Source: a virus. Taken from it: a stretch of 64,000 nucleotides of DNA. This document shows, piece by piece, positions 1-64,000 of this stretch (its first letter is position 1; each line of letters opens with the position of its first letter). Where the stretch lies: positions 1 through 64,000 of IMG/VR virus record IMGVR_UViG_3300045135_002262. One strand, written 5' to 3'. The notes beneath the pieces are model-generated. The model did no database searches and was not told the origin of the DNA. It was given only the letters and a program-made list of their open reading frames with translations. The translations under genes and the position numbers were made by a program.

Positions 1-1437
1 ACCTTGTAAACCTTGTGGGCCTTGAGCACCTTGGTCACCAGTATCTCCTTTAAGACCTTGAGCACCTTGGTCACCTGCAAGACCTTGTAAACCTTGTGGG
101 CCTTGAGCACCTTGGTCACCTGTAAGACCTTGTAAACCTTGAGCACCTTGGTCACCGGTATCTCCTTTAAGACCTTGAGCACCTTGGTCACCTGTAAGAC
201 CTTGTAAACCTTGTGGGCCTTGAGCACCTTGAGCACCTGGAATACCATCCAGACCATCTGTACCGGCAGAACCTTGTACACCCGATGGACCTATAGCAAA
301 GTATGTAAAACAAAATGTCTCATTAATGCTTGGGAATCCGTTTGACTCATTTTGTGTAATATTAAATTCATATACAAGAATACCACTAGTATTAAATGTA
401 TTTTTACCTGTAATTTGAACCGATTTATATGTTGTACTTGAAATATTAATTGATTCAAAACGTAAAAGTGAACCAACCGTAAAAGCATCTAATGTATTAC
501 TAATATCATTCCCTAAAGAATCTTCTGAAGCTATGTATATTTTAGTCGGAGTTGATGCCCATGCAGCATTTAATCTAAAATTACCATTTGATATACCAAG
601 ACCCGATTGGCTAGTATCATCAAAGGTACTAACAAATAAACATGCTGGCTGTCCTGGGTCACCCGGGTCACCCGCTGAACCTGCAGGACCTTGAAAACCT
701 TGAAAACCTCTATCGCCTTGATCACCTTTAGGCCCGACTGGACCTGTAACACCTTGTGGACCTGTTGGCCCTGGATTACCTAAGTTACCTTGTGGTCCGA
801 CTGGACCTGTAACACCTTGTGGACCTGGAGCACCTGCGCCGCCCTGATCACCTGTTGCACCTTGTGGCCCAACTGGACCTGTAACACCTTGTGGACCTGG
901 AGCACCTGCGCCGCCCTGATCACCTGTTGCACCTTGTGGCCCAACTGGACCTGTAACACCTTGTGGACCCGTTGGCCCAGGGTTACCTGTTGCACCCTGA
1001 TCACCTGCTGCACCTTGTGCGCCTGTTGCACCTTGTGCGCCTGTTGCACCCTGATCACCCTTGTCTCCTTTAATACCTTGGTCGCCTTGAGCACCTGCAG
1101 GACCTTGATAACCTTGTGCACCTTGTGCACCACCGCCACCTGAAGCAATACCTGGAACCCAGACATAGTCACCAACTTGACAGCCTTCATCAATCAATAA
1201 TTGATCAGCTGCAGTAACCTGATATAATTTTAATACTTTATCTACATCGTTAGTTAAGTCCATTTCACCTTCTGGACCTGTACCCATAACTCTGTAACCT
1301 TTAATGATTTCACCAATCAAATCAAGGTTATAATCCATTTCTGGATGCGTCAACGCTCGGCCAATATCATGTGGATAATTTGGCTCGAAATAACCATTTG
1401 GGTCTTGGCGAAACTGATCTAAATCCCCGTGAGACAT
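1..1437 (-). CDS. Collagen-like (Gly-X-Y) repeat protein, probable tail/virion fibre; 3' end runs off the window
   Basis: Missing from the ORF track. ATG at 1437 overlaps the upstream TAA (TAATG). The frame reads [15 protein letters not shown]... then long GAQGPQGDQG triplet blocks around a globular insert (~241-660), which was checked and has no stops. Confidence 0.9.
800..969. repeat. Exact 72-bp tandem repeat (~2.3 copies) within the collagen-coding region
   Basis: Unit tggacctgtaacaccttgtggacc...ggcccaac begins at 802, 874 and 946. Confidence 0.9.
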
Positions 1438-1973
1438 TACGTGTGCTTATATTTTTTATATAGTTCAATAATTCTATTCAATGCGTCATTAAAGTAAACT
1501 TCAATGTAACCACAATCTATATATGCCCATTGATCTTGGATGTATTCTGTAATTATTAAGTCATTAAATTCTTTTAAGACTTTTAAGAACTCACCCATGT
1601 AAGAACTATTTAAAATTTGCATACTGGCTTTATTAATATTTGTAGAGTCAGTAACAAATGTGCGATTTCTATTAATTATAAAGTTTTTATTAGATGTTGA
1701 ACCATCTTTTGCAAACTCAGATGTTACATTAAAACTTTTTAATTCATAAAGATTTAATGGATAACATTCTGGTTCATCTACGTTTGTTAGCGGTGCATAT
1801 TGATTAATGTATTGTCTTAATGCACTAACGCTTGCAAATGCTGTTAAACCTTTTGTTGCTCTTGTTGACTTAGACATTACAGACAGCTCGATAGAGTCAA
1901 TCTTACCTTCGTTGGCTTCAAATTGCTCTAAGTATAAAGCTAATAGATTTAATGAAATTCTGTCTGTAATCAT
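1437..1973 (-). CDS. Hypothetical protein
   Basis: 178-aa ORF coupled to both neighbours by 1-nt stop/start overlaps. Confidence 0.7.
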
Positions 1974-2359
1974 TATGAACCTAAGTATTTGTTTAAGAAG
2001 AATGTAATAACACCACCAAGCGCTGTTAATAAAGCCACGCCAAATTTAGTAGCATTAGATTTAAAACGAACTAAAGCTTTATGTTCTTCAATTAATTCAT
2101 TGTATTCCTTTTCTCTTTCTTCTCTACCCTGTCTATATTCAGTATTCTTATTAGTTGCTACAATAACGCCATCATTAGGATCTAAAAGAGTTTTCTTTAA
2201 ATCTCTTAACTCTTTTTTCATATCCATCTGATTTTCCATAAGTTGCGTTAACGTATTCTCAACTTGAATAAAATTAGGGTCTTCCATCCTATTTTTAAAC
2301 GATGAAAATAGGCTGTATAACTCTTCAATTAGTTCTTTTGGTGTCTTATCTTGTTGCAT
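1973..2359 (-). CDS. Coiled-coil protein with C-terminal transmembrane helix
   Basis: Heptad-rich body, hydrophobic FGVALLTALGGVITFFL; late motif upstream. Confidence 0.7.
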   Translation of the reverse strand: MQQDKTPKELIEELYSLFSSFKNRMEDPNFIQVENTLTQLMENQMDMKKELRDLKKTLLDPNDGVIVATNKNTEYRQGREEREKEYNELIEEHKALVRFKSNATKFGVALLTALGGVITFFLNKYLGS

Positions 2360-2368
2360 ATATAAAAA

Positions 2369-2409
2369 AGGTCTATTTAGTCTCTATATATATCAGACTA
2401 AATAGACCT
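2369..2409 (-). promoter_or_regulatory. 15-bp inverted repeat (terminator-like) with a GATATATA late-promoter motif in its loop
   Basis: aggtctatttagtct-ctatatatatc-agactaaatagacct. Confidence 0.6.
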
Positions 2410-2432
2410 CTTGTTCTTTTAAGCTATGTAAA

Positions 2433-3098
2433 TTAAGAACCTGAGAACGTGTCGAACTCTACCTTATTTTTAGTAGCTTTAATATATGCTTTATGTGCTT
2501 TCTTTTTATCAGAATCTGAAAGCTTATCATATAAATCTTTTAAATTTTGTGCCTGGTCTTGACCCTTCTTATACGCTCTGCTATCATCAGAATATTGATG
2601 TGTAGAATCAAAGCTATTTACAGCAGCAATATAACGATCTAAATCAGAAACATATTTGTTTAAGAAATATTGCTGAATTTCGTATTCAGACGACTTTTTC
2701 TTGTTTAAATACCATTCCCAATGTGATAGATATGGGCCAATCTTATATGCATGAATAAGATCTTTACCTTTACCTACAACTTCGATTTCCCATTTAATAC
2801 CTTTATCCGAAGATTGATCAGTAAAATTTACATCTTTTAAATTATCTGAAATACCTGCGTATGTGAAAAGATTAATGATTTGCTGTCTTAAATCGTCTTC
2901 AACAAAAGATTCTGCATTGTCTCTATTCTTATAATCAGAATATTTTTGATACTTCTCGTAAGTCATAACATATTTTGATTCATCAATACCCATTGTAGTT
3001 GAGCCGTAATGTGCAATCCACTCTTCACGAGTCATGCCATGAAGTGCAGCTTGTTGACCTAAAAAGTCGTAATTGTTATATTCTTTAATATGCTTCAT
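2433..3098 (-). CDS. Hypothetical protein with MKHIKEYNNY N-terminus (capsid-targeting-like motif)
   Basis: 221-aa ORF directly downstream of 3104-3379. Confidence 0.7.
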   Translation of the reverse strand: MKHIKEYNNYDFLGQQAALHGMTREEWIAHYGSTTMGIDESKYVMTYEKYQKYSDYKNRDNAESFVEDDLRQQIINLFTYAGISDNLKDVNFTDQSSDKGIKWEIEVVGKGKDLIHAYKIGPYLSHWEWYLNKKKSSEYEIQQYFLNKYVSDLDRYIAAVNSFDSTHQYSDDSRAYKKGQDQAQNLKDLYDKLSDSDKKKAHKAYIKATKNKVEFDTFSGS

Positions 3099-3103
3099 GT
3101 TAA

Positions 3104-3379
3104 TTACATGTATAATTGTCGATCGTGGATGATTTCATTCGTTAAATCATAATGTTGATCATTTAAACTATCAAGCTCTTCATCGGTTAATTCACGACCT
3201 TTATGATCTTCTGCATACGAGAAAAATGCATCCGTAAAATCAGGATAGTCTCTCATATCAATATCTTCAATCTCAACAGTTGAAAGATCTACTTTGATTT
3301 TCTTACCATTATGCTTAACATCAACTAAATTCTTTCTAGCTTCGTTAACAAAAGATTCAAATGTTTTAAGATTTTTCAT
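3104..3379 (-). CDS. Small acidic protein with MKNLKTFESFVNE N-terminus; putative head-internal protein
   Basis: N-terminal motif; AATATATA at 3405-3412. Confidence 0.7.
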   Translation of the reverse strand: MKNLKTFESFVNEARKNLVDVKHNGKKIKVDLSTVEIEDIDMRDYPDFTDAFFSYAEDHKGRELTDEELDSLNDQHYDLTNEIIHDRQLYM

Positions 3380-3399
3380 AGTTTAGTTATATGTTTATA

Positions 3400-3906
3400 T
3401 TAATTATATATTCCTAGTTCTTGTTCAACTTTTGCCCAGTATCTTTCGGTTCTAGATTTTTTATAACCACTAGGCCCGCCATTCCAATTTCTTGCAATAG
3501 TTTCAAAGTTATCATCATCGTGATGGAACTCTTTCCAAATTATAAACATCTCGATTGACTTTTCCCTATCATACCTATCAGATAGTTTAAACCTAATCTT
3601 AGACTTCTTAAGCTTTAAGATACGGTTTACTTCACGAACCATAATTGGACGAATCTGAAGTGCTCCAACAGCCTCACCGCCTTTAATATGTCTATCGCCT
3701 ATTGCAGAATCATTACCTCTAGATTCTACCTGGATTAGTGCATTAATGAATTGATCTTCATTAATTATATTCTTGATTGGCTTTGGTTTTACTTTTATAG
3801 TTTCTACAGGAATTCTAGTAAACTCAAAGCTTGATTTTTGATTTTCATAGTCACTTGCTGAAATAAAACAAATACTAGTGAAAAATAATATAAAAAGTCG
3901 TTTCAT
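3400..3906 (-). CDS. Lysozyme-like / lytic transglycosylase with signal peptide
   Basis: ALIQVES (catalytic Glu), AVGALQI, ARNWNGGP; MKRLFILFF leader. Confidence 0.75.
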   Translation of the reverse strand: MKRLFILFFTSICFISASDYENQKSSFEFTRIPVETIKVKPKPIKNIINEDQFINALIQVESRGNDSAIGDRHIKGGEAVGALQIRPIMVREVNRILKLKKSKIRFKLSDRYDREKSIEMFIIWKEFHHDDDNFETIARNWNGGPSGYKKSRTERYWAKVEQELGIYN

Positions 3907-3929
3907 AACTATTATCAATCGTTACTCTA

Positions 3930-3961
3930 CTAATATACAAAAAAAACCTGAGATAAAAAAA
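3930..3961 (-). promoter_or_regulatory. Class I (early, host-sigma-like) promoter
   Basis: TTTTTTTATCTC...TTTTGTATATTAG; one of nine copies of the motif. Confidence 0.7.
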
Positions 3962-3986
3962 TCTCAGGTTAATTATTTTTAGATTT

Positions 3987-4247
3987 TTATCTAAAATCTT
4001 TCAAATCTTTATGATCTGGTGCATCTCTAAGTTCTGTTGGATCTTCACTTGGTATTTGTGGATGTCCATCTGTTGGTTTTGGTCCTACAACGTCGTCAGT
4101 GTAAATAACACCTCCGCCGCCTGAACCACCATTACCAGATCCAGATCCTGAGCCAGAAGACTTCTTAGATTTTTTATTGCTTTTAATAAATAAAAATACA
4201 CCAATAGCGATTGCCGCTAATAATATGATTGCTTTCATTTTATACAA
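3987..4247 (-). CDS. Small membrane-anchored protein with Gly/Ser linker
   Basis: N-terminal TM helix, Lys-rich patch, GSGSGSGNGG. Confidence 0.65.
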   Translation of the reverse strand: MYKMKAIILLAAIAIGVFLFIKSNKKSKKSSGSGSGSGNGGSGGGGVIYTDDVVGPKPTDGHPQIPSEDPTELRDAPDHKDLKDFR

Positions 4248-4284
4248 TTATGTTTAGGCAGTGGCTTTATTGCCACTTGATATT

Positions 4285-4842
4285 CTATTTGCTAGGATCA
4301 TAGTCATAGTAATATAAGATATCATTAATCTTATATTCTGTTTCTATGATTTCACATATATGATTAGCCCAAACATCATCCTCACCAATCGACACATCAT
4401 TGTATTTAACTTTGATTGCGTTCTCTCTCCTGTGAGCCATCAAATGATTCGGTCTTCTATAGTATGCAGTTTCATCTTGACCATACTTATTCTGTAGACC
4501 GTAATTTACTAATTTAGATTCACGACCAGGTTCTGAATACATTCCGTTAAATGTAACCACATCTGGTTTATTTGATATAATAGCATTTAATATCTTATTG
4601 ACATAGTTATCTGATACTCTATCGTCATCATCAACAAATGCTACATATTCTCCTTGTGCAATTTTAATTGCATCATTTCTTTTCCTGCCCGTAGTGCGCT
4701 TCTTATTATCAGTTAAAACTATAATTTCAACAGGAAGACCCTCAACTTGAGGTTCTAATGATTTAAGAAGCTTCGGTAAAAACGTATTAACTCTTTCAGG
4801 TATTGATAAAATCAATATCGAAAGATAAATATGTTCTTTCAT
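4285..4842 (-). CDS. Glycosyltransferase family 2
   Basis: GRKRN..IKIAQGEYVAFVDDDD and GED motifs. Confidence 0.85.
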   Translation of the reverse strand: MKEHIYLSILILSIPERVNTFLPKLLKSLEPQVEGLPVEIIVLTDNKKRTTGRKRNDAIKIAQGEYVAFVDDDDRVSDNYVNKILNAIISNKPDVVTFNGMYSEPGRESKLVNYGLQNKYGQDETAYYRRPNHLMAHRRENAIKVKYNDVSIGEDDVWANHICEIIETEYKINDILYYYDYDPSK

Positions 4843-4843
4843 A

Positions 4844-5035
4844 TTAAAGCCCGTATTTGTCTTTTAACTCGTCTTCTTTGCTTGTATCAACTGGTGTTCT
4901 ATCTACAACAATAGTTCTACCTTTACCGCTTGGTTTAGTAGTTTTCTTTTTGCTATCTGTAACCATTACACCAAAGCGATATGCAATAAAACCAAATACT
5001 GCAACAGCTAATCCAACAATTAAATAATCCATCAT
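4844..5035 (-). CDS. Small membrane-anchored protein
   Basis: N-terminal TM helix then Lys-rich tail; same layout as 3987-4247. Confidence 0.6.
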   Translation of the reverse strand: MMDYLIVGLAVAVFGFIAYRFGVMVTDSKKKTTKPSGKGRTIVVDRTPVDTSKEDELKDKYGL

Positions 5036-5041
5036 ATTACG

Positions 5042-6232
5042 TTAAGCTTTTTTTAGGTTTTTATCATGTCCGCCATCTCTGACTTCTTTTGCTACATCTG
5101 AATCAGCACCACCCCAAGTTCCTGGTTGTTTAGTCAAGAATGAATTTACTCTTGCATAACCCCATTGTTGTTGAGTTGCACCAGGTCTGTGACCTGATTT
5201 CCAGGCTGCCATACCTCTACGCATTACAATTCTTAATAATGCAATAGGCACACCTGTTTCTTCTGATTTCTTTTTTAATGCGGATTCGATTGCTGAATCA
5301 TCAATCTTACCCCTGTCACCTTCAGCTTTCTCTTCAACAACTAAAGATTCCATCATAGATTTAAATATGTTAATTGCAACTTTGTGCTTTTTACCTTTTA
5401 ATTCATATTCTACAAAATCCTTTGAACCAGGTTTTTTAATATAGTTAGTAATCCTAACATCCATCATTTCGTAACGGTTTGATTTAGGATTGTATTTCTT
5501 AATAGCTACAACTTTACCAACTCTAACACTTTCATTAGTTGTTGATTCATCAGTCTCTTCACCGTATAATTCATGATATGACTTTACATGCTTAGATGTT
5601 TTAACCTTACCTTTTTCTCTGGCTTCTTTATCACCTGGCATTTCTTTATAAGCTTCTGGATCATCGTCATCCATTTTAGCCTGTTTCTTGATTTGATCTT
5701 CTTTATCTTCCTCTTCTTCTTTATCAAGACCTGTCATATATGCATCTGGTCCTGGTTTAGCATCAGCTTCTTGAACTGCAAAGTCATATTTCTTTAAGAT
5801 TGGAGTAATTGCATCCTTGATTGCAGCTTTAAGCTCTTCTTTCATTTTAGGACTTGTTCTATAGCCAAACCCGTCACTTACCATTCTAGATACAACATCT
5901 TTCATGATTAGCAATATTCTTTCGTTAACTTGTTCTGATTCTTTTAATAGATCTTCGCGACCTAATTGTTTGTAAACTTCTTTTCTAGTTCTTTCCATCT
6001 TATCTGCGTATTCAGGATCTTCGTTACGATTAAAAACAACTTGTTGAGTTAATGAACCACTGATCTTTTTTAAATCTTTTTTACGAGTCTTAATTAACCA
6101 TGCTGCTAAATCTTTTGGAGATAAATCTCTAAATCTACCTTCAGCATCTGGCGCATCTGAATGATGAAATTCAGGGGCACCAGCCGGCTTCTTTTCATTC
6201 ATAAAGTTATCGTATGACTCTAAATGTTCCAT
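5042..6232 (-). CDS. Multidomain putative virion-internal protein with C-terminal DUF5824-like domain
   Basis: MEHLESYDNFMNE N-terminus; C-terminal RRGMAAWKSGHRPGATQQQWGYARVNSF; late motif at 6237-6244. Confidence 0.7.
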   Translation of the reverse strand: MEHLESYDNFMNEKKPAGAPEFHHSDAPDAEGRFRDLSPKDLAAWLIKTRKKDLKKISGSLTQQVVFNRNEDPEYADKMERTRKEVYKQLGREDLLKESEQVNERILLIMKDVVSRMVSDGFGYRTSPKMKEELKAAIKDAITPILKKYDFAVQEADAKPGPDAYMTGLDKEEEEDKEDQIKKQAKMDDDDPEAYKEMPGDKEAREKGKVKTSKHVKSYHELYGEETDESTTNESVRVGKVVAIKKYNPKSNRYEMMDVRITNYIKKPGSKDFVEYELKGKKHKVAINIFKSMMESLVVEEKAEGDRGKIDDSAIESALKKKSEETGVPIALLRIVMRRGMAAWKSGHRPGATQQQWGYARVNSFLTKQPGTWGGADSDVAKEVRDGGHDKNLKKA

Positions 6233-6247
6233 TTATTATATATTCAG

Positions 6248-6595
6248 CTATTTTTGAGCGTAACGAACCATTTTATCGATATACTTAAGGTTCTTATTCT
6301 TAACAAAGCCAAATCCTCTATAAAACTTTTCTAATCTTTTAACTGAAGTAGCGCCAAAATCAGTTGTTGGAGTTAATCTGATATCTTTACCTTCTGCATC
6401 TGCTCTTGCGATAATTCTTTGCATAGCTTCCGTGCCAACGCCCGAACCTCTTAAATTCTTAGGCACTTCGATCTTACCAAGCTCAAAGTAATCACCATTA
6501 TCCCATAAATCAAGCACTATGCCAAGCTCTTGTTCTAAGTCTTGCATGATATAACCTTCGTTTATAAATTTTTCAAATGTTTCAATATATCTCAT
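6248..6595 (-). CDS. GNAT-family N-acetyltransferase (start moved to MRYIETFEKFINE)
   Basis: IEVPKNLRGSGVGT acetyl-CoA motif A; FYRGFGF; late motif at 6600-6607. Confidence 0.85.
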   Translation of the reverse strand: MRYIETFEKFINEGYIMQDLEQELGIVLDLWDNGDYFELGKIEVPKNLRGSGVGTEAMQRIIARADAEGKDIRLTPTTDFGATSVKRLEKFYRGFGFVKNKNLKYIDKMVRYAQK

Positions 6596-6611
6596 ACCAT
6601 ATATATTCAAT

Positions 6612-6638
6612 AAAAAAATGCAGCCGTTAGACTGCATT
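6612..6638 (-). terminator. Intrinsic terminator
   Basis: Minus-strand AATGCAG-TCTAACGG-CTGCATT hairpin followed by a T run. Confidence 0.65.
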
Positions 6639-6652
6639 CTTAGTTTTTGCTT

Positions 6653-6826
6653 TTACGCTGGACCGCCAACTCCAAATAAAGCCAAGTCTTGATCTTCTGA
6701 CTCATAAAGATCATCTTCTAATAACACATCAAAAATTGTGCTATCAATAAGACTCCCTGTATACAACAGCTCCTCTCTTCTTGGTTCACTTGACGAAGTC
6801 GGGCCAACTTCGTTAATGAACACCAT
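6653..6826 (-). CDS. 57-aa acidic peptide (not in ORF track)
   Basis: MVFINEVGPTSSSEPRREELLYTGSLIDSTIFDVLLEDDLYESEDQDLALFGVGGPA; promoter-like region upstream, terminator downstream. Confidence 0.55.
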   Translation of the reverse strand: MVFINEVGPTSSSEPRREELLYTGSLIDSTIFDVLLEDDLYESEDQDLALFGVGGPA

Positions 6827-6922
6827 AATTAATAAGGTTTTTGATTTTGTAGATTAGTCTACATATTATATATTGTAAATATAAAATATGTTTATTAAAA
6901 TTTCTAACAAATTATTAAAAAT

Positions 6923-7243
6923 TTATAACTTATTTTCTCTTTCTTTAGGAAGTGACTTTTCAATGTTTAAAGTCCAAATTCTATCGTTAGGCACGATGAA
7001 TTTTCTATGGTGGTCATAGACATAAAATACGGTTTTATAAACAGACTGGCGCACAATTCTAGCCTTCTTAACACCGTTAATATAAACAATATCATCTACG
7101 TTAAAATCATTGCCAACTAAGAACATAAGACCTTGCCAGAATTTACTGACCGCATCTTTAAATGCTACAGAGCCAATCGCAGCTGCAATTAACCAACCCC
7201 ATTTACCTAATATTGTTTCAATTATCTGTTGATATTCTGTCAT
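6923..7243 (-). CDS. Minimal MscS-like (TM plus beta-domain) protein
   Basis: AFKDAVSKFWQGLMFL..DFNVDDIVYING..IVPN pattern. Confidence 0.65.
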   Translation of the reverse strand: MTEYQQIIETILGKWGWLIAAAIGSVAFKDAVSKFWQGLMFLVGNDFNVDDIVYINGVKKARIVRQSVYKTVFYVYDHHRKFIVPNDRIWTLNIEKSLPKERENKL

Positions 7244-8054
7244 CCCAGTAAGACTTAAAGTCTGCTATTTTTCCTTTGTATCTTCTAATCTTATTTAAAC
7301 GCTCGTCTTCTTCATCAATTTGTTGAGTTGCGTTTTCTTCTTGATTAGATTCAACCTCTTTATTACCGATTGTTTTAGATTCATAAATACCTAGATCTAC
7401 AAACCTAGACATCCATTGACCCAACATCTTGCCGTATTCTAAATCAGATGGATAATGTAATCCACCAACAAATCTAGATTTAGCAACTTTATCAGCTTTT
7501 TTAATTAGTTTTTCTTTTAGCTCAGGATATAATTGTGCTAAAACTTCAGCAATCAATCGGCTTTGAGTTGCATGACCTGATGGAAAGCTTGGAGATTTGG
7601 CAGTATATGTATGTTGTGTTTGCATATCAATACCTAGAACTGGAGCTAATTGCCATGGTCTTGGTCTGTTGTGCTTATACTTAAATCTTAAAAGTATTTC
7701 ACTCGATTCAATTAAAAGATCATTAATAAGTTTTGGATCTACACTGTAGCCAGCCTTCTCTACAATCTTTACAAAATGAGCTATGATTACTTCATCTTCA
7801 TTATACTTCTCCATAAACTTGCTTTGAGCTTCAGGACCCATTAAATCAATAGTATTTTTCATATCTACTAATTCTCTATAAGTCTGTGCTGAAGTGTTTC
7901 TTGGTGGAATCTGTAAAGGTGCGTCTTCTGGATCACACTTAATCAAATTATTAACCAATGGAATATTCAGGCGCTCTCCATGATTACCTCTCGGTGTTTC
8001 AGAAAAGACCATTCTATCAATCTCAAAATCAGAATATGGTTTCACAAATCTCAT
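7218..8054 (-). CDS. PAP2 / acid phosphatase / vanadium haloperoxidase superfamily protein
   Basis: KYKHNRPRP, SFPSGH and SRFVGGLHYPSD motifs. Confidence 0.9.
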   Translation of the reverse strand: MRFVKPYSDFEIDRMVFSETPRGNHGERLNIPLVNNLIKCDPEDAPLQIPPRNTSAQTYRELVDMKNTIDLMGPEAQSKFMEKYNEDEVIIAHFVKIVEKAGYSVDPKLINDLLIESSEILLRFKYKHNRPRPWQLAPVLGIDMQTQHTYTAKSPSFPSGHATQSRLIAEVLAQLYPELKEKLIKKADKVAKSRFVGGLHYPSDLEYGKMLGQWMSRFVDLGIYESKTIGNKEVESNQEENATQQIDEEDERLNKIRRYKGKIADFKSYWDDRISTDN

Positions 8055-8057
8055 TAA

Positions 8058-8273
8058 TTATATATCATTAGTGCGCTCTCCTATTAGTTGATACGCTTCA
8101 TAAAGAGTTGTTAAGGCCTGATCTACTTTCTTAGAAACTTCTTTATCTAATTTACAAACCGGATGCTGTAAAAGATTATTATCAATGTTTTCACAAATTA
8201 TATGTGTGCGATCTAAAGCTTCATGCCAATGAAACTGATCTAGCATTTCTAAGATTTGTTTGTTTTTAGCCAT
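8058..8273 (-). CDS. Hypothetical protein
   Basis: 71-aa ORF in the operon downstream of thyA. Confidence 0.6.
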   Translation of the reverse strand: MAKNKQILEMLDQFHWHEALDRTHIICENIDNNLLQHPVCKLDKEVSKKVDQALTTLYEAYQLIGERTNDI

Positions 8274-8387
8274 TTGTTTGCATTAGTCTAATGATATTCT
8301 TAAACTCTTCAATCTCTTCTTCGGATCCATCATTTTGCTGTAGCCATGCAAGATGTGATTGCATTACTAATAATTCTTCTGACATAA

Positions 8388-9311
8388 TTAATTGCTCAAC
8401 GGAGCTTTAATAGTTGGGTGTGATTCATAACCAATAACTTCATAATCAAATTCGCCTGCCAATAAATTTACATTAGTAAACTTTACGGTTGGTAGATCAT
8501 AAGGCTGTCTGCTAATCTGTTCTTTAGCTTGGTCCACATGATTTTTGTATAAATGTGTATCTCCTAAGTTACCGATAAGTTTATCAGGGATCATATCTAC
8601 TTCTTGTGCGATTAAGCATAGTAATGCTGCATAGCTAGCAATATTAAATGGAAGCCCTAAGAATGTATCAACAGATCTTTGATTCCACATTAATGATAGG
8701 TATCTTTTACCATCTCTAACTTGTGTATACATTTGGAATCCATAGTGACACGGCGGTAGAACCATTTCTGGAATTGCTCCTACGTTCCAAGCGTTAACCA
8801 TTAGTCTTCTTGAATCTGGATTGTCTTTAAGCTGTTCAATCAAATATGCAATTTGATCAGACCAAACATATTCACCATCATATTGTGATTCATCTTTAAC
8901 CAACCAATGACGCCATTGTGCTCCGTAGATAGGACCAAGTTCTCCCCACTTATTAGCAAACTTATCATTAGTTTTAATTAATTCTATAAACTCTTCTTCA
9001 GTTTCAAAGTGGTCATGTGGAACTTGTTTCATACGATAATTCTTGTATGCATCACCATTCCAAATGTTACATCCATTCTCGACCAAATACTTGATGTTGG
9101 TATCTCCTTTTAAGAACCATTTTAATTCAGTCATCATTGTTTTGACTGCCATTTTCTTTGTGGTTAATAAAGGAAAACCATCTGCCATGTTATGTGTAAT
9201 TTGATGGCCAAAACGAGATATGGTTCCAGTGCCAGTGCGGTCTTCTTTTTCCACACCATTATATAATATTTCAGCCAGCAATCCCTTGTATTGCTCGTCT
9301 AATCGATTCAT
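8388..9311 (-). CDS. thyA: Thymidylate synthase
   Basis: DRTGTGT, FPLLTTKK, GPIYG, DSRRL, LPPCH, QRSVD.FLGLPFN, GDTHLY. Confidence 0.97.
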   Translation of the reverse strand: MNRLDEQYKGLLAEILYNGVEKEDRTGTGTISRFGHQITHNMADGFPLLTTKKMAVKTMMTELKWFLKGDTNIKYLVENGCNIWNGDAYKNYRMKQVPHDHFETEEEFIELIKTNDKFANKWGELGPIYGAQWRHWLVKDESQYDGEYVWSDQIAYLIEQLKDNPDSRRLMVNAWNVGAIPEMVLPPCHYGFQMYTQVRDGKRYLSLMWNQRSVDTFLGLPFNIASYAALLCLIAQEVDMIPDKLIGNLGDTHLYKNHVDQAKEQISRQPYDLPTVKFTNVNLLAGEFDYEVIGYESHPTIKAPLSN

Positions 9312-9330
9312 AAGTTATAAGTATTTAAAA

Positions 9331-9359
9331 GTTATATTGGTAAAACTTAAACAGTTTCA
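9331..9359 (-). promoter_or_regulatory. Class II promoter TGAAAC-N17-TATAAC upstream of thyA
   Basis: One of 11 copies with exact TGAAAC and a 17-18 bp spacer. Confidence 0.7.
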
Positions 9360-9655
9360 TCTTCAATATCACTATCTAACTTATCAATATTATGTTCTTC
9401 GTTGAATTTTTCAAGCTCTTGTTCTAATTCATTAACCCTCCATTCAAAATCAAATAATTCCTCAGATGAGGCTTTACCTTTTTTGTGTAATTTCTTAATC
9501 TTGGAAAGATCTCTTTGAGCTTCATTTAGCATGCGAATGATCTCGCGCTCGCCGGTAGTTACGCTCTCGATTGAAAGCTGATGTTTTTGTTTTGCTTTAC
9601 AAATATCAAATGATATACTAGGAAAGCAGTCTATAAATTTTTCAATTAAATCCAT
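9347..9655 (-). CDS. Hypothetical coiled-coil protein
   Basis: 102-aa ORF; late motif at 9698-9705. Confidence 0.6.
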   Translation of the reverse strand: MDLIEKFIDCFPSISFDICKAKQKHQLSIESVTTGEREIIRMLNEAQRDLSKIKKLHKKGKASSEELFDFEWRVNELEQELEKFNEEHNIDKLDSDIEDETV

Positions 9656-9725
9656 AATTGTATGCTTTATATTTACTATTACAATAATAATATAATCTAT
9701 ATATCAGTAGAATGCTCCAAAAACT

Positions 9726-9750
9726 AAAAAAGCCACCGGACGGTGGCTTT
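9726..9750 (-). terminator. Intrinsic terminator
   Basis: AAAGCCACC-GTCC-GGTGGCTTTTT on the minus strand. Confidence 0.75.
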
Positions 9751-9772
9751 GTTTAAATCTAATCGGGGTTGA

Positions 9773-10000
9773 TTAGATTGTACCTGGACGCAATACGTCG
9801 ATTGAACGCGCCAATAGTACAGAGTCTCTCACAGACAATCTGCCTGTTTGTTGAGCTACTTGAGCTGCTTGGATAAGCACGTTAATTGCTTGATCTTGCG
9901 ACATACCTTCAGCCTCTTCGAAAACTGGAGTTGTTGGTAGGTTTGCATCAGCAGTTTCTGCTGTGTTAACTGTTTGTTCTTGAACTTGTGTTTCAGTCAT
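9773..10000 (-). CDS. Hypothetical protein
   Basis: 75-aa ORF bracketed by a class II-like promoter and a terminator. Confidence 0.7.
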   Translation of the reverse strand: MTETQVQEQTVNTAETADANLPTTPVFEEAEGMSQDQAINVLIQAAQVAQQTGRLSVRDSVLLARSIDVLRPGTI

Positions 10001-10055
10001 TTTAATAAATTTAAATTAATTAATCTGACTATTATACATGTTAATTTTAAAAAGT

Positions 10056-10538
10056 TTATGATAAAGTATCAAAATCTGTAACTTTTATAAAAACTTGACC
10101 TCCTTCAGCAAGCACTGCCGCAATTGCTGGATAGATTCTTTTATAAGCATTAACAGAAGATCCCACAAAACCATTTCTATTTGTAATGTTTTGTGTTTGT
10201 GTATCACCAACTAAAATACAACCAGCAGTATGCTCATCAGTATTTCCAGTATGAATAAGAATGTACTGGAAGTTTGGTACATTTCTTAACCATAACATAC
10301 CTTTATGCATATCTGCATATTTAGTTGAATATCTGTCATGGAAGCGACCCCATGTTCTTAATGTAATTTCATAACGACCTGCCGGGATGCGAGTCTCTGC
10401 CATTACTTTTTCATCAATTGGCCTATATTCATCTTCTAGTGTGTAGCAAATAAATCTTCTACGGCCATTAGTTACATCAAATAAGATGCCATTTGTTGAA
10501 TCATCTTGAGAACTAATTCTTAATAATTCTAATTCCAT
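10056..10538 (-). CDS. DUF5675-type (L,D-transpeptidase-like) protein; candidate cell-wall enzyme
   Basis: CYTLED..TRIPAGRY..ILIHTGN..HTAGCILVG His/Cys motif; start moved to MELELLR. Confidence 0.8.
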   Translation of the reverse strand: MELELLRISSQDDSTNGILFDVTNGRRRFICYTLEDEYRPIDEKVMAETRIPAGRYEITLRTWGRFHDRYSTKYADMHKGMLWLRNVPNFQYILIHTGNTDEHTAGCILVGDTQTQNITNRNGFVGSSVNAYKRIYPAIAAVLAEGGQVFIKVTDFDTLS

Positions 10539-10539
10539 T

Positions 10540-10953
10540 TTATTCTTTGATTGTCCTTTCAATCTGGTCAATACAGTATGCAATATTCTCGTAAACAACA
10601 TTTTCATTTAAAGTTTCATTTCTAAATCTAAAGACTTCTTTATTTGTTGCTTTATCACTAACTGTACATTTGACGATATATTTTGGTTTCTTGCGTAGTA
10701 GTGGTTGCAAGTGCATAACAGACCATATTTGTTTTTTGGCTGGGCCAGCTGGCGCAGCATCTGTTTTAATATAAGCTGTTATAAAATATTTATCGTGTTT
10801 TTCCTCGTAGAATGATTGCATCTCAAAAATATCGTTAATTAAAACGTATAATCGATATGCCGTATGATAAGAAGAGTCCAAGACTGTTCTAAGTGTCTTG
10901 GACTCTAATTTTTTTGTAAAGTATGGTTTACTAAGCTTAATAGCTTTTTGCAT
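10540..10953 (-). CDS. Hypothetical protein
   Basis: 137-aa ORF in a late operon. Confidence 0.6.
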   Translation of the reverse strand: MQKAIKLSKPYFTKKLESKTLRTVLDSSYHTAYRLYVLINDIFEMQSFYEEKHDKYFITAYIKTDAAPAGPAKKQIWSVMHLQPLLRKKPKYIVKCTVSDKATNKEVFRFRNETLNENVVYENIAYCIDQIERTIKE

Positions 10954-10964
10954 GTTGTATACTT

Positions 10965-11489
10965 TTAATCGTCAATTAAATCGTCGTTGTTTCTGTTAGT
11001 TCTATAATCCCATAGAGGTCCTTTCTTAAATCTCTTTGGATTATTAGGATTTCTTTCAACTCTCTTTACCTTTCTCTTTTCAATCTTTCTTTCGATTAAA
11101 CCTGGATTACTAAAGTCTGCTAAATCAATACTTAAATTACCTTCAACTTCTTTTACCATTGGTTCTTCGACGCTTGGCTCGTCTAGGTCTGCAACCATAT
11201 CATTCATTACTTGATCTAATGCATGGTCTTCATCCCATTCTTCGTCTTCTAAACCATCTTCTAAAGTAACATCCCAGTCTTGTTTTAAATCATCAACAAT
11301 AGTTTTTGCTTCTTCTTTAAAATCTTCTGTAATAGTATTAACCATTTCTTTAATGCCCGATTGGTCAATAATATCTTGTAATTCTTCAGGAGTTACTGTT
11401 TGTCCTGCTAAGTCGTCTGCAATAGCATTCCACTTCTCAGCAGCCTCTTCATCCACTTTTTCGTGCATTACAGGCTTCTGAACAGGCAA
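10965..11489 (-). CDS. Acidic domain; probably the -1 frameshift extension of 11534-12049
   Basis: Track start is TTG; the frame is open upstream through the A9 run at the end of the preceding gene. Confidence 0.65.
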   Translation of the reverse strand: MPVQKPVMHEKVDEEAAEKWNAIADDLAGQTVTPEELQDIIDQSGIKEMVNTITEDFKEEAKTIVDDLKQDWDVTLEDGLEDEEWDEDHALDQVMNDMVADLDEPSVEEPMVKEVEGNLSIDLADFSNPGLIERKIEKRKVKRVERNPNNPKRFKKGPLWDYRTNRNNDDLIDD

Positions 11490-11533
11490 ATCTAGTGTAT
11501 CTTCAGGAGTATAAGCTAAGTTTTGGTTATTTT

Positions 11534-12049
11534 TTAGCTTTTTTTTTCAACCTCATTTATTTCTTCAGCAACTACGTCTAACTCTTCAGGCTTTAATTCC
11601 ATTTCCTCTTCCTTTTCTGGCTTAATATAGTCAACCAGTGATTTAATGAAACCTAAAGCAACTAATGGTAAGATAGCACCAGACACAGCAGCTAATAATC
11701 TTTTCTGTGCCAATGGCTCCCATTCAACTAAGTTGAATAATTCAACCCAACCTTGATAGTCATTTAAGTTAATGAATGCGTAATACATGTTACCTTGCAT
11801 TTGCATCGCTGTAATTGTAATGAATAGTGCCCATACAAGCGTTTTATTCATTTTATCTAATGTAATCAATGAAGCTAATGATGCTGCTGCACCAATTTCA
11901 AAACCTACAGCTAGCGAGATTGCTAACCATTTTGGGTTTGAAAGCTCAAAGAAATCAATAACGTGAATGGTAGAAATGATTGATACAAGTAAGTATAACA
12001 TTACAAACGTACCAATGATAAAACCATTAACCCATCTGTTCTTATTCAT
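11534..12049 (-). CDS. Four-TM membrane protein ending in an A9 slippery run (EKKS*)
   Basis: Four hydrophobic segments; GAA AAA AAA AGC TAA. Confidence 0.8.
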   Translation of the reverse strand: MNKNRWVNGFIIGTFVMLYLLVSIISTIHVIDFFELSNPKWLAISLAVGFEIGAAASLASLITLDKMNKTLVWALFITITAMQMQGNMYYAFINLNDYQGWVELFNLVEWEPLAQKRLLAAVSGAILPLVALGFIKSLVDYIKPEKEEEMELKPEELDVVAEEINEVEKKS

Positions 12050-12058
12050 AATAGTTTA

Positions 12059-12346
12059 TTAGTCTTCTTTTTCTTCTAAAGCGTTAATAGAAATACGCTC
12101 TTTATCTGAAATCTCTTCAATTCTTAATGTTTTCCAAGCCGGAACTGTTTTAATTAAGTGAATCATTTCTTCTTCATTAACGATTTGTGACGCTAATGTA
12201 TCGATTTCAGCCTCAGTTGCTCTTAAGTCTTTCTTAATTCTTTCAACTTCAGAGTCAATCCCACATGATTTAAAGTAAGTTAATACTAATAAAGCAATAA
12301 TTACTTTAGAACCATGTTTTGATAAAAATGTGTCAAATTTATTCAT
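12059..12346 (-). CDS. Putative lipoprotein with coiled coil
   Basis: VIIALLVLTYFKS-C lipobox-like; late motif at 12393-12400. Confidence 0.6.
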   Translation of the reverse strand: MNKFDTFLSKHGSKVIIALLVLTYFKSCGIDSEVERIKKDLRATEAEIDTLASQIVNEEEMIHLIKTVPAWKTLRIEEISDKERISINALEEKED

Positions 12347-12403
12347 AATCTTGTTTTTATTTTGTTTTAAAACTCGCCAAGTATATGTTATCTATATATC
12401 TAG

Positions 12404-13483
12404 TTATTTATTGTGAACTTCTTTAATCCATTCTGGCGTAATAGACTTCAATGTTTCTACAAATAAATTGATACAATTTTCAACATCATTTTTATGTGCC
12501 ATTTCCACAGTAGTGTGCATGTATTTTAATGGAGTCGCTGCAATTGCTGTTGGTGTGTTCTCTAAGAAGAATGCCATTGTATCATTTCCATATGAACCTA
12601 CGTGACGTTGGTATGGAATATCATTCACTTTAGCAACATCAATAAACTTCTGAATAATCTTACGGTGATTTTGAGCAGTGTATTCGAGTGCAGGTCCTTT
12701 ACCACCTTTAACATCACCGTCTTTAGCCTTATTCATCTTAGGGTGATTGGTATTATGGCAAACGTCATGAACCAATGCAATATCAGCGCCTAATCGCTTA
12801 GCAATCATTTTAGCACCATAAAGACCAACCTCTTCTTGTACTGAATTTACTACGTAAAGATCGTAAGGTAGATTTACACCCTCTTCAAAGATTCTACGAG
12901 CAGCTTCTGCAATAATATAACCACCAATCTTATTATCAAGAGAACGGCCCACATAGTAATCACCAATCTCTTTTAATGGATCATCAAACGTTACCAAATT
13001 ACCTGGGTAAATACCTAAAGCTTCAACTGCTTCATCTGATTCAGCACCTACATCAACCCAAAGTTCTTCTTGTTCGTAACCTTCTTCAACATATGATTTA
13101 CGAGTGTGGATTGCTGGCCATCCAAATACACCTGGCACTTTTTCACCCTTTTCATTATGTACAAATACAGTCATTGACGGTGCAATCATGTTATCTGAAC
13201 CGCCATGGCGCTTAACACGGATATAACCTTCTTTTTCAATATGTGTAATGATCCACGCAATCTCATCACAATGCGCTTCAATTACAACCTTAGGAATATC
13301 TGCTTCATTAAAACCTGAACGACCTGTACGTCTTACACCATACGCAGTGCCATAAGGATCTGTTTCCATAGTATCAACAAATGGGGTTACATAGTCTTTC
13401 CAGATCTGTTGTCCTTCGTTCTCTTGTGCAACTGGTGCAAATGCGTTTAAATAATCGTATAAGAATTTCTCTTGTTTTGACAT
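12404..13483 (-). CDS. M42-family metallo-aminopeptidase
   Basis: AHCDEI, SLDNKIG, QEEVGLYGA, YMHTTVE. Confidence 0.9.
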   Translation of the reverse strand: MSKQEKFLYDYLNAFAPVAQENEGQQIWKDYVTPFVDTMETDPYGTAYGVRRTGRSGFNEADIPKVVIEAHCDEIAWIITHIEKEGYIRVKRHGGSDNMIAPSMTVFVHNEKGEKVPGVFGWPAIHTRKSYVEEGYEQEELWVDVGAESDEAVEALGIYPGNLVTFDDPLKEIGDYYVGRSLDNKIGGYIIAEAARRIFEEGVNLPYDLYVVNSVQEEVGLYGAKMIAKRLGADIALVHDVCHNTNHPKMNKAKDGDVKGGKGPALEYTAQNHRKIIQKFIDVAKVNDIPYQRHVGSYGNDTMAFFLENTPTAIAATPLKYMHTTVEMAHKNDVENCINLFVETLKSITPEWIKEVHNK

Positions 13484-13512
13484 ATTAAATAATTTTATAA
13501 TTATATGCGTTA

Positions 13513-15240
13513 TTATTGAATTGTTTTTATTCTTTTTGTAAATGATGGCGGGAAGAAGTCCTTTTTATATAAAAGATTACCGAACGCAGCATCAATAATA
13601 TATGTTATTGCCCAGTCATCTTTAGATCTAACAGAACGTCCAACACCCTGCATAATCTGAACACCAGTCTTCCAGTCATACCAGCCATTTGAATTTTCTA
13701 ATTTAGCTTTAGTTAACGGATCTGCTAAACTTGGATATGGCACTTTAAAGAAGACTTGGAATCGACTAACATCATCTTTAAGATCTAAACCTTCTAAGAT
13801 CGATGGTCCGATTAACACAGCATCATCTATTTCCTTAAAATATTTTAATGATTCTTTTTTAGTTTTAGTATCTGAATAGTCTACCATTCTTAAATGGAAT
13901 TCACTATTTTCTTTTATATAATTTGAGAATGCATAAGAACCCGTATGAATAATACCTCTTTGACCTGCATGTTTTAGCAAGATCTTCTCAAGTATTTTAG
14001 TAACTTTTGGTAGGTTTTCTTCTCTAGTTTTATATGTAAGTTTATGTCGATTAATAAAAACCACCGGTGATTTAGTAAAATCAAATTCATTATCAATTCT
14101 AATAAATCTGGCATTCTCAATACCCATTACTTCAATAAAAGCACGAGGATCTCCAATTGTAGCACTCATAAAAACCTTAAATCCGGTTTTGTTATGTAAA
14201 TGGTTTTTAATCATTTGCGCCTCATTAATGCACATAAACTTAGCCTCAAGTTCTTGTTGATCAATCACCATACTATTTACACCAGCGGTTTCAATAATAT
14301 CTACATAGTCATCAAACTTACAATAGACATCTTTCATGTAATCTAATGTGGTTGCCGCTGAAGTCCATTGAGATGGTATTGCACCTTTATGTCTGTTTCT
14401 AACCGCTTTCTTAAATGCATTTTGTGATTTACGGTAAATAGCTGCAATTCTTCTAAACTCTTGAATACTTTCAAATAAAGCATTCTTATTAGTCTCCGTC
14501 ATTAAGCTATCAATAATACTAGCCACATGATTTCGTGAAGCCATTTCAGTCTGAATGTTCTCACGCTCAAAGAATCTATTAATGTATGTAAGCTTGTCTA
14601 AGAAATATTCACCAACTCTAGGGCTAAAATGACTTTGCACAATATCATCGATCTTATGTGCTTCATCAAAGAATGTAAAGTCTCTAGCCGGAAACGGCAC
14701 TTCAGCATTACGTTCAGTCATTCGATCTTCTACATAATTTCTTTGAATCAACCAGTATGCATAATTAAACACTGAAACAGGTGCATTAATAGCTCGTTTT
14801 CTTAATTGTAAATAATCACAACTCCCAAAACATTTAAGTTTTTCAGCCTGATCATAACCGATACCTCGTAGTTTACAGTCAGCTAGGCTAAATTTAAGAC
14901 CATTGATATTACATGTGTAATTATCAACACCTTTAATACTCGGCCATGGAATACTAAGTCTTTTTAGATCAGACTCATATTGATCTTGAAGCATTAGATC
15001 ACTTGTAACCATGTAACCAGTCTTACCAAGTTCTGTTAGAACATACGAAGACCACATGGCTATTAATGATTTACCAGATCCTGTAGGAGCATCTACAACT
15101 ATTGTTGCATTTGGATCTTGAAGATACGTTTCACAAATATTCTCAACAACCTCTCTTTGATGCTTTCTAAATTGAAAGTCCTGACCGAAAACATTATTAG
15201 CTAATGCCTTATCGATAATATTAGAAATTTGTGTCTTGAT
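13513..15240 (-). CDS. DinG/Rad3-like SF2 helicase; probable non-AUG (ATC) start at 15240
   Basis: FRKHQ and Walker A APTGSGKS lie upstream of the first ATG (15057); DEAH, MSAT, EGLD, QGVGRSVR motifs. Confidence 0.85.
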   Translation of the reverse strand: MKTQISNIIDKALANNVFGQDFQFRKHQREVVENICETYLQDPNATIVVDAPTGSGKSLIAMWSSYVLTELGKTGYMVTSDLMLQDQYESDLKRLSIPWPSIKGVDNYTCNINGLKFSLADCKLRGIGYDQAEKLKCFGSCDYLQLRKRAINAPVSVFNYAYWLIQRNYVEDRMTERNAEVPFPARDFTFFDEAHKIDDIVQSHFSPRVGEYFLDKLTYINRFFERENIQTEMASRNHVASIIDSLMTETNKNALFESIQEFRRIAAIYRKSQNAFKKAVRNRHKGAIPSQWTSAATTLDYMKDVYCKFDDYVDIIETAGVNSMVIDQQELEAKFMCINEAQMIKNHLHNKTGFKVFMSATIGDPRAFIEVMGIENARFIRIDNEFDFTKSPVVFINRHKLTYKTREENLPKVTKILEKILLKHAGQRGIIHTGSYAFSNYIKENSEFHLRMVDYSDTKTKKESLKYFKEIDDAVLIGPSILEGLDLKDDVSRFQVFFKVPYPSLADPLTKAKLENSNGWYDWKTGVQIMQGVGRSVRSKDDWAITYIIDAAFGNLLYKKDFFPPSFTKRIKTIQ

Positions 15241-15892
15241 CTTCTTTATATTTTTGGTGATATTCTACGATTTTCTCAACTGCCTCTTCTGCAGTATCTA
15301 CAACTCTAAATAGATCAAAGTCTTTTTGGCTGATTGCGCCATTGGTCCATAATGTATTTTGCATCCAGTCAATAAGTCCTTGCCAGTATTTTTTACCAAA
15401 AAGAACAATTGGATATTTAATGTTATGTCCACACTGTGCAAGAGTAAGTGCCTCAAATAACTCATCTAAGGTGCCTAGCCCGCCTGGAAAGATTACGAAT
15501 CCTTGAGAATATTTGAGGAACATTACCTTGCGTGTAAAGAAATATCTGTTTTCAACTCCAACATTAATATATGGGTTCATACTGGCTTCAAATGGAAGTT
15601 CAATGCCCACACCAACTGATGTGCCACCTTCTTCTTCATATGCACCTTTATTTGCAGCTTCCATAATACCTGGACCGCCACCAGTCATAACTCCAAATCC
15701 AGCCTGCGCTAATAACTGTCCAACCTTTTCAGCTTCAAAATAATATGGATTATCTTTTTTAGTTCTCGCTGATCCAAATACCGAAACACACGGTTGCAAA
15801 TCATTGAATGTATCAAAGCCCTTTGCAAACTCTCCTTGTATTCTAATAATTTGCCAAGAATCCTCAACTTTACGTAATTGTTTCTTATCCAT
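15221..15892 (-). CDS. LOG-family (TIGR00730) nucleotide phosphoribohydrolase
   Basis: VSVFGSAR, TGGGPGIMEAANKGA, RYFFTRK, PGGLGTLDE. Confidence 0.93.
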   Translation of the reverse strand: MDKKQLRKVEDSWQIIRIQGEFAKGFDTFNDLQPCVSVFGSARTKKDNPYYFEAEKVGQLLAQAGFGVMTGGGPGIMEAANKGAYEEEGGTSVGVGIELPFEASMNPYINVGVENRYFFTRKVMFLKYSQGFVIFPGGLGTLDELFEALTLAQCGHNIKYPIVLFGKKYWQGLIDWMQNTLWTNGAISQKDFDLFRVVDTAEEAVEKIVEYHQKYKEDQDTNF

Positions 15893-16134
15893 TATAATGT
15901 ATTTTGTACGTTATTTACTTCTAAAACTATTAAGAGTTTATCATAAACCACATCTGCTTTTTCTTCATAGAATAAACCAGTCGATCGATCTGATACATGT
16001 AATTTTAGATCATATTTTGAATCTAAATACTGCCCAAATCTAAGATCATCTTTATTGCGATCACCTAAGTTTTCAAGCGTCCATTGTAGATATTCTAAGT
16101 TTAGTCTTTCTGGTGTGAGCTGCAAATTACGCAT
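15892..16134 (-). CDS. Hypothetical phage protein
   Basis: DLRFGQ motif; coupled ORF. Confidence 0.6.
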   Translation of the reverse strand: MRNLQLTPERLNLEYLQWTLENLGDRNKDDLRFGQYLDSKYDLKLHVSDRSTGLFYEEKADVVYDKLLIVLEVNNVQNTL

Positions 16135-16879
16135 TATACATTTCTTTAAATTGATTTAATCTTCTTACAAACTCTGAGAAATAGAATTTAATATCTTTAG
16201 CACTTAATGTAAACTTTTGTGGAATTGCATCCACTTCATTTGCAATCCAGATCTCGACACCGTGTGGCTTGATACCAGTTCTTTCCCAATAAGCGATAAA
16301 GTAAGCGGAGCCTTGTACAAAATAGTCTTGGATCCATTCTTCTCTCTTCGGCTTTCTACTATTCTTATAATCAATCACCTTGATTTTGTTTCCAGCCATT
16401 TTAGAAATATTATCTACAGTGCCGGCATAACCAACCTTAGACCACAAGAATGTTTCTGCTTCTAAGACTTCTTCAACCTCATCAAAGAATTGGCTAGAAT
16501 TCATATAGAATTTCATGAACATCTTCCAACCCTCTTCTAACCAAGTTGGGCCATTCTCATCTCCAGAATATTGATTGACTTCTTCGTCTGTCTTTGCAAG
16601 TTCTTTTAACGCTTCAAGCTTTTCAGTCTTATCACCTGGCAGTGGCTTATACAACTCAATTAGTCTGTGCATAATTGTACCGCGGTTCATTGAAAGTTCA
16701 GAGATACGTTTAGCTTCAGCTTCACCGACTCTCTTTTTCCATTTCTCTAAACCAGACTTATCGCTAGTTTGCCCTAAAACTGTAGTAATAGAAGGGAATG
16801 TGCCTAAGACTTTCCCGTTTTCAGTAACTTGATAGTGTCTTAAGCCATGTTTTTGAACACGCTTAATTTGATATGACAT
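16127..16879 (-). CDS. PD-(D/E)XK exonuclease (Cas4/RecB-like phage type)
   Basis: PSITTVL, WKKRVG, RGTIMH, AGTVD, IDYKNS, Q..AY. Confidence 0.88.
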   Translation of the reverse strand: MSYQIKRVQKHGLRHYQVTENGKVLGTFPSITTVLGQTSDKSGLEKWKKRVGEAEAKRISELSMNRGTIMHRLIELYKPLPGDKTEKLEALKELAKTDEEVNQYSGDENGPTWLEEGWKMFMKFYMNSSQFFDEVEEVLEAETFLWSKVGYAGTVDNISKMAGNKIKVIDYKNSRKPKREEWIQDYFVQGSAYFIAYWERTGIKPHGVEIWIANEVDAIPQKFTLSAKDIKFYFSEFVRRLNQFKEMYNA

Positions 16880-17298
16880 TAAATAAATGTAGTTATAGCC
16901 CAAACAATTCCGGCTACAGAACCTGCAAAAGCTAAATTAGCAAAAAAGTTAGGTAATCTAAAGTAATCATTATCCGGGTATAACGTCAATAAGTAAGATC
17001 GATCGCTTACCTTTTCAAGTGTTGGATAAGATTCATTAGAAATACCGTGTTTCATTAGAATCTTACTAATAGGTTCTAATGATTGAAACACCATTGATTG
17101 TTGTACTAAATCAGGTTGTTGCATTGCCTCTTCTTTAAGATTCAATACAGTATAAATACGACCAATCCAATCCACTCTTAAACCTTCTTCAAGAAGTTCA
17201 GCTTCAATAGATTTAGTAACCCTGTAATACTTATAGGTATAATAGCCTTCTTTTACAAAGCGTGGCCAATACAATAAAGCATTTTTAAGTAGTCCCAT
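16879..17298 (-). CDS. Hypothetical protein with C-terminal TM helix
   Basis: LRVDWIGRIYTVLN; coupled ORF. Confidence 0.65.
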   Translation of the reverse strand: MGLLKNALLYWPRFVKEGYYTYKYYRVTKSIEAELLEEGLRVDWIGRIYTVLNLKEEAMQQPDLVQQSMVFQSLEPISKILMKHGISNESYPTLEKVSDRSYLLTLYPDNDYFRLPNFFANLAFAGSVAGIVWAITTFI

Positions 17299-18158
17299 TA
17301 TCCTTTATTTAATTTAATAACTGCTCGACCTTCTTGGCCTTCCCAATCTCTGTCATCTCTAACTCGAAGATTTGTTTGCCAAGTAGCATCTAATACAGGT
17401 GTGTTAATAGTTTCCTGACTAGCTATATATCTTAATGCCGTAAGATCCTTCGGGAAACAGTGTCCACCAAAGCCTCTAAATCCATCAGGTCCTGGCACCA
17501 TCCAGTGTGAATTACCAAGCCTTGTATCTAACTTAGCTAACTCAACTGCAGTATCATAATCAATACGTAATTGCTCGCAGATATCATAGATCTCATTTGC
17601 ATAACTTACCTTTACTGATAAGAATGTATTTGTAATGTACTTACACATTTCAGCTTCAGCAGTTCTAACTTTATATACAGGCACATTAGGGAATGCAGTC
17701 TTAAACATATCTACAACGTTAGTTACATCCACATCAAAACTATGTCCGATTACAATTCTATTTTGATTCTTAAAATCATTAATTGCATTTGCCTCCGTCA
17801 AGAATTCTGGATTAAAGATAACGTTACAGTATTTAGTAGAGTTATCTAAATTTTGTGTAGTTCCAGGTGGCACTGTAGACTTAATAATCAATGTTGGTAC
17901 ATTACCAGCATCATCTACAAGTTCATCAATTTGTTGTACTACTGATTCTACAATACCAGTATGTGCAACACCAGTATCCACATCCATAGGAGTTGGCACA
18001 CAAACAAAAATAATCTCTGAATGTTTTACCAAAGTTTCTAAATTCATTGTAGATAACTCAGGCTTGTACTTATCATAAGTATGAATTGTATGATATTCTT
18101 TAAGACCTTCTCTTACTGCAGAGCCAACGAAACCTTGACCAACAATGCCTATTTCCAT
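17298..18158 (-). CDS. UDP-glucose/GDP-mannose dehydrogenase family protein (short form)
   Basis: GQGFVG, CVPTP, KSTVPPG, FNPEFL, GFGGHCFPKD. Confidence 0.92.
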   Translation of the reverse strand: MEIGIVGQGFVGSAVREGLKEYHTIHTYDKYKPELSTMNLETLVKHSEIIFVCVPTPMDVDTGVAHTGIVESVVQQIDELVDDAGNVPTLIIKSTVPPGTTQNLDNSTKYCNVIFNPEFLTEANAINDFKNQNRIVIGHSFDVDVTNVVDMFKTAFPNVPVYKVRTAEAEMCKYITNTFLSVKVSYANEIYDICEQLRIDYDTAVELAKLDTRLGNSHWMVPGPDGFRGFGGHCFPKDLTALRYIASQETINTPVLDATWQTNLRVRDDRDWEGQEGRAVIKLNKG

Positions 18159-18212
18159 GTATATGTGATTTAAATTTATAGAGATTATATCAAGCAATTA
18201 AGCTTTGTTTCA

Positions 18213-18506
18213 TTACATACAGTGTCTAAATATGTAAATACCATAACCTACTAAAAGGTTAAAGTTAATAGCTACAAGATTCCATTGTTTAGCAATCCAG
18301 ACTTGAGGAACTGATAGAACTGCACCTATTAAATACGTGTATGCTCCTAAGTCATCATACTGTAATAGGTACGGTGAAATCATAATAAAGCCAGTGCCCA
18401 TATATCCAGCACGGTTTGCCATTCTTTCAACTGGTGAAAGTTTCTTATCCATTACAAATCTAGATAAGAATTTGTTTAGTTTTTTATATCTTTTTGTCAT
18501 AATCAT
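18213..18506 (-). CDS. Small membrane protein
   Basis: Three hydrophobic segments. Confidence 0.6.
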   Translation of the reverse strand: MIMTKRYKKLNKFLSRFVMDKKLSPVERMANRAGYMGTGFIMISPYLLQYDDLGAYTYLIGAVLSVPQVWIAKQWNLVAINFNLLVGYGIYIFRHCM

Positions 18507-18514
18507 AAAATAAA

Positions 18515-18766
18515 GAAACGGGTCTACCGACAGACGGGGGCCCAAAATATCGGCTAGATACAGACCCGTTTCATAAAAGATGAGCCCGAACTAGAGCTCC
18601 TAATGTTGCTCATCGTCGGGCTCCGCTTGCCTGGCAGTCATGCCGTTACAGCCTTCCAAGCTGAAAATCTTTTGGGACTTAGAACATGAGTCTTACGTTG
18701 CCGTTTGCGCGCTTGGCTGATTGCTCTGATCATAGTCCCTAGGTCGATATGCGCACATATCCCCTT
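18515..18766 (-). ncRNA. Unassigned structured RNA (five consecutive hairpins) downstream of tRNA-Gly
   Basis: Stems GAAACGGGTCT/AGACCCGTTTC, GAGCCCGA/TCGGGCTC, GCTTG/CAAGC, GGGACT/AGTCCC, GATATG/CATATC; GC-rich in an AT-rich genome. Confidence 0.6.
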
Positions 18767-18768
18767 CG

Positions 18769-18842
18769 AGCGAATGACCGGGTTCGAACCGGCGAACCTC
18801 CTGCTTGGCAAGCAGGCGCTCTACCAACTGAGCTACATTCGC
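18769..18842 (-). tRNA. tRNA-Gly(GCC)
   Basis: GCGAATG acceptor, CT-GCC-type anticodon loop (TTGCCAA), GGTTCGAACC. Confidence 0.93.
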
Positions 18843-18848
18843 TTGTTG

Positions 18849-18922
18849 TGGAGAATATCGGAGTCGAACCGATGACCTCCTGCGTGCAAGGCAGGCGCTC
18901 TAGCCAGCTGAGCTAATTCCCC
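18849..18922 (-). tRNA. tRNA-Ala(TGC)
   Basis: GGGGAAT acceptor with G3:U70, TTGCAC loop, GTTCGACTCC. Confidence 0.95.
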
Positions 18923-18924
18923 AT

Positions 18925-19040
18925 CACCAATCTTATTTTGAGTCTCGATTGGTAAAGACTTTAACGGATTCAATTCCGTTGTCATTGACTCCACCTTGTT
19001 TTGCAGAGACAAGGAACTCTGAGCACCTGACTGCGCTCGA
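18925..19040 (-). ncRNA. Unassigned structured leader/RNA between a late promoter and tRNA-Ala
   Basis: Four hairpins: GAGCGC/GTGCTC, CCTTGT/ACAAGG, AACGGA/TCCGTT, ACCAATC/GATTGGT. Confidence 0.5.
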
Positions 19041-19052
19041 ATTATATATCTT

Positions 19053-19232
19053 TTAAGCTTTATTAGCCTCTGATACTGCAACTCTTACATCTTGTGCAAG
19101 TGCTTTTACAGCTTGCATTGCTTTACGTACTCTTGTACCTGCAGCTTTGTTGCCTTTAGTGTCAAATTTCTCAGCATCAGTTCTTGTTTCTGCTAAAACT
19201 TCTTCTAGTTGTGTAATTAAATCTTGAATCAT
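19053..19232 (-). CDS. Histone H1-like (Hc1-family) protein, 59 aa (not in ORF track)
   Basis: DAEKFDTKGNKAAGTRVRKAMQAVKALAQDVR signature. Confidence 0.88.
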   Translation of the reverse strand: MIQDLITQLEEVLAETRTDAEKFDTKGNKAAGTRVRKAMQAVKALAQDVRVAVSEANKA

Positions 19233-19264
19233 AATTTTTAATTTATTTATGTTATTTATACTTC

Positions 19265-19870
19265 TTACTTTTTTATTGTTTCAATCACTTTTAAAAATTC
19301 TTCAATATTTCTTGAGAATAAAAGATCTTGATGTTGTTGTAATGTTTCAACTGGTAATTCCCACCATTTGCTCTCTTTAAGTCTTGCTATTGTTGTATTA
19401 TCAAATCTTTTTCTGATCTCTTTCATTGGAGTACCGCCAACAATTGTATAAGGTTCTACGTCTTTAGAAACTACGGTCCCGGCTGCAATTACAGCTCCAT
19501 CACCAATCTTTACGCCACTCATAATAATACAATCCATTCCAAGCCAAACATCATTACCAATAATAATATCGCCATTTGATAAAAGGCCTTCAGTATCTTC
19601 TTCAATCCACGGATTTAAGAATGTAGTTACTCTTTGCCAGTCGTGGTTACCGCTTAATAAAAATCTGCAGCCTGATGCAACCGATACAAAATGCCCTATT
19701 TCTACTTTACGGTTATATCTGTGTTTTGGCTCTGTATGAATAGTTGGATTGCTGTGGTGTTTTGGTGAATCGACTGTAATTCTAACATGTTGTGCATTAG
19801 AACGCACCAAAGCGTCTTTATCTCCTCTTAAACATAAACCGAATTGACCCTTTAAATCACCTACTAACAT
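19265..19870 (-). CDS. CatB/Vat-like hexapeptide-repeat O-acetyltransferase
   Basis: IIIGNDVWLG..GVKIGDGAVIAAG.VV.KDVEPY..KWW. Confidence 0.9.
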   Translation of the reverse strand: MLVGDLKGQFGLCLRGDKDALVRSNAQHVRITVDSPKHHSNPTIHTEPKHRYNRKVEIGHFVSVASGCRFLLSGNHDWQRVTTFLNPWIEEDTEGLLSNGDIIIGNDVWLGMDCIIMSGVKIGDGAVIAAGTVVSKDVEPYTIVGGTPMKEIRKRFDNTTIARLKESKWWELPVETLQQHQDLLFSRNIEEFLKVIETIKK

Positions 19871-20076
19871 TATTTCTTTTTCTTTTTAGGTTTTGGTTCT
19901 TGGTGTACATCAATATACGTATCAGTATCTTTTAAACACTTTTTACAATACGGTGCTCTGTAAATACCACTACCTGGATTTGATCTATGCATTTCACGGT
20001 TTACCCAATAAACGTCGCTATACGCCACATCGTCTAAACAGTTACTACATACTAATGTTTTTTTACTCTTGGCCAT
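19870..20076 (-). CDS. Small CxxC...CxxC zinc-binding protein
   Basis: CSNC...CKKC. Confidence 0.6.
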   Translation of the reverse strand: MAKSKKTLVCSNCLDDVAYSDVYWVNREMHRSNPGSGIYRAPYCKKCLKDTDTYIDVHQEPKPKKKKK

Positions 20077-20752
20077 CTAAAAATTGTTGCATTTTGGTTA
20101 AGTCCATTCTAAGATCTTTAGGAAAGTGATCCGGTGCTTCACATGGCTCAACTTTATCATTTGTTTGAAGCGCTAATTCATATACTGATTTATCATCAGT
20201 CCCAATATTATATAATCCAGTTGCACCATATCTAATTAAATCTACAAATATTTCTGCTAATGCATCTGGATAATCAAAGTTCCCTATAACGTCCGTAAAT
20301 CCTTTGTCATATGGAAATGGATCAGGTTTTTGGCTACCACGGCAAATCAAATAATCATTACAATGCTTCATGATATATTCATCAGCTAATAATTTTGAGA
20401 TTGCGTATGCAGTCTTTTGTGGCTTAGCCTTAAATGTTTCTTTAGCCGGATGCTTTGAATGGATATACACATAATCAGTTGAATAGTGAATCAACTTAAT
20501 GTTTTTCTTATTGCAAAAATCAACTAAAGATTGCACAGCTCTATAATTTACATCAAAGATTGCATCCCAATTATCACTATAAGTATCTGTGTTTGCAATT
20601 AGATTAATTATCTCAGTTGTGCCTAATGGAATATGTTGCTGCCAATTTGTTTTGGTTAAATCAATTCCATCCTTTGAGCGTGAAATATAATGCCAACCGG
20701 TTTGACCGATTACAGCAGTACCTAAAAGACCATCTCCTAAAATTACTCGCAT
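20063..20752 (-). CDS. RmlD-like sugar-nucleotide reductase
   Basis: GDGLLG, HYSTDYVY, YAISK. Confidence 0.85.
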   Translation of the reverse strand: MRVILGDGLLGTAVIGQTGWHYISRSKDGIDLTKTNWQQHIPLGTTEIINLIANTDTYSDNWDAIFDVNYRAVQSLVDFCNKKNIKLIHYSTDYVYIHSKHPAKETFKAKPQKTAYAISKLLADEYIMKHCNDYLICRGSQKPDPFPYDKGFTDVIGNFDYPDALAEIFVDLIRYGATGLYNIGTDDKSVYELALQTNDKVEPCEAPDHFPKDLRMDLTKMQQFLDGQE

Positions 20753-20940
20753 CCTTCTAATGTTACGTTAACGATTGAATTATCTTTTGATGTGATATGT
20801 TTAATATAAGCGCTTGGATTCTTAATATTGTCGTATTTTACAACATGGGTTTCATAATGTACAACTACCGTACAACCGCCCGGTACATTTGATAGTGGAT
20901 TGTGTCTCCAACCACCTGTAGGTTCATAAACTTTTTTCAT
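20743..20940 (-). CDS. Hypothetical protein
   Basis: Coupled 65-aa ORF. Confidence 0.55.
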   Translation of the reverse strand: MKKVYEPTGGWRHNPLSNVPGGCTVVVHYETHVVKYDNIKNPSAYIKHITSKDNSIVNVTLEGCE

Positions 20941-20941
20941 A

Positions 20942-21484
20942 TTAGAATAACCATTTAGTTAATTTACTATTTAATTTCTTTAAAAATTCAGGTCTTCCTA
21001 TTTTAGAAACACCTTTATAATTATATTGAATAATTTTAGTTTGGTTAAATAACTTTGAGATTATAAATTTAAATCTAAACCAAATTGGATTAAATCTATA
21101 ATAATCCCCTTTATGAAAAACATAAACATACAGATTTTTTCTATCAAATCTTGATCTTAATGTTTTATTTTTATAATTATATGCAAACCCTTCTTTAACC
21201 ACAAGTTCTAAAAAGCCTTGCAACATATTAGATACACCACCTAAATGCGCAGAAGTTATAATATGCACTTCGGTTGCTGTTTTTAAGCAATGCATATAAG
21301 ATCTTGTCAAACTATCTGGCTTTGATCTTGAATCAGCACTTGCGTCATAGGAGTCCTTATACAAATCAATAAGCATATATTTGTTATCAGATTTAAGATA
21401 CTTATATCTGACAGTCGGTAATACAGATTTATGATTTATACCAGACTTATGAGAATCCGCTATAATTATAAGAGCATTACGCAT
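20942..21484 (-). CDS. Divergent flavodoxin-like fold (NAD(P)H oxidoreductase-like) protein
   Basis: ALIIIAD, IDLYKD and LQGFLE..V.EGFAY resemble flavodoxin_2, but the canonical motifs are degenerate. Confidence 0.5.
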   Translation of the reverse strand: MRNALIIIADSHKSGINHKSVLPTVRYKYLKSDNKYMLIDLYKDSYDASADSRSKPDSLTRSYMHCLKTATEVHIITSAHLGGVSNMLQGFLELVVKEGFAYNYKNKTLRSRFDRKNLYVYVFHKGDYYRFNPIWFRFKFIISKLFNQTKIIQYNYKGVSKIGRPEFLKKLNSKLTKWLF

Positions 21485-21854
21485 AAGCTAGTTGACGTGT
21501 TGCATTTCTTTGCTTCACCGTGTTTCTATAACTTACAATTGCTCTTGCAGCACAATCAACTCTTTTATCATGCGTATCTAACATAATTCTAGTTCTTTCA
21601 GTCCAACTAGATGTGTGGCCGTTTTCAAAAACATGTACTCGATTTCTAGAAGTTGTTGGGTTTAGTTGATAAATACACTCATCAGACCAACGGCCGTTCC
21701 ATAATTTTTTACGTCCAAAAGATCTGCGAACATATCCGTTTTCATATAACATGTAATACACGCTTGTTTGTGGATCGAAATAACAGATTGTACCATTATC
21801 TGCCTGTCGTTGAGAAGTAATCTCAATGCACTTTAGAGTTTCTAATTTGTTCAT
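21477..21854 (-). CDS. Hypothetical phage protein
   Basis: EITSQRQADNGT..Y.NGYVRR..YQLN; own class II-like promoter. Confidence 0.65.
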   Translation of the reverse strand: MNKLETLKCIEITSQRQADNGTICYFDPQTSVYYMLYENGYVRRSFGRKKLWNGRWSDECIYQLNPTTSRNRVHVFENGHTSSWTERTRIMLDTHDKRVDCAARAIVSYRNTVKQRNATRQLAYA

Positions 21855-21872
21855 GATATTGAATTTATATGG

Positions 21873-22322
21873 CTAATTAGCCATCCAGTTTCTAAAATTA
21901 GCTTGTACGATCTTCCAGCCCAAATCTTGTGCTTTCATAGATTTATGCAACGCGTTCATCATATCTTCGCTATAGGCTTCATTGATTTGTTCATTGTGTT
22001 CACTGTCAAATGCACCATCCCACCAAATCATTATAGAGATATTATCATCTTCTTCGGACTCTATAACTTTTGATCCGCCATAATTACGCTCATACATTTC
22101 ATCTATCTCTGAAATATATGCAGCTTCATGACCTTTTTTAATTAATTGAGAAGCTAATCTAGCTCTAGACGCTAATACGGTCTGTCCACTAGATTGAAGT
22201 CTTTCAGCCTTTTTATCTAAGGACTGAACAAATGCATAGACGTTTTTCTCAAAAGGATCCCTATTGATTCTCCTTTTGATCGTCTGCAAAATTCCAACTA
22301 TCTTCCCAATAAATGAATTCAT
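21873..22322 (-). CDS. Hypothetical protein
   Basis: Coupled 149-aa ORF. Confidence 0.6.
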   Translation of the reverse strand: MNSFIGKIVGILQTIKRRINRDPFEKNVYAFVQSLDKKAERLQSSGQTVLASRARLASQLIKKGHEAAYISEIDEMYERNYGGSKVIESEEDDNISIMIWWDGAFDSEHNEQINEAYSEDMMNALHKSMKAQDLGWKIVQANFRNWMAN

Positions 22323-22543
22323 TAGTCTTCTTCGATTTTTGAGTATTTGTACTTTTTAATGTATGTATTAATGGCTCTTCCTTGTGACTCTGCGTCGCGA
22401 AAAGCGACATAATCTTCTTCTTCAACTCCGTAATAAACATAGCTAGCATGATTAAAATTCACTTCTAATGATTTAGTTTCATAAGTATATTTAGATGAAA
22501 CTACAGTCGATGAATTATATGTATTAGTTTGTATTAATATCAT
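22322..22543 (-). CDS. KTSC-domain protein
   Basis: SSTV...Y...LEVNF..YVYYGV....F..AESQGRAIN. Confidence 0.85.
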   Translation of the reverse strand: MILIQTNTYNSSTVVSSKYTYETKSLEVNFNHASYVYYGVEEEDYVAFRDAESQGRAINTYIKKYKYSKIEED

Positions 22544-22860
22544 TACCCGATTACAGTGTTAACTAAATTCTTAAGATTATCTGGTTTACTTCCGATTTCT
22601 TTTGCAACAACTTCACCGTTTACAAAGCCAACAAATGTTGGAAGGTTTTGAATAGTAGTTAAAGATCTTGATTCTTGGAATTGCTCAACATCAACATACA
22701 CGAATGTTACGTTTTCAGTCTCTTCGGCATGTTTTTTAACTCTTGGCTTCATGACCTTACATGCACCACACCAAGTTGCGCCATACTGCACAACTACTCT
22801 TTCATTCTCGTTAACGATATCGGCTAGGTTGTCTTCTGATAATTCTAGAAGTGTACTCAT
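22543..22860 (-). CDS. Thioredoxin-family protein
   Basis: WCGAC active site; LPTF. Confidence 0.9.
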   Translation of the reverse strand: MSTLLELSEDNLADIVNENERVVVQYGATWCGACKVMKPRVKKHAEETENVTFVYVDVEQFQESRSLTTIQNLPTFVGFVNGEVVAKEIGSKPDNLKNLVNTVIG

Positions 22861-22918
22861 TTAAATATATGATTTTAATTAATAACTATGTAATTTATAC
22901 CTGAATAAGTATAAAAGT

Positions 22919-23716
22919 TTATCCTCTACCGAAAATCTTTTTGAAGATACCAAAAATGCCTCTTCTAGACCTTTGTTTCTTAGGCTTTGCTTCTTCAATA
23001 GGTCTTTCAATCCTTTCTGAATTAGGATCATCAACCGCAGTCCAAATTTCATAATGCACCCCAAAATCAGAATATGGATATATTGTGTGACCTGCGTTAG
23101 CCCAGCTTTTACCCCATGAATTTCTTAAAATAAAACCTTGGCTATTATAACCTACAATAACTAAAGCGTGGCCACCTAATTTTTGATCACCGAATGACGG
23201 TTTCCAGAATGTATCGCCATCGTTATAAACAGGCATTGCAATATATGCAGGCCCATTCTTATAAATAGATTTCTTTAAGCCTTCAATAGTTTGAATTCTG
23301 GCATAACCAATAATTTTATGATTTGCTGCTTCATTTAAAACCCATGCAGGAATATTTTGAAGTTCCTTCATTTTTCTGCGGTGATATGACTTTGCAGTTG
23401 GAATACCATATTGTTTAAGAATATGCATTGTATGTCTTGGTTGCATACCTTTTTGTGGGCGGTTAGGTCTAAGATTATAAACGAAATGTGTAGATAATTG
23501 ATCTGTTAAACCATAATCCTTTCTTTCCTGCCACATTTTAATTGCTGCGGCTGCATATGCAGAACAAGGACCGTCAACACCTTGATCCCATACGGGTGGC
23601 ATTTCATTTCTTAAATCTATAGATCTTGGATATTTATTATCCGGCTGTAAGGCTTCAATGACTAAATCTCTTGGATCGTCTTCTGAAAGCGCTATAGTAT
23701 TTACGTCATATCTCAT
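22919..23716 (-). CDS. Papain-like cysteine peptidase (C1)
   Basis: DQG..GPCSAYA, GGHALVIVGY, RNSWG.SW; late motif at 23721-23728. Confidence 0.9.
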   Translation of the reverse strand: MRYDVNTIALSEDDPRDLVIEALQPDNKYPRSIDLRNEMPPVWDQGVDGPCSAYAAAAIKMWQERKDYGLTDQLSTHFVYNLRPNRPQKGMQPRHTMHILKQYGIPTAKSYHRRKMKELQNIPAWVLNEAANHKIIGYARIQTIEGLKKSIYKNGPAYIAMPVYNDGDTFWKPSFGDQKLGGHALVIVGYNSQGFILRNSWGKSWANAGHTIYPYSDFGVHYEIWTAVDDPNSERIERPIEEAKPKKQRSRRGIFGIFKKIFGRG

Positions 23717-23728
23717 AAACTATATATC

Positions 23729-24268
23729 CTACTTGATCAAAAGATATGGCTTCCATGCTTCGTAGATGTGATTTAATTGCTTTAATAGCATTAAATAATG
23801 TGGCTTAGATGGTTTGTCTATCTTAACACCAAATTCTTTAAGCGAAAGATCAGCTTTAGAGTGATTACATTTTAAACAAGCAGTAACCAGATTATCCCAT
23901 GTATTTCCACCACCCTTTGACTGTGGTACAACATGATCAATCGTTAGTTTACGTTTATCTCTAGCACCACAATATACACACTGGTAATTATCGCGCTTAA
24001 ATACGTTTTGACGACTTGGAGGAATCTTATGTTTAGAATGTTTTACGTAACGTGGAATACGAATAATTGAAGGCTTATTGATCTTTAAGTCTTCATCAAC
24101 CATTTTAAAACAAACTGGGTGATTTTCAATCACTTCAGCGTTACCTTTATAAACAATGACAAATGCCCTTGAAGATGAAACAATACTTCTAGGCATATAT
24201 GAGGAATCTAGTACTAGAGTTTTTTTGTAATCCGGCCCATTGCCGTATTCTTGTGCATCTTCACTCAT
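23729..24268 (-). CDS. HNH endonuclease (McrA-like)
   Basis: RDNYQCVYCG, TIDHVVPQSKGG, WDNLVTAC..CN..K. Confidence 0.93.
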   Translation of the reverse strand: MSEDAQEYGNGPDYKKTLVLDSSYMPRSIVSSSRAFVIVYKGNAEVIENHPVCFKMVDEDLKINKPSIIRIPRYVKHSKHKIPPSRQNVFKRDNYQCVYCGARDKRKLTIDHVVPQSKGGGNTWDNLVTACLKCNHSKADLSLKEFGVKIDKPSKPHYLMLLKQLNHIYEAWKPYLLIK

Positions 24269-24284
24269 TTTGTTTGTTTAATTG

Positions 24285-24358
24285 CTCCTCCTCTTGGGCT
24301 CGAACCAAGGACACCCTGATTAACAGTCAGGTGCTCTAACCAACTGAGCTAAGGAGGA
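24285..24358 (-). tRNA. tRNA-Asn(GTT)
   Basis: Cloverleaf, CTGTTAA loop. Confidence 0.95.
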
Positions 24359-24369
24359 ATGTTAATTAA

Positions 24370-24445
24370 TGGTCGGGAAGACAGGGCTCGAACCTGCGAC
24401 CCCACGGTCCCAAACCGTGTGCGCTACCACCTGCGCCACTTCCCG
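24370..24445 (-). tRNA. tRNA-Pro(TGG)
   Basis: TTTGGGA loop; encoded CCA. Confidence 0.95.
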
Positions 24446-24454
24446 TAAAATTAG

Positions 24455-24528
24455 TGAACCCGACAGGATTCGAACCTGTGACCGTCTGCTTAGAAGGCAG
24501 ATGCTCTATCCAGCTGAGCTACGAGTCC
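24455..24528 (-). tRNA. tRNA-Arg(TCT)
   Basis: CTTCTAA loop. Confidence 0.95.
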
Positions 24529-24551
24529 ATTCTTTAAATAAAAAATTGTTT

Positions 24552-24614
24552 AGGGCTACCTGTTTGCGAGTGATCTAGAATCGCCTTAAGCCGGACTTTC
24601 GCCTCTAACTCCCT
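24552..24614 (-). ncRNA. Unassigned ~63-nt three-way-junction RNA between tRNAs
   Basis: Closing stem AGGG(A)GTTA/TAGCCCT, GGC-GAAA-GTC tetraloop hairpin, GCGA/TCGC hairpin. Confidence 0.45.
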
Positions 24615-24627
24615 TTATGTGTAGTTG

Positions 24628-24699
24628 TAGTCCGTACGAGAATCGAACTCGTGTCTTCACCGTGAAAGGGTGATGTCCTAACCCCTAGACGAACGGACC
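24628..24699 (-). tRNA. tRNA-Glu(TTC)
   Basis: CTTTCAC loop. Confidence 0.95.
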
Positions 24700-24704
24700 A
24701 ATTT

Positions 24705-24781
24705 TGGCGGTCTGGACGAGATTCGAACTCGCGACCCCATGCGTGACAGGCATGTATTCTAACCAACTGAACTACCAGACC
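24705..24781 (-). tRNA. tRNA-Asp(GTC)
   Basis: CTGTCAC loop; encoded CCA. Confidence 0.95.
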
Positions 24782-24859
24782 AATTGTAGGTCATCGCTTA
24801 ACCTACTGAAGTTGATCAGACTTCATTTGAGTACATCAACAGACGCTCGACGATTTTTG

Positions 24860-24944
24860 CAGAGGAAGAGGGATTCGAACCCCCGGTAGCTTGCACTACG
24901 CTGGTTTTCAAGACCAGTCCATTCGACCGCTCTGGCATTCCTCT
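24860..24944 (-). tRNA. tRNA-Ser(TGA)
   Basis: CTTGAAA loop; long variable arm. Confidence 0.93.
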
Positions 24945-24991
24945 GTAAGTCTTTATATATTTGCTATTGTAACAAATATAGTCTAAATTTG

Positions 24992-25062
24992 TTACCCGAC
25001 TAGGATTCGAACCTAGAATGACTGGACCAAAACCAGTAGTGTTGCCGTTACACCATCGGGCA
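24992..25062 (-). tRNA. tRNA-Gln(TTG)
   Basis: U1:A72; TTTTGGT loop. Confidence 0.93.
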
Positions 25063-25069
25063 TTAAAAA

Positions 25070-25290
25070 AGATCAACCCACTAAATTCTCGGTAAACAAA
25101 TATAGGGTTGATCTGTACAGCCTGGTTGCGTATGTTGACTGCCATAACACCGATCGCAATGATGAGGCCAATTTATTTCCGTCATATTTCTATAACCGCC
25201 AGTGTTGCCTTTCGAAGTGCTTTCACTAACTTATTTCTTCCAGGAGCCTGGCAGGTCCTGTTAGTATACTCACAATCTACTTTTTCTATC
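25070..25290 (-). ncRNA. Unassigned structured RNA between tRNA-Leu and tRNA-Gln
   Basis: ACTAAC/GTTAGT enclosing CAGGA/TCCTG; GCCT/AGGC enclosing TTGCG/CGCAA; 10-bp AGATCAACCC/GGGTTGATCT. Confidence 0.5.
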
Positions 25291-25300
25291 ATCACTTTTG

Positions 25301-25386
25301 TACCACGGGACGGGCTCGAACCGTCACGGCCATTGCTGGCCATCGGATTTTAAGTCCGACGTGTCTACCAATTCCACCACCATGGC
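25301..25386 (-). tRNA. tRNA-Leu(TAA)
   Basis: CTTAAAA loop; long variable arm. Confidence 0.93.
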
Positions 25387-25440
25387 ATAGTACTAATTTC
25401 CTCAAGTCAAAGAACTTTCTTTGTTCTGTATTTATACTGT

Positions 25441-25471
25441 CAAATATAACCAAAGTTTCTCAAACAAAAAA
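25441..25471 (-). promoter_or_regulatory. Bacteroidota-type promoter (TTTG ... TATATTTG) driving the tRNA array
   Basis: TTTTTTGTTTGAGAAACTTTGGTTATATTTG. Confidence 0.65.
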
Positions 25472-25497
25472 CTTTTTAGCGATTATTTTCGCAATAT

Positions 25498-26190
25498 TTA
25501 TTTAAATTTCATCTTTCTACCTTTAGTCCATCCTTCAGATAGATAAGAATCAATTTCTGTATTTTTTATCTTAATACATTGTTTTGTTTCAACGTTATGA
25601 ATCCAACATGTACCGAATTGTGAGTTTTTTTCTCCACTTTGTTTTCCTTTAGAAGATTCTGCAATTTTAGCTTTGGTCTCAGAACTGTGAGTTCTTCCTT
25701 TCCAATTACCCCATTGCTTTGGAATTCTTCTTCCTTCTTTAATTGCTTTATAGTAAGCTTCACTTATTGCTTTACTATTTTTAGCAGCGTATTCGGGATC
25801 AGTTTGTCTTAAACGTTTTATAGTTTCCATTGCCCTTTTCCCTCCTTTTGCGAGCTGTTCTTTAGTCATTGTCCCAGCACCTCCTTGTCCACCAATCGCA
25901 AGATTCATGCACAATGTGTCATTAAGCAATTCTTCATTAACTAGCTCAGCTTCACGTTGCTTTAATTCTTTTCTAGTTGGAAGAAACTCTAGGATTTCTG
26001 TTTGATGATTTTCAAGTCCGTGTTTATTTATAGAATACCATAAATGTTTACCAGAACCTACATATCCATCATCTAGATTATCCGTAGAGTGCATACCTAT
26101 ATAATACTTATTTGTAATCAAACACATAGTTTTATAGATATAATGATATTTCCTTCTAGAAGCTCTTCTAACTTTATTGCCATTTTCCAT
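25498..26190 (-). mobile_element. Free-standing GIY-YIG (Seg-like) homing endonuclease with NUMOD3-type repeat, inserted in the tRNA region
   Basis: YIYK..LITNKYYIGMHST..GYVGSG; HSSETKAKI; GEKNSQFG. Confidence 0.85.
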
Positions 26191-26229
26191 AGTTTATATA
26201 TCTACGAAAAATGGCAAAAAGTTTCACGG

Positions 26230-26302
26230 AGCCTCCAGCCGGATTCGAACCGACGACCCGCACATTACAAATGTGCTGCTCTACCAGCTGAGCTATGGAG
26301 GC
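26230..26302 (-). tRNA. tRNA-Thr(TGT)
   Basis: TTTGTAA loop. Confidence 0.95.
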
Positions 26303-26306
26303 AAAT

Positions 26307-26366
26307 CACTCTATATCCTTGCGGCCTTACTTCCAATTCCCAATCGGGTCTCTTCGTTATAGAGTG
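26307..26366 (-). ncRNA. Unassigned ~60-nt stem-loop RNA upstream of tRNA-Thr
   Basis: 9-bp CACTCTATA/TATAGAGTG closing stem; starts ~25 nt after a class II promoter (26392-26420). Confidence 0.45.
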
Positions 26367-26448
26367 CAATCATTATTTCCAAAGAACATAGATTATACCA
26401 GGCATAATCCGAATGTTTCAATGTATAAAACATATTTATCTACTTTTT

Positions 26449-27969
26449 TTAACCTTTATAACTACTCTTCAAAGAAACGGTATGATTCCAAGAATCCCCA
26501 TCTTTCATATAATATCCATGACGAATAAATTGCACAGGCTCTACATAATCAAGACTAACTAACGGTTCTCCGAAAGCTGTAATGGTGCCCATATCTAATC
26601 CATCAAAATGGTTGAGTTTAATCTCTTCACAGTCTAATCTGTTAACCCAATGGATAGTTCCTTTTGCTTTAACATCTGTCTCCATACCTGAAAAACTGTC
26701 TGGGTAGTGCTCACAAAATACTTCCATGATTTTACCATCAACTTCAAGATAATCGACAGCTTTCACAATACAAACTCCTTTTAGTCTAACATTTCCACCT
26801 AATTTTAAGCGGTTGTATTTTCTATTTGCTTCTACTCTAAAATCATCGCGCTCAATCCAAAACTGCTCTGAGTAATTAACCTTTCGAGACCCGGCTGCAG
26901 TATCTTCTGGGTTATTTTCAAGTTGTGCAGTTCCCTCTTCAAATGGTGTAACGATCGTTAATTTAATTGGGTCTTTAACCACCATTCTACGCAATGCATT
27001 TTGATTTAATTCATCTCGTAAAATACCATCTAATAAACTACGCTCGATTACACTATCGCGCTTGGTAATTCCTACCTTATCACAAAAAGTTCTGATCGAG
27101 CTTGCTGTATATCCTCTACGTCTTAAACCTTTTAGTGTTGGCATTCTTGGGTCATCCCATCCATCAACTACACCATCTTCAACCAATTCTTTTAACCATC
27201 TTTTACTTAGTCGAATTCCTTCAACATTAAGTCTTGAGAATTCTATTTGACGTGGTAACGGTCTGTTTAAATCCAAATTCTCTAAAACCCAGTTATAGAA
27301 TGGTCGGTGTGGTTCAAACTCTAATGTACAAAGTGAATGAGTAATGCCTTCATACCAATCTGAAAGTGGATGTGCAAAATCATACATTGGATAGGCTTTA
27401 TACTTATCGCCAGTGTTATGGTGAATTGCATCAACTTTACGATAGATCACAGGATCTCTCATCAATAAGTTTGGATCTGCCATATCCACTTTAGCTCTTA
27501 AGACTGAATTAGATTTACCGTCTAAAAGATCTTGGAATAGCATTGCATTTTCTGAAGCAGTTCTATTTCTATATGGAGAGTCTTGACCTGGGTTTTCCAG
27601 ATCACCTTTCATTGCTGCGATTTCTTCACTCGTAGAATCATCAATATATGCAAGTCCTTTCTCGATTAACTCGGCTGCACAATCTCTTAAGAAATCAAAA
27701 TAGTCACTTGCCCAGAATGTATTGTCAGGTTGGAAGCCTAACCAATTAATATCCTCTTTAATACTATCAACAAAGATTTGATCTTCTGCTAATGGGTTAG
27801 TATCATCGAAACGTAAATTACATTCTGTGTTGTATTTTTTAGCTAAGCCAAAGTTAAGGCAAATAGCTTTAGCATGGCCTAAATGTAGATGGCCGTTAGG
27901 CTCCGGCGGGAATCTAAAGCGCAGATTCTGCTTATCTCCAGATTCTATAATTTCTTCAATAAAATTCAT
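26449..27969 (-). CDS. glnS: Glutaminyl-tRNA synthetase
   Basis: RFPPEPNGHLHLGH, RFDDTNP, YPMYDFAH, ITHSLCTLEF, LSKR, GWDDPRMPT, KGTIHWV. Confidence 0.95.
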   Translation of the reverse strand: MNFIEEIIESGDKQNLRFRFPPEPNGHLHLGHAKAICLNFGLAKKYNTECNLRFDDTNPLAEDQIFVDSIKEDINWLGFQPDNTFWASDYFDFLRDCAAELIEKGLAYIDDSTSEEIAAMKGDLENPGQDSPYRNRTASENAMLFQDLLDGKSNSVLRAKVDMADPNLLMRDPVIYRKVDAIHHNTGDKYKAYPMYDFAHPLSDWYEGITHSLCTLEFEPHRPFYNWVLENLDLNRPLPRQIEFSRLNVEGIRLSKRWLKELVEDGVVDGWDDPRMPTLKGLRRRGYTASSIRTFCDKVGITKRDSVIERSLLDGILRDELNQNALRRMVVKDPIKLTIVTPFEEGTAQLENNPEDTAAGSRKVNYSEQFWIERDDFRVEANRKYNRLKLGGNVRLKGVCIVKAVDYLEVDGKIMEVFCEHYPDSFSGMETDVKAKGTIHWVNRLDCEEIKLNHFDGLDMGTITAFGEPLVSLDYVEPVQFIRHGYYMKDGDSWNHTVSLKSSYKG

Positions 27970-28109
27970 CGATCTATAGAATTGTTATAATTTATATTAT
28001 TATACTGTATTTTGGTTAAAAGTTACAATAAAATCTTAAATTTTGCTAAATTTTTTTTAGTTTCAAAATATCAACATATTATGCGTAAAACTGACAAATT
28101 TGGCAAATT

Positions 28110-28230
28110 GCGGCCTATACATAAAATATAACGGTTTGATAGATAAACTGTTGGAAGGCCGCGCTGAACAGGGGTGCACTACGTAGCACGTCAAAAAAAG
28201 GTTCAGATGCGCCCAACACGGGAACGCGTC
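28110..28230 (+). ncRNA. Unassigned three-hairpin structured element on the plus strand
   Basis: GCGGCCT/AGGCCGC, AACGGTTT/AAACTGTT, CTGAAC/GTTCAG, GTGC/GCAC, ATGCG/CGCGT; G-U wobbles favour the + strand. Confidence 0.55.
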
Positions 28231-28258
28231 AAGCCCACGTGAATAATATATAATTTAT

Positions 28259-28624
28259 ATGGAGCTTTTATCTTTAAATTGGTATATTTCACAGCCGATT
28301 GATTTCGAGCAGAAGCAGTATATGCTCTACGCGTACCTGCAAAATGTAGATAAATCTTTTCTACAGATGCGCGTTAGTCCACATCTTTTACACTTAGAAA
28401 GGCTTAACGATAACATGATGGATTTCTACCAGAAGTTTACAAGCTTCGATACGGAATTAGAATCTAAGAGATACAAGTATTTTTGCTCACCTGCGTTAGA
28501 AAACAAAGAAAATGAGTTTCTAACAGAGGTATTTGACATTGTAGATTTCTCTATACCACTCGTACGTGGGAAGATCTTACAAGGTTATAAAATACTTAAG
28601 AAGAATGATCAGCTTCTATATTAA
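28259..28624 (+). CDS. Hypothetical protein (one of two credible + strand genes)
   Basis: W...PIDFEQKQYMLYAYLQ; late motif at 28245-28252 immediately upstream. Confidence 0.75.
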   Translation: MELLSLNWYISQPIDFEQKQYMLYAYLQNVDKSFLQMRVSPHLLHLERLNDNMMDFYQKFTSFDTELESKRYKYFCSPALENKENEFLTEVFDIVDFSIPLVRGKILQGYKILKKNDQLLY

Positions 28625-28724
28625 GACCGATATAAACCTCATTACATTCTTGACAAATGCCATAGGTTCCATGTGACGATGTTACTATCTTCACATCACC
28701 ACCACACTTTTTACAAGTTTTCAT
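28596..28724 (-). CDS. Small zinc-ribbon protein
   Basis: MKTCKKCGG...CQEC. Confidence 0.45.
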   Translation of the reverse strand: MKTCKKCGGDVKIVTSSHGTYGICQECNEVYIGLNIEADHSS

Positions 28725-28726
28725 TG

Positions 28727-28802
28727 TGGGAAATACAGGATTCGAACCTGTGACCCCCCTGCTTGTAAGGCAGGTGCTCTGAACCAACTGAGCTAATTTC
28801 CC
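28727..28802 (-). tRNA. tRNA-Val(TAC)
   Basis: CTTACAA loop. Confidence 0.94.
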
Positions 28803-28828
28803 GGTGCTACTACTCCGATTTATTTATT

Positions 28829-29212
28829 TTACTTTTTTAGATCATTTACTTTATGAGAAAGCAGATCTACAAATGCTGTATTATCATTAAATTTAGCATT
28901 TAAATCGGCGATGTGTTTTGAAATACCATCTGCCATTTTGTCTGTACGAGAATCAACATACTTATAAAGTTCGTTTAAATTATCCTCGTGGTTTTGATAA
29001 AGTTTATCAGCATATTCATAATGCTTATGATTTATTTTATCAACTCTATCAATTTCTTGATCGATTCTACGCTCGATCATGTCGATGCGATCATAAAGAT
29101 CTTTTTCAGTGTTTGCGAACTCTTTTAGTTCACTCTTAATCCTAAACACACTCACAACAGCCATTACTACAGCCACTGAAAGCATACCTAAAACAAAATA
29201 AAGTGTTTCCAT
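28829..29212 (-). CDS. Membrane-anchored coiled-coil protein (start moved to METLYF)
   Basis: N-terminal TM helix; YVDSRTDK; the longer track ORF overlaps tRNAs. Confidence 0.7.
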   Translation of the reverse strand: METLYFVLGMLSVAVVMAVVSVFRIKSELKEFANTEKDLYDRIDMIERRIDQEIDRVDKINHKHYEYADKLYQNHEDNLNELYKYVDSRTDKMADGISKHIADLNAKFNDNTAFVDLLSHKVNDLKK

Positions 29213-29253
29213 AATTCTTAAATTTTTATTTATGGAATAGTAGCACTTTTTAG

Positions 29254-29325
29254 TACGCCGGGAAGGATTCGAACCCTCATCGCCTGATCCGTAGTCAGGA
29301 ATTCTATCCATTGAACTACCAGCGC
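29254..29325 (-). tRNA. tRNA-Arg(ACG)
   Basis: CTACGGA loop. Confidence 0.93.
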
Positions 29326-29338
29326 AAAAAACATTTAG

Positions 29339-29419
29339 TACACAAGGTGGGAATCGAACCCACACACTTAAAGTACCAGATCCTAAATCTGGCGCGTCTA
29401 CCAATTCCGCCACTTGTGC
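29339..29419 (-). tRNA. tRNA-Leu(TAG)
   Basis: TTTAGGA loop; variable arm. Confidence 0.93.
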
Positions 29420-29423
29420 AGTT

Positions 29424-29515
29424 TGCCGGGGTGGGATTTGATACCCACACAAAATACCTCCACTCGAGTTGGATATTCTACGGATGTCCGCGCCTCTGCT
29501 GTTGGGCTACCCGGC
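29424..29515 (-). ncRNA. Aberrant tRNA-like RNA without a canonical anticodon loop
   Basis: 6-bp acceptor GCCGGG/CCCGGC, D-like arm, truncated CGG-ACAT-CCG arm, long extra arm, T arm GTGGG-TATCAAAT-CCCAC. Confidence 0.7.
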
Positions 29516-29518
29516 TAG

Positions 29519-29601
29519 TTGGAGTGGAGGGACTCGAACCCCCAAGCCTAAAAAGGACCTGATTTACAGTCAGGCGAGCCAACCAATTGCTCAACACTCC
29601 A
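29519..29601 (-). tRNA. tRNA-Tyr(GTA)
   Basis: CTGTAAA loop; variable arm. Confidence 0.9.
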
Positions 29602-29606
29602 TTAAT

Positions 29607-29820
29607 AAACAGGGTTTCTGTTTTAAAGTTATCGTACCATCGCGAATGGACAACTCCCTGTATTTTATAGAGGCTCCCTCACCGACACGAATCACTTTTC
29701 CCATATTCTCTCCGGGGCACTGCCGTTAAATGAGCCACGATGTACACTTCAAATATTCCGACCTACTAAGTGATTTGTTTCAGTCCATATACTTCAAGGA
29801 TCCAGATCGCTTCTTCTCCT
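29607..29820 (-). ncRNA. Unassigned structured RNA between tRNA-Ile and tRNA-Tyr
   Basis: GGCTC/GAGCC enclosing GGCA/TGTC; ACAGGG/CCCTGT enclosing AGTTGTC/GATAACT and CCAT/ATGG. Confidence 0.5.
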
Positions 29821-29825
29821 CTTTG

Positions 29826-29899
29826 TAGTCTCGGGCGGACTCGAACCGCCAACCCCTCGCGTATCAGGCGAGTGCTCTAACCAATTGAGCTACGAGACT
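29826..29899 (-). tRNA. tRNA-Ile(GAT)
   Basis: CTGATAC loop. Confidence 0.94.
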
Positions 29900-29920
29900 T
29901 TAAACCATTAAGTAAAGAAC

Positions 29921-30118
29921 TTAGACTTCCATCTGCAAGTCGTGGAAACACTCCTTACATAAGAACTCCATTACAGTTACGTTTCGAACATCTGCCTCGA
30001 AAGGGTTTTCAGTCCAAACACCTAACTCTCGTTCGCAGCTTTCGCAAGTGTCAACTAAGTCGCCGAACAATTCTCTTGCAACTGCTTCTTTTTCCTGTTT
30101 TGTCATCATCTTTTCCAT
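29921..30118 (-). CDS. Small CxxC...CxxC protein
   Basis: CESC...CKEC; class I promoter at 30183-30213. Confidence 0.6.
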   Translation of the reverse strand: MEKMMTKQEKEAVARELFGDLVDTCESCERELGVWTENPFEADVRNVTVMEFLCKECFHDLQMEV

Positions 30119-30375
30119 AGTTTTAAAATTTAATTAAGGTTTTCTGTCTCTATTAAATCAACTATCACTGATGATTACTCTACTAATATACGAAATTCCG
30201 TTCAGATAAAAAAATGTTTGAGCAACTTTTTTTAAAATATTTCTAACTTATCTTACCCTCAGCCGGAAACCCTTAATTATATTCAGGCCCTCTTTAAAAG
30301 TTTCAGATCATGTTCCATAAACGTGGCTTTTTAACTTTAAGCCACAAAGCCACGGTCTTACCGGCCAACCACATT

Positions 30376-30564
30376 TTAAAGCGCATGACCTAACTTTTCG
30401 TGTAACCTCTTCATGTGTTTACATGGTCTGTATCGACTAAATTCTCTTGCTTTACAATCACAATCTACAATCTTCCAATCTGTAACCTTAACTCTGTAAT
30501 AGCTAAGCTTGCCAGTTTTCTTATTGCGAGATCCCATCTCTTTGTAATACCAAGTTTTACTCAT
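30376..30564 (-). CDS. SWIM-type zinc-finger protein
   Basis: CDC...PCKH. Confidence 0.7.
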   Translation of the reverse strand: MSKTWYYKEMGSRNKKTGKLSYYRVKVTDWKIVDCDCKAREFSRYRPCKHMKRLHEKLGHAL

Positions 30565-30712
30565 TGTCTAGATCTTTTTTCCAGGACTTATCCTTTCGGT
30601 TATACTTATTTTTATCACCATGATCCTTTTGAATCATCTTACGACGAATCAATTGGCTAAGGTGTCTTTCGTTATACCCATCAATATCAGAACGGGAGGT
30701 CTTCTTTTTCAT
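30557..30712 (-). CDS. 51-aa basic protein (not in ORF track)
   Basis: MKKKTSRSDIDGYNERHLSQLIRRKMIQKDHGDKNKYNRKDKSWKKDLDNE; overlaps both neighbours. Confidence 0.55.
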   Translation of the reverse strand: MKKKTSRSDIDGYNERHLSQLIRRKMIQKDHGDKNKYNRKDKSWKKDLDNE

Positions 30713-30920
30713 CTTTAACAATTTTTTCAAGCTTTAGCTTCTCAATATCTATCTCTGTAGTGATCAAAGAAGCGAAAGGTCTTTGCATTAAACCAGAAAT
30801 AATCCAATCTTGTGCCGGCCATTTTAGGTTTTGATTATCTGCAATCATATTAGCTTTTGAGAATGCATGTTTGTCATCTCTAGCTTCTATATCCATTTGG
30901 AACGTTACTGTGTATCTCAT
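30687..30920 (-). CDS. Hypothetical early protein ending EDLPF
   Basis: Class I promoter at 30938-30969. Confidence 0.65.
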   Translation of the reverse strand: MRYTVTFQMDIEARDDKHAFSKANMIADNQNLKWPAQDWIISGLMQRPFASLITTEIDIEKLKLEKIVKDEKEDLPF

Positions 30921-31013
30921 ATCTTTTATTTACATAGCTAATATACAAAATTCCAGTGACATAAAAAAATGTTTAACTAATTATTTTCACTAAAGGTGCA
31001 CGATACATAAATT

Positions 31014-31505
31014 ATGAAGAGACTGTTGTTTATATTATTCTTTATAATGTCAAGCTGCATATATGAAAATCATGCAAGCCCTGGCGTAGAAGATTATCAA
31101 CAGACAGTAAATCACACAGACTTGGCATTAATGAAAGCAATCTTAGAGAAATACGCTCCAGAAGCTAAAGTCTATTTCATTTTAGATCAACCACTTTCTT
31201 ACGGGATCTTAGGTATTACAAACCAACTTGCCCCACATACATATTTAGTTCAAGTTCATTCTTTAAATCCAATGGTTCGTGAAACCCTATATCATGAAAT
31301 GGGTCATGTAATCGATGCTGAACTTGGCCGATTAGATTTCAGAGGTGAAATGCGATGGGACGGTATCAAATGTAATTTTAAACAAGATTGGCAAACTAGA
31401 CCATGGGAGATCTCTGCTAACGAATGGCGAGATTGTTTAAGATACGAATTCGAAAACAGAGAATTGAACTATAACTATTATTTATACGATTACTTATTTA
31501 AATAA
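31014..31505 (+). CDS. Putative lipoprotein zinc metallopeptidase (HEXXH)
   Basis: IMSS-C lipobox-like; TLYHEMGH; RPWE. Confidence 0.75.
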   Translation: MKRLLFILFFIMSSCIYENHASPGVEDYQQTVNHTDLALMKAILEKYAPEAKVYFILDQPLSYGILGITNQLAPHTYLVQVHSLNPMVRETLYHEMGHVIDAELGRLDFRGEMRWDGIKCNFKQDWQTRPWEISANEWRDCLRYEFENRELNYNYYLYDYLFK

Positions 31506-34013
31506 TTATCTCTTTATAATCTTTAAAGACTTGGTTTCTTTTTGAGTCTTAACTAATACAATATACATTCCTGTTGGAAATCTTGACATATTAAAAGTAA
31601 ATATGTTATCGCTCGTTGTCTTATTAAATAACATTTGACCTGAAAGGTTATAAATAAAGACTTGACTATTATTGGTTAAACCAGTGATATTGATTTGATC
31701 AACTGTTGGATTAGGATATGCAACAATCTTTGTGATTATAGGATCAACTGGATCTACAGGATCTCCACCTCCGTTATCTCCATCGCCGTTACCGTTATCT
31801 CCATCTCCATTGTCATCTCCACCATCTCCATCTCCATCGCCATTTCCGCCGCCATTGTCCCCGCCGCCTGAAGTTTCTATTGTAATTTTACCATTTACAG
31901 GTATTTGAAGCGAATATATAATATTTAGGTTCTCATCAACCGAATCAATCTGTGCGGTTGCAACATTAAATCCATTATAAAGACTCTTATCTAAAGAACC
32001 TATAAGATCTTCTAAATAATTATCTAAGTTTCTTAATTCTGATATATCAGTAACAACAGTATCTTTTTTAATATTTACAAACTTAAATGGATTTGTAAAT
32101 GCATCTACTATCTCAAAATCTATAATTCCAGATTGATTTAAAACATATGTAATAGAATCATTTTCAATTTCAGGTTGTGCAAAATCATAAGACTTTAAAT
32201 AAGGATCTGAGATTTGATTATTATCAATAGCTACTTTAATTTCGTTTAGATATTCTTGGTACAATGGTTCTAATGTAGTATCATTTGCTATTTGATCTAA
32301 AAGTGCAAAGAATTCTGTTGCATTATCTTCTTTAATAAATTTAAACAAGTCTTTTAATTCACTGTACTTATTGTTATATAAGAAACCCCATGTAGCTTCT
32401 GAGTACGCATACATCTTAAACCCATAATCATAACTTGTATTTATAGATTTCTTAAGAGTAAATGTGTCGTTGTTATAAATGTTATTTGCTATTTCATAAC
32501 CCATAGCTTCTGAAATAAAGAAGCCTTTTTGTAGACTTGCACCAGCTACAAAATTTGCAAGACCCTCAACCCAGAATACAGACTTTCTAAGATCATAAAT
32601 ATCTGATTCTAAATAATCACCTTCAATATTATATCTGCCATCTAAGTAGTGTACATATTCATGTTTAAGTAACATTTCTAACGTTAGCACAGGATCATTT
32701 CTATCAAATGTGTACAATCCTTTGTTTTCAATATAAATACCTCCATTATTTGTTGGCACATTAAATAAAATACTTCCATATGTGCTATAGGCAAAATCAG
32801 ATTCAAAAATATAAAGATCTATTGCATAGTTAGGATCTGATGCTAAAGGTGTTGTATCACCTGATAACTTAAAGAAATTAGCCCTAGCTTCTCTTAAGGC
32901 TAAATACATTTTTTGCACTCGACTAGGACTTATATTTGTATGTATGATAATAGAATCATCGTCATACTTATATGTGTTTTGAAAGTTTAATTCATAATAC
33001 CTTTGTTTATACGTTTCAATATCCACATCAAACTGTATTCCTGTCATGTGAATAATATTCGCAATAGTTCCTAATAGTTTAGCATGCCTATAATCACCAA
33101 ATTCATATGAATTTATTAATGCAGAAGTTCTATTAGCTAAACCAACTAAATCATAATTAGGCAGTATTGTTCTTGCATATTCATCATATTTTACAAATAT
33201 AGGATATAAGATATTAATAAAATTACCTGCAATATATTCTTGGTTATTATCAATAAACCAATCATTTTCAATTATACTAAATATACTATTAATAAACCTA
33301 TCATCTGCTGCACTTTTAATAATAAAAGCATTATCGCCATTTAAATAACCTCGCCAAATTATACTTGAAATTGCACTTAAATGAGTTACCTGTGGCGTTG
33401 AGTGTTCAATATCATCAATTGATTGCTTCTGTAAATTAAGCATTATTAAATCATACGCATCTGCCCTGTGGCCTGGAATATCTAATAGTAATGTTGCAAA
33501 CCATCTAAAATAATCTAAATCATCAGACTTTAACCAATATTTTTCTGAATTGTATAAAACTTCTAATGTAATTAATAACTCAGAGATATAAGATTCTGAT
33601 AAAGAAACCGAGCTTTGATAAAATGCATGATATTCCAACATTTTAAAGTATTTTATAAACTTTTCTGGATTCTTATCTGATAGGTTTATATCTATTAATT
33701 GTATAATATTTTCTTTAAAATATTGTGCAGCTTTAATAGCGTTTTGACTTGAAAATATAGTTGTTTGACCTGATTGTGAAAAGTTTTCTAAGAATTGTAT
33801 GACAGTTTCTAAATCTGTAGATAATAGATATTCAACTGCATCTACTTCTTGTTTAGCAGATTGTGCTATTGTAAACTTATAATCCTTTTTAGTTTTAGGA
33901 TTAATCTTTGCTTCAACCGTACAGAAATAATTATCAGTTGGTCTTTCGATTGGCGGTTCTTGTGCTAATAAACTTAGCGGTAAAAATGTTAGAAATAATA
34001 ATAGTTTTTTCAT
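31506..34013 (-). CDS. M9-family collagenase with signal peptide and T9SS type-A C-terminal domain
   Basis: MKKLLLFL leader; TNNGGIYIE, LKHEYVHYLDGRY, WVEGLA; Gly/Asp linker; AYPNPT..IYNLSGQ..GMYIV..KIIK. Confidence 0.9.
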   Translation of the reverse strand: MKKLLLFLTFLPLSLLAQEPPIERPTDNYFCTVEAKINPKTKKDYKFTIAQSAKQEVDAVEYLLSTDLETVIQFLENFSQSGQTTIFSSQNAIKAAQYFKENIIQLIDINLSDKNPEKFIKYFKMLEYHAFYQSSVSLSESYISELLITLEVLYNSEKYWLKSDDLDYFRWFATLLLDIPGHRADAYDLIMLNLQKQSIDDIEHSTPQVTHLSAISSIIWRGYLNGDNAFIIKSAADDRFINSIFSIIENDWFIDNNQEYIAGNFINILYPIFVKYDEYARTILPNYDLVGLANRTSALINSYEFGDYRHAKLLGTIANIIHMTGIQFDVDIETYKQRYYELNFQNTYKYDDDSIIIHTNISPSRVQKMYLALREARANFFKLSGDTTPLASDPNYAIDLYIFESDFAYSTYGSILFNVPTNNGGIYIENKGLYTFDRNDPVLTLEMLLKHEYVHYLDGRYNIEGDYLESDIYDLRKSVFWVEGLANFVAGASLQKGFFISEAMGYEIANNIYNNDTFTLKKSINTSYDYGFKMYAYSEATWGFLYNNKYSELKDLFKFIKEDNATEFFALLDQIANDTTLEPLYQEYLNEIKVAIDNNQISDPYLKSYDFAQPEIENDSITYVLNQSGIIDFEIVDAFTNPFKFVNIKKDTVVTDISELRNLDNYLEDLIGSLDKSLYNGFNVATAQIDSVDENLNIIYSLQIPVNGKITIETSGGGDNGGGNGDGDGDGGDDNGDGDNGNGDGDNGGGDPVDPVDPIITKIVAYPNPTVDQINITGLTNNSQVFIYNLSGQMLFNKTTSDNIFTFNMSRFPTGMYIVLVKTQKETKSLKIIKR

Positions 34014-34030
34014 TAGTAAAAATTTATAGT

Positions 34031-34062
34031 CAAATATACAAAAAATATTTGACATAAAAAAA
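34031..34062 (-). promoter_or_regulatory. Class I promoter of the collagenase gene
   Basis: TTTTTTTATGTC..TTTTGTATATTTG. Confidence 0.7.
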
Positions 34063-34088
34063 TAAAAGGTCCATAAAGGACCTTTTAT
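34062..34088. terminator. Inverted repeat, probable intrinsic terminator
   Basis: ataaaaggtcc-ataaa-ggaccttttat. Confidence 0.65.
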
Positions 34089-34405
34089 TATTCATTTGTT
34101 TGATGTGCTCTATCAAAATCGGCTCGTATTACATGCTCTGCATTAATAGCTTCGGCAGTTATTGCCTCACCAACTTCTTGCTTCTTATACAATTCACCGA
34201 ATTTACCGTGATTAATTAGTTCATACTTATTACCATTATTAGTGGTTGTGAACTTAATAATCATAGTTGAAGCTGTAGGAACTACAATGTTTGTAACATC
34301 AACTACAGTGTTTTCATATCTTTTAACCCTGTTTTTAGCAATCTCTAATCTCTTTTTCCAGAATCTATAAAGAAATGTATTGCCTGTAATTGTAAATTGC
34401 GCCAT
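34088..34405 (-). CDS. Hypothetical protein
   Basis: Coupled 105-aa ORF. Confidence 0.55.
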
Positions 34406-34716
34406 TATAAATAGTCTTCAATTTCTGTCATATCTAAATCTACAGGTCCGTCAGCTGCGCCTCCTAATTCTTCAGGATTACCCCATGCACTAATTACAGC
34501 TGAAAGTATTTTATGATTTTCAGGACCATCTTCATAATCAAGTTCATTCCAACCATTACCTTCTTCGAAGATATAAAGTTCTGCGCCATTGTCATCTTCA
34601 GAGTAGCGATATGTAATTTCTTCACCGTTTATATCTACTTTACCCTGCCAGGTGGTCATGCTATATCTTACATAACCTTCTTCTAATACTGTAAGTGTGT
34701 TAGCCATATTACTCAT
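34405..34716 (-). CDS. Acidic hypothetical protein
   Basis: Coupled 103-aa ORF. Confidence 0.6.
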
Positions 34717-35452
34717 TGTCTATAATTAAATTAATAAATTTGTCTGTTCTAATTTGACTGTCCTGATCTGAGATCGCGTTAACAGGATCATGATGCACTT
34801 CACAGAAAATACCAGTGTATCCAAAGATTGGAGCTGCTTCAAAATATTTCATCGCTAATTCCCAATCTCCACCGTTTCTACCAGTTTCTTTTACTCGTTG
34901 CGTTGAGTGTCCCACATCAAAAATAACTTCATCAAAATGTTCTGCAAGATACGGCACTGCACCAAAATCAACTAATAGTTGCCCATAACCAAATTGAGTG
35001 CCTCGCTCTGTAACCCAAACTTCTGCGTTAGGATTTACAGATCTAACCTTTGAAAGTGCACCAACAATAGTCTTTGGCGTAATCCACTGACCTTTCTTAA
35101 TATTGATCACATCAAAAAGTTTTGCAGCCTCTACAATCAAATCAGTTTGCTTACAAAGAAACGCAGGAATTTGAATAGCATCTACAACTTCTTTTAGAAT
35201 TTTTGCTTGTGAAGTTTCGTGCAGGTCTGTAATAAATTTCACATCTGGATATTTAACCTTTAGTTTTCTAAAGATCTCAATACCTTCTTGTAAACCTGGG
35301 CCACGATCTCCTTCAATATTAGTGCGATTAGCCTTATCAAAAGAACCTTTGAAATACCAATTTTTACCAACCATTGTTGGATAGACTTGATCTAAAATCT
35401 TTTCAGCTGTTTCGTAGCTTTCAAGGCTACATGGACCTACAATATAAACCAT
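34709..35452 (-). CDS. kdsA: KDO-8-phosphate synthase
   Basis: GPC, FKGSFDKANRT, QIPAFLCKQTDL, NIKKGQ, TERG..FGY, HSTQ, EVH..P..A.SD. Confidence 0.93.
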   Translation of the reverse strand: MVYIVGPCSLESYETAEKILDQVYPTMVGKNWYFKGSFDKANRTNIEGDRGPGLQEGIEIFRKLKVKYPDVKFITDLHETSQAKILKEVVDAIQIPAFLCKQTDLIVEAAKLFDVINIKKGQWITPKTIVGALSKVRSVNPNAEVWVTERGTQFGYGQLLVDFGAVPYLAEHFDEVIFDVGHSTQRVKETGRNGGDWELAMKYFEAAPIFGYTGIFCEVHHDPVNAISDQDSQIRTDKFINLIIDNE

Positions 35453-36093
35453 TAGTTTGAGTGTTCAAAGAATTGTTCAGTGTGAATATCTGTCAAATGG
35501 TGTTCTGTTAAAGTCTTCATAATTTTCCAAGGCACTGTGATTGTATGCGCACCGGCTTTAAGAGCATCTTTAACGTGTTGTGAATTTCTAACAGAAGAGA
35601 ACATTACTTTAGTGTCGTAGTTGTATTCTTTAATAACATCTACAATTGCTTTAACAAGTGAAACACCGTCACCACCTTGATCTTGAAGACGACCAACTAA
35701 CGGACATACATAAGTTGCACCAGCTTCTAAAGCCATATAAGCCTGTTGTAAAGTATACACTAAGTGTAAATTGACTTTAAAGCCTTTATTAGTTAGGATC
35801 TTGCAAGCCTTAATACCTTCAAGTGACATTGGAATTTTATACACGGTAGTGTCGCGCTCAAGACCTAATTTTTCTTGGCGAAATGCTTCTGCAACAATTT
35901 CATCAGCAGTGCGGCCTAAAGCCTCAATTTGTAGAATTGGCACTTCGTTAGATAGTTTTACAATTGCAGCATCAACATCTTCAATGCCTTCTCGGTGCAT
36001 AAATGTTGGAGTAGTTGTAACACCACGAATAATTCCAAGCTTATTTGCTTCTTCGATTTCTTCTAATTTAACTGAGTCTAAATATAATTCCAT
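35452..36093 (-). CDS. Transaldolase / fructose-6-phosphate aldolase (TalC/FSA-type)
   Basis: LYLDS, GVTTTP, YKIPMS, GATYVCPLVGRLQD, SVRN, TVP. Confidence 0.9.
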   Translation of the reverse strand: MELYLDSVKLEEIEEANKLGIIRGVTTTPTFMHREGIEDVDAAIVKLSNEVPILQIEALGRTADEIVAEAFRQEKLGLERDTTVYKIPMSLEGIKACKILTNKGFKVNLHLVYTLQQAYMALEAGATYVCPLVGRLQDQGGDGVSLVKAIVDVIKEYNYDTKVMFSSVRNSQHVKDALKAGAHTITVPWKIMKTLTEHHLTDIHTEQFFEHSN

Positions 36094-36120
36094 TAATCTA
36101 TTATTTAGTAATTATATGGG

Positions 36121-36606
36121 TTAATCCCACCAAGTTTCAATGTTTTTATGAATATATTGCCATGTTAATTTTTTGGCACGGTCTGCTTTTTTATACGCTG
36201 CATACATGTGTGCATCGTAAAATTTATTGATTTCTTTATTGTGTTCTGCATCTTCAGCAGAATCCCATACAATATCTAATAAGTATTCATCTTCTCCACC
36301 TTCTGTGAATTCTTTAAATACTATTTCAGATTTACCATATTGACGTTCAAACTCCGCTTCAGCTTGTTCTACATAACCACCCTGATATCCATTATCAATA
36401 AGTTCGCAAGCTCTTTTAATCTGAAGTGCTACTAAATCACTATTCTCAAGATGGCCTGATTTCTTAATAAACTTGCCAGTTCTTTCTAATTGATATCTGA
36501 ACATTTCAATACTATAACCGTAATCATAGTCATCAGTTTTCCAAATTACTGGAATATACTGAATAAGTCTTTTTAACTTTCTAAAGAATATTTTGATTTT
36601 CCGCAT
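36121..36606 (-). CDS. Hypothetical phage protein
   Basis: IPVIWKTDDYDY...WWD. Confidence 0.65.
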   Translation of the reverse strand: MRKIKIFFRKLKRLIQYIPVIWKTDDYDYGYSIEMFRYQLERTGKFIKKSGHLENSDLVALQIKRACELIDNGYQGGYVEQAEAEFERQYGKSEIVFKEFTEGGEDEYLLDIVWDSAEDAEHNKEINKFYDAHMYAAYKKADRAKKLTWQYIHKNIETWWD

Positions 36607-36850
36607 ATTGATTACATTAAAGGTCCAGCACTACCGGAATGAATTGCAGCTTTAATACGTTGCTCTTCTAACCAAGCAAGATACTTAAAAAATTGTTTGA
36701 TCTTTTTCATAATTATACTGTTAATCCGCCAATTATTCTACTATCGGCCAAATAAAAATATATACATAATACTTATATGGTTAATCTTCTAAAAGTTTCA
36801 TTGGAGTCAATTGACCGTTTTCATAAACAACATATCCTCCACTTGGCATT

Positions 36851-37120
36851 TTAATCGTCAGTTCGTTCTCTTAAATGAAAAAACTCTGGCATATCCTGGT
36901 TGTATTGGTCAGGGTTTTGTTCACGATGCCAGAAATCGTATTCTTGACTGAATTCACCAACAGCCTTTTGGAAAGGCATTACACATTCAATGTCAGTATG
37001 ATTACACTGCCAAAATTCAGCCTTTTTAATACCCATGCCAAACCATTCCCAGGCTTGAAACTTTTCAGGATTGGTCTCTTTCCAATCTTGTACTGTTTGT
37101 ACTGCTTGTTGATAATTCAT
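36851..37120 (-). CDS. Hypothetical protein
   Basis: 89-aa ORF. Confidence 0.55.
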   Translation of the reverse strand: MNYQQAVQTVQDWKETNPEKFQAWEWFGMGIKKAEFWQCNHTDIECVMPFQKAVGEFSQEYDFWHREQNPDQYNQDMPEFFHLRERTDD

Positions 37121-37121
37121 T

Positions 37122-37379
37122 CTATTCCATGTTTAAGCTTAGTATTCTTACTAGATCTTCTAAATCACCACTGCCCTTAATCTTCAAATCATAGTATTCA
37201 AAGATACTGGCCCACCAGCCCTCTTCTTCAGCTTCAATTTGAGTGTTGGTTATCAAAAGAATTTCACCAATCTGTAAGCGATAGTAATATTCATATGCAC
37301 CATGCATTCCTTCTTCTTCTGGAATGTTCTGCTTATCAAAGCCTAAATCAATAAATGTTTGTTCTGTCATTCTATTCAA
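37122..37379 (-). CDS. Hypothetical protein
   Basis: 85-aa ORF. Confidence 0.6.
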   Translation of the reverse strand: MNRMTEQTFIDLGFDKQNIPEEEGMHGAYEYYYRLQIGEILLITNTQIEAEEEGWWASIFEYYDLKIKGSGDLEDLVRILSLNME

Positions 37380-37599
37380 ATTTTACTCCATTCTCAAACA
37401 TAATCTCACGGAGCTGGTCTCTACATTTTTCAAATGTTTCATGCTTGTCCTTACTGTATTCATCGTCAGACATATACTTATACTGTGCTCGTAACCATTG
37501 GTCCATTTCCCATAACACAGAATGCATATCTGAACCTTTAGTTGCCATTTCAAACTCTGTGTGGTCTTCTGGTAGGTTAAATTTTAAGATAGCTTCCAT
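37372..37599 (-). CDS. Hypothetical protein, paralog of 39752-39982
   Basis: AIL.FNLPED...GSD...WEMDQ.LR...Y. Confidence 0.7.
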   Translation of the reverse strand: MEAILKFNLPEDHTEFEMATKGSDMHSVLWEMDQWLRAQYKYMSDDEYSKDKHETFEKCRDQLREIMFENGVKFE

Positions 37600-37931
37600 A
37601 ACTCGTAATTACTATTTTGTGTTTTAAATTTAATATAATCATCTCGCCCTTCCAAGATTTCTGTAATAGAAGTAGTCTGCCAAGTAAAGAACTGATTGAA
37701 TGGAGACATAATTAATGAATAACCAATTGCTGGTTTATTATGTTTGGCTTTGAATCTACCTTCATCATTCCACTCAACCCATATTACTTCCTTAGACTCC
37801 TTAGTCAATCCATCTCGTTCACGAACTAATTTCCAATTAAATTCGTTTTCAATTACACCTTGTTCAACAGCAACCTTCAAAACATTATCTTCTAATGTCA
37901 TTGGGATTTTAGTTTGTTCTATTTTACTCAT
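37584..37931 (-). CDS. Hypothetical protein
   Basis: FTWQTT..FKTQNSNYEL. Confidence 0.65.
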   Translation of the reverse strand: MSKIEQTKIPMTLEDNVLKVAVEQGVIENEFNWKLVRERDGLTKESKEVIWVEWNDEGRFKAKHNKPAIGYSLIMSPFNQFFTWQTTSITEILEGRDDYIKFKTQNSNYELWKLS

Positions 37932-38608
37932 ATGATTTCAAATATATTTCCATTACTGCTCAATCTACCAAACTTCCCATCAGTAACCACGGAACCATTT
38001 GAAAAAATAGTATCGAGATTTGGGATAGTTCTAGTTCCAGCATTTATAATATCTTTACAATTGTGGATATGTCCAAACATCATAAACTTAGGATTTATTT
38101 CTATAACTTTATTCATTAGTGATTTACATCCACAAAACTCCATATTACCATTTCTATCATAAGATAGATCTAGCATTCCTTTTGGAGGACCGTGTACAAT
38201 GATTATATCACTATCATTTGGAATTGCTGATTGCCAAAGTCTATCTAATTTATGTCTAGCTTTATTAAATGCCCAATCACCAAATGTTGGTGTGATTGGT
38301 GAGCCAAATATTTTTAACCCCTCAATAACAGTATAATCATTTTCAAGGTAAACGATTCCATTACTTTCAAAATCATCTTTAGTAACTAAACCCTTCTCAA
38401 TACTTGTATCGTGATTCCCAGCAACAAAAATCTTGTACTTAATATCTAACCCCGAATACCAATCAATAAACCTTCTAACTTCAGGTTCATTATTGTAAGG
38501 GTTTCTAGGATTAGAACAATCACCACTAAAAATAACCATATCTACCCCACTTGGTACTTTTAGTAACTCGTGGAACGTATGTGTATCACTTATATGCCAA
38601 ATTTTCAT
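37928..38608 (-). CDS. Calcineurin-like metallophosphoesterase
   Basis: SDTH, SGD, AGNHD, HGPP, FGHIH. Confidence 0.92.
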   Translation of the reverse strand: MKIWHISDTHTFHELLKVPSGVDMVIFSGDCSNPRNPYNNEPEVRRFIDWYSGLDIKYKIFVAGNHDTSIEKGLVTKDDFESNGIVYLENDYTVIEGLKIFGSPITPTFGDWAFNKARHKLDRLWQSAIPNDSDIIIVHGPPKGMLDLSYDRNGNMEFCGCKSLMNKVIEINPKFMMFGHIHNCKDIINAGTRTIPNLDTIFSNGSVVTDGKFGRLSSNGNIFEII

Positions 38609-38657
38609 TTCTCGTTGGTGTTAAAGGTTATACCTTAAATGTTCGACTTTGTTTCAA

Positions 38658-38951
38658 TTACAGGTTCATCAATTGAGTCAATGAATCTGAGAAATCAACA
38701 CCTGCGATCTTCGCTTCACTGAAGATAACCTCGTGGTCAATATACTCGAATTTCTCTAAGTCATTAGACATTTTATCCAATTGAATTTGGATCGCCTCAA
38801 CCACTTTCTTGTGATCAGCGTATGAAACTAAATCAACATCAACACCATCGATATTGAATAGGGTTCCACCTTTCGGTTTCCAGTGTACACGACCTTCGTG
38901 AAATCCGTAGTTCTCGTAACGTTGTGCAGTTACATTAATCTTAACATTCAT
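38658..38951 (-). CDS. Hypothetical early protein
   Basis: QRYENYG..HWKPKGG; class I promoter at 38975-39006. Confidence 0.65.
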   Translation of the reverse strand: MNVKINVTAQRYENYGFHEGRVHWKPKGGTLFNIDGVDVDLVSYADHKKVVEAIQIQLDKMSNDLEKFEYIDHEVIFSEAKIAGVDFSDSLTQLMNL

Positions 38952-39008
38952 AAGCTTTAGCTTTAATTACAGTACTAATATACACAATTCCAGCGACATA
39001 AAAAAATA

Positions 39009-39755
39009 TTATGGCAACTTTTTTGGAATTATTTTACCATCTTCAATAATCGCATAACCACCGTGCGGCCCGGCGTCAATCAAATAGTATCTACCACCCA
39101 TTGCTTTTTCAGTGGCCTCAAAGCTCTTAAATATATCTTCAACTTGAGTATGTCCTACGACTTGAATAAAACGCTTCTTCAAACCACCATCAGCTTTATT
39201 TGCCCGCATCAAAGATCTTGGACGAATCCATAGCGGCCCTTGCTCAACTGAATCACCTGAAGGATCCCAGCCCAAATGGCTAAAGTTAAATAGGTTTGGT
39301 CGAGATTTATATAAGTCATTTAATTGATCGATCATCGTATCTTTAGACCAGGATTCTTTAAGGCTTCTATAAAAAGTATCATCCATCCAAACTGGGCTAA
39401 TTCCAGCGTGTGAGAATACATATTCACCTTGGCGATATGCAATCTGCAAGTGGTGCATATTCTTTTTCAAAGCATCGTTAAAATCCCAACGCATTGCTGG
39501 TTGATAACCACTGTAAGTCTCATCGGTAATAATATAATGATGATCGTGATTTCCAATTAGCAATACTACGTGCTTATCAGACTCTTCTTTAAATCTTATA
39601 ATCTCATTGAAGTTATGCAACTGCTCAACGCCTGAAATATCAAACGAGTCGAAGTAGTCACCGATAAAGATGATGTGCTCAGCTTCTGGGTGTGCTTCGA
39701 CCATTTGTTTCCAGTTGGTGCGACCGTGTATGTCTCCAATTATTAGTGTTGTCAT
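39009..39755 (-). CDS. Calcineurin-like metallophosphoesterase (PPP-like)
   Basis: GDIHG, GDYFD, GNHD, SHAG, GPLWIR, VGHT. Confidence 0.92.
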   Translation of the reverse strand: MTTLIIGDIHGRTNWKQMVEAHPEAEHIIFIGDYFDSFDISGVEQLHNFNEIIRFKEESDKHVVLLIGNHDHHYIITDETYSGYQPAMRWDFNDALKKNMHHLQIAYRQGEYVFSHAGISPVWMDDTFYRSLKESWSKDTMIDQLNDLYKSRPNLFNFSHLGWDPSGDSVEQGPLWIRPRSLMRANKADGGLKKRFIQVVGHTQVEDIFKSFEATEKAMGGRYYLIDAGPHGGYAIIEDGKIIPKKLP

Positions 39756-39982
39756 TCTGCTGCGTATAAGTCTAAGTTATTCTCATTCATGAACTTCCAA
39801 AACTCATCTCTAACATATTGTAGCATCTTAACTTCATCCTCTTTAAGATCCTCATTGTACTTGAGATGTTTACGAAGTAATTGGTCCATCTCCCAACACA
39901 CATGCTTCCAATCACTGCCTTGAAGTGCAAGGTCGAAATCAACTTTATCTTCGGGAAGATTAAATTCTAAGATTGCTTTCAT
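39752..39982 (-). CDS. Hypothetical protein, paralog of 37372-37599
   Basis: MKAILEFNLPED..WEMDQLLR. Confidence 0.7.
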   Translation of the reverse strand: MKAILEFNLPEDKVDFDLALQGSDWKHVCWEMDQLLRKHLKYNEDLKEDEVKMLQYVRDEFWKFMNENNLDLYAAE

Positions 39983-40138
39983 TTCTCTTTTGTTTTAAAG
40001 GTTTCTGCTTTGTAGTTCTTGATGCATTCTTCTTCCATCAACTCTACCATTTTGGAATGAGAGATTTCTTCTCTTGCAAGTTGCCATTCCAACTTTCTTA
40101 CAAATCCTTGCTTTAAGTATTTACCCATAATTATTATA

Positions 40139-40354
40139 CTATTGTTTATTCAAATAGTTTCGTAACAAGTGTCCGCTATTAATCGCCAAAATACCAATAT
40201 TAGTGATAATCACTGGATTACTGTCCAACATGAATCCATAAAGAACCCATGTTGCACAGCCAATAGTGTTAATAATTCTCAGTCTTGTAACGTTCTTCAT
40301 CATAAATGAGAGCATTACCAAAAAAGTTGCAATATATCCTACAATTTCTACCAT
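40139..40354 (-). CDS. Small three-TM membrane protein (YgjV-like)
   Basis: GYIAT..LSF....LRIINTIG....YG..SNPVIITN. Confidence 0.7.
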   Translation of the reverse strand: MVEIVGYIATFLVMLSFMMKNVTRLRIINTIGCATWVLYGFMLDSNPVIITNIGILAINSGHLLRNYLNKQ

Positions 40355-40357
40355 ATC

Positions 40358-40816
40358 TTAAAAATCTCCAGGTGCAACTTGCATACATGTAATGCCATTG
40401 TCACGCCACATTTGTACTACTTTATCTCGATCATCAAAACTACAAACAATGTCTGTACCATCTGCGATTAAATCGTCCAACCACATTTTTTTCAAAACAT
40501 CGTCTTTTGTCCATTTCATATTCCCAGTTGCTGGGCGCATTTTCAAAACATCAAACGGAACATTGAACTGATCCAACCAAGCTTCAGTTGCATCTTGGGT
40601 TGCAGCGCTTCGACCGCTAAAAATAACGATCTGATGTCCTGCGTTCTTAAGAACCCTAGCCATGTGAATTACTGGCATATTAGGTTTGTCCAATTTGATA
40701 TTATCCGGATCGAAGAATGTATCCCAATCCATTTTACCGTTTTTCAAGAGGCTCTTAGCTCGACGATCATCGATCAAAGCCAAAGTGCCATCTAAATCAA
40801 AAATTACAGTGCTCAT
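40358..40816 (-). CDS. HAD phosphatase like the polynucleotide kinase 3'-phosphatase domain
   Basis: FDLDGTLA, FSGR, LKMRP, FDDRDKVV.MWR, QVAPGDF. Confidence 0.88.
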   Translation of the reverse strand: MSTVIFDLDGTLALIDDRRAKSLLKNGKMDWDTFFDPDNIKLDKPNMPVIHMARVLKNAGHQIVIFSGRSAATQDATEAWLDQFNVPFDVLKMRPATGNMKWTKDDVLKKMWLDDLIADGTDIVCSFDDRDKVVQMWRDNGITCMQVAPGDF

Positions 40817-40817
40817 A

Positions 40818-41123
40818 TTATTCTGCTATAAAAGTGTTTGTATCATCTAAAATTACAAGGCTTTCGTGCCCATCGTATTCTTTAATCATAAAGCGGCTTC
40901 CTTCAGGAACCCATTCAACTTTAAGACTAACAGTTCCGCCATCGTACCATTCACCATACTTTTCGTCAGCAATATACTTAAAGCGATCCATTTCGCCTTT
41001 CAATAGGGCATCGACCAAATCAAAGTCAACCGCCATATTGCGATCGTTCCAAGTGCTAAATCCTGCACCAAATCCTGGGCTAATAATAACACCTACTTTT
41101 CCGTTTTTCTTGAACATTTTCAT
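40818..41123 (-). CDS. Conserved phage hypothetical protein
   Basis: SPGFGAGFSTWN..EYDGHE. Confidence 0.7.
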   Translation of the reverse strand: MKMFKKNGKVGVIISPGFGAGFSTWNDRNMAVDFDLVDALLKGEMDRFKYIADEKYGEWYDGGTVSLKVEWVPEGSRFMIKEYDGHESLVILDDTNTFIAE

Positions 41124-41279
41124 ATCTTACTGAATTATTGTTTTTGCTTTTTGTATATCTTCTCTAACTATTGCATCTAACGCTTCATCAAATAGTTCGG
41201 GGTGTCTATCTCTAATGTAAAAGGCCACTCGTTCTCCCAAACTCCATACTTCTCTTATCTTATGTAAATCATTCATATC

Positions 41280-41507
41280 TTACAAGTTATCTCTTACTGC
41301 GTTTTGCATTAACATTTGGCTAGTTGGTGCAATACCAAAACTTACCCAATTTTCATCGTTATTGAACTGTGCTCGACAGTGATCCATAATGGAATCATCA
41401 AATTCCAAATGGTTTCCAGCAACGTCAGTTACTGGGTGCCAAATGCTTTCCCAACCTTCATTCATGAAAGTTACCCAAGCCATTTCTTTATTTAAATCTA
41501 ATACCAT
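41280..41507 (-). CDS. Hypothetical protein
   Basis: 75-aa ORF downstream of the class I promoter at 41705-41736. Confidence 0.55.
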   Translation of the reverse strand: MVLDLNKEMAWVTFMNEGWESIWHPVTDVAGNHLEFDDSIMDHCRAQFNNDENWVSFGIAPTSQMLMQNAVRDNL

Positions 41508-41753
41508 GATTTCTATTATTTAATTTTGTTCTAGCCAAAGTTCGCGCTCATCATGAGCAATGTTTGATTTCAATTCTAAGAATTCTGACTTAAGCAGACA
41601 GATTTCTTCGTTAAAGGCATTTAGAATGACTACACATTCATCGCCTGAAATTCCACATGTAAATTCTCTAACTAGTTTCATAAGTTTATCTCTTAATTAC
41701 AGTACTAATATACAAAATTCCGTTGAGATAAAAAAATGTTTAACTAATTATTT

Positions 41754-42149
41754 TCAAAAAAATTTAGCTGTAAGTTCTTCTTGGATAGATTTAGCCTCGT
41801 TTTCCCATGGTCTGTCATAGTATTGAACCTCGTTCAATTTCTCTAAATCCCATTTTTGGCCTTTCCAATAAAAGATTTGATTATCGTAATCGAATTCAAG
41901 ATCTCCACGTTCAGTTTGCCAGACATGCACCATTTCATGTGCAACAACTTCATTTAGCTTTTCAGCCGGGCAGTCTGGCGAGATCAGGATCCAATGACTA
42001 TTGTAGATCTTTGCCGTGCAACCATAAGTTTCAGCACTCATGCCTTCAACTTTCTTAACATTAATATCGGTTTTAATACCAAAATTGTCTGCTAGATTTT
42101 GCACGCTTTGCTTTAAATCCTTATTTCTAAAATTCTGTAGATTTACCAC
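41754..42149 (-). CDS. Zinc metallopeptidase (HEXXH), probable GTG start
   Basis: VAHEMVHVWQ, RPWENEA. Confidence 0.8.
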   Translation of the reverse strand: MVNLQNFRNKDLKQSVQNLADNFGIKTDINVKKVEGMSAETYGCTAKIYNSHWILISPDCPAEKLNEVVAHEMVHVWQTERGDLEFDYDNQIFYWKGQKWDLEKLNEVQYYDRPWENEAKSIQEELTAKFF

Positions 42150-42150
42150 A

Positions 42151-42687
42151 TTAAAGGATTTTAACAGGTTTCTTATACTTATGACCTTGTGCATCTTTAT
42201 TAATGTTCTTCTCAAATGGACAGGTGTGCCATTTACGATACATGCCATCTATTGCTTCATAGTCTGAAAGATCTTTTGGCATTTCACCGTTTTTAATAAA
42301 AAGATTTGAGGTTCTGTATAGATAACGATCTTCACAAACGCCGGTTTGTTGCCATTCATGTAGATCAAATAATTCTTCAGCGTAAGTTACATCAGGATAT
42401 ATGTTAGCATCGAAACCAACTGAAGTAATCCAATGTAATGCTTGTCTGATTTGTGCAGGTTTATATGGACCGACTAATGCCCAATCAATGTCCCAGGTTA
42501 ACCAACCTTCAAGAATGCCGCCGGTAATATAAAGTTCAAAGCCTTCAAAAAGTTCTGATCTTGATTTAACCCTATCAATTACAGATTGCACGATTGGGTT
42601 ATTGATGCTATCTACACCAAACCAATAGTCTGCTTTATATTCACCGAATTGTAGAGTGCCTCTGTAATTCTCTACTCTATATTGCAT
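42151..42687 (-). CDS. Pol-beta-type nucleotidyltransferase-like protein
   Basis: ELYITGG.....TWDID (hGG-x7-DxD) and a later YPD. Confidence 0.6.
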   Translation of the reverse strand: MQYRVENYRGTLQFGEYKADYWFGVDSINNPIVQSVIDRVKSRSELFEGFELYITGGILEGWLTWDIDWALVGPYKPAQIRQALHWITSVGFDANIYPDVTYAEELFDLHEWQQTGVCEDRYLYRTSNLFIKNGEMPKDLSDYEAIDGMYRKWHTCPFEKNINKDAQGHKYKKPVKIL

Positions 42688-43634
42688 TAGTCTTTAATTT
42701 CGAAACGCGTAGGATCTAACTCTAGCGTTTTGTTACACATAAACTCTTTTAGTTCTGCTAAATACTCAGATGTTTTAGCATCACACTCTCTATTATAGAA
42801 GTCTTTGAAGATTTGTTTATAAATTTCAATTGTAGAATCATAAGGAACGCCCGGCTGTGAATTAGATTCAATCACGTATAATTTACCAGACTTATCTTCC
42901 ATAATATCAAATGTTAAATAAGGTAAGTCTTTGAATTTACCACAAAACTTCTCTACTAAATCTTTAAATTTCTGTGGAATTTGATCTACATCATGTTTAA
43001 TGTATTTAAATTCCATTTGTTCATCGCCTTTACCATCCCCGGATTTAGCCTTGTCATTCATCGGCTCTCGTTCCATCCAGAAAAATGGCTGACCTTTAAA
43101 GTTAATAACTCTGTGTTCTGATTTCTTATCAATAAATTCAGAATACACGTCGAATTTAGAGTGATCTGCTGCTTCCCATTCTTTTTGATCTTTAAAAACC
43201 TGGATGCCTAAGCCTGAATGACCGTCAGCTGGTTTTGCGATTAGTGGTAAGCCAATCTTTTCAGCATCTTCTTTAGAGTGTGCAGTTTGTGGAATGTTTT
43301 CATCACCATCTACAATCTTATGGAATTCTGCTTTAGAACCTGATTGTTTAATGAATTTAGGGTGATTATAAACGTTTTCTGATTTAATTAAACCCTCGTC
43401 TAAAAGTTTATTACAAACTTCTGAGTTATAATTTAAGACCGGGTAATCTGGATTAATGTCGATATCTTTATAATTCTCTAAATTCAATTGAATAAAAAAT
43501 TTAGAGCCTGCGAAATCCTTGTAGCTCCACCATCTGTGGCCACTTTCAGGATTTATACATAAGTATGCTTTATAAAGATCTTGAGGCTCTTGTGCTTCAT
43601 TTAAGAATTCCTCAAACAACATAATTCTTTTCAT
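42687..43634 (-). CDS. ATP-grasp (RimK-like) ligase with MKRIMLFEEFLNE N-terminus
   Basis: PLIAKPADGHSGLGI, EFIDKKSEHR, FDIMED, VIESNSQPG. Confidence 0.85.
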   Translation of the reverse strand: MKRIMLFEEFLNEAQEPQDLYKAYLCINPESGHRWWSYKDFAGSKFFIQLNLENYKDIDINPDYPVLNYNSEVCNKLLDEGLIKSENVYNHPKFIKQSGSKAEFHKIVDGDENIPQTAHSKEDAEKIGLPLIAKPADGHSGLGIQVFKDQKEWEAADHSKFDVYSEFIDKKSEHRVINFKGQPFFWMEREPMNDKAKSGDGKGDEQMEFKYIKHDVDQIPQKFKDLVEKFCGKFKDLPYLTFDIMEDKSGKLYVIESNSQPGVPYDSTIEIYKQIFKDFYNRECDAKTSEYLAELKEFMCNKTLELDPTRFEIKD

Positions 43635-43645
43635 GTTGTATATAT

Positions 43646-44143
43646 CTACGGTAGAAGGTATTCAAGGACTGCAGCCCAGTTAGGAAACTTATCACTTCCA
43701 AAGTGAATATGTTCTCCTTCAAACTGAGCGGCTCCATTTGCGAAACGATCATCAATTAAAAAGTCGCCTCGATTTAAGTGTTTATTGTGTGATAGAATTA
43801 AGCGCTTATATGCATCTTGACCTAAGTGCTTTTCAACCCAAAGTCTTTTTTCCATCCATGCTTCAGGATTGCCCCAAGGAGCCGTAGATAGGATATAGCA
43901 ATCGTAATGTGCTGCTAATTCTTGAAATGCAAAGATAGCACCGGGTATTGGATCTAAATCATTAAAAATACCAGGTATTTGATCAAGATCTTCTCCATAT
44001 TGTGCAGCCAATTCTGGCGTGACGCGTTCTTCCAATGCTTTGTGGAAGTCGGCCAATACACCATCCATGTCAAAGTATAAGATTTGCTTATTACTCGTAC
44101 AAGCTTCCGGTTGAGTTTTTGGGCTTTCTAATGGACTTTCCAT
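43646..44143 (-). CDS. 5'(3')-deoxyribonucleotidase (HAD, NT5C)
   Basis: FDMDGVLADF, LSTAPW, EKRLWV, LIDD. Confidence 0.92.
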   Translation of the reverse strand: MESPLESPKTQPEACTSNKQILYFDMDGVLADFHKALEERVTPELAAQYGEDLDQIPGIFNDLDPIPGAIFAFQELAAHYDCYILSTAPWGNPEAWMEKRLWVEKHLGQDAYKRLILSHNKHLNRGDFLIDDRFANGAAQFEGEHIHFGSDKFPNWAAVLEYLLP

Positions 44144-44240
44144 CTTTAGATTTCATTTTTTTAATTTTGTTCTTCTTTCTGGGCTTAAACAATTCCCCTT
44201 CTTCAAAATCCTCTTCAAAGTCAAAGTTACGCAACTTCAT
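44091..44240 (-). CDS. Small charged protein
   Basis: MKLRNFDFEEDFEE..KIKKMK. Confidence 0.5.
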   Translation of the reverse strand: MKLRNFDFEEDFEEGELFKPRKKNKIKKMKSKDGKSIRKPKNSTGSLYE

Positions 44241-44439
44241 GTTTTCTAATTCCGTATTTAGATTTAAACGTTTCAATAAAAGACTGACCTACGCCGATTG
44301 CCTCAATAAAATATTCATTAGGAATTAAAGGCTTTCGAGCTTTACCATTTATAATTCTATCCGGTGTTTTTTCATTCTCAAAAACCGTAAGGTAAGCTCT
44401 TTTAGCCAACTTTGACTTTCTGTAAACTACGACAATCAT
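44227..44439 (-). CDS. Hypothetical protein
   Basis: ATGA overlap with the sigma gene. Confidence 0.6.
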   Translation of the reverse strand: MIVVVYRKSKLAKRAYLTVFENEKTPDRIINGKARKPLIPNEYFIEAIGVGQSFIETFKSKYGIRKHEVA

Positions 44440-45038
44440 GCAGCTCCAATTTGTTCTGCGATGAGGGCTTTACCTCTTCGGATTCTGTTCTTAACCGTTT
44501 GCAAAGATACATTGTGTTTCTCTGCAATTTCATCATATTTCATATTGTTAATCAATCGATCAACAACAATTTCTTTATACATACCTTTAAGGCCGTTCAT
44601 TGCCTCAAGTGCAAGACCATAAGTTTCCATTAGACTATCTTGTTCATCTAAGTAATCTTGTTCAGTCATTTCTTCAAAATGATTAAGTGCATCATCAAGA
44701 GTAACTGTTGTCATGCCTGTATTATTAACTTCAACGCCAAACTCTCCAAGTTGATCTAAAGAAGTCTTTTTATTTCTTTTGCTAATGTATCCTAAACTCT
44801 CGTTGAAAGCTATTCGATATAACCATGTTGTAATTTGATACTTTGGATCGTATTGATCGATCTTAGTCCACATTTTAGTTAAAGTATTAACTGCAATGTC
44901 TTCAGCGATTTCGCTGTCTTTTACAATCTTATAAACGTAAGATGTTAAGCCTGGTTTAATACGATTGTAAAGCGCTGTAAAAGCTTTGTCTGATTTTGTT
45001 TCGATGTAGTTTTCTGTGAGTTCACGATAATTTGCCAT
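44436..45038 (-). CDS. ECF-type (group 4) RNA polymerase sigma factor
   Basis: Sigma2: AFTALY..AEDI..KIDQYD...TWLYRIAFN; sigma4: MKYDEIAE....QTVKNRIRRG. Confidence 0.93.
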   Translation of the reverse strand: MANYRELTENYIETKSDKAFTALYNRIKPGLTSYVYKIVKDSEIAEDIAVNTLTKMWTKIDQYDPKYQITTWLYRIAFNESLGYISKRNKKTSLDQLGEFGVEVNNTGMTTVTLDDALNHFEEMTEQDYLDEQDSLMETYGLALEAMNGLKGMYKEIVVDRLINNMKYDEIAEKHNVSLQTVKNRIRRGKALIAEQIGAA

Positions 45039-45062
45039 AGACTTTGTTTTTATTTTCAGATG

Positions 45063-45093
45063 TAAATATACGAAAAAAAGCCCAGATAAAAAA
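45063..45093 (-). promoter_or_regulatory. Class I promoter of the ECF sigma gene
   Basis: TTTTTTTATCTG..TTTTCGTATATTTA. Confidence 0.7.
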
Positions 45094-45120
45094 ATATTTG
45101 AGCACTTTTTTTCGATTTTT

Positions 45121-45660
45121 TTAATCTTTTTTCATAAGATCTGGATCTTCAAACAGTTGCAGCATGTCTTTTACATTCACTGGTTTAAAATCCCACATGT
45201 CACAAGAGACATTAATCACTTTATCAACATGCGAGGTCTTATATTCTTTATCAGGGTGTCCTACGATTGAAATAGAATTTTTATCCTTATTAGGCCATGT
45301 TTTAAGAGGCCAATAGGATATCACCACATTTAAACTTTTTAAGATTTTAATTTGATCTGGTGTATACGCAACGCCAGACTCTTCACCTATTTTAGAGGCA
45401 AAGTCATAGATCGCATGATCCATTTCACCGCCCATTACAACAAGATTACCATTAATTCTTTTAATGGCATACTCTAACGATTCTGGATCCCATGCGAAAT
45501 TTCCGGCAACATATACCATATCACCATCAGAGACCACACTATTCCATTGCTCGATTAGGTGGTCATTCATCTCTTCCACGGTTGCAAAGCCTCGGGTTTC
45601 CAAGGTATTTGCAGATTGTCTACCAAATTGTTGGTTAGACGTTATAAACATTTTCATCAA
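45121..45660 (-). CDS. Calcineurin-like phosphoesterase fold, apparently catalytically degenerate
   Basis: EMNDHLIEQWNSVV..D.VY..G scaffold, but SNQQ, GN and GEMD replace DxH, GD and GNHD. Confidence 0.75.
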   Translation of the reverse strand: MMKMFITSNQQFGRQSANTLETRGFATVEEMNDHLIEQWNSVVSDGDMVYVAGNFAWDPESLEYAIKRINGNLVVMGGEMDHAIYDFASKIGEESGVAYTPDQIKILKSLNVVISYWPLKTWPNKDKNSISIVGHPDKEYKTSHVDKVINVSCDMWDFKPVNVKDMLQLFEDPDLMKKD

Positions 45661-46193
45661 ACGACGATAAATTTGATATTAAAATTATCCCAAATATTAT
45701 TTAAGAAGTGCTGTTCTGTAATAGCTGTAGCGCCATTTTTAATTCTGTTATCTTCGCTTGTATCGATAAATTGATATAATACGAAGTCATGTGTCGTAGA
45801 GTAAACAAGGGCCTGACCGAATCCTTCACGTAGTGCAGATCCTCTGCTGCCTTTCTTTACTTCGATTGCAATTTTAATACCTGCAACATCAACAGTCATA
45901 TCAGGGCGATTAGCAGTACCCATAAACTGAATGTTTTTTACAGTGGTATTTTTATTACCCTCCCATTTAATCATAGTTTTAGCCTTCTCTCTGGCTAGAG
46001 AGCGGCTAAAACCTTTCTTTTCCATAACGTATTCCGTTAATTGATTTAACAGATTAGGGTAAATAAATTGCTTGATCTTATCTTCAGATTGATTTTTATA
46101 ATCAATTGTTTCAAAGATTTCTCCGCTTGAAATGCCTTCTTGGATCATTTCAAGGATTGCAATTCTATTTTTACTCTTACTCGCTAATTTCAT
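45657..46193 (-). CDS. PD-(D/E)XK nuclease-like protein
   Basis: RPDM...IAIEVKK...GQALVY. Confidence 0.65.
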   Translation of the reverse strand: MKLASKSKNRIAILEMIQEGISSGEIFETIDYKNQSEDKIKQFIYPNLLNQLTEYVMEKKGFSRSLAREKAKTMIKWEGNKNTTVKNIQFMGTANRPDMTVDVAGIKIAIEVKKGSRGSALREGFGQALVYSTTHDFVLYQFIDTSEDNRIKNGATAITEQHFLNNIWDNFNIKFIVV

Positions 46194-46686
46194 CTGCTTC
46201 TACGGTTTCTTTTGATAGTGCTTCAATTTCAGCATCAAGTTCCGCTAAAGCTAAGTGATTTCCTTGGATTTCTTTATTAGATTCTTGAACTGCATTTAAT
46301 GCTTCTGTAATTTGAGCACCAACGTTAGTTAATAGTTTAGCAAACGTTTTAGCAGACTCAATACCAGTACCTTCGATAGAAGTTAGAACCTGATAAAGTG
46401 TATTGATATTAATTTGATTAAGACCAATTACAAACTCAGTAGCTTCAGTTTTTTGAAGTTCAGTTTTAGCTGCTTTAAGGTTATCATATAGATTGATAAC
46501 TAACGCTGCATTTTTAATGTTCCATGTATATGCTTTGTCAATCTGCTTAAGAACCGCAGATACATTAGCGATTGATTCAAAGTTTACATCGTAAACTCGA
46601 GCAGCCACTTCTTCTTGTAGTGTTGCAGTTTCTGCTTCTAGCTCAACGCGCTTTTGAATCAATTCGTCTTTAGTCAATGTTGCCAT
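46177..46686 (-). CDS. Alpha-helical coiled-coil protein
   Basis: 169 aa; late motif at 46693-46700. Confidence 0.65.
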   Translation of the reverse strand: MATLTKDELIQKRVELEAETATLQEEVAARVYDVNFESIANVSAVLKQIDKAYTWNIKNAALVINLYDNLKAAKTELQKTEATEFVIGLNQININTLYQVLTSIEGTGIESAKTFAKLLTNVGAQITEALNAVQESNKEIQGNHLALAELDAEIEALSKETVEADEISE

Positions 46687-46699
46687 ATTATTTATATAT

Positions 46700-47179
46700 T
46701 TAGAATTTATCGTTTGTTATTTTACAATCAAAATCAGAAAAGTTTCTAAATTGTTCAGCATCTGCTGAAATTCTTCTTTCAATTGAATCATTATTATCGT
46801 TTCTTTGCTCTAATCTTTGTCTCCTTATATCTTCTTCGATATCAATGTATATCACAAATAGTCGATTTCTATATTCAGCAGGTAATAGCTCAACTGCTTC
46901 AGCATTTAAAATAATTACATCTGAAGTTTCCCAGTCATGTTTAGTCATGCCATATTTCCAACCGTTAAATTCCTGCCATTCTACAAATTGATCATTGTCA
47001 ATAAACTCTTGGAATTGCTCTTCAGTTATAAAATAATAATCTCTACCGTTTTTCTCACCAGGTCTTGGTGCTCTGGTAGTACATGAAATACCAAATGTAA
47101 ATCCTCTATCCTGAAATCTTTGGCGCATGTGATCCTTTCCGGTCGCTGCAGCTCCAACAATTGCTATCTTACCTGCCAT
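46700..47179 (-). CDS. gmk: Guanylate kinase
   Basis: GAAATGK, SCTTRAPRPGE.NG.DYYF, YG. Confidence 0.9.
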   Translation of the reverse strand: MAGKIAIVGAAATGKDHMRQRFQDRGFTFGISCTTRAPRPGEKNGRDYYFITEEQFQEFIDNDQFVEWQEFNGWKYGMTKHDWETSDVIILNAEAVELLPAEYRNRLFVIYIDIEEDIRRQRLEQRNDNNDSIERRISADAEQFRNFSDFDCKITNDKF

Positions 47180-47553
47180 TATTTATTTTTAAAATATTTA
47201 ACTATTATATGTGCTGACTTATAATTTGTAGCCAACGGACAATCATGTACATCACAAACACGCATTAACATAGAAATATCTACATCATGGGCATGTTTGC
47301 CAAGAGGATCCCTGAAAAAGACAACGAAATCAATTTCATTACGAGTAACCATCGCTGCGATTTCGGCGTCGCCTCCCATCGGACCGCTAGCAACACACTC
47401 CACATTGCGAATCCCAGCATGCTGAACGTGGCTACCAGTAGTCCCGGTTGCAACGATAGTGATGCCATCGCGATTAAAAAAGTTGAGGCGCTTAGAAACG
47501 AAAGCCACCATATCTGCCTTCTTGTTATCATGTGCTATAAGTGCTATTTTCAT
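47179..47553 (-). CDS. mgsA: Methylglyoxal synthase
   Basis: IALIAHDNKK, ATGTTG, SGPMGGD, FFRDP, HDVD, LATN. Confidence 0.95.
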   Translation of the reverse strand: MKIALIAHDNKKADMVAFVSKRLNFFNRDGITIVATGTTGSHVQHAGIRNVECVASGPMGGDAEIAAMVTRNEIDFVVFFRDPLGKHAHDVDISMLMRVCDVHDCPLATNYKSAHIIVKYFKNK

Positions 47554-47981
47554 TAGTCTTCGAATACTTCAATAATTCTCTCCTGTTCTACAAGATCAGT
47601 CCATTTGTTAGTGTAACGTGTAGCTTTAACAATATGGTTATCGATCCAGTGATAATTACCGCCACGTGGTTTACCCATTAACAAACCGTGATATTTAAAA
47701 CCATGTCGGTTTAACCAAGCTTCTGTAACTTCTCTATGATCTTCAGTTCTTGATGTAAAGAAAGTAATAATATGACCTTCATCATACCATTTATTTAAGA
47801 TCTCTAAAGCATCTGGAAACGGGTGTACAACAGCCATTCTTTCTGGCTCTTCGTTTGGTACATCATCAGTAATTGTTCCGTCAATATCTATAAGATAATT
47901 CTTGCATCCTTCGTTTAAAACCGGAGAGACCAAGTGCCCGTCATCACCAACTTGTGAGTTTAATTTTAATTCTTTTTTCAT
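47553..47981 (-). CDS. HAD-superfamily phosphatase (capsule/LPS-associated type)
   Basis: IDIDGTI, FFTSR, MGKP, WIDN. Confidence 0.85.
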   Translation of the reverse strand: MKKELKLNSQVGDDGHLVSPVLNEGCKNYLIDIDGTITDDVPNEEPERMAVVHPFPDALEILNKWYDEGHIITFFTSRTEDHREVTEAWLNRHGFKYHGLLMGKPRGGNYHWIDNHIVKATRYTNKWTDLVEQERIIEVFED

Positions 47982-47982
47982 A

Positions 47983-48876
47983 CTATTTTTTATTTTTTAC
48001 AGATTCAATCCATTCGGCTAGGCGGTCTTGTGGGTTTAGGCCTAATCTTTCATTCGTATCTCCGTCAATCTGTGCAGAGTGCGTTCTTTCACCTTTACGC
48101 TCAGGTATAAATGTCCAGTCGCCAAACATTTCAGCAACTTCTATAATTGTTCTACTTACACCAGATCTTAAAAACCACTCACGCTCAATGCTATCGTGGT
48201 TATCTTCAATGGCTGTATATAAGTATTCGGTTGATTTAACAACACCTTCAATAATATCATCAACATGCGTGAAATCACGGCTTTGTGTACCTGGTGAAAC
48301 TACAGTACATGGTTCTCCTGCAAGATACTGCCTTTCGAAGATTCCAACAACTGTTGCATAGTCTCCTTTTGTGATTTGGTTTGGACCATACACATTAAAG
48401 AAGTAATTAATTTGGTATTCAAGTCCATACCATTCTCCATAATTTTTGATCAATTCGACCATTTTAGCTTTCATCCAGCTATAAGGTGCTAAGTTTTCAT
48501 CCTTACCATCGTTACCGAACTTTGAAGAACTTGCTGAATAAATTAATTTAGCACCCCAATGTCTACATAATTCTAAGATTTTAGGAGTACCGTATAAAAT
48601 CGAAGCTGTTGCTATTTGAATATCTTCAAACGACTGTACAATTCTTGAATATTCACCAAAGTGAAATACTGTATCAAAAGAATCATCGGCGAAGATATAA
48701 TCCGCATCAATCGTGTGTCCATGATAATATTCAACGCCAGGAACGTGATTATCCTCACTACCTGACATATAGTTATCCAATGAAACTATACGAGCTTCTG
48801 GATAATCGTTTTTAAGTCTTTTAATAAGATTAGAGCCTACAAATCCTGCTCCACCTGTAACTAAAATGTTTTTCAT
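47983..48876 (-). CDS. NAD-dependent nucleotide-sugar epimerase/dehydratase
   Basis: TGGAGFVG, YSASSS, YSWMK, FNVYGP, RDFTHVDD. Confidence 0.92.
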   Translation of the reverse strand: MKNILVTGGAGFVGSNLIKRLKNDYPEARIVSLDNYMSGSEDNHVPGVEYYHGHTIDADYIFADDSFDTVFHFGEYSRIVQSFEDIQIATASILYGTPKILELCRHWGAKLIYSASSSKFGNDGKDENLAPYSWMKAKMVELIKNYGEWYGLEYQINYFFNVYGPNQITKGDYATVVGIFERQYLAGEPCTVVSPGTQSRDFTHVDDIIEGVVKSTEYLYTAIEDNHDSIEREWFLRSGVSRTIIEVAEMFGDWTFIPERKGERTHSAQIDGDTNERLGLNPQDRLAEWIESVKNKK

Positions 48877-49706
48877 TTATTAGTCTTGTATAAGTATTCA
48901 CCTAATTCATCTCTATGCAATGGCACATTCCATTTTGGATCATACCAAAATCTGCGACCGTTGCTATCTATTCTATTATCCATTTCTGTTTTGTTTCCGT
49001 AACACAGCATGAATTTTTCTTGAAGAGCTTCTTCACCAAACGGATTATCCCAATCTCTAATACTTCCACCACCCTTTGCATAAGCTAATTTACAAACATC
49101 TTCACATAAGTGTAAGATCTTAGGGTATTTAGCTAATTGCATTCCAGCAGGTAGGAAAGGATCTACATCACCCGCTCTATAAATAATCTCAGCTCTTAAA
49201 TAATTACCAATACCATTAAAATATTTTTGGTTCATTAGAACCTCGTATAATGGTTTCTTAAATGCTGCCTTAGTAAGATTAGTCATTACATTTAAGAAGA
49301 ATTCACGTGGTTGCGTAACTGGATCTGGTCCACGGTTTTCACTCCACCAAACTCCTTGCTTCCATTTACCAAATCTACGAACATCTACAAAGCTTAAAGT
49401 AACACCATCATCTGTATAGAATTTAAGATGCGCATGTTTTGGTTCGTTACCAGTATTTGTTATCTTAAAATGGCCAGACATTCCCATAGTCATACGAATA
49501 GGAATGATCTGATCGCTGTCACGATCTAAAATTGCAAGAACTAATTCTTTACCACGTGCTTCGGCTCTAATCCTAAACTTTCTAAAAGGAATGTTTAATT
49601 CATCACCTTTATGTTCTGGATTCTTTTTAACAGCTACAAATTTTTCATTTTTAGCTACTTCGTTTACGTAATCTGCGGTTAGTTTAAGCTCTGCTAATTC
49701 TGGCAT
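48873..49706 (-). CDS. Fpg/Nei-family DNA glycosylase, NEIL1-like
   Basis: MPE, RGKE, FVDVRRFG, NQKYFNGIGNYLRAEI, zincless CY...DSNGRRFWY. Confidence 0.9.
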   Translation of the reverse strand: MPELAELKLTADYVNEVAKNEKFVAVKKNPEHKGDELNIPFRKFRIRAEARGKELVLAILDRDSDQIIPIRMTMGMSGHFKITNTGNEPKHAHLKFYTDDGVTLSFVDVRRFGKWKQGVWWSENRGPDPVTQPREFFLNVMTNLTKAAFKKPLYEVLMNQKYFNGIGNYLRAEIIYRAGDVDPFLPAGMQLAKYPKILHLCEDVCKLAYAKGGGSIRDWDNPFGEEALQEKFMLCYGNKTEMDNRIDSNGRRFWYDPKWNVPLHRDELGEYLYKTNK

Positions 49707-49903
49707 TATTTTCTATATTTGTTATATGTTAGTTTTGGAGTTACGATCCAAAGTGCAAGATAAGCTAATAATCCCCAACCACATATAAATGCGATTAAGA
49801 ATCCTGCTCTAATTAAAGCAACATCGACGCTAAAGTGATATGCCAGTCCGGCACAAACGCCAGCGATCCTGCCCGTTCTTTTATTTCTGTATAATTTACC
49901 CAT
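49706..49903 (-). CDS. PspC-domain protein
   Basis: KLYR.....IAGVCAGLA..F..D..LIR..YL.LWI.TP. Confidence 0.9.
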   Translation of the reverse strand: MGKLYRNKRTGRIAGVCAGLAYHFSVDVALIRAGFLIAFICGWGLLAYLALWIVTPKLTYNKYRK

Positions 49904-50070
49904 AATTAAAATTGAATTGCTATTCCCCAGGCTCCCCATGCAAAAATAATCTCATAGCTACCATTTAATGTACGGTCGAATGTGACCTTAACTGTAGGAA
50001 TAATTAAAAATTGTCCGATTTGTGTGTACCAATCTATTTTCATAATGTCTTATTAATTATACAAAAAGTA

Positions 50071-50988
50071 CTAGTTTTGTTTCATTAAAAAGACTTTATC
50101 ATAGGAGCCATCACTATATCTAATTAAATATAATCTATTGGCCGGCAGCATTTCTATATCTTTTTGAATATAACGACCTTGCCAATCCCATATACCTAAG
50201 ACTTCTTTTTCAATCTCATTCTCTTCAATTCCAACAGTTGAACTACGCACAATAAAGGTCCATTGAATTCTTTGTGTTGTCATTAAATAACCGTTACGAT
50301 ACTTATCAATTTGGAAGCCGTAACCGTGAGACCCTAGGTTTGTTCCAACAAATGTGATTGAATCATTATCCGCTAAAACATTATTTGAGCTTTGTACTTG
50401 AGGTACAAAGACGCCATTTGAATATGATGAGTAAATATCGGTTAAATGCAAGTTAACTGAATCGCCATCCGGGTTTGTAAAATGGCAATTATAAATGCCC
50501 CAAACTGGTTTCATTGAATTAACAGCGTTTGACTGTACATTTACCCAAAGCGGTTGCTCCATAAATGGCGTTGTGTTATTTGGAACGTGCCAATAATCTG
50601 CTGAAATAACCACATCTGAGCTTGTTGAATTAGATGAGTTATTTAGGATTGGCCAACAGCAGTTTGTATAAATAAAACGATACTTGTTTGAATCAAGGTT
50701 TAGATAGTCACTTACATACATCGCTGTATTGAAGCCCTGGTGTGTACCTGTTGTAATCTTATCAAGAGTTACATAACCATCTAATTCATACCAGCCCTGT
50801 GAGTTCATGGCCCATTTCTGTACTGATACGTTCGTTGGCATTGTTGGGAACTGGTCAGAAACTACATACAGCCCAATTGAAGTTGAATCAGGACTGGTTT
50901 GTGCTACTTGAATAATCCCTCCAAGAATATGAGATGCTTGGAGTGTAAATGTACTAATTAAAGCACAAAGTAATAATAGTTTTTTCAT
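50071..50988 (-). CDS. Secreted protein with T9SS-type C-terminal domain
   Basis: Signal peptide then ASHILGG, YTNCCW; C-terminus VGIEE..IWDWQGR..LYLIRYSDGS..KVFL. Confidence 0.72.
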   Translation of the reverse strand: MKKLLLLCALISTFTLQASHILGGIIQVAQTSPDSTSIGLYVVSDQFPTMPTNVSVQKWAMNSQGWYELDGYVTLDKITTGTHQGFNTAMYVSDYLNLDSNKYRFIYTNCCWPILNNSSNSTSSDVVISADYWHVPNNTTPFMEQPLWVNVQSNAVNSMKPVWGIYNCHFTNPDGDSVNLHLTDIYSSYSNGVFVPQVQSSNNVLADNDSITFVGTNLGSHGYGFQIDKYRNGYLMTTQRIQWTFIVRSSTVGIEENEIEKEVLGIWDWQGRYIQKDIEMLPANRLYLIRYSDGSYDKVFLMKQN

Positions 50989-51100
50989 TATGAAAATATA
51001 ATTAAAGCGCTCGCGATTACAAGCGATGGTAAGATCATTACTAAAAATCCAGCTGCAAACTGCAATGGATTTGGATATTCATTGTATTCTTTTAACTTTT

Positions 51101-51484
51101 TCATTTGAATTTGTCTTTAACGCGTTGGGCGATTGGAATAGGATCTCCATTCTCATCAATACGTACGAATTTAATATTAGTTGATAAAATTACTGTTTGA
51201 CTGCCTGAATATACGTTATGTGCCCTGGCTTCAAGATACATGGTAATTGATGTTGTTCCTATGTCTTTAACCTTACCGTACATTTTAAGTAACTGACCTT
51301 CTTTAGCCGGTTTCTTAAAGATACATTCATCAATCTTAACCGTAACCATTCTTGGTGTATCACATACTTCCATAGCATATGCTGCCGCTGCAGCATCTAA
51401 CCATGCAAGAAGTTTACCACCGAAAAGATTGGCATGAAACCCTAAATCACTTTTCTTGATCGGGTGTGTTGTAATAAGTTGCAT
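51101..51484 (-). CDS. Hotdog-fold acyl-CoA thioesterase
   Basis: NLFGGKLLAWLD, VTV, FKKP, GTTSI, FVRIDENG.P. Confidence 0.9.
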   Translation of the reverse strand: MQLITTHPIKKSDLGFHANLFGGKLLAWLDAAAAAYAMEVCDTPRMVTVKIDECIFKKPAKEGQLLKMYGKVKDIGTTSITMYLEARAHNVYSGSQTVILSTNIKFVRIDENGDPIPIAQRVKDKFK

Positions 51485-52197
51485 TATAATCTTTTTCCTT
51501 GTAAATCAGCGTTATAGTTATCTTTCATATACTGTTCCGCTTCAACTCTCCAAGCAGCTTGTTGTGATTGTTGATTATGTGTAATTGTTGGGTTGTAATA
51601 GATCTTTTGATTTTTATCCCAGTAATAATTACCATCAGTTCTTTGATGTTCGTTTGGTGTAATATAAGGGATTTCAAAAGTTTCAAACTCTATGTTCGCC
51701 CAAGTCTTAAAAGCAGCCCACTCACGAGGATCCATATGTAAACCTTGTTCGTCGGCTCTTGGATTATTAAACACAGACATTACACCATTAGGTTTAAGTA
51801 ACCACTGTGCTTGAATATAGAAAGGTGTAAGATCTTCATCCCATGTATCAATATAGATACCATCAAATTTCGGCAGATAATTAATTACTTCTTGCCAAGG
51901 CTTAAAGATACATTTAGCCTTTTCAAGCCAACCGGTTTCCATCATGTGTTTTTGCACATCCGGATGTGGTTCAATAATCCAATGCTCTGTAATATTATCA
52001 TGTTCTTGAATATAAGAATCAATAATACCCATACCATGGCCAATGTTAAGCACTCTACCACCTCGTTGGCAGACTGTTGCTGCTTGACGTCGCATGATTT
52101 CACGTTCCCATTCCATCATGACAGCATTACCATTTTCGTCTAAAAGTGTGTCGTTTGTGTAAGTTAATTTTTGTTCGAAATAAGGTTTATTTACCAT
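51484..52197 (-). CDS. SAM methyltransferase, Rmt2/GAMT-like
   Basis: VMMEWE..IM, VLNIGHGMGIID, HWIIEPHPDV, FDGIYIDT, LLKPNG. Confidence 0.85.
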   Translation of the reverse strand: MVNKPYFEQKLTYTNDTLLDENGNAVMMEWEREIMRRQAATVCQRGGRVLNIGHGMGIIDSYIQEHDNITEHWIIEPHPDVQKHMMETGWLEKAKCIFKPWQEVINYLPKFDGIYIDTWDEDLTPFYIQAQWLLKPNGVMSVFNNPRADEQGLHMDPREWAAFKTWANIEFETFEIPYITPNEHQRTDGNYYWDKNQKIYYNPTITHNQQSQQAAWRVEAEQYMKDNYNADLQGKRL

Positions 52198-52290
52198 TTT
52201 TATCTTCTTTACGCATTTTATAAATTAAATATCCATTCCATAGAATAACTATAGACCAAACGATTATATTTTCCCAAACGGTCATGGCAT

Positions 52291-52674
52291 TCATTGCTGA
52301 TTCACATTTCGCATTCTAAACCAGGATTTAATCCACAATGTTAAACCTGTAATTAATACAATACCGCTTACGAAAAATACGCCGTTAAAACTGTTCCATG
52401 GTGATAATTCATAGGTTAACAAAGTCCAACCCAGAACATATCCAAACCATAAAACAACCCAGACTAAATCTGGAATTCGTTTTGCTCGTTTCTCAACCTC
52501 AACTACTTTTTTATCATGTACTACACGACTTAAAGCATCTTGTAAATCCTTGCCATAAGCCGGGATTTTTTCAGTACTACCGTCTTCGTTTAATAACTCT
52601 ACCTCGTATTTTAACCAGTCCGGAAATGTTTGACTGTCTTTACGATAGGTAGCGTTAATTACCTTCTGTTTCAT
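52291..52674 (-). CDS. Membrane protein
   Basis: IPAYGKDLQDALSR plus two TM helices. Confidence 0.65.
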   Translation of the reverse strand: MKQKVINATYRKDSQTFPDWLKYEVELLNEDGSTEKIPAYGKDLQDALSRVVHDKKVVEVEKRAKRIPDLVWVVLWFGYVLGWTLLTYELSPWNSFNGVFFVSGIVLITGLTLWIKSWFRMRNVNQQ

Positions 52675-52891
52675 CGTTTCGGTTATTCATTTTAGAGTAG
52701 CCGTCAAAAATGTACGCACCTACTAGCCAGAATACGATCATAAATGCAGTGCCATACAAATCACCTTCGCTACCTAATAAGAAGCCAAGTACATACGTGC
52801 CTAAAGCTAACCATGATACTGGTCCCATCCAAGGAATGTATTTAGCAACTGTTGCACTAATTACACCCCAAATCCTTTTCATTAAATCCAT
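52655..52891 (-). CDS. Small membrane protein
   Basis: Two TM helices. Confidence 0.55.
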   Translation of the reverse strand: MDLMKRIWGVISATVAKYIPWMGPVSWLALGTYVLGFLLGSEGDLYGTAFMIVFWLVGAYIFDGYSKMNNRNDETEGN

Positions 52892-52910
52892 AATATCTTT
52901 TATATTTTTT

Positions 52911-53816
52911 TTAAACCATATCGATCCACTTTGGATCTTGGTATACTTTTATATTGCGGACTAGCATAAAAGTTTCAGCTGGTTCAAAACCAAGATCTTT
53001 TGGATTTTCACAACCGTTATTTAAGATAATGTATTGCGGCGCCCTGTTTTGTTCAATGGCCTTTTTATTGGTAAACTCTTGTACTAAATAGCCATCATAG
53101 TAGAACTTAATAAAATCTGGCGTCCAATGCACTGCATATTTAATCCATCTATCAGGAGCGTTTTTCAACGGGATTAATGGTTGACCCATGTCGCGCTTGC
53201 CTTCTGTCCAATGATTACCAGTGCCAAAGTGCACATTCGGCTTGGCCCATAGCTTTTCGCCCGGTCTGTGATACGTTTCAAATACATCTATTTCCGGCGG
53301 CCAGCTTTCTGAGCCACTTAACCAAAAGGCTGCCCATTGGCCTTTACCATTAGGGATTTTTACCTCTGCTTCAAACCAACCATATTGATAGGACTTTTTT
53401 GTACTGATGCAGCCCATTGCATAATCCGCTGTCCATTGATCGAGCTTCGCGCCGGCCTGTTGCCATTTAGGCAGTTCTGATTTGTTGAAAGTTCTTGGGA
53501 AGTTTCTCAGTTCTAATGCTAAACCATCCGGCGTTGGATATAAGACTCGGTATTTCGTCAACTCAGACTGATGTGGCCACCATTTCCACTGCCAATCTGG
53601 GTGTACGTTTCTTCCCCAAGGGTGGCCGGTGCGCCAAGTTTCCCAGTCTAATTTTTCAAACCGGTCCTCGAAGACTTTATGATAATCCGCCGGGGCATGA
53701 TACGGTCCACTCTGGGGTGTTGTGTTTCTCTGGGCGCGCTGCCAGGCTGTAAGTTGGGCCCATAAGTTCTTGATATTTTCAAGTAAGGGGCGCTGTAAAT
53801 AATGTTTGAGTACCAT
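52911..53816 (-). CDS. Glycoside hydrolase family 16
   Basis: YGWFEA, WAAFWL, WPPEIDVFE, YAVHWTPD.I.FYYDG. Confidence 0.9.
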   Translation of the reverse strand: MVLKHYLQRPLLENIKNLWAQLTAWQRAQRNTTPQSGPYHAPADYHKVFEDRFEKLDWETWRTGHPWGRNVHPDWQWKWWPHQSELTKYRVLYPTPDGLALELRNFPRTFNKSELPKWQQAGAKLDQWTADYAMGCISTKKSYQYGWFEAEVKIPNGKGQWAAFWLSGSESWPPEIDVFETYHRPGEKLWAKPNVHFGTGNHWTEGKRDMGQPLIPLKNAPDRWIKYAVHWTPDFIKFYYDGYLVQEFTNKKAIEQNRAPQYIILNNGCENPKDLGFEPAETFMLVRNIKVYQDPKWIDMV

Positions 53817-53874
53817 AAAAATAAAACGTCCTATAAAAATTTCCTTGTAGTGTGTGAGTATCGGAGACTGTAAA

Positions 53875-54123
53875 TTATTTATCGAGCAAATACCTTTGTT
53901 CGACTTCTGTCCATTTGTGATGTGGACACGCGTTTAATCTAGGTGAGTAAATCTTCTTTTGTAACGGACAACCACAAGCTCCGCAATGATCAAAGGGCAC
54001 TGATTTTTTAAATTCGCAAGTGTTGCAAATTTCTGCGCGAGCTTTAGCTAGTTCAGCCTGTTGGTGGTCTGGGTTAAACGAAGTTTGCCAGGACTTAAAT
54101 ATTTCAGATGCTTTTCTAATCAT
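53875..54123 (-). CDS. Cys-rich small protein
   Basis: R..IC..C...C..CGC...K......CP..KW. Confidence 0.7.
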   Translation of the reverse strand: MIRKASEIFKSWQTSFNPDHQQAELAKARAEICNTCEFKKSVPFDHCGACGCPLQKKIYSPRLNACPHHKWTEVEQRYLLDK

Positions 54124-54325
54124 TCTTAGGGGTTGCTCCGTAAGTCTTAAATAAGATAGAAGCTAAAACATTAATTCCAAGCGCTTGCCAAAATGTAATG
54201 TAATTTACACCATCAATAGCCGGCACTAATGAAAGGTTCCAAAGCAGCTGAACTGGCCAAGCCAAAATAATTACTGCGAGCATTGTCACTGCGATTGCTG
54301 CTAAAACTGTGTTTAATTTTTCCAT
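54116..54325 (-). CDS. Small membrane protein
   Basis: LWN..P.....ITFWQALG; class I promoter at 54348-54379. Confidence 0.65.
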   Translation of the reverse strand: MEKLNTVLAAIAVTMLAVIILAWPVQLLWNLSLVPAIDGVNYITFWQALGINVLASILFKTYGATPKND

Positions 54326-54385
54326 GTGTTTATTTTTTGATTGTATACTAATATACAAAATTCCGGTGATATAAAAAAATCTAAA

Positions 54386-54598
54386 CTAAAATATTTTATT
54401 AAAAATAATTCCAATTGCGTCCATGGTTGCCCCAAATATTATTGTAAACAAATAAATGAATGTCCATGTTAATAGAAATTTAATACCTTCTGGTAAATAA
54501 ACTTCAATACGGTCTGGTTGCTTAGACTTTTTATATAACCTATACATCCTTGCAATAATAGCGTATGCAAAGCTTATCTTTAGGACGAATGCATCCAT
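54386..54598 (-). CDS. Small membrane protein
   Basis: Coupled to rmlC. Confidence 0.5.
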   Translation of the reverse strand: MDAFVLKISFAYAIIARMYRLYKKSKQPDRIEVYLPEGIKFLLTWTFIYLFTIIFGATMDAIGIIFNKIF

Positions 54599-55161
54599 TA
54601 AAGAGCCGAATGGTATTCACGTGCATACTCTACTAAATACATGCCTTGTTGATCTTTCTCTGAGATCTCAAGTTCGTCTGCTGGAATTGGAATCTTAAGA
54701 TTAAGATCTTTATCGTCCCAACGAATAGAAACCTGGTGATTTGGTGCATAAACCTCAGTGCACTTATAACAAAAGATAGTATCATCTTCAAGTGCAACAA
54801 ATGCATGGCCAAAACCTGCAGGAACCCAAAACTGATTACCCTTCTCTGCTGAAAGCTCAATGCTTTCCCATTGTCCGAACGTTGGTGAATTTGGTCTTAA
54901 ATCTACAGCAAAATCAATTACACTGCCCTTTGCAACTCTAACTAATTTACCTTGAGCCCATGGATCTTGTTGTAAATGAATCCCTCTAAAAGATCCTCTT
55001 TTTGAAATGCTTTGATTATCTTGTTTAAAATGTTCTGTAAATCCAAGATCTCTTAGTGTATCTTCGTTAAATGTTTCGATAAATTGACCGCGACTATCTT
55101 TAAATACTCTTGGCTGAAATTCAATTAACCCTTCAATCTTAAAATTCTTGTTTATTTCCAT
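54598..55161 (-). CDS. rmlC: dTDP-4-dehydrorhamnose 3,5-epimerase
   Basis: DSRG.F.E, QDNQS.S, RGIHLQ, QGKLVRV, DLRPNSPTFG, GFGHAF, YK. Confidence 0.93.
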   Translation of the reverse strand: MEINKNFKIEGLIEFQPRVFKDSRGQFIETFNEDTLRDLGFTEHFKQDNQSISKRGSFRGIHLQQDPWAQGKLVRVAKGSVIDFAVDLRPNSPTFGQWESIELSAEKGNQFWVPAGFGHAFVALEDDTIFCYKCTEVYAPNHQVSIRWDDKDLNLKIPIPADELEISEKDQQGMYLVEYAREYHSAL

Positions 55162-55167
55162 GTTTAA

Positions 55168-55764
55168 TTATTTAATTCTATAATCTTCAAAATCAGCTCG
55201 ACGATCTACAAACCCATTATTTGGAAAGTAATATACTAATTCTACAAGTTGATTATTATCTACTAACTTTATTGTTTTTGTAAAGCCGGACGGGATCATT
55301 GCACCACCTGACACTCTTTGACTATTATCGAAATGCACCCTAATTTGAACAGTAACGCTTCCATACTGTGATGCTAATTGTCTTTCCTTAGCTTCTAAAT
55401 ACTTCCAAGAACCTCTATTTAAATCCTCATGTTGTAGTGCACAATTTAAATAAGAGAATGTAGCTTTAAGCTCTTCGTAATCACAACTAAATGCAGCAGC
55501 AGGAGCTAAATGCCCCTTATCCCATACATTTTTATAATAGTCTTCATTACTAGATGTTTTAATACCTTGAACTTTATAAAAATCTAAACCTGATCTTGAA
55601 TGTTGGCCATCCCAACAATCAACAACATAAGTTAAAATTACAGGCTGTTCATAATCTTGTGAATAATAAACTTCAAAGATTGGTGTTCTGACTTTAGTTA
55701 ATTCACCTTGTGAAAACGCTGTAAAGCTTAAAAGAAGTGCTAATAATAAGTAAAATTTTCTCAC
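55168..55764 (-). CDS. Secreted DNA/RNA non-specific endonuclease (NucA/EndA-type)
   Basis: Signal peptide; DKGHLAPA, TF.YLN..LQ...LNRG.W..LE. Confidence 0.9.
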   Translation of the reverse strand: MRKFYLLLALLLSFTAFSQGELTKVRTPIFEVYYSQDYEQPVILTYVVDCWDGQHSRSGLDFYKVQGIKTSSNEDYYKNVWDKGHLAPAAAFSCDYEELKATFSYLNCALQHEDLNRGSWKYLEAKERQLASQYGSVTVQIRVHFDNSQRVSGGAMIPSGFTKTIKLVDNNQLVELVYYFPNNGFVDRRADFEDYRIK

Positions 55765-55852
55765 TATTATTTAGTTTGTGTATAAACGTAGTTAATAATA
55801 TTGTTAGACGTACTTGTAGTTACCCAGCCGATTGGCTTTACTTGAATTGGAC

Positions 55853-56224
55853 TCATGATTTAAGTCTATTTAAATCGTTAATTGTATTCTCAATAAGCAC
55901 TGCCAATTCAGCAACTCTAGTCTCAACCACGTCAACCGCTCCAGCCACTCGATCTAAATCTTCAACATGTTTATTAAGACTATTTTCAAGACGAGCTATA
56001 CGCGCCTCTAATTCATCATTTGAGTTATTCTGCATATTAGATATAATAGCATCAATATCCTTTCTTGTATTTTGATGTAGTCTGCCCTGTGCAATGATTT
56101 GTTTGTGTAAATCATCAACACTCTCTTCATAGTTATCTAGGCCTTTGTATAATCGTTTTATATTAACTCCTTCAATAATTAATAGAGCGAACAAAACAAT
56201 AATAAGTAGAGTTGTAATAATCAT
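55853..56224 (-). CDS. Membrane-anchored coiled-coil protein
   Basis: N-terminal TM helix; class II promoter at 56242-56270. Confidence 0.65.
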   Translation of the reverse strand: MIITTLLIIVLFALLIIEGVNIKRLYKGLDNYEESVDDLHKQIIAQGRLHQNTRKDIDAIISNMQNNSNDELEARIARLENSLNKHVEDLDRVAGAVDVVETRVAELAVLIENTINDLNRLKS

Positions 56225-56271
56225 ATAATTCGTGTTTAAAAATTATATAAAGTAATTTATAAAAGTTTCAG

Positions 56272-58545
56272 TTAAGCGCCGTATGCGTTGCCCTTAACCT
56301 TTATCGGAAGATCTAATCTAGATTCAAGGTTTTCAATAGCTAACACAACGTCTGCGATAGTTGCAGTTTCTGCTTCTTCGCCACCGCCTGCTTTCTTCTT
56401 AGCGCTAAAGATTGTGTCTTTCATCTTCTCAAGCGCAGATTCAATTGCACTCTTACTTGCGGCACCTTGCTCTTTACTTACTTTTTCTAAGTTTTCAACA
56501 GTCTCTGAAAGCTCTTGAACTGCATTCATTAATTCTCTAGCAAGAACTGTAATTGCATCTTCACCGTCATTTTCAGCGATTTTAGCAATAGCCTCAAACA
56601 TTCTAGCTGAAGCCTCAATTGCTGGCACATTCATAATTCTAGAAGCATCTGCAATTGCTTTATAAGCCTGACCAATTTCTGTCATTGCTTTACCAGCCTC
56701 TTCTAATTCATCTGAATTATCAGCTAATTGTAAGACTGCGCCCATACCTTTAATTACTGCATTAGTATTTAAAGCTACTTTAGCAAATTCAACACCAATC
56801 GTTTTAATTGGGTCTGCTAATGCAATAATACCTGCAGTTCTACCAATTAACATATCTAATAATTCAATTGGTGTTTTAGTCTTTTTAGCGCCGAAAAGAG
56901 ATCCAATACCATCAATAATAGATGAACCTAAATTAGCAACAGATGAGAATAAACCACCAGCTGCTTGACCTGCTAAGGCAGCAACAAGAGCTAACCAACC
57001 ACCTGCAACTGCAAATAAACCACCTGCTAATGGTAATAAATTTTCAATTCCAATTTCTTCTTTAACTCTAACTAAAGCATCAATCATTGCGTTAATTGGA
57101 TACATAATTGCATCTGTAAAATTCTTAGCAATTGCCGAAAGATCAGGAAGTGCCGAGAAGATCCATGCAACAACGAACATTGAAGCAGCAATAAGAATAA
57201 TACCAGCAGCACCTAAAAGTAAACCAACTGGTGTGATTGCTGTTGCAAGTGCACCAATAATCATAAATGGAATTGCAAACATTAAGATTCCAAGACCTGC
57301 TGCAGTAGACCATTCAAGTGGTGGAGCTTTAAACTCACTTGGTAGAATTTGGAAAATCCATGCAGTAGCTAAAATACCTATTGCAATTAAAGGAGCTGCT
57401 ATAGTTGCCATTAATAATCCCTTCATACTAACCCTTTGACCCATCTTTGCAATTATCATAAATGGTACACCGAATACTAATAGCGCTAAACCTGCTTCTA
57501 GTGACCATTGCCATGGCGGAGCCACAAAATTACCAGGTAATAATTGGAATATCCAAGCGGCTGCAACAACGCCTAATGCAATTAATGGTAGGGCTAGGGC
57601 TGCCATACCTATTTCTTTAATACCTACCCTACCGCTCTTTAATGCTTTTAAAATCTTAACATAAGGAATAGAAACAATGTATAAAACAGCTGCAACTGCA
57701 AAAGCACCTAACATCTTACCAATTTCTAGATTAGGCATTAACATAAATATCCAGCTTGATAATACAATAGCCAATGCCATACCAACCATTGATAGTAATG
57801 CCATACCCATCATTTGCATCATAGATTTTATATCTGTGCCGCCAACACCTTTTACACCACCACCCTTTAATTTAGATAAGGCTTCTACAGTTTTAACAAA
57901 AGGATCTGCAGCTAAATATAAAACACCAGCAACAATGGCCGCGCCAATTAATGCTCTAAGATTAAGAGTTGGCATAAAGAATAATACAGCACCTGCTAAT
58001 ACTAGCGCGGCTGCCATACCAATCATAGAAGTAACAACTCCCATACCATCTTTAAGGGCTGAATATGGATTCTCTGGGTTTAATTCACCTTTACCACCGC
58101 CCTTTAATTTAGAAAGTGATTCTGCGATTTTAACAAACGCAGGAGCGGCTAGGTATATAACACCAGCAACTGCTAGTGCAGATAATAGTTTTAGTGGATT
58201 TAAGACCGGCATAAACATGAAGAATGCTCCGGCAATAACTAAAGCTGCTGCCATAGAAATTACTGCAAGACCAATTGATGCAACACCTTTCATATTTGGC
58301 ATTTGCATCTTAAACTTACCGCCTTTAGAACGTTCAGTTCTTTCTAATTCACCCTGTTTAACTTGAATTGCTAATAGGGTTTTAATATCTGATAGTAATA
58401 AAGTTTGTTGGGCTAATTCCTTTTGGCTATCTTCTGAAGCTTTAACTAGGTCAATAGTAAGAACAGAATGAATTTCATTAATCTTTTCATTCTGTTCTTC
58501 TATTAAATTACCTAATCTTTGTAAAGGAGCTAATAATACCTTCAT
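56272..58545 (-). CDS. Tape-measure-like protein
   Basis: Ala/Gly/Leu-rich hydrophobic repeats, helical termini; lies after tube and hub genes; late motif at 58573-58580. Confidence 0.7.
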   Translation of the reverse strand: MKVLLAPLQRLGNLIEEQNEKINEIHSVLTIDLVKASEDSQKELAQQTLLLSDIKTLLAIQVKQGELERTERSKGGKFKMQMPNMKGVASIGLAVISMAAALVIAGAFFMFMPVLNPLKLLSALAVAGVIYLAAPAFVKIAESLSKLKGGGKGELNPENPYSALKDGMGVVTSMIGMAAALVLAGAVLFFMPTLNLRALIGAAIVAGVLYLAADPFVKTVEALSKLKGGGVKGVGGTDIKSMMQMMGMALLSMVGMALAIVLSSWIFMLMPNLEIGKMLGAFAVAAVLYIVSIPYVKILKALKSGRVGIKEIGMAALALPLIALGVVAAAWIFQLLPGNFVAPPWQWSLEAGLALLVFGVPFMIIAKMGQRVSMKGLLMATIAAPLIAIGILATAWIFQILPSEFKAPPLEWSTAAGLGILMFAIPFMIIGALATAITPVGLLLGAAGIILIAASMFVVAWIFSALPDLSAIAKNFTDAIMYPINAMIDALVRVKEEIGIENLLPLAGGLFAVAGGWLALVAALAGQAAGGLFSSVANLGSSIIDGIGSLFGAKKTKTPIELLDMLIGRTAGIIALADPIKTIGVEFAKVALNTNAVIKGMGAVLQLADNSDELEEAGKAMTEIGQAYKAIADASRIMNVPAIEASARMFEAIAKIAENDGEDAITVLARELMNAVQELSETVENLEKVSKEQGAASKSAIESALEKMKDTIFSAKKKAGGGEEAETATIADVVLAIENLESRLDLPIKVKGNAYGA

Positions 58546-58579
58546 GCATTGACGTCTCTATTTATTATAGATTATATAT

Positions 58580-58828
58580 CTATAATTTTGGCACCTTTAT
58601 ATTCGGCATTTTCATGTTTGGCATCTTCATTCTACCCATCACATCACCAACTTGATCATTTTGACCTTGATTAGCATCATTCTGCTTTTTCAAGTAATCA
58701 ATTAAATCTTTGACTAGATAATGGAATTCATAATACTCCATTCTCTCCAGTTCTGAAGGTTGAATATGCAGGTTTTGATAGATGTAAAACTTCGTCTTAA
58801 AGAAGTTCTCCAGCGATATCTTGAACAA
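58580..58828 (-). CDS. gp51-like baseplate hub/tail assembly domain (TTG start or frameshift extension)
   Basis: SLENFFKTKF..HIQPSELERMEYYE resembles T4-like gp51-type small proteins. Confidence 0.65.
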   Translation of the reverse strand: MFKISLENFFKTKFYIYQNLHIQPSELERMEYYEFHYLVKDLIDYLKKQNDANQGQNDQVGDVMGRMKMPNMKMPNIKVPKL

Positions 58829-59735
58829 TGAAAATTGACTTGATGCCGTCGCGAAACCCGATTGGGACGACCTCCACATCGTCCCCGATTGGCACTCTCA
58901 TATCTGGTTGAATGCCGATTTTCATTTGTTCTGCTAACTTATAAATCAAGCTGAATTTCTTATTAGACCATCCATTCATTTCCATTTCAAACTTAAAAAT
59001 ATCCTTATCTGTAAATCCTCTCCATTCTGAAACCATGTAAGGCATCACTTGAAGTACCGACTGATCAATCTTTTCCTTCTTCTCTTGGCGATCTTGGATA
59101 TATGCAGTCATTTTCTGCATTACACCAATTGAAGGAGGTCTCATTTCGATTGTACCAAATGATTTAGTTTCAATCATAAATGATTTACGCTCAGCATCAT
59201 AATACTTATCAAGCGTTTCAGGAATCTTAAAGTAATCAAAGTATTCTTTATCGATATCTACTTGGTGTTTGTTACCTTTCTTATCAACGTGGTCAACTGT
59301 TAATTTAGATTCTGGTTCTGGGAACGTTAGATCTCTAATTGAAAGAATTACAAAGAATCTATCTTCTTCACAAAGATCTTTATATGATAATCTTTTCTTA
59401 GCACTTGTTACACGAGTACACTCTTCTAGAATATAGTTTAATTTCTGATCTACATCAAATACATTAGTTTCATCAATAGACGAAAAGTGTCTAATCTCTG
59501 AAACCTTTGCTGATCTAATAGAAATTTGAATATCTTCTGGGTAGAACATACCTGCAGAAGGTAAATGTGTAACGTTAATGTTGTGGTAGCCCAATGCTAA
59601 ATCAGCATCTTGTGCTTCAGTTCTATTGAACCTATCCATATTAACTTTACCTAAATTGGTAGGCTCTTCTTGCGCTGATTCTTGATTTTCAACAATATTC
59701 TTATATTGTTCTTCAAGGTTATTTTCTTCGCTCAT
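58797..59735 (-). CDS. gp26-like baseplate hub/tail assembly chaperone
   Basis: LPSAGMFYP, DL..EDRFFVIL.IRDLTF; lies between tube and tape measure. Confidence 0.75.
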   Translation of the reverse strand: MSEENNLEEQYKNIVENQESAQEEPTNLGKVNMDRFNRTEAQDADLALGYHNINVTHLPSAGMFYPEDIQISIRSAKVSEIRHFSSIDETNVFDVDQKLNYILEECTRVTSAKKRLSYKDLCEEDRFFVILSIRDLTFPEPESKLTVDHVDKKGNKHQVDIDKEYFDYFKIPETLDKYYDAERKSFMIETKSFGTIEMRPPSIGVMQKMTAYIQDRQEKKEKIDQSVLQVMPYMVSEWRGFTDKDIFKFEMEMNGWSNKKFSLIYKLAEQMKIGIQPDMRVPIGDDVEVVPIGFRDGIKSIFIVQDIAGELL

Positions 59736-59738
59736 TTA

Positions 59739-59954
59739 TTATTTGTCTTTAAGTTTCTTAATATTATCTTTCTTCCACTCTTTGATCGAATCACTTCTTA
59801 GTTCGATCTCTTTTCTTATAACGTTTCTAATGAATGCTGATACAGACACAGGTCTTTCACCGCCTTCGATAGCGTCGTTTAAGATGATTCTATTGATTGA
59901 AGTAACTTCGTCTTCAGATAATAGAACCTGTAATTTTTTAGTTAATTTATCCAT
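59739..59954 (-). CDS. Ribbon-helix-helix-like DNA-binding protein
   Basis: KKLQVLLSEDE strand-helix; SVSAFIRNVI helix. Confidence 0.6.
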   Translation of the reverse strand: MDKLTKKLQVLLSEDEVTSINRIILNDAIEGGERPVSVSAFIRNVIRKEIELRSDSIKEWKKDNIKKLKDK

Positions 59955-59995
59955 TATTATTAATATTATATCAACATATTATGTTTTTGTTTCAT

Positions 59996-60030
59996 AAAAA
60001 AGGGAAGATCGGACTCTGCCAATCCTCCCT
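59996..60030 (-). terminator. Intrinsic terminator after the tail tube gene
   Basis: AGGGAGGAT...ATCTTCCCT followed by a T run. Confidence 0.65.
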
Positions 60031-60040
60031 CTTTATTAAA

Positions 60041-60595
60041 TTATGCTAAAACTTCTTTCCAAGTATCACATCTCCACGTTACTTCTAAAGCTTGAGCTTC
60101 AGTAGTTTCGTAAGATAATTCATTTGTGAATGGAAGACCTGAAGTAATGAAACAATCTTCTAGTGTTACTGTTCTGTAAATATCACCAGCTCTGTTAAAC
60201 TGTACGATAACAATTGTACCTACGTAATCCTTTTTAAGACCCATCGCACCTGTTTGTGGATCGTACTGGTTGTTATACCACTGTCTTAAAGTTTTGTATA
60301 AGTATGCTTGATTTGCATCGTTTAAGTTTAATGAGAAGTTGATATTAACATCAACTGTAGTTGAATCTGGCATACCTGCATAAGATCTTGTTGAGAACTT
60401 ATATTTCTGTTCAACTGCAGCCACTTCTTTGTATAAATCTAAACCACCGATCGAGTTAACGTGTTGTAGCATTAATGGAGCGTCCGCAACACCTGCTGGA
60501 GGTAAAACAGTTACCTCAAATAAGTTTGCCTGAACTGGCTCGAATTGTCTACCTTGTCTCGAAGTTTGGTCTTGTGAATAATGTGGTAAAGCCAT
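60041..60595 (-). CDS. Tail tube protein (T4 gp19-like)
   Basis: LRQW...YDPQTG.MGLKKDY; follows the sheath gene. Confidence 0.9.
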   Translation of the reverse strand: MALPHYSQDQTSRQGRQFEPVQANLFEVTVLPPAGVADAPLMLQHVNSIGGLDLYKEVAAVEQKYKFSTRSYAGMPDSTTVDVNINFSLNLNDANQAYLYKTLRQWYNNQYDPQTGAMGLKKDYVGTIVIVQFNRAGDIYRTVTLEDCFITSGLPFTNELSYETTEAQALEVTWRCDTWKEVLA

Positions 60596-60631
60596 GTTAA
60601 ATTATTTATATTTTTTTATATATTCTACTTA

Positions 60632-63478
60632 TTAGTTAAAGTTTCCTGATTGAATTTCACCAGTGTTTAGAATTGTAGTTCTGTGAACAACGATTTCTAA
60701 ACCTTTAACTGGCTCTACGTATGTATCAATAATACCAAAGTTGTTATCAATCACGTCATCCGTGTTGTTAGTTTGATCCATGATATTCTTGAAGTCATAT
60801 ACACCACCATCAGCTTTAACTGATTCCATGAATGAATCTGCTAAAGTTTTAATCTCTAATCTTGTTTGTGTATTGTTAAATTCAAATACGTAGTCCTTTA
60901 AGATATCTGCGATACCCTCTTGGATGTAAATTAAACCTTCTCTAACGTGTGCAGAAGATAAAGCTGATTTAACTGACTGCTGTGCAGTTTTGTTACCTAA
61001 GATAGTTAAACCTACACCTCTTTGGAAAACGATTGGGTTAATACCAAATGGCTCTAAGATATCTCTATCTGCTTTATCGAATGCGTATTCAACACCTTTT
61101 ACATTTGTGCCTGAAACAACACCTCTTCTTGGACCTGCAACGATTGACCATGGTAACGCGCTTGAGTACTTATCAATATAGTTATTTGATACGTAAGCTG
61201 CTGCTGGAACCACGATATCTTTACCGTTATCAGATACTAATAAACCAGGACCGTAGTAGAATGCGTAGTTAGCACCTTCGTTGATCGATGGTAATGTGTA
61301 TAATGCTGTTGGGTTTTTATCTAAGTTACCGCCGTCTGCAATGTATTGTGTTTTAAATGTACCGTTAGCATCTGTGAAAGATGGGTTAGCTGAAGCTTTA
61401 AAGTCTGCAACTGTTGGTGCATTTAAGATTGCTGAAGCATTTTGTCTGTCCTTAGCTAAGTTAGATAATTGTCTCTTGTTTAAGATGCCTGTTGAATCGT
61501 GAGATGCAAATGTATCTACAATGTATCTGAACTCGATCATATCTTTATCAACTAAAGCGTCGTATAAGCCTGAACCGCCGTTAAGAACTGATAATGCACC
61601 TGAAATTTCTTTATCAGCTAATTGAGCGCCTGATAATACAAACGTTTTATAAACTGATGAAGCGTTTTCAAATGACTTAACATATTCGCCACCCCATGCT
61701 GCAGGAACATTTACGTCACAGTATACTGTGTAAACATCACCTGATTTAGCAATTCTCTTAACTTTTGCTAATCTACCAGTTTCTTCAGCTTGTACATAAT
61801 CACCAGCTGATAATGAGATAGATGCAGGAGCTAAACCAGCGCCGTAAGTTAAAGTGAATAAAGAACCTGCTGCTGCGTAAGTTGCGCCAGCAAATGCTTC
61901 TTCAATTACTCTACCTTGAGAAACTGCGTATTTTTCAACGTCAACTGCTGCATTAGTAGTATCAATACCATCGTAAGATGCTGCGATATTACCTTCAGCT
62001 ACAATTGTTGTTTCGTTTGCAGCACCGTCAAAAGAAACTGATAAGATTTTAACATATTCACCTGCTATTGCAGCTTCTAAGTATTCGCCAGCAACAAATG
62101 ATGAAATTGCAGTTGCGTCGTAATTTGATAATGTTAATGTATCAGTTGAAACAGATGTAGTTACACCAGGAACTGCAGGAGTACCTAAACCATCATAAAT
62201 TTCAAAAGTACCTGCGCCTGTTACAGCATATTGTGCATCTAGTGAAGAAGCGGCTGCAGTCTGTAGTACAGTTTTAAGAGGCTGGCTAACGTTGTAGTTT
62301 ACGCCAGTAATAACCGTGTATGAGCCGTCTGCTAATTTTAAGTAGTCTGAACCAGCTGTAAAATCTGCAGAAACATCACCGTCAATTGAAACTGCGTTAT
62401 TTGTAAGACCGCCATTACTTGTAATAGAAGAATCTGTAACGTTATATGTTGTTGCAGTTGGATCTACGAATGGAGAACCTGCTGGTAATGTAACTTCAGT
62501 TGTTGCAACTGATTGCTTAACTACGTGAGATAATAATTCGTAATCTTGATCAGCATCGTAAGTATGACCTACTAAATCTAAGTTACCTTCTAATACTGAA
62601 TCTTCGTTAACTGCACAGAATAAACCTGTTCTTCTTGATTCATTGTTAATTGCAGACTCAATGTATAAGTTTCTACCTTCTAAATCTTTAAATCCTGGTA
62701 ATAATGAACCAGTGTATTTAGCTTCTAAAGTAACTTGTCTTAAGTTTGCAAATTGATCTAATAATTCTTTGTTTAAACCATCTGCAGAGAAGTAAGCGCT
62801 GTATACTGGATCGTTAGCCATTTGAGCAGCGTTAAATTCGCCTTTGAATACGAATACGTCAATCATATAATCTGATACGTAATCAAAATCATTTAAGTGT
62901 GCAGGAACGTTTCCTTCACCGTACCATTCTCTTGCTGTGATTTCAAATTCTTTAACATCTTGTGCCTGTCTAACAATAACAGTAATACCTGATTGTTTGA
63001 TGTTTACAAAATGTAATAAGTGGTTGTCATCAACTGAAACTGAGCCTAAAACAGCAGCATCAGAAGGAGTCATAAACTTATCTGTATCGAAGAATTCAGC
63101 GTAAGGCTTTTGAGCATCTGCAACAGCTGAAATAGAATCAACTGCACCGTTAGATACTAAAGAAGCATAAGATGCTTTATCAGCTTCTGTAAATGAGTTT
63201 AAGTTTAATGCTAAGATTGGACCTCTTGAAAGAGCTTCGAAAGCAGATCTGTGGAAGAACATACCTTTCTTCTCTAATGATCTGTCAATTGAACCAAATA
63301 CATTAATAAACTCATCTGCATTGCTAATTAATACAGGTGTGTTATATGGACCTCTTTTTGAGTGACCCACTACAAGTCTTAGTGTTTCAACGTTTAAGCT
63401 TGTCGTAACCGACTTATCAAACTCTAAACGGTAAACACCACTTGATTTAAATTGCAATAATTGTGGAGATAATGCCAT
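60632..63478 (-). CDS. Contractile tail sheath protein (T4 gp18-like) with large insertion
   Basis: SSGVYRLEFD, GPYNTPV, PW..AGPRRG, INPI, GNKT, FEFN...TR, MDQTNNT. Confidence 0.95.
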   Translation of the reverse strand: MALSPQLLQFKSSGVYRLEFDKSVTTSLNVETLRLVVGHSKRGPYNTPVLISNADEFINVFGSIDRSLEKKGMFFHRSAFEALSRGPILALNLNSFTEADKASYASLVSNGAVDSISAVADAQKPYAEFFDTDKFMTPSDAAVLGSVSVDDNHLLHFVNIKQSGITVIVRQAQDVKEFEITAREWYGEGNVPAHLNDFDYVSDYMIDVFVFKGEFNAAQMANDPVYSAYFSADGLNKELLDQFANLRQVTLEAKYTGSLLPGFKDLEGRNLYIESAINNESRRTGLFCAVNEDSVLEGNLDLVGHTYDADQDYELLSHVVKQSVATTEVTLPAGSPFVDPTATTYNVTDSSITSNGGLTNNAVSIDGDVSADFTAGSDYLKLADGSYTVITGVNYNVSQPLKTVLQTAAASSLDAQYAVTGAGTFEIYDGLGTPAVPGVTTSVSTDTLTLSNYDATAISSFVAGEYLEAAIAGEYVKILSVSFDGAANETTIVAEGNIAASYDGIDTTNAAVDVEKYAVSQGRVIEEAFAGATYAAAGSLFTLTYGAGLAPASISLSAGDYVQAEETGRLAKVKRIAKSGDVYTVYCDVNVPAAWGGEYVKSFENASSVYKTFVLSGAQLADKEISGALSVLNGGSGLYDALVDKDMIEFRYIVDTFASHDSTGILNKRQLSNLAKDRQNASAILNAPTVADFKASANPSFTDANGTFKTQYIADGGNLDKNPTALYTLPSINEGANYAFYYGPGLLVSDNGKDIVVPAAAYVSNNYIDKYSSALPWSIVAGPRRGVVSGTNVKGVEYAFDKADRDILEPFGINPIVFQRGVGLTILGNKTAQQSVKSALSSAHVREGLIYIQEGIADILKDYVFEFNNTQTRLEIKTLADSFMESVKADGGVYDFKNIMDQTNNTDDVIDNNFGIIDTYVEPVKGLEIVVHRTTILNTGEIQSGNFN

Positions 63479-63510
63479 AATTTCTTTAATTTTATATTTT
63501 TTGCTTTTAT

Positions 63511-63518
63511 TATATATC
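63511..63518 (-). promoter_or_regulatory. Late promoter motif GATATATA upstream of the sheath gene
   Basis: The same motif precedes tube (60617), tape measure (58573) and about 14 other genes or RNAs. Confidence 0.75.
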
Positions 63519-63538
63519 TGCTATACTATCGAATAATA

Positions 63539-64000
63539 TCACAGTAAGTCATAAATATCATACTGTAAATCACCCGAAACGTCATTGTCTTGATACAGAA
63601 CCTTTTCCATTAAAGTATGTTTTTCAGGTTCTATAATATCTAATAGTTCTTCAACATAATCAGCATAATCCGTTGTGCCGAAAAACTCAGTTGCCGTAAT
63701 TGCTGTCATGATAATATCATCGTGGCCCATTTGTGCACCGTAAGAACCATTTCTTAATGTACCAAATAAACTTGCCTCTTGTACTGTATCCACATCTTTA
63801 ATTGATAGTTTATTCATTTCAATTAATTTCTTAAAGTTTTGACAGAATACAGATTTATTATCGGCCTTTAATCTAATACCTGGTTTTAGTGTTCTTGCAT
63901 CATGTCTGTGCTTAAATCTTAAAACCATTTCATCCTCAAATTCATTTCTACCTGGGAATACAGTTCTTAAATATTGTAATAGAATCGAACCGTATGTATT
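63539..64000 (-). CDS. Terminase large subunit, C-terminal nuclease domain (5' part outside the window)
   Basis: G......K...C..FK, E...F, GHDDIIM; T4 gp17-gp18-gp19 gene order. Confidence 0.85.
   Translation of the reverse strand, partial: NTYGSILLQYLRTVFPGRNEFEDEMVLRFKHRHDARTLKPGIRLKADNKSVFCQNFKKLIEMNKLSIKDVDTVQEASLFGTLRNGSYGAQMGHDDIIMTAITATEFFGTTDYADYVEELLDIIEPEKHTLMEKVLYQDNDVSGDLQYDIYDLL

Follow-up and report, generated by a model that had tools for sequence, protein, structure and literature searches.

Stable RNAs without known function have long been annotated in the tRNA clusters of phages T4 (rnaC, rnaD) and T5 (RNA1-3). RNA1 of T5 (rna1, T5s03, NC_005859 30501-30644) is described in its record as a 'tRNA-like stable RNA with unknown functions', and is grouped with RNA2 and RNA3 of T5; an insert of ~80 nt separates its leucine-type D arm (GCCGGAAUUGGUAGACGG) from its T arm, and it also has an acceptor stem. 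The T4 species 1 and 2 RNAs (rnaC, rnaD; NC_000866 70908-71171) are stable small RNAs that also sit in a tRNA cluster, and that are released from the same precursors. A literature search returned no paper on anticodon-less phage tRNA-Leu-like RNAs.

Bacterial LeuRS charges its tRNA without need of the anticodon arm, whose deletion cost 2.5-fold in affinity, and in the type II systems studied, Aquifex, the elbow pairs G18-U55 and G19-C56 are critical for this enzyme (PMC2377443). In addition to these long-arm tRNAs, a short-arm tRNA-Leu, whose variable loop is short and which we call type I here, has been documented in Streptomyces coelicolor; in this type I system the elbow matters little, and type I tRNA-Leu is not charged by the LeuRS of E. 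coli (PMC6614811). Here we describe a phage gene that combines a type I leucine body with the loss of the anticodon arm, and compare it with these systems.

A tRNA-shaped gene within a phage tRNA array

The stretch of DNA that was analysed, hereafter the window, comes from an IMG/VR virus record of 78.8 kb, which was judged to be ~35% complete and of which it forms the first 64 kb. Its G+C content is ~35%, and between 22 and 36 kb nearly every large open frame listed lies on the minus strand. According to ARAGORN and Rfam the window holds 16 tRNA genes, in addition to genes for a tRNA synthetase of the Glu/Gln type, for homing endonucleases, and for an M9 collagenase that carries a type IX secretion tail. 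This tail suggests that the phage is a large one with a Bacteroidota host, and the runs in which related sequence was found are marine and estuarine.

The element of interest, X, lies in the 16-tRNA region, within a row that reads Ile-Tyr-X-Leu-Arg. Its upstream neighbour is tRNA-Tyr(GUA) (29518..29601, minus strand, with an end at 29518/29519; ARAGORN and Rfam), and downstream of it comes tRNA-Leu(UAG) (29338..29419, minus strand), an ordinary long-arm type II tRNA called by both ARAGORN and Rfam (60.4 bits). The element is on the same strand, separated from both neighbours by gaps of 2-4 nt, so that the tight, tRNA-gene-like spacing remarked upon in the initial annotation is borne out. CCA is encoded neither by the element nor by its neighbours, and the phage's own decoding tRNA-Leu genes (UAG, UAA) are both of the ordinary long-arm type II.

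The whole tRNA-Leu-bodied RNA gene occupies 29423..29516 on the minus strand, as do all the parts given below, and RNA position i corresponds to window coordinate 29516-i. These limits follow the MFE fold and an end-to-end alignment, scoring 44.9 bits, to a covariance model (R2) of the type I tRNA-Leu family, which is presented in the next section. The element measures 94 nt when the acceptor is read as seven 'pairs', with A.A at 1:72 and a discriminator A at 29423, and 92 nt (29424-29515) when it is read as 6 bp, with the discriminator A at 29424. Its acceptor stem is made of a 5' strand GCCGGG (29510..29515), paired 6/6 with a 3' strand CCCGGC (29425..29430) at probabilities of 0.985-0.998, the latter leading into A (29424), A (29423) and a spacer of 3 nt. 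Next to the 5' strand come U8-A9 and the D arm (UAGCCCAACAGCAGAGGC, 29492..29509), in which a 3-bp stem, GCC and GGC, encloses a 10-nt loop without G18G19 (29507-29492).

Two hairpins occupy the middle of the element. First, at the expected start of an anticodon arm, a position-26 G precedes a mini-hairpin, CGG-ACAU-CCG, with a 4-nt loop (29480..29491, the hairpin proper being 29490-29481; pair probability 0.99). Second, a 29-nt AU-rich bulged hairpin is found in the MFE fold, AGAAUAUCCA-ACUCGAG-UGGA-GG-UAUUUU, with ACUCGAG as its loop (29451..29479); it is without U33, and its ~10-bp stem is too long for an anticodon arm. The T arm, GUGGG / UAUCAAAU / CCCAC (29431..29448), with a loop of 8 nt, is supported by both the fold and the R2 alignment.

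The MFE fold is a five-way junction of -33.2 kcal/mol (z = -2.4 to -2.5), identical to the structure drawn in the initial annotation, and all the features listed there, namely, acceptor, T stem, 8-nt T loop, mini-hairpin and oversized arm, are present. The body stems pair 6/6, 3/3 and 5/5, all 14 body pairs being perfect, with pair probabilities of at least 0.96. The statistical folding signal of the element resides in this tRNA body, and not in the middle. When compared with dinucleotide shuffles, the 42-nt middle has z = 0.0, with 46% of the shuffles folding equally well; the long hairpin alone reaches -3.6 kcal/mol (z = -0.18); and the element with its middle shuffled folds nearly as stably as the native sequence (z = -0.34). 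The earlier argument that intact stems speak against decay therefore stands for the tRNA body but falls for the two new hairpins, whose stability is that of shuffled sequence.

ARAGORN with default settings makes no call on the element. At a relaxed threshold the element is the sole extra call in the whole 78.8-kb record, as a 97-nt tRNA-Tyr(gta), and this uniqueness indicates that its tRNA likeness is specific. No Rfam family, including tRNA (RF00005), tmRNA (RF00023) and YrlA, matches 29424-29515 at the gathering score or at E<=10; a Y-RNA-like module, which had been among the first suggestions, is not supported, as neither YrlA nor Y-RNA nor tmRNA is matched at this cut-off.

Kinship with type I tRNA-Leu

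IMG/VR contains 16 exact matches to the 18-nt word formed by U8-A9 and the D arm, compared with ~2 expected by chance. Most of these matches are in tRNAs of 72-77 nt with leucine anticodons (UAG, CAG, GAG, AAG, UAA, CAA), and the tRNA-Leu genes that bear the 18-mer have a variable loop of 4-5 nt, the T loop UGCAAAU and A73, and are often found in tandem Leu clusters within large phage tRNA arrays. The same 18-mer occurs in 98 GTDB genome stretches, mostly on contigs labelled Verrucomicrobiota, where 91 of the 92 copies called by ARAGORN are tRNA-Leu; a further 20 copies were left uncalled, close to the ~17 expected by chance. The D arm of this family can be written as UAGCCCAA(C/U)(A)GCAGAGGC, with U8, A14 and a 3-bp stem, and the element is identical to it at 18 of 18 positions. 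Short tRNA-Leu genes are also present in phages related to this one.

An alignment of 25 family members (A3), from which R2 was built, describes a class I cloverleaf in which 97.6% of the cells are paired and 20 of 20 pairs covary, with none of 500 shuffles doing as well. When R2 is placed on the element, the aligned parts are the acceptor stem, the T arm, the D arm, which is perfect, and the GU at the end of the variable loop, whereas 37 nt, the mini-hairpin among them, are left unaligned at the place of the 17-nt anticodon arm. The T arm is aligned to the family sequence GGUGCAAAUCC with one A inserted and with G55 replaced by U. A test of the family helices gave 5/5 for the T stem, a discriminator A, GU before the T stem, and an acceptor of 6 bp plus A.A at 1:72, which is a pair in the 7/5 frame of the family; all the body positions that are invariant or near-invariant in the family are kept. 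A test for the family arm failed to find in the element any 5-bp stem with a 7-nt loop carrying U33 and a leucine anticodon (NAG/NAA, A35 being invariant). Since no such arm exists at the right distance from the 3' end, the element cannot decode.

On the grounds of the 18-mer D arm and of the R2 alignment, we regard the element as the body of a type I tRNA-Leu that lacks the anticodon arm and, in terms of origin, very probably as a non-decoding derivative of a type I tRNA-Leu. In such a derivation, 37 AU-rich bases of unrelated sequence would have taken the place of the 17-nt anticodon arm, and the T loop would have been enlarged from 7 to 8 nt. This agrees with the first description of the element as a tRNA-shaped, tRNA-derived unit of a tRNA operon, without a usable anticodon arm, that is, a non-decoding look-alike. 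The same annotation took ordinary tRNAs among the homologues as a sign against its proposal, and this came out half true, since the relatives of the D arm and body are ordinary type I tRNA-Leu.

Other origins were considered. A tandem copy of the neighbouring tRNA-Leu(UAG) is at odds with a D arm of type I, not type II, the corresponding MAFFT alignment being uninformative. The remnant of a group I intron would have merely 37-42 nt at its disposal and lacks the flanking anticodon stem. As for an insert derived from elsewhere in the genome, no source was found in the 78.8-kb record, which represents ~35% of this genome, and no second copy of the insert was found in this record or in ~270 fetched loci.

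The main departure of the body from its family, other than the missing arm, is at the elbow. The family follows a rule that ties a D loop lacking GG to a 7-nt T loop of the form U-G-C-R-A-N-U. Among 216 distinct short tRNA-Leu, the GG-less D loop is combined with a T loop starting U-G-C in 194 and with U55 in none; and counting all the tRNAs of those loci, 521 have no GG with UGC, 251 have GG with UUC, and only 4 have no GG with UUC. The element breaks this rule, with UAUC in its 8-nt UAUCAAAU. Other irregular tRNA-like genes, located in unrelated phage arrays, have exactly this 8-nt T loop, and at least five of them (in L027, L031, L034, L047 and L050) have a GG-less D loop. This recurrence could reflect a third workable elbow or a shared relaxation of constraint.

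Maintained RNA or young relic

The element and tRNA-Leu(UAG), together with their spacers, form a two-gene module of 189 nt (29329..29517, minus strand) that is present or absent as a unit. In a contig from estuary run X3 both flanks are identical to those of the window, and 29328 is joined to 29518 with 2 other letters between. As the module is missing from this near-identical relative, it is dispensable. In runs X1 and X3 no contig covers the insert (about 29446-29517), and in the RNA run X15 no part of the element is covered, the phage variant there being one that may lack the module. A diverged contig from run X2 matches tRNA-Tyr and the first 25 nt of the element, the match ending at the expected start of the anticodon arm, which fits a relative with a different, possibly ordinary, tRNA-Leu at the element's place.

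Searches for orthologues were negative in each of the collections used, from which near-identical records may be missing. Neither an exact 26-mer of the T arm and acceptor, in IMG/VR, nor a probe from the variable arm of tRNA-Leu retrieved any, and a search with the 3' end of tRNA-Tyr gave two loci, both with different downstream sequence. Combined patterns fared no better, either as T loop with leucine D arm in JGI metagenomes, as D loop with T loop in GTDB genomes, or, in IMG/VR, as type I D arm followed by a middle of increased length. BLAST and a single-sequence model (R1) gave no match in five related phage records, and R1 on 72 sources returned only generic tRNAs and loci that had been chosen for the same T arm. 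By way of the neighbouring genes, 12 loci with relatives of the Glx-tRNA synthetase, and 34 viral and 69 metagenome loci with relatives of a 128-aa protein, all at 54% identity or less, yielded no copy of the element. In the collections searched the element is a singleton. In one locus, L113, a different degenerate tRNA-like gene precedes tRNA-Leu(UAG).

We judge it an even matter whether the element is a maintained, processed and working tRNA-like RNA of the T5 RNA1 kind, as opposed to a young relic. In its favour count the intact leucine body, the tight packing in the operon, the precedent of other phage RNAs such as T5 RNA1 with an insert on a leucine body, and a bacterial LeuRS for which the anticodon arm is dispensable. 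As a maintained RNA it would be co-transcribed with the Ile-Tyr-X-Leu-Arg row and excised by RNase P and 3' processing enzymes, which is to be expected given that these enzymes need just the acceptor/T-arm helix. CCA would then be added, as it is encoded by neither the gene nor its neighbours, and the product would persist, like T5 RNA1, as a small tRNA-like RNA. It may act through its tRNA body and off the ribosome, by engaging LeuRS, the CCA enzyme, or some protein whose target is the body or 3' end of a tRNA. Roles as a synthetase ligand or as an off-ribosome aminoacyl donor are possible on this analysis, although both ideas are weakened by the altered elbow. What speaks against leucylation is that the lost elbow pairs are critical in type II LeuRS systems, and that the two tRNA-Leu of this phage are type II.

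A broader proposal, which we consider doubtful but worth stating, is that the element functions within a class of off-ribosome phage RNAs, widespread yet essentially undescribed, that are built on a leucine-tRNA body. Among tRNA bodies this would be one of the few for which processing, CCA addition and probably charging do not depend on an anticodon. Members of this class would use it as a carrier of inserts or as a mimic of the tRNA body, and they might occupy LeuRS or a defence protein directed at the body or 3' end, or else donate leucine. Were this true, it would mean that the conversion also took place on a type I leucine body, with a third kind of elbow made of an 8-nt T loop and a GG-less D loop.

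The strongest rival, which we hold to be a serious possibility though somewhat short of even, is a young pseudogene. According to this explanation a type I tRNA-Leu was acquired together with tRNA-Leu(UAG) and then disabled, by a rearrangement of the anticodon region, a T-loop indel and the 1:72 mismatch, with decay or deletion still to follow; the RNA may continue to be excised, but would have no function. The observations that count against a maintained RNA also favour a relic, namely, an insert no more structured than expected by chance, three separate departures from the family (the lost anticodon arm, the broken T-loop rule and A.A at 1:72), the status of singleton, with no conserved orthologue found in the collections searched, and a dispensable module that the near-identical relative in run X3 lacks. 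Other broken members of the family exist as well, such as L157:1744, a 5' half with a remnant, and L164, which is interrupted after the 5' strand of the anticodon stem by an insert with an HNH-like frame. Moreover, since both tRNA-Leu of the phage are type II, a type I tRNA may go uncharged here, as it does with the E. coli LeuRS.

Four considerations weigh against a young pseudogene. First, loss of the anticodon arm by slow neutral decay would not have spared 18 of 18 D-arm positions and all 14 body pairs; with the arm gone and the body perfect, the arm must have been swapped or rearranged rather than eroded, and the break would be recent. Second, phage genomes lose useless DNA quickly. Third, unique inserts are the norm in the recurring phage class with leucine bodies, and the uniqueness of this one therefore says little. 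Fourth, the exact 8-nt T loop is found in unrelated arrays, in several cases with the GG-less D loop, as mentioned above.

A decoy for anticodon nucleases had been offered in the initial annotation, and we find it very unlikely. Such a decoy would absorb an enzyme like PrrC, RloC, PARIS or a retron effector and so spare the tRNA of host or phage. The location of the element in a tRNA array suits such a role, and phage tRNAs are known to counter tRNA-cutting defences (PMC10264068, PMC11464382, PMC11555353). However, the known cases use an anticodon loop that is present but altered, and the element is without an anticodon stem-loop of normal geometry, the very loop that such enzymes recognize being absent.

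The weakest of the alternatives is an unusual decoding tRNA, either the tRNA-Tyr(GUA) of the relaxed ARAGORN call (6-bp anticodon stem, loop CCGUAGA, 22-nt variable region) or one reading through the ACUCGAG loop of the long hairpin, whose UCGAG motif is also present in anticodon loops of family tRNA-Leu(GAG) genes; it is highly improbable, and we reject the tyrosine cloverleaf, because the latter lies 5.8 kcal/mol above the MFE with an anticodon-stem pair probability of 0.000, needs a C.A mismatch, C33 and G37, leaves 9 nt unpaired before the T stem, and would duplicate an adjoining normal tRNA-Tyr(GUA) with a D arm that is leucine-type and not tyrosine-type, while the hairpin of ~10 bp has C at 33 and a loop too far from the 3' end.

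Comparison with other tRNA-like RNAs

Among phage RNAs of the kind discussed above, the element is very small (92-94 nt, including a 37-nt insert) and easy to handle, and it ties such RNAs to a specific ancestor, the short-arm (type I) tRNA-Leu. The repeated use of a leucine body fits a LeuRS that does not read the anticodon, and whether these RNAs are charged with leucine and excluded from the ribosome becomes a directly testable question. Even as a relic, the element would still record a route of origin, a swap of the anticodon arm on an intact body.

A close likeness is to type I tRNA-Leu itself, with which the element shares the identical 18-nt D arm, U8, A14, the A discriminator, a variable loop ending in GU, and the layout of the acceptor and T helices. 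The tandem Leu clusters of that family also have a parallel, as the element likewise adjoins another tRNA-Leu gene. The differences are the absence of the anticodon arm, a T loop UAUCAAAU as opposed to UGCAAAU, and the mismatch at 1:72.

The tRNA-like domain of tmRNA resembles the element in general architecture: it combines an acceptor stem with a T arm, its D region is reduced, the anticodon arm is missing, and a long helix stands at the position of a long variable arm. However, tmRNA has the G3:U70 alanine identity, a tag reading frame, pseudoknots and SmpB, whereas the element has C3-G70, no frame and, as noted, no match to the tmRNA family. T4 rnaC has a T arm and an acceptor-like 3' strand at its end, but rnaC and rnaD are 139 and 119 nt long and have no leucine-type D arm in the sequences read, and they are looser analogues that are not homologous to the element.

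Nearer relatives in design can be grouped as 'anticodon-less tRNA-Leu-bodied RNA', a term that we use for a descriptive class and not for a curated family. Leucine-tRNA bodies with an insert in place of the anticodon arm recur in phages. For instance, a family headed by AGTCAGG has one constant leucine body, AGUCAGG...CCUGACUA, with 13 different middles and total lengths of 68-146 nt, at 8 loci; its D arm is type II, as in T5 RNA1, whereas the element's body is type I. This use of one body for different inserts was not seen for the element, as no second RNA on its body was found in the 78.8-kb record, ~35% of the genome, or in IMG/VR. R2 also matched L076:161-264, L018:6341-6463 and L047:14133-14238, each with a tRNA body and a large insert, and none of them called by ARAGORN. 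An additional gene, L034:8659-8761, in the tRNA array of a 253-kb contig, was found solely through a 16-mer of the T arm; its 8-nt T loop is that of the element, and its parts follow one another in the same order, that is, a GG-less D arm, a mini-hairpin with a tetraloop, a long hairpin and a T arm.

T5 RNA1 has in common with the element its location in a phage tRNA cluster, its acceptor, leucine-type D arm and T arm, and a non-tRNA insert that replaces the anticodon arm. The two differ in that RNA1 is 144 nt long, with its insert of ~80 nt, a type II leucine D arm with GG and a 7-nt T loop, whereas the element is 92-94 nt long, with a type I leucine body without GG and an 8-nt T loop. Apart from generic tRNA parts the two have no sequence in common, and R2 gives T5 RNA1 only 20.3 bits. 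The kind is real, it has at least one long-annotated member in T5 RNA1, and the element is a type I-body variant of it.

Inserts and tRNA-like genes comparable to the anticodon-less element

The organization of the element at window 29423-29516, an anticodon-less RNA gene with the body of a tRNA-Leu, has a counterpart on a viral contig of 253 kb, where a 103-nt tRNA-like gene within a tRNA array (L034:8659-8761) has the same 8-nt T loop and the same order of parts, namely, a D arm without GG, a mini-hairpin (GGCG-GAAA-CGUC) and a long hairpin. Variable middles were also found in a different leucine-tRNA body, AGUCAGG...CCUGACUA, which combines a type II (long-variable-arm) Leu D arm with a normal T arm. 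This single constant body holds 13 different middles across eight loci (L051, L068, L069, L076, L077, L084, L133 and L144), giving RNAs of 68-146 nt, with several copies in each phage.

Other tRNA-like genes were located next to tRNA-Leu(UAG) or near homologs of the 128-aa protein encoded at window 28829-29215. First, directly upstream of tRNA-Leu(UAG) in a distant relative lies an AT-rich, weakly folding gene of 99 nt (L113:824-922), which has a long extra arm and whose 'anticodon' loop, UAGUAUGC, measures 8 nt; its position is equivalent to that of the element, but the two sequences are not alike. Second, three mutually similar genes of 85-89 nt, called by ARAGORN under relaxed thresholds only, share an acceptor stem of 8 bp, an AGGGU(U)AACA motif and a CCAAAUU tail. 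Two of them (L072:2877-2961 and L085:2865-2950) lie immediately upstream of the protein homolog, and the third (L077:2235-2323) some 680 nt upstream. Third, just downstream of such homologs is a conserved tRNA to which ARAGORN assigns no type and whose anticodon loop, GCUAAGAC, is 8 nt long (L067:3366-3442, L104:2860-2938, L118:1948-2024 and L120:2866-2942).

The tRNA-Ile/tRNA-Tyr spacer and nearby protein genes

tRNA-Ile and tRNA-Tyr are separated by a 223-nt spacer (window 29602-29824, minus strand) that contains no ORF and has no match in Rfam. Positions 29606-29810 are missing from a near-identical contig of the estuary run X3, and contigs of the RNA-library run X15 span the spacer, one of them with 97 additional nucleotides between 29662 and 29669. 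The spacer behaves as an independent presence/absence module, and it may be a further small RNA. Also on the minus strand, a class I tRNA synthetase of the Glu/Gln type (26449-27969) is encoded amid the tRNA genes of the phage, and 31506-34055 encodes an M9 collagenase whose C-terminal domain is a type IX secretion domain.

Elbow covariation and the type I tRNA-Leu family

When distinct tRNAs were counted among all those called by ARAGORN in L156-L269 (L156-L171 from IMG/VR, L172-L269 from GTDB genome contigs), the D and T loops were found to covary strongly, across isotypes. A D loop without GG accompanies a T loop starting UGC in 521 tRNAs, and GG accompanies UUC in 251, the exceptions being GG with UGC (35) and no GG with UUC (only 4). 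This covariation in sequence suggests an alternative elbow in these array tRNAs.

Interruptions occur in some of the type I (short-variable-loop) tRNA-Leu genes. At L164:3160-3367, an insert with an HNH-endonuclease-like frame follows the 5' strand of the anticodon stem; L157:1668-1772 (minus strand) is a 5'-half remnant; and in several Prosthecobacter-type tRNA-Leu(GAG) genes (L182, L185, L201 and L234) the interruption site is the T loop.

Descriptions of bacterial tRNA-Leu usually give it a long arm. In L156-L269, the type I genes form a large family with all six leucine anticodons and a nearly invariant D arm, found in tandem Leu clusters within big phage tRNA arrays and on many Verrucomicrobiota-labelled contigs. 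Its tRNA-Leu(GAG) genes recurrently carry the anticodon loop UCGAG(A/G)(A/G) (L157:1378-1450, L162:4050-4123, L171:6738-6809 and several Verrucomicrobiota contigs, e.g. L182 and L185), which places a C at position 33, a position that in tRNAs is almost always U.
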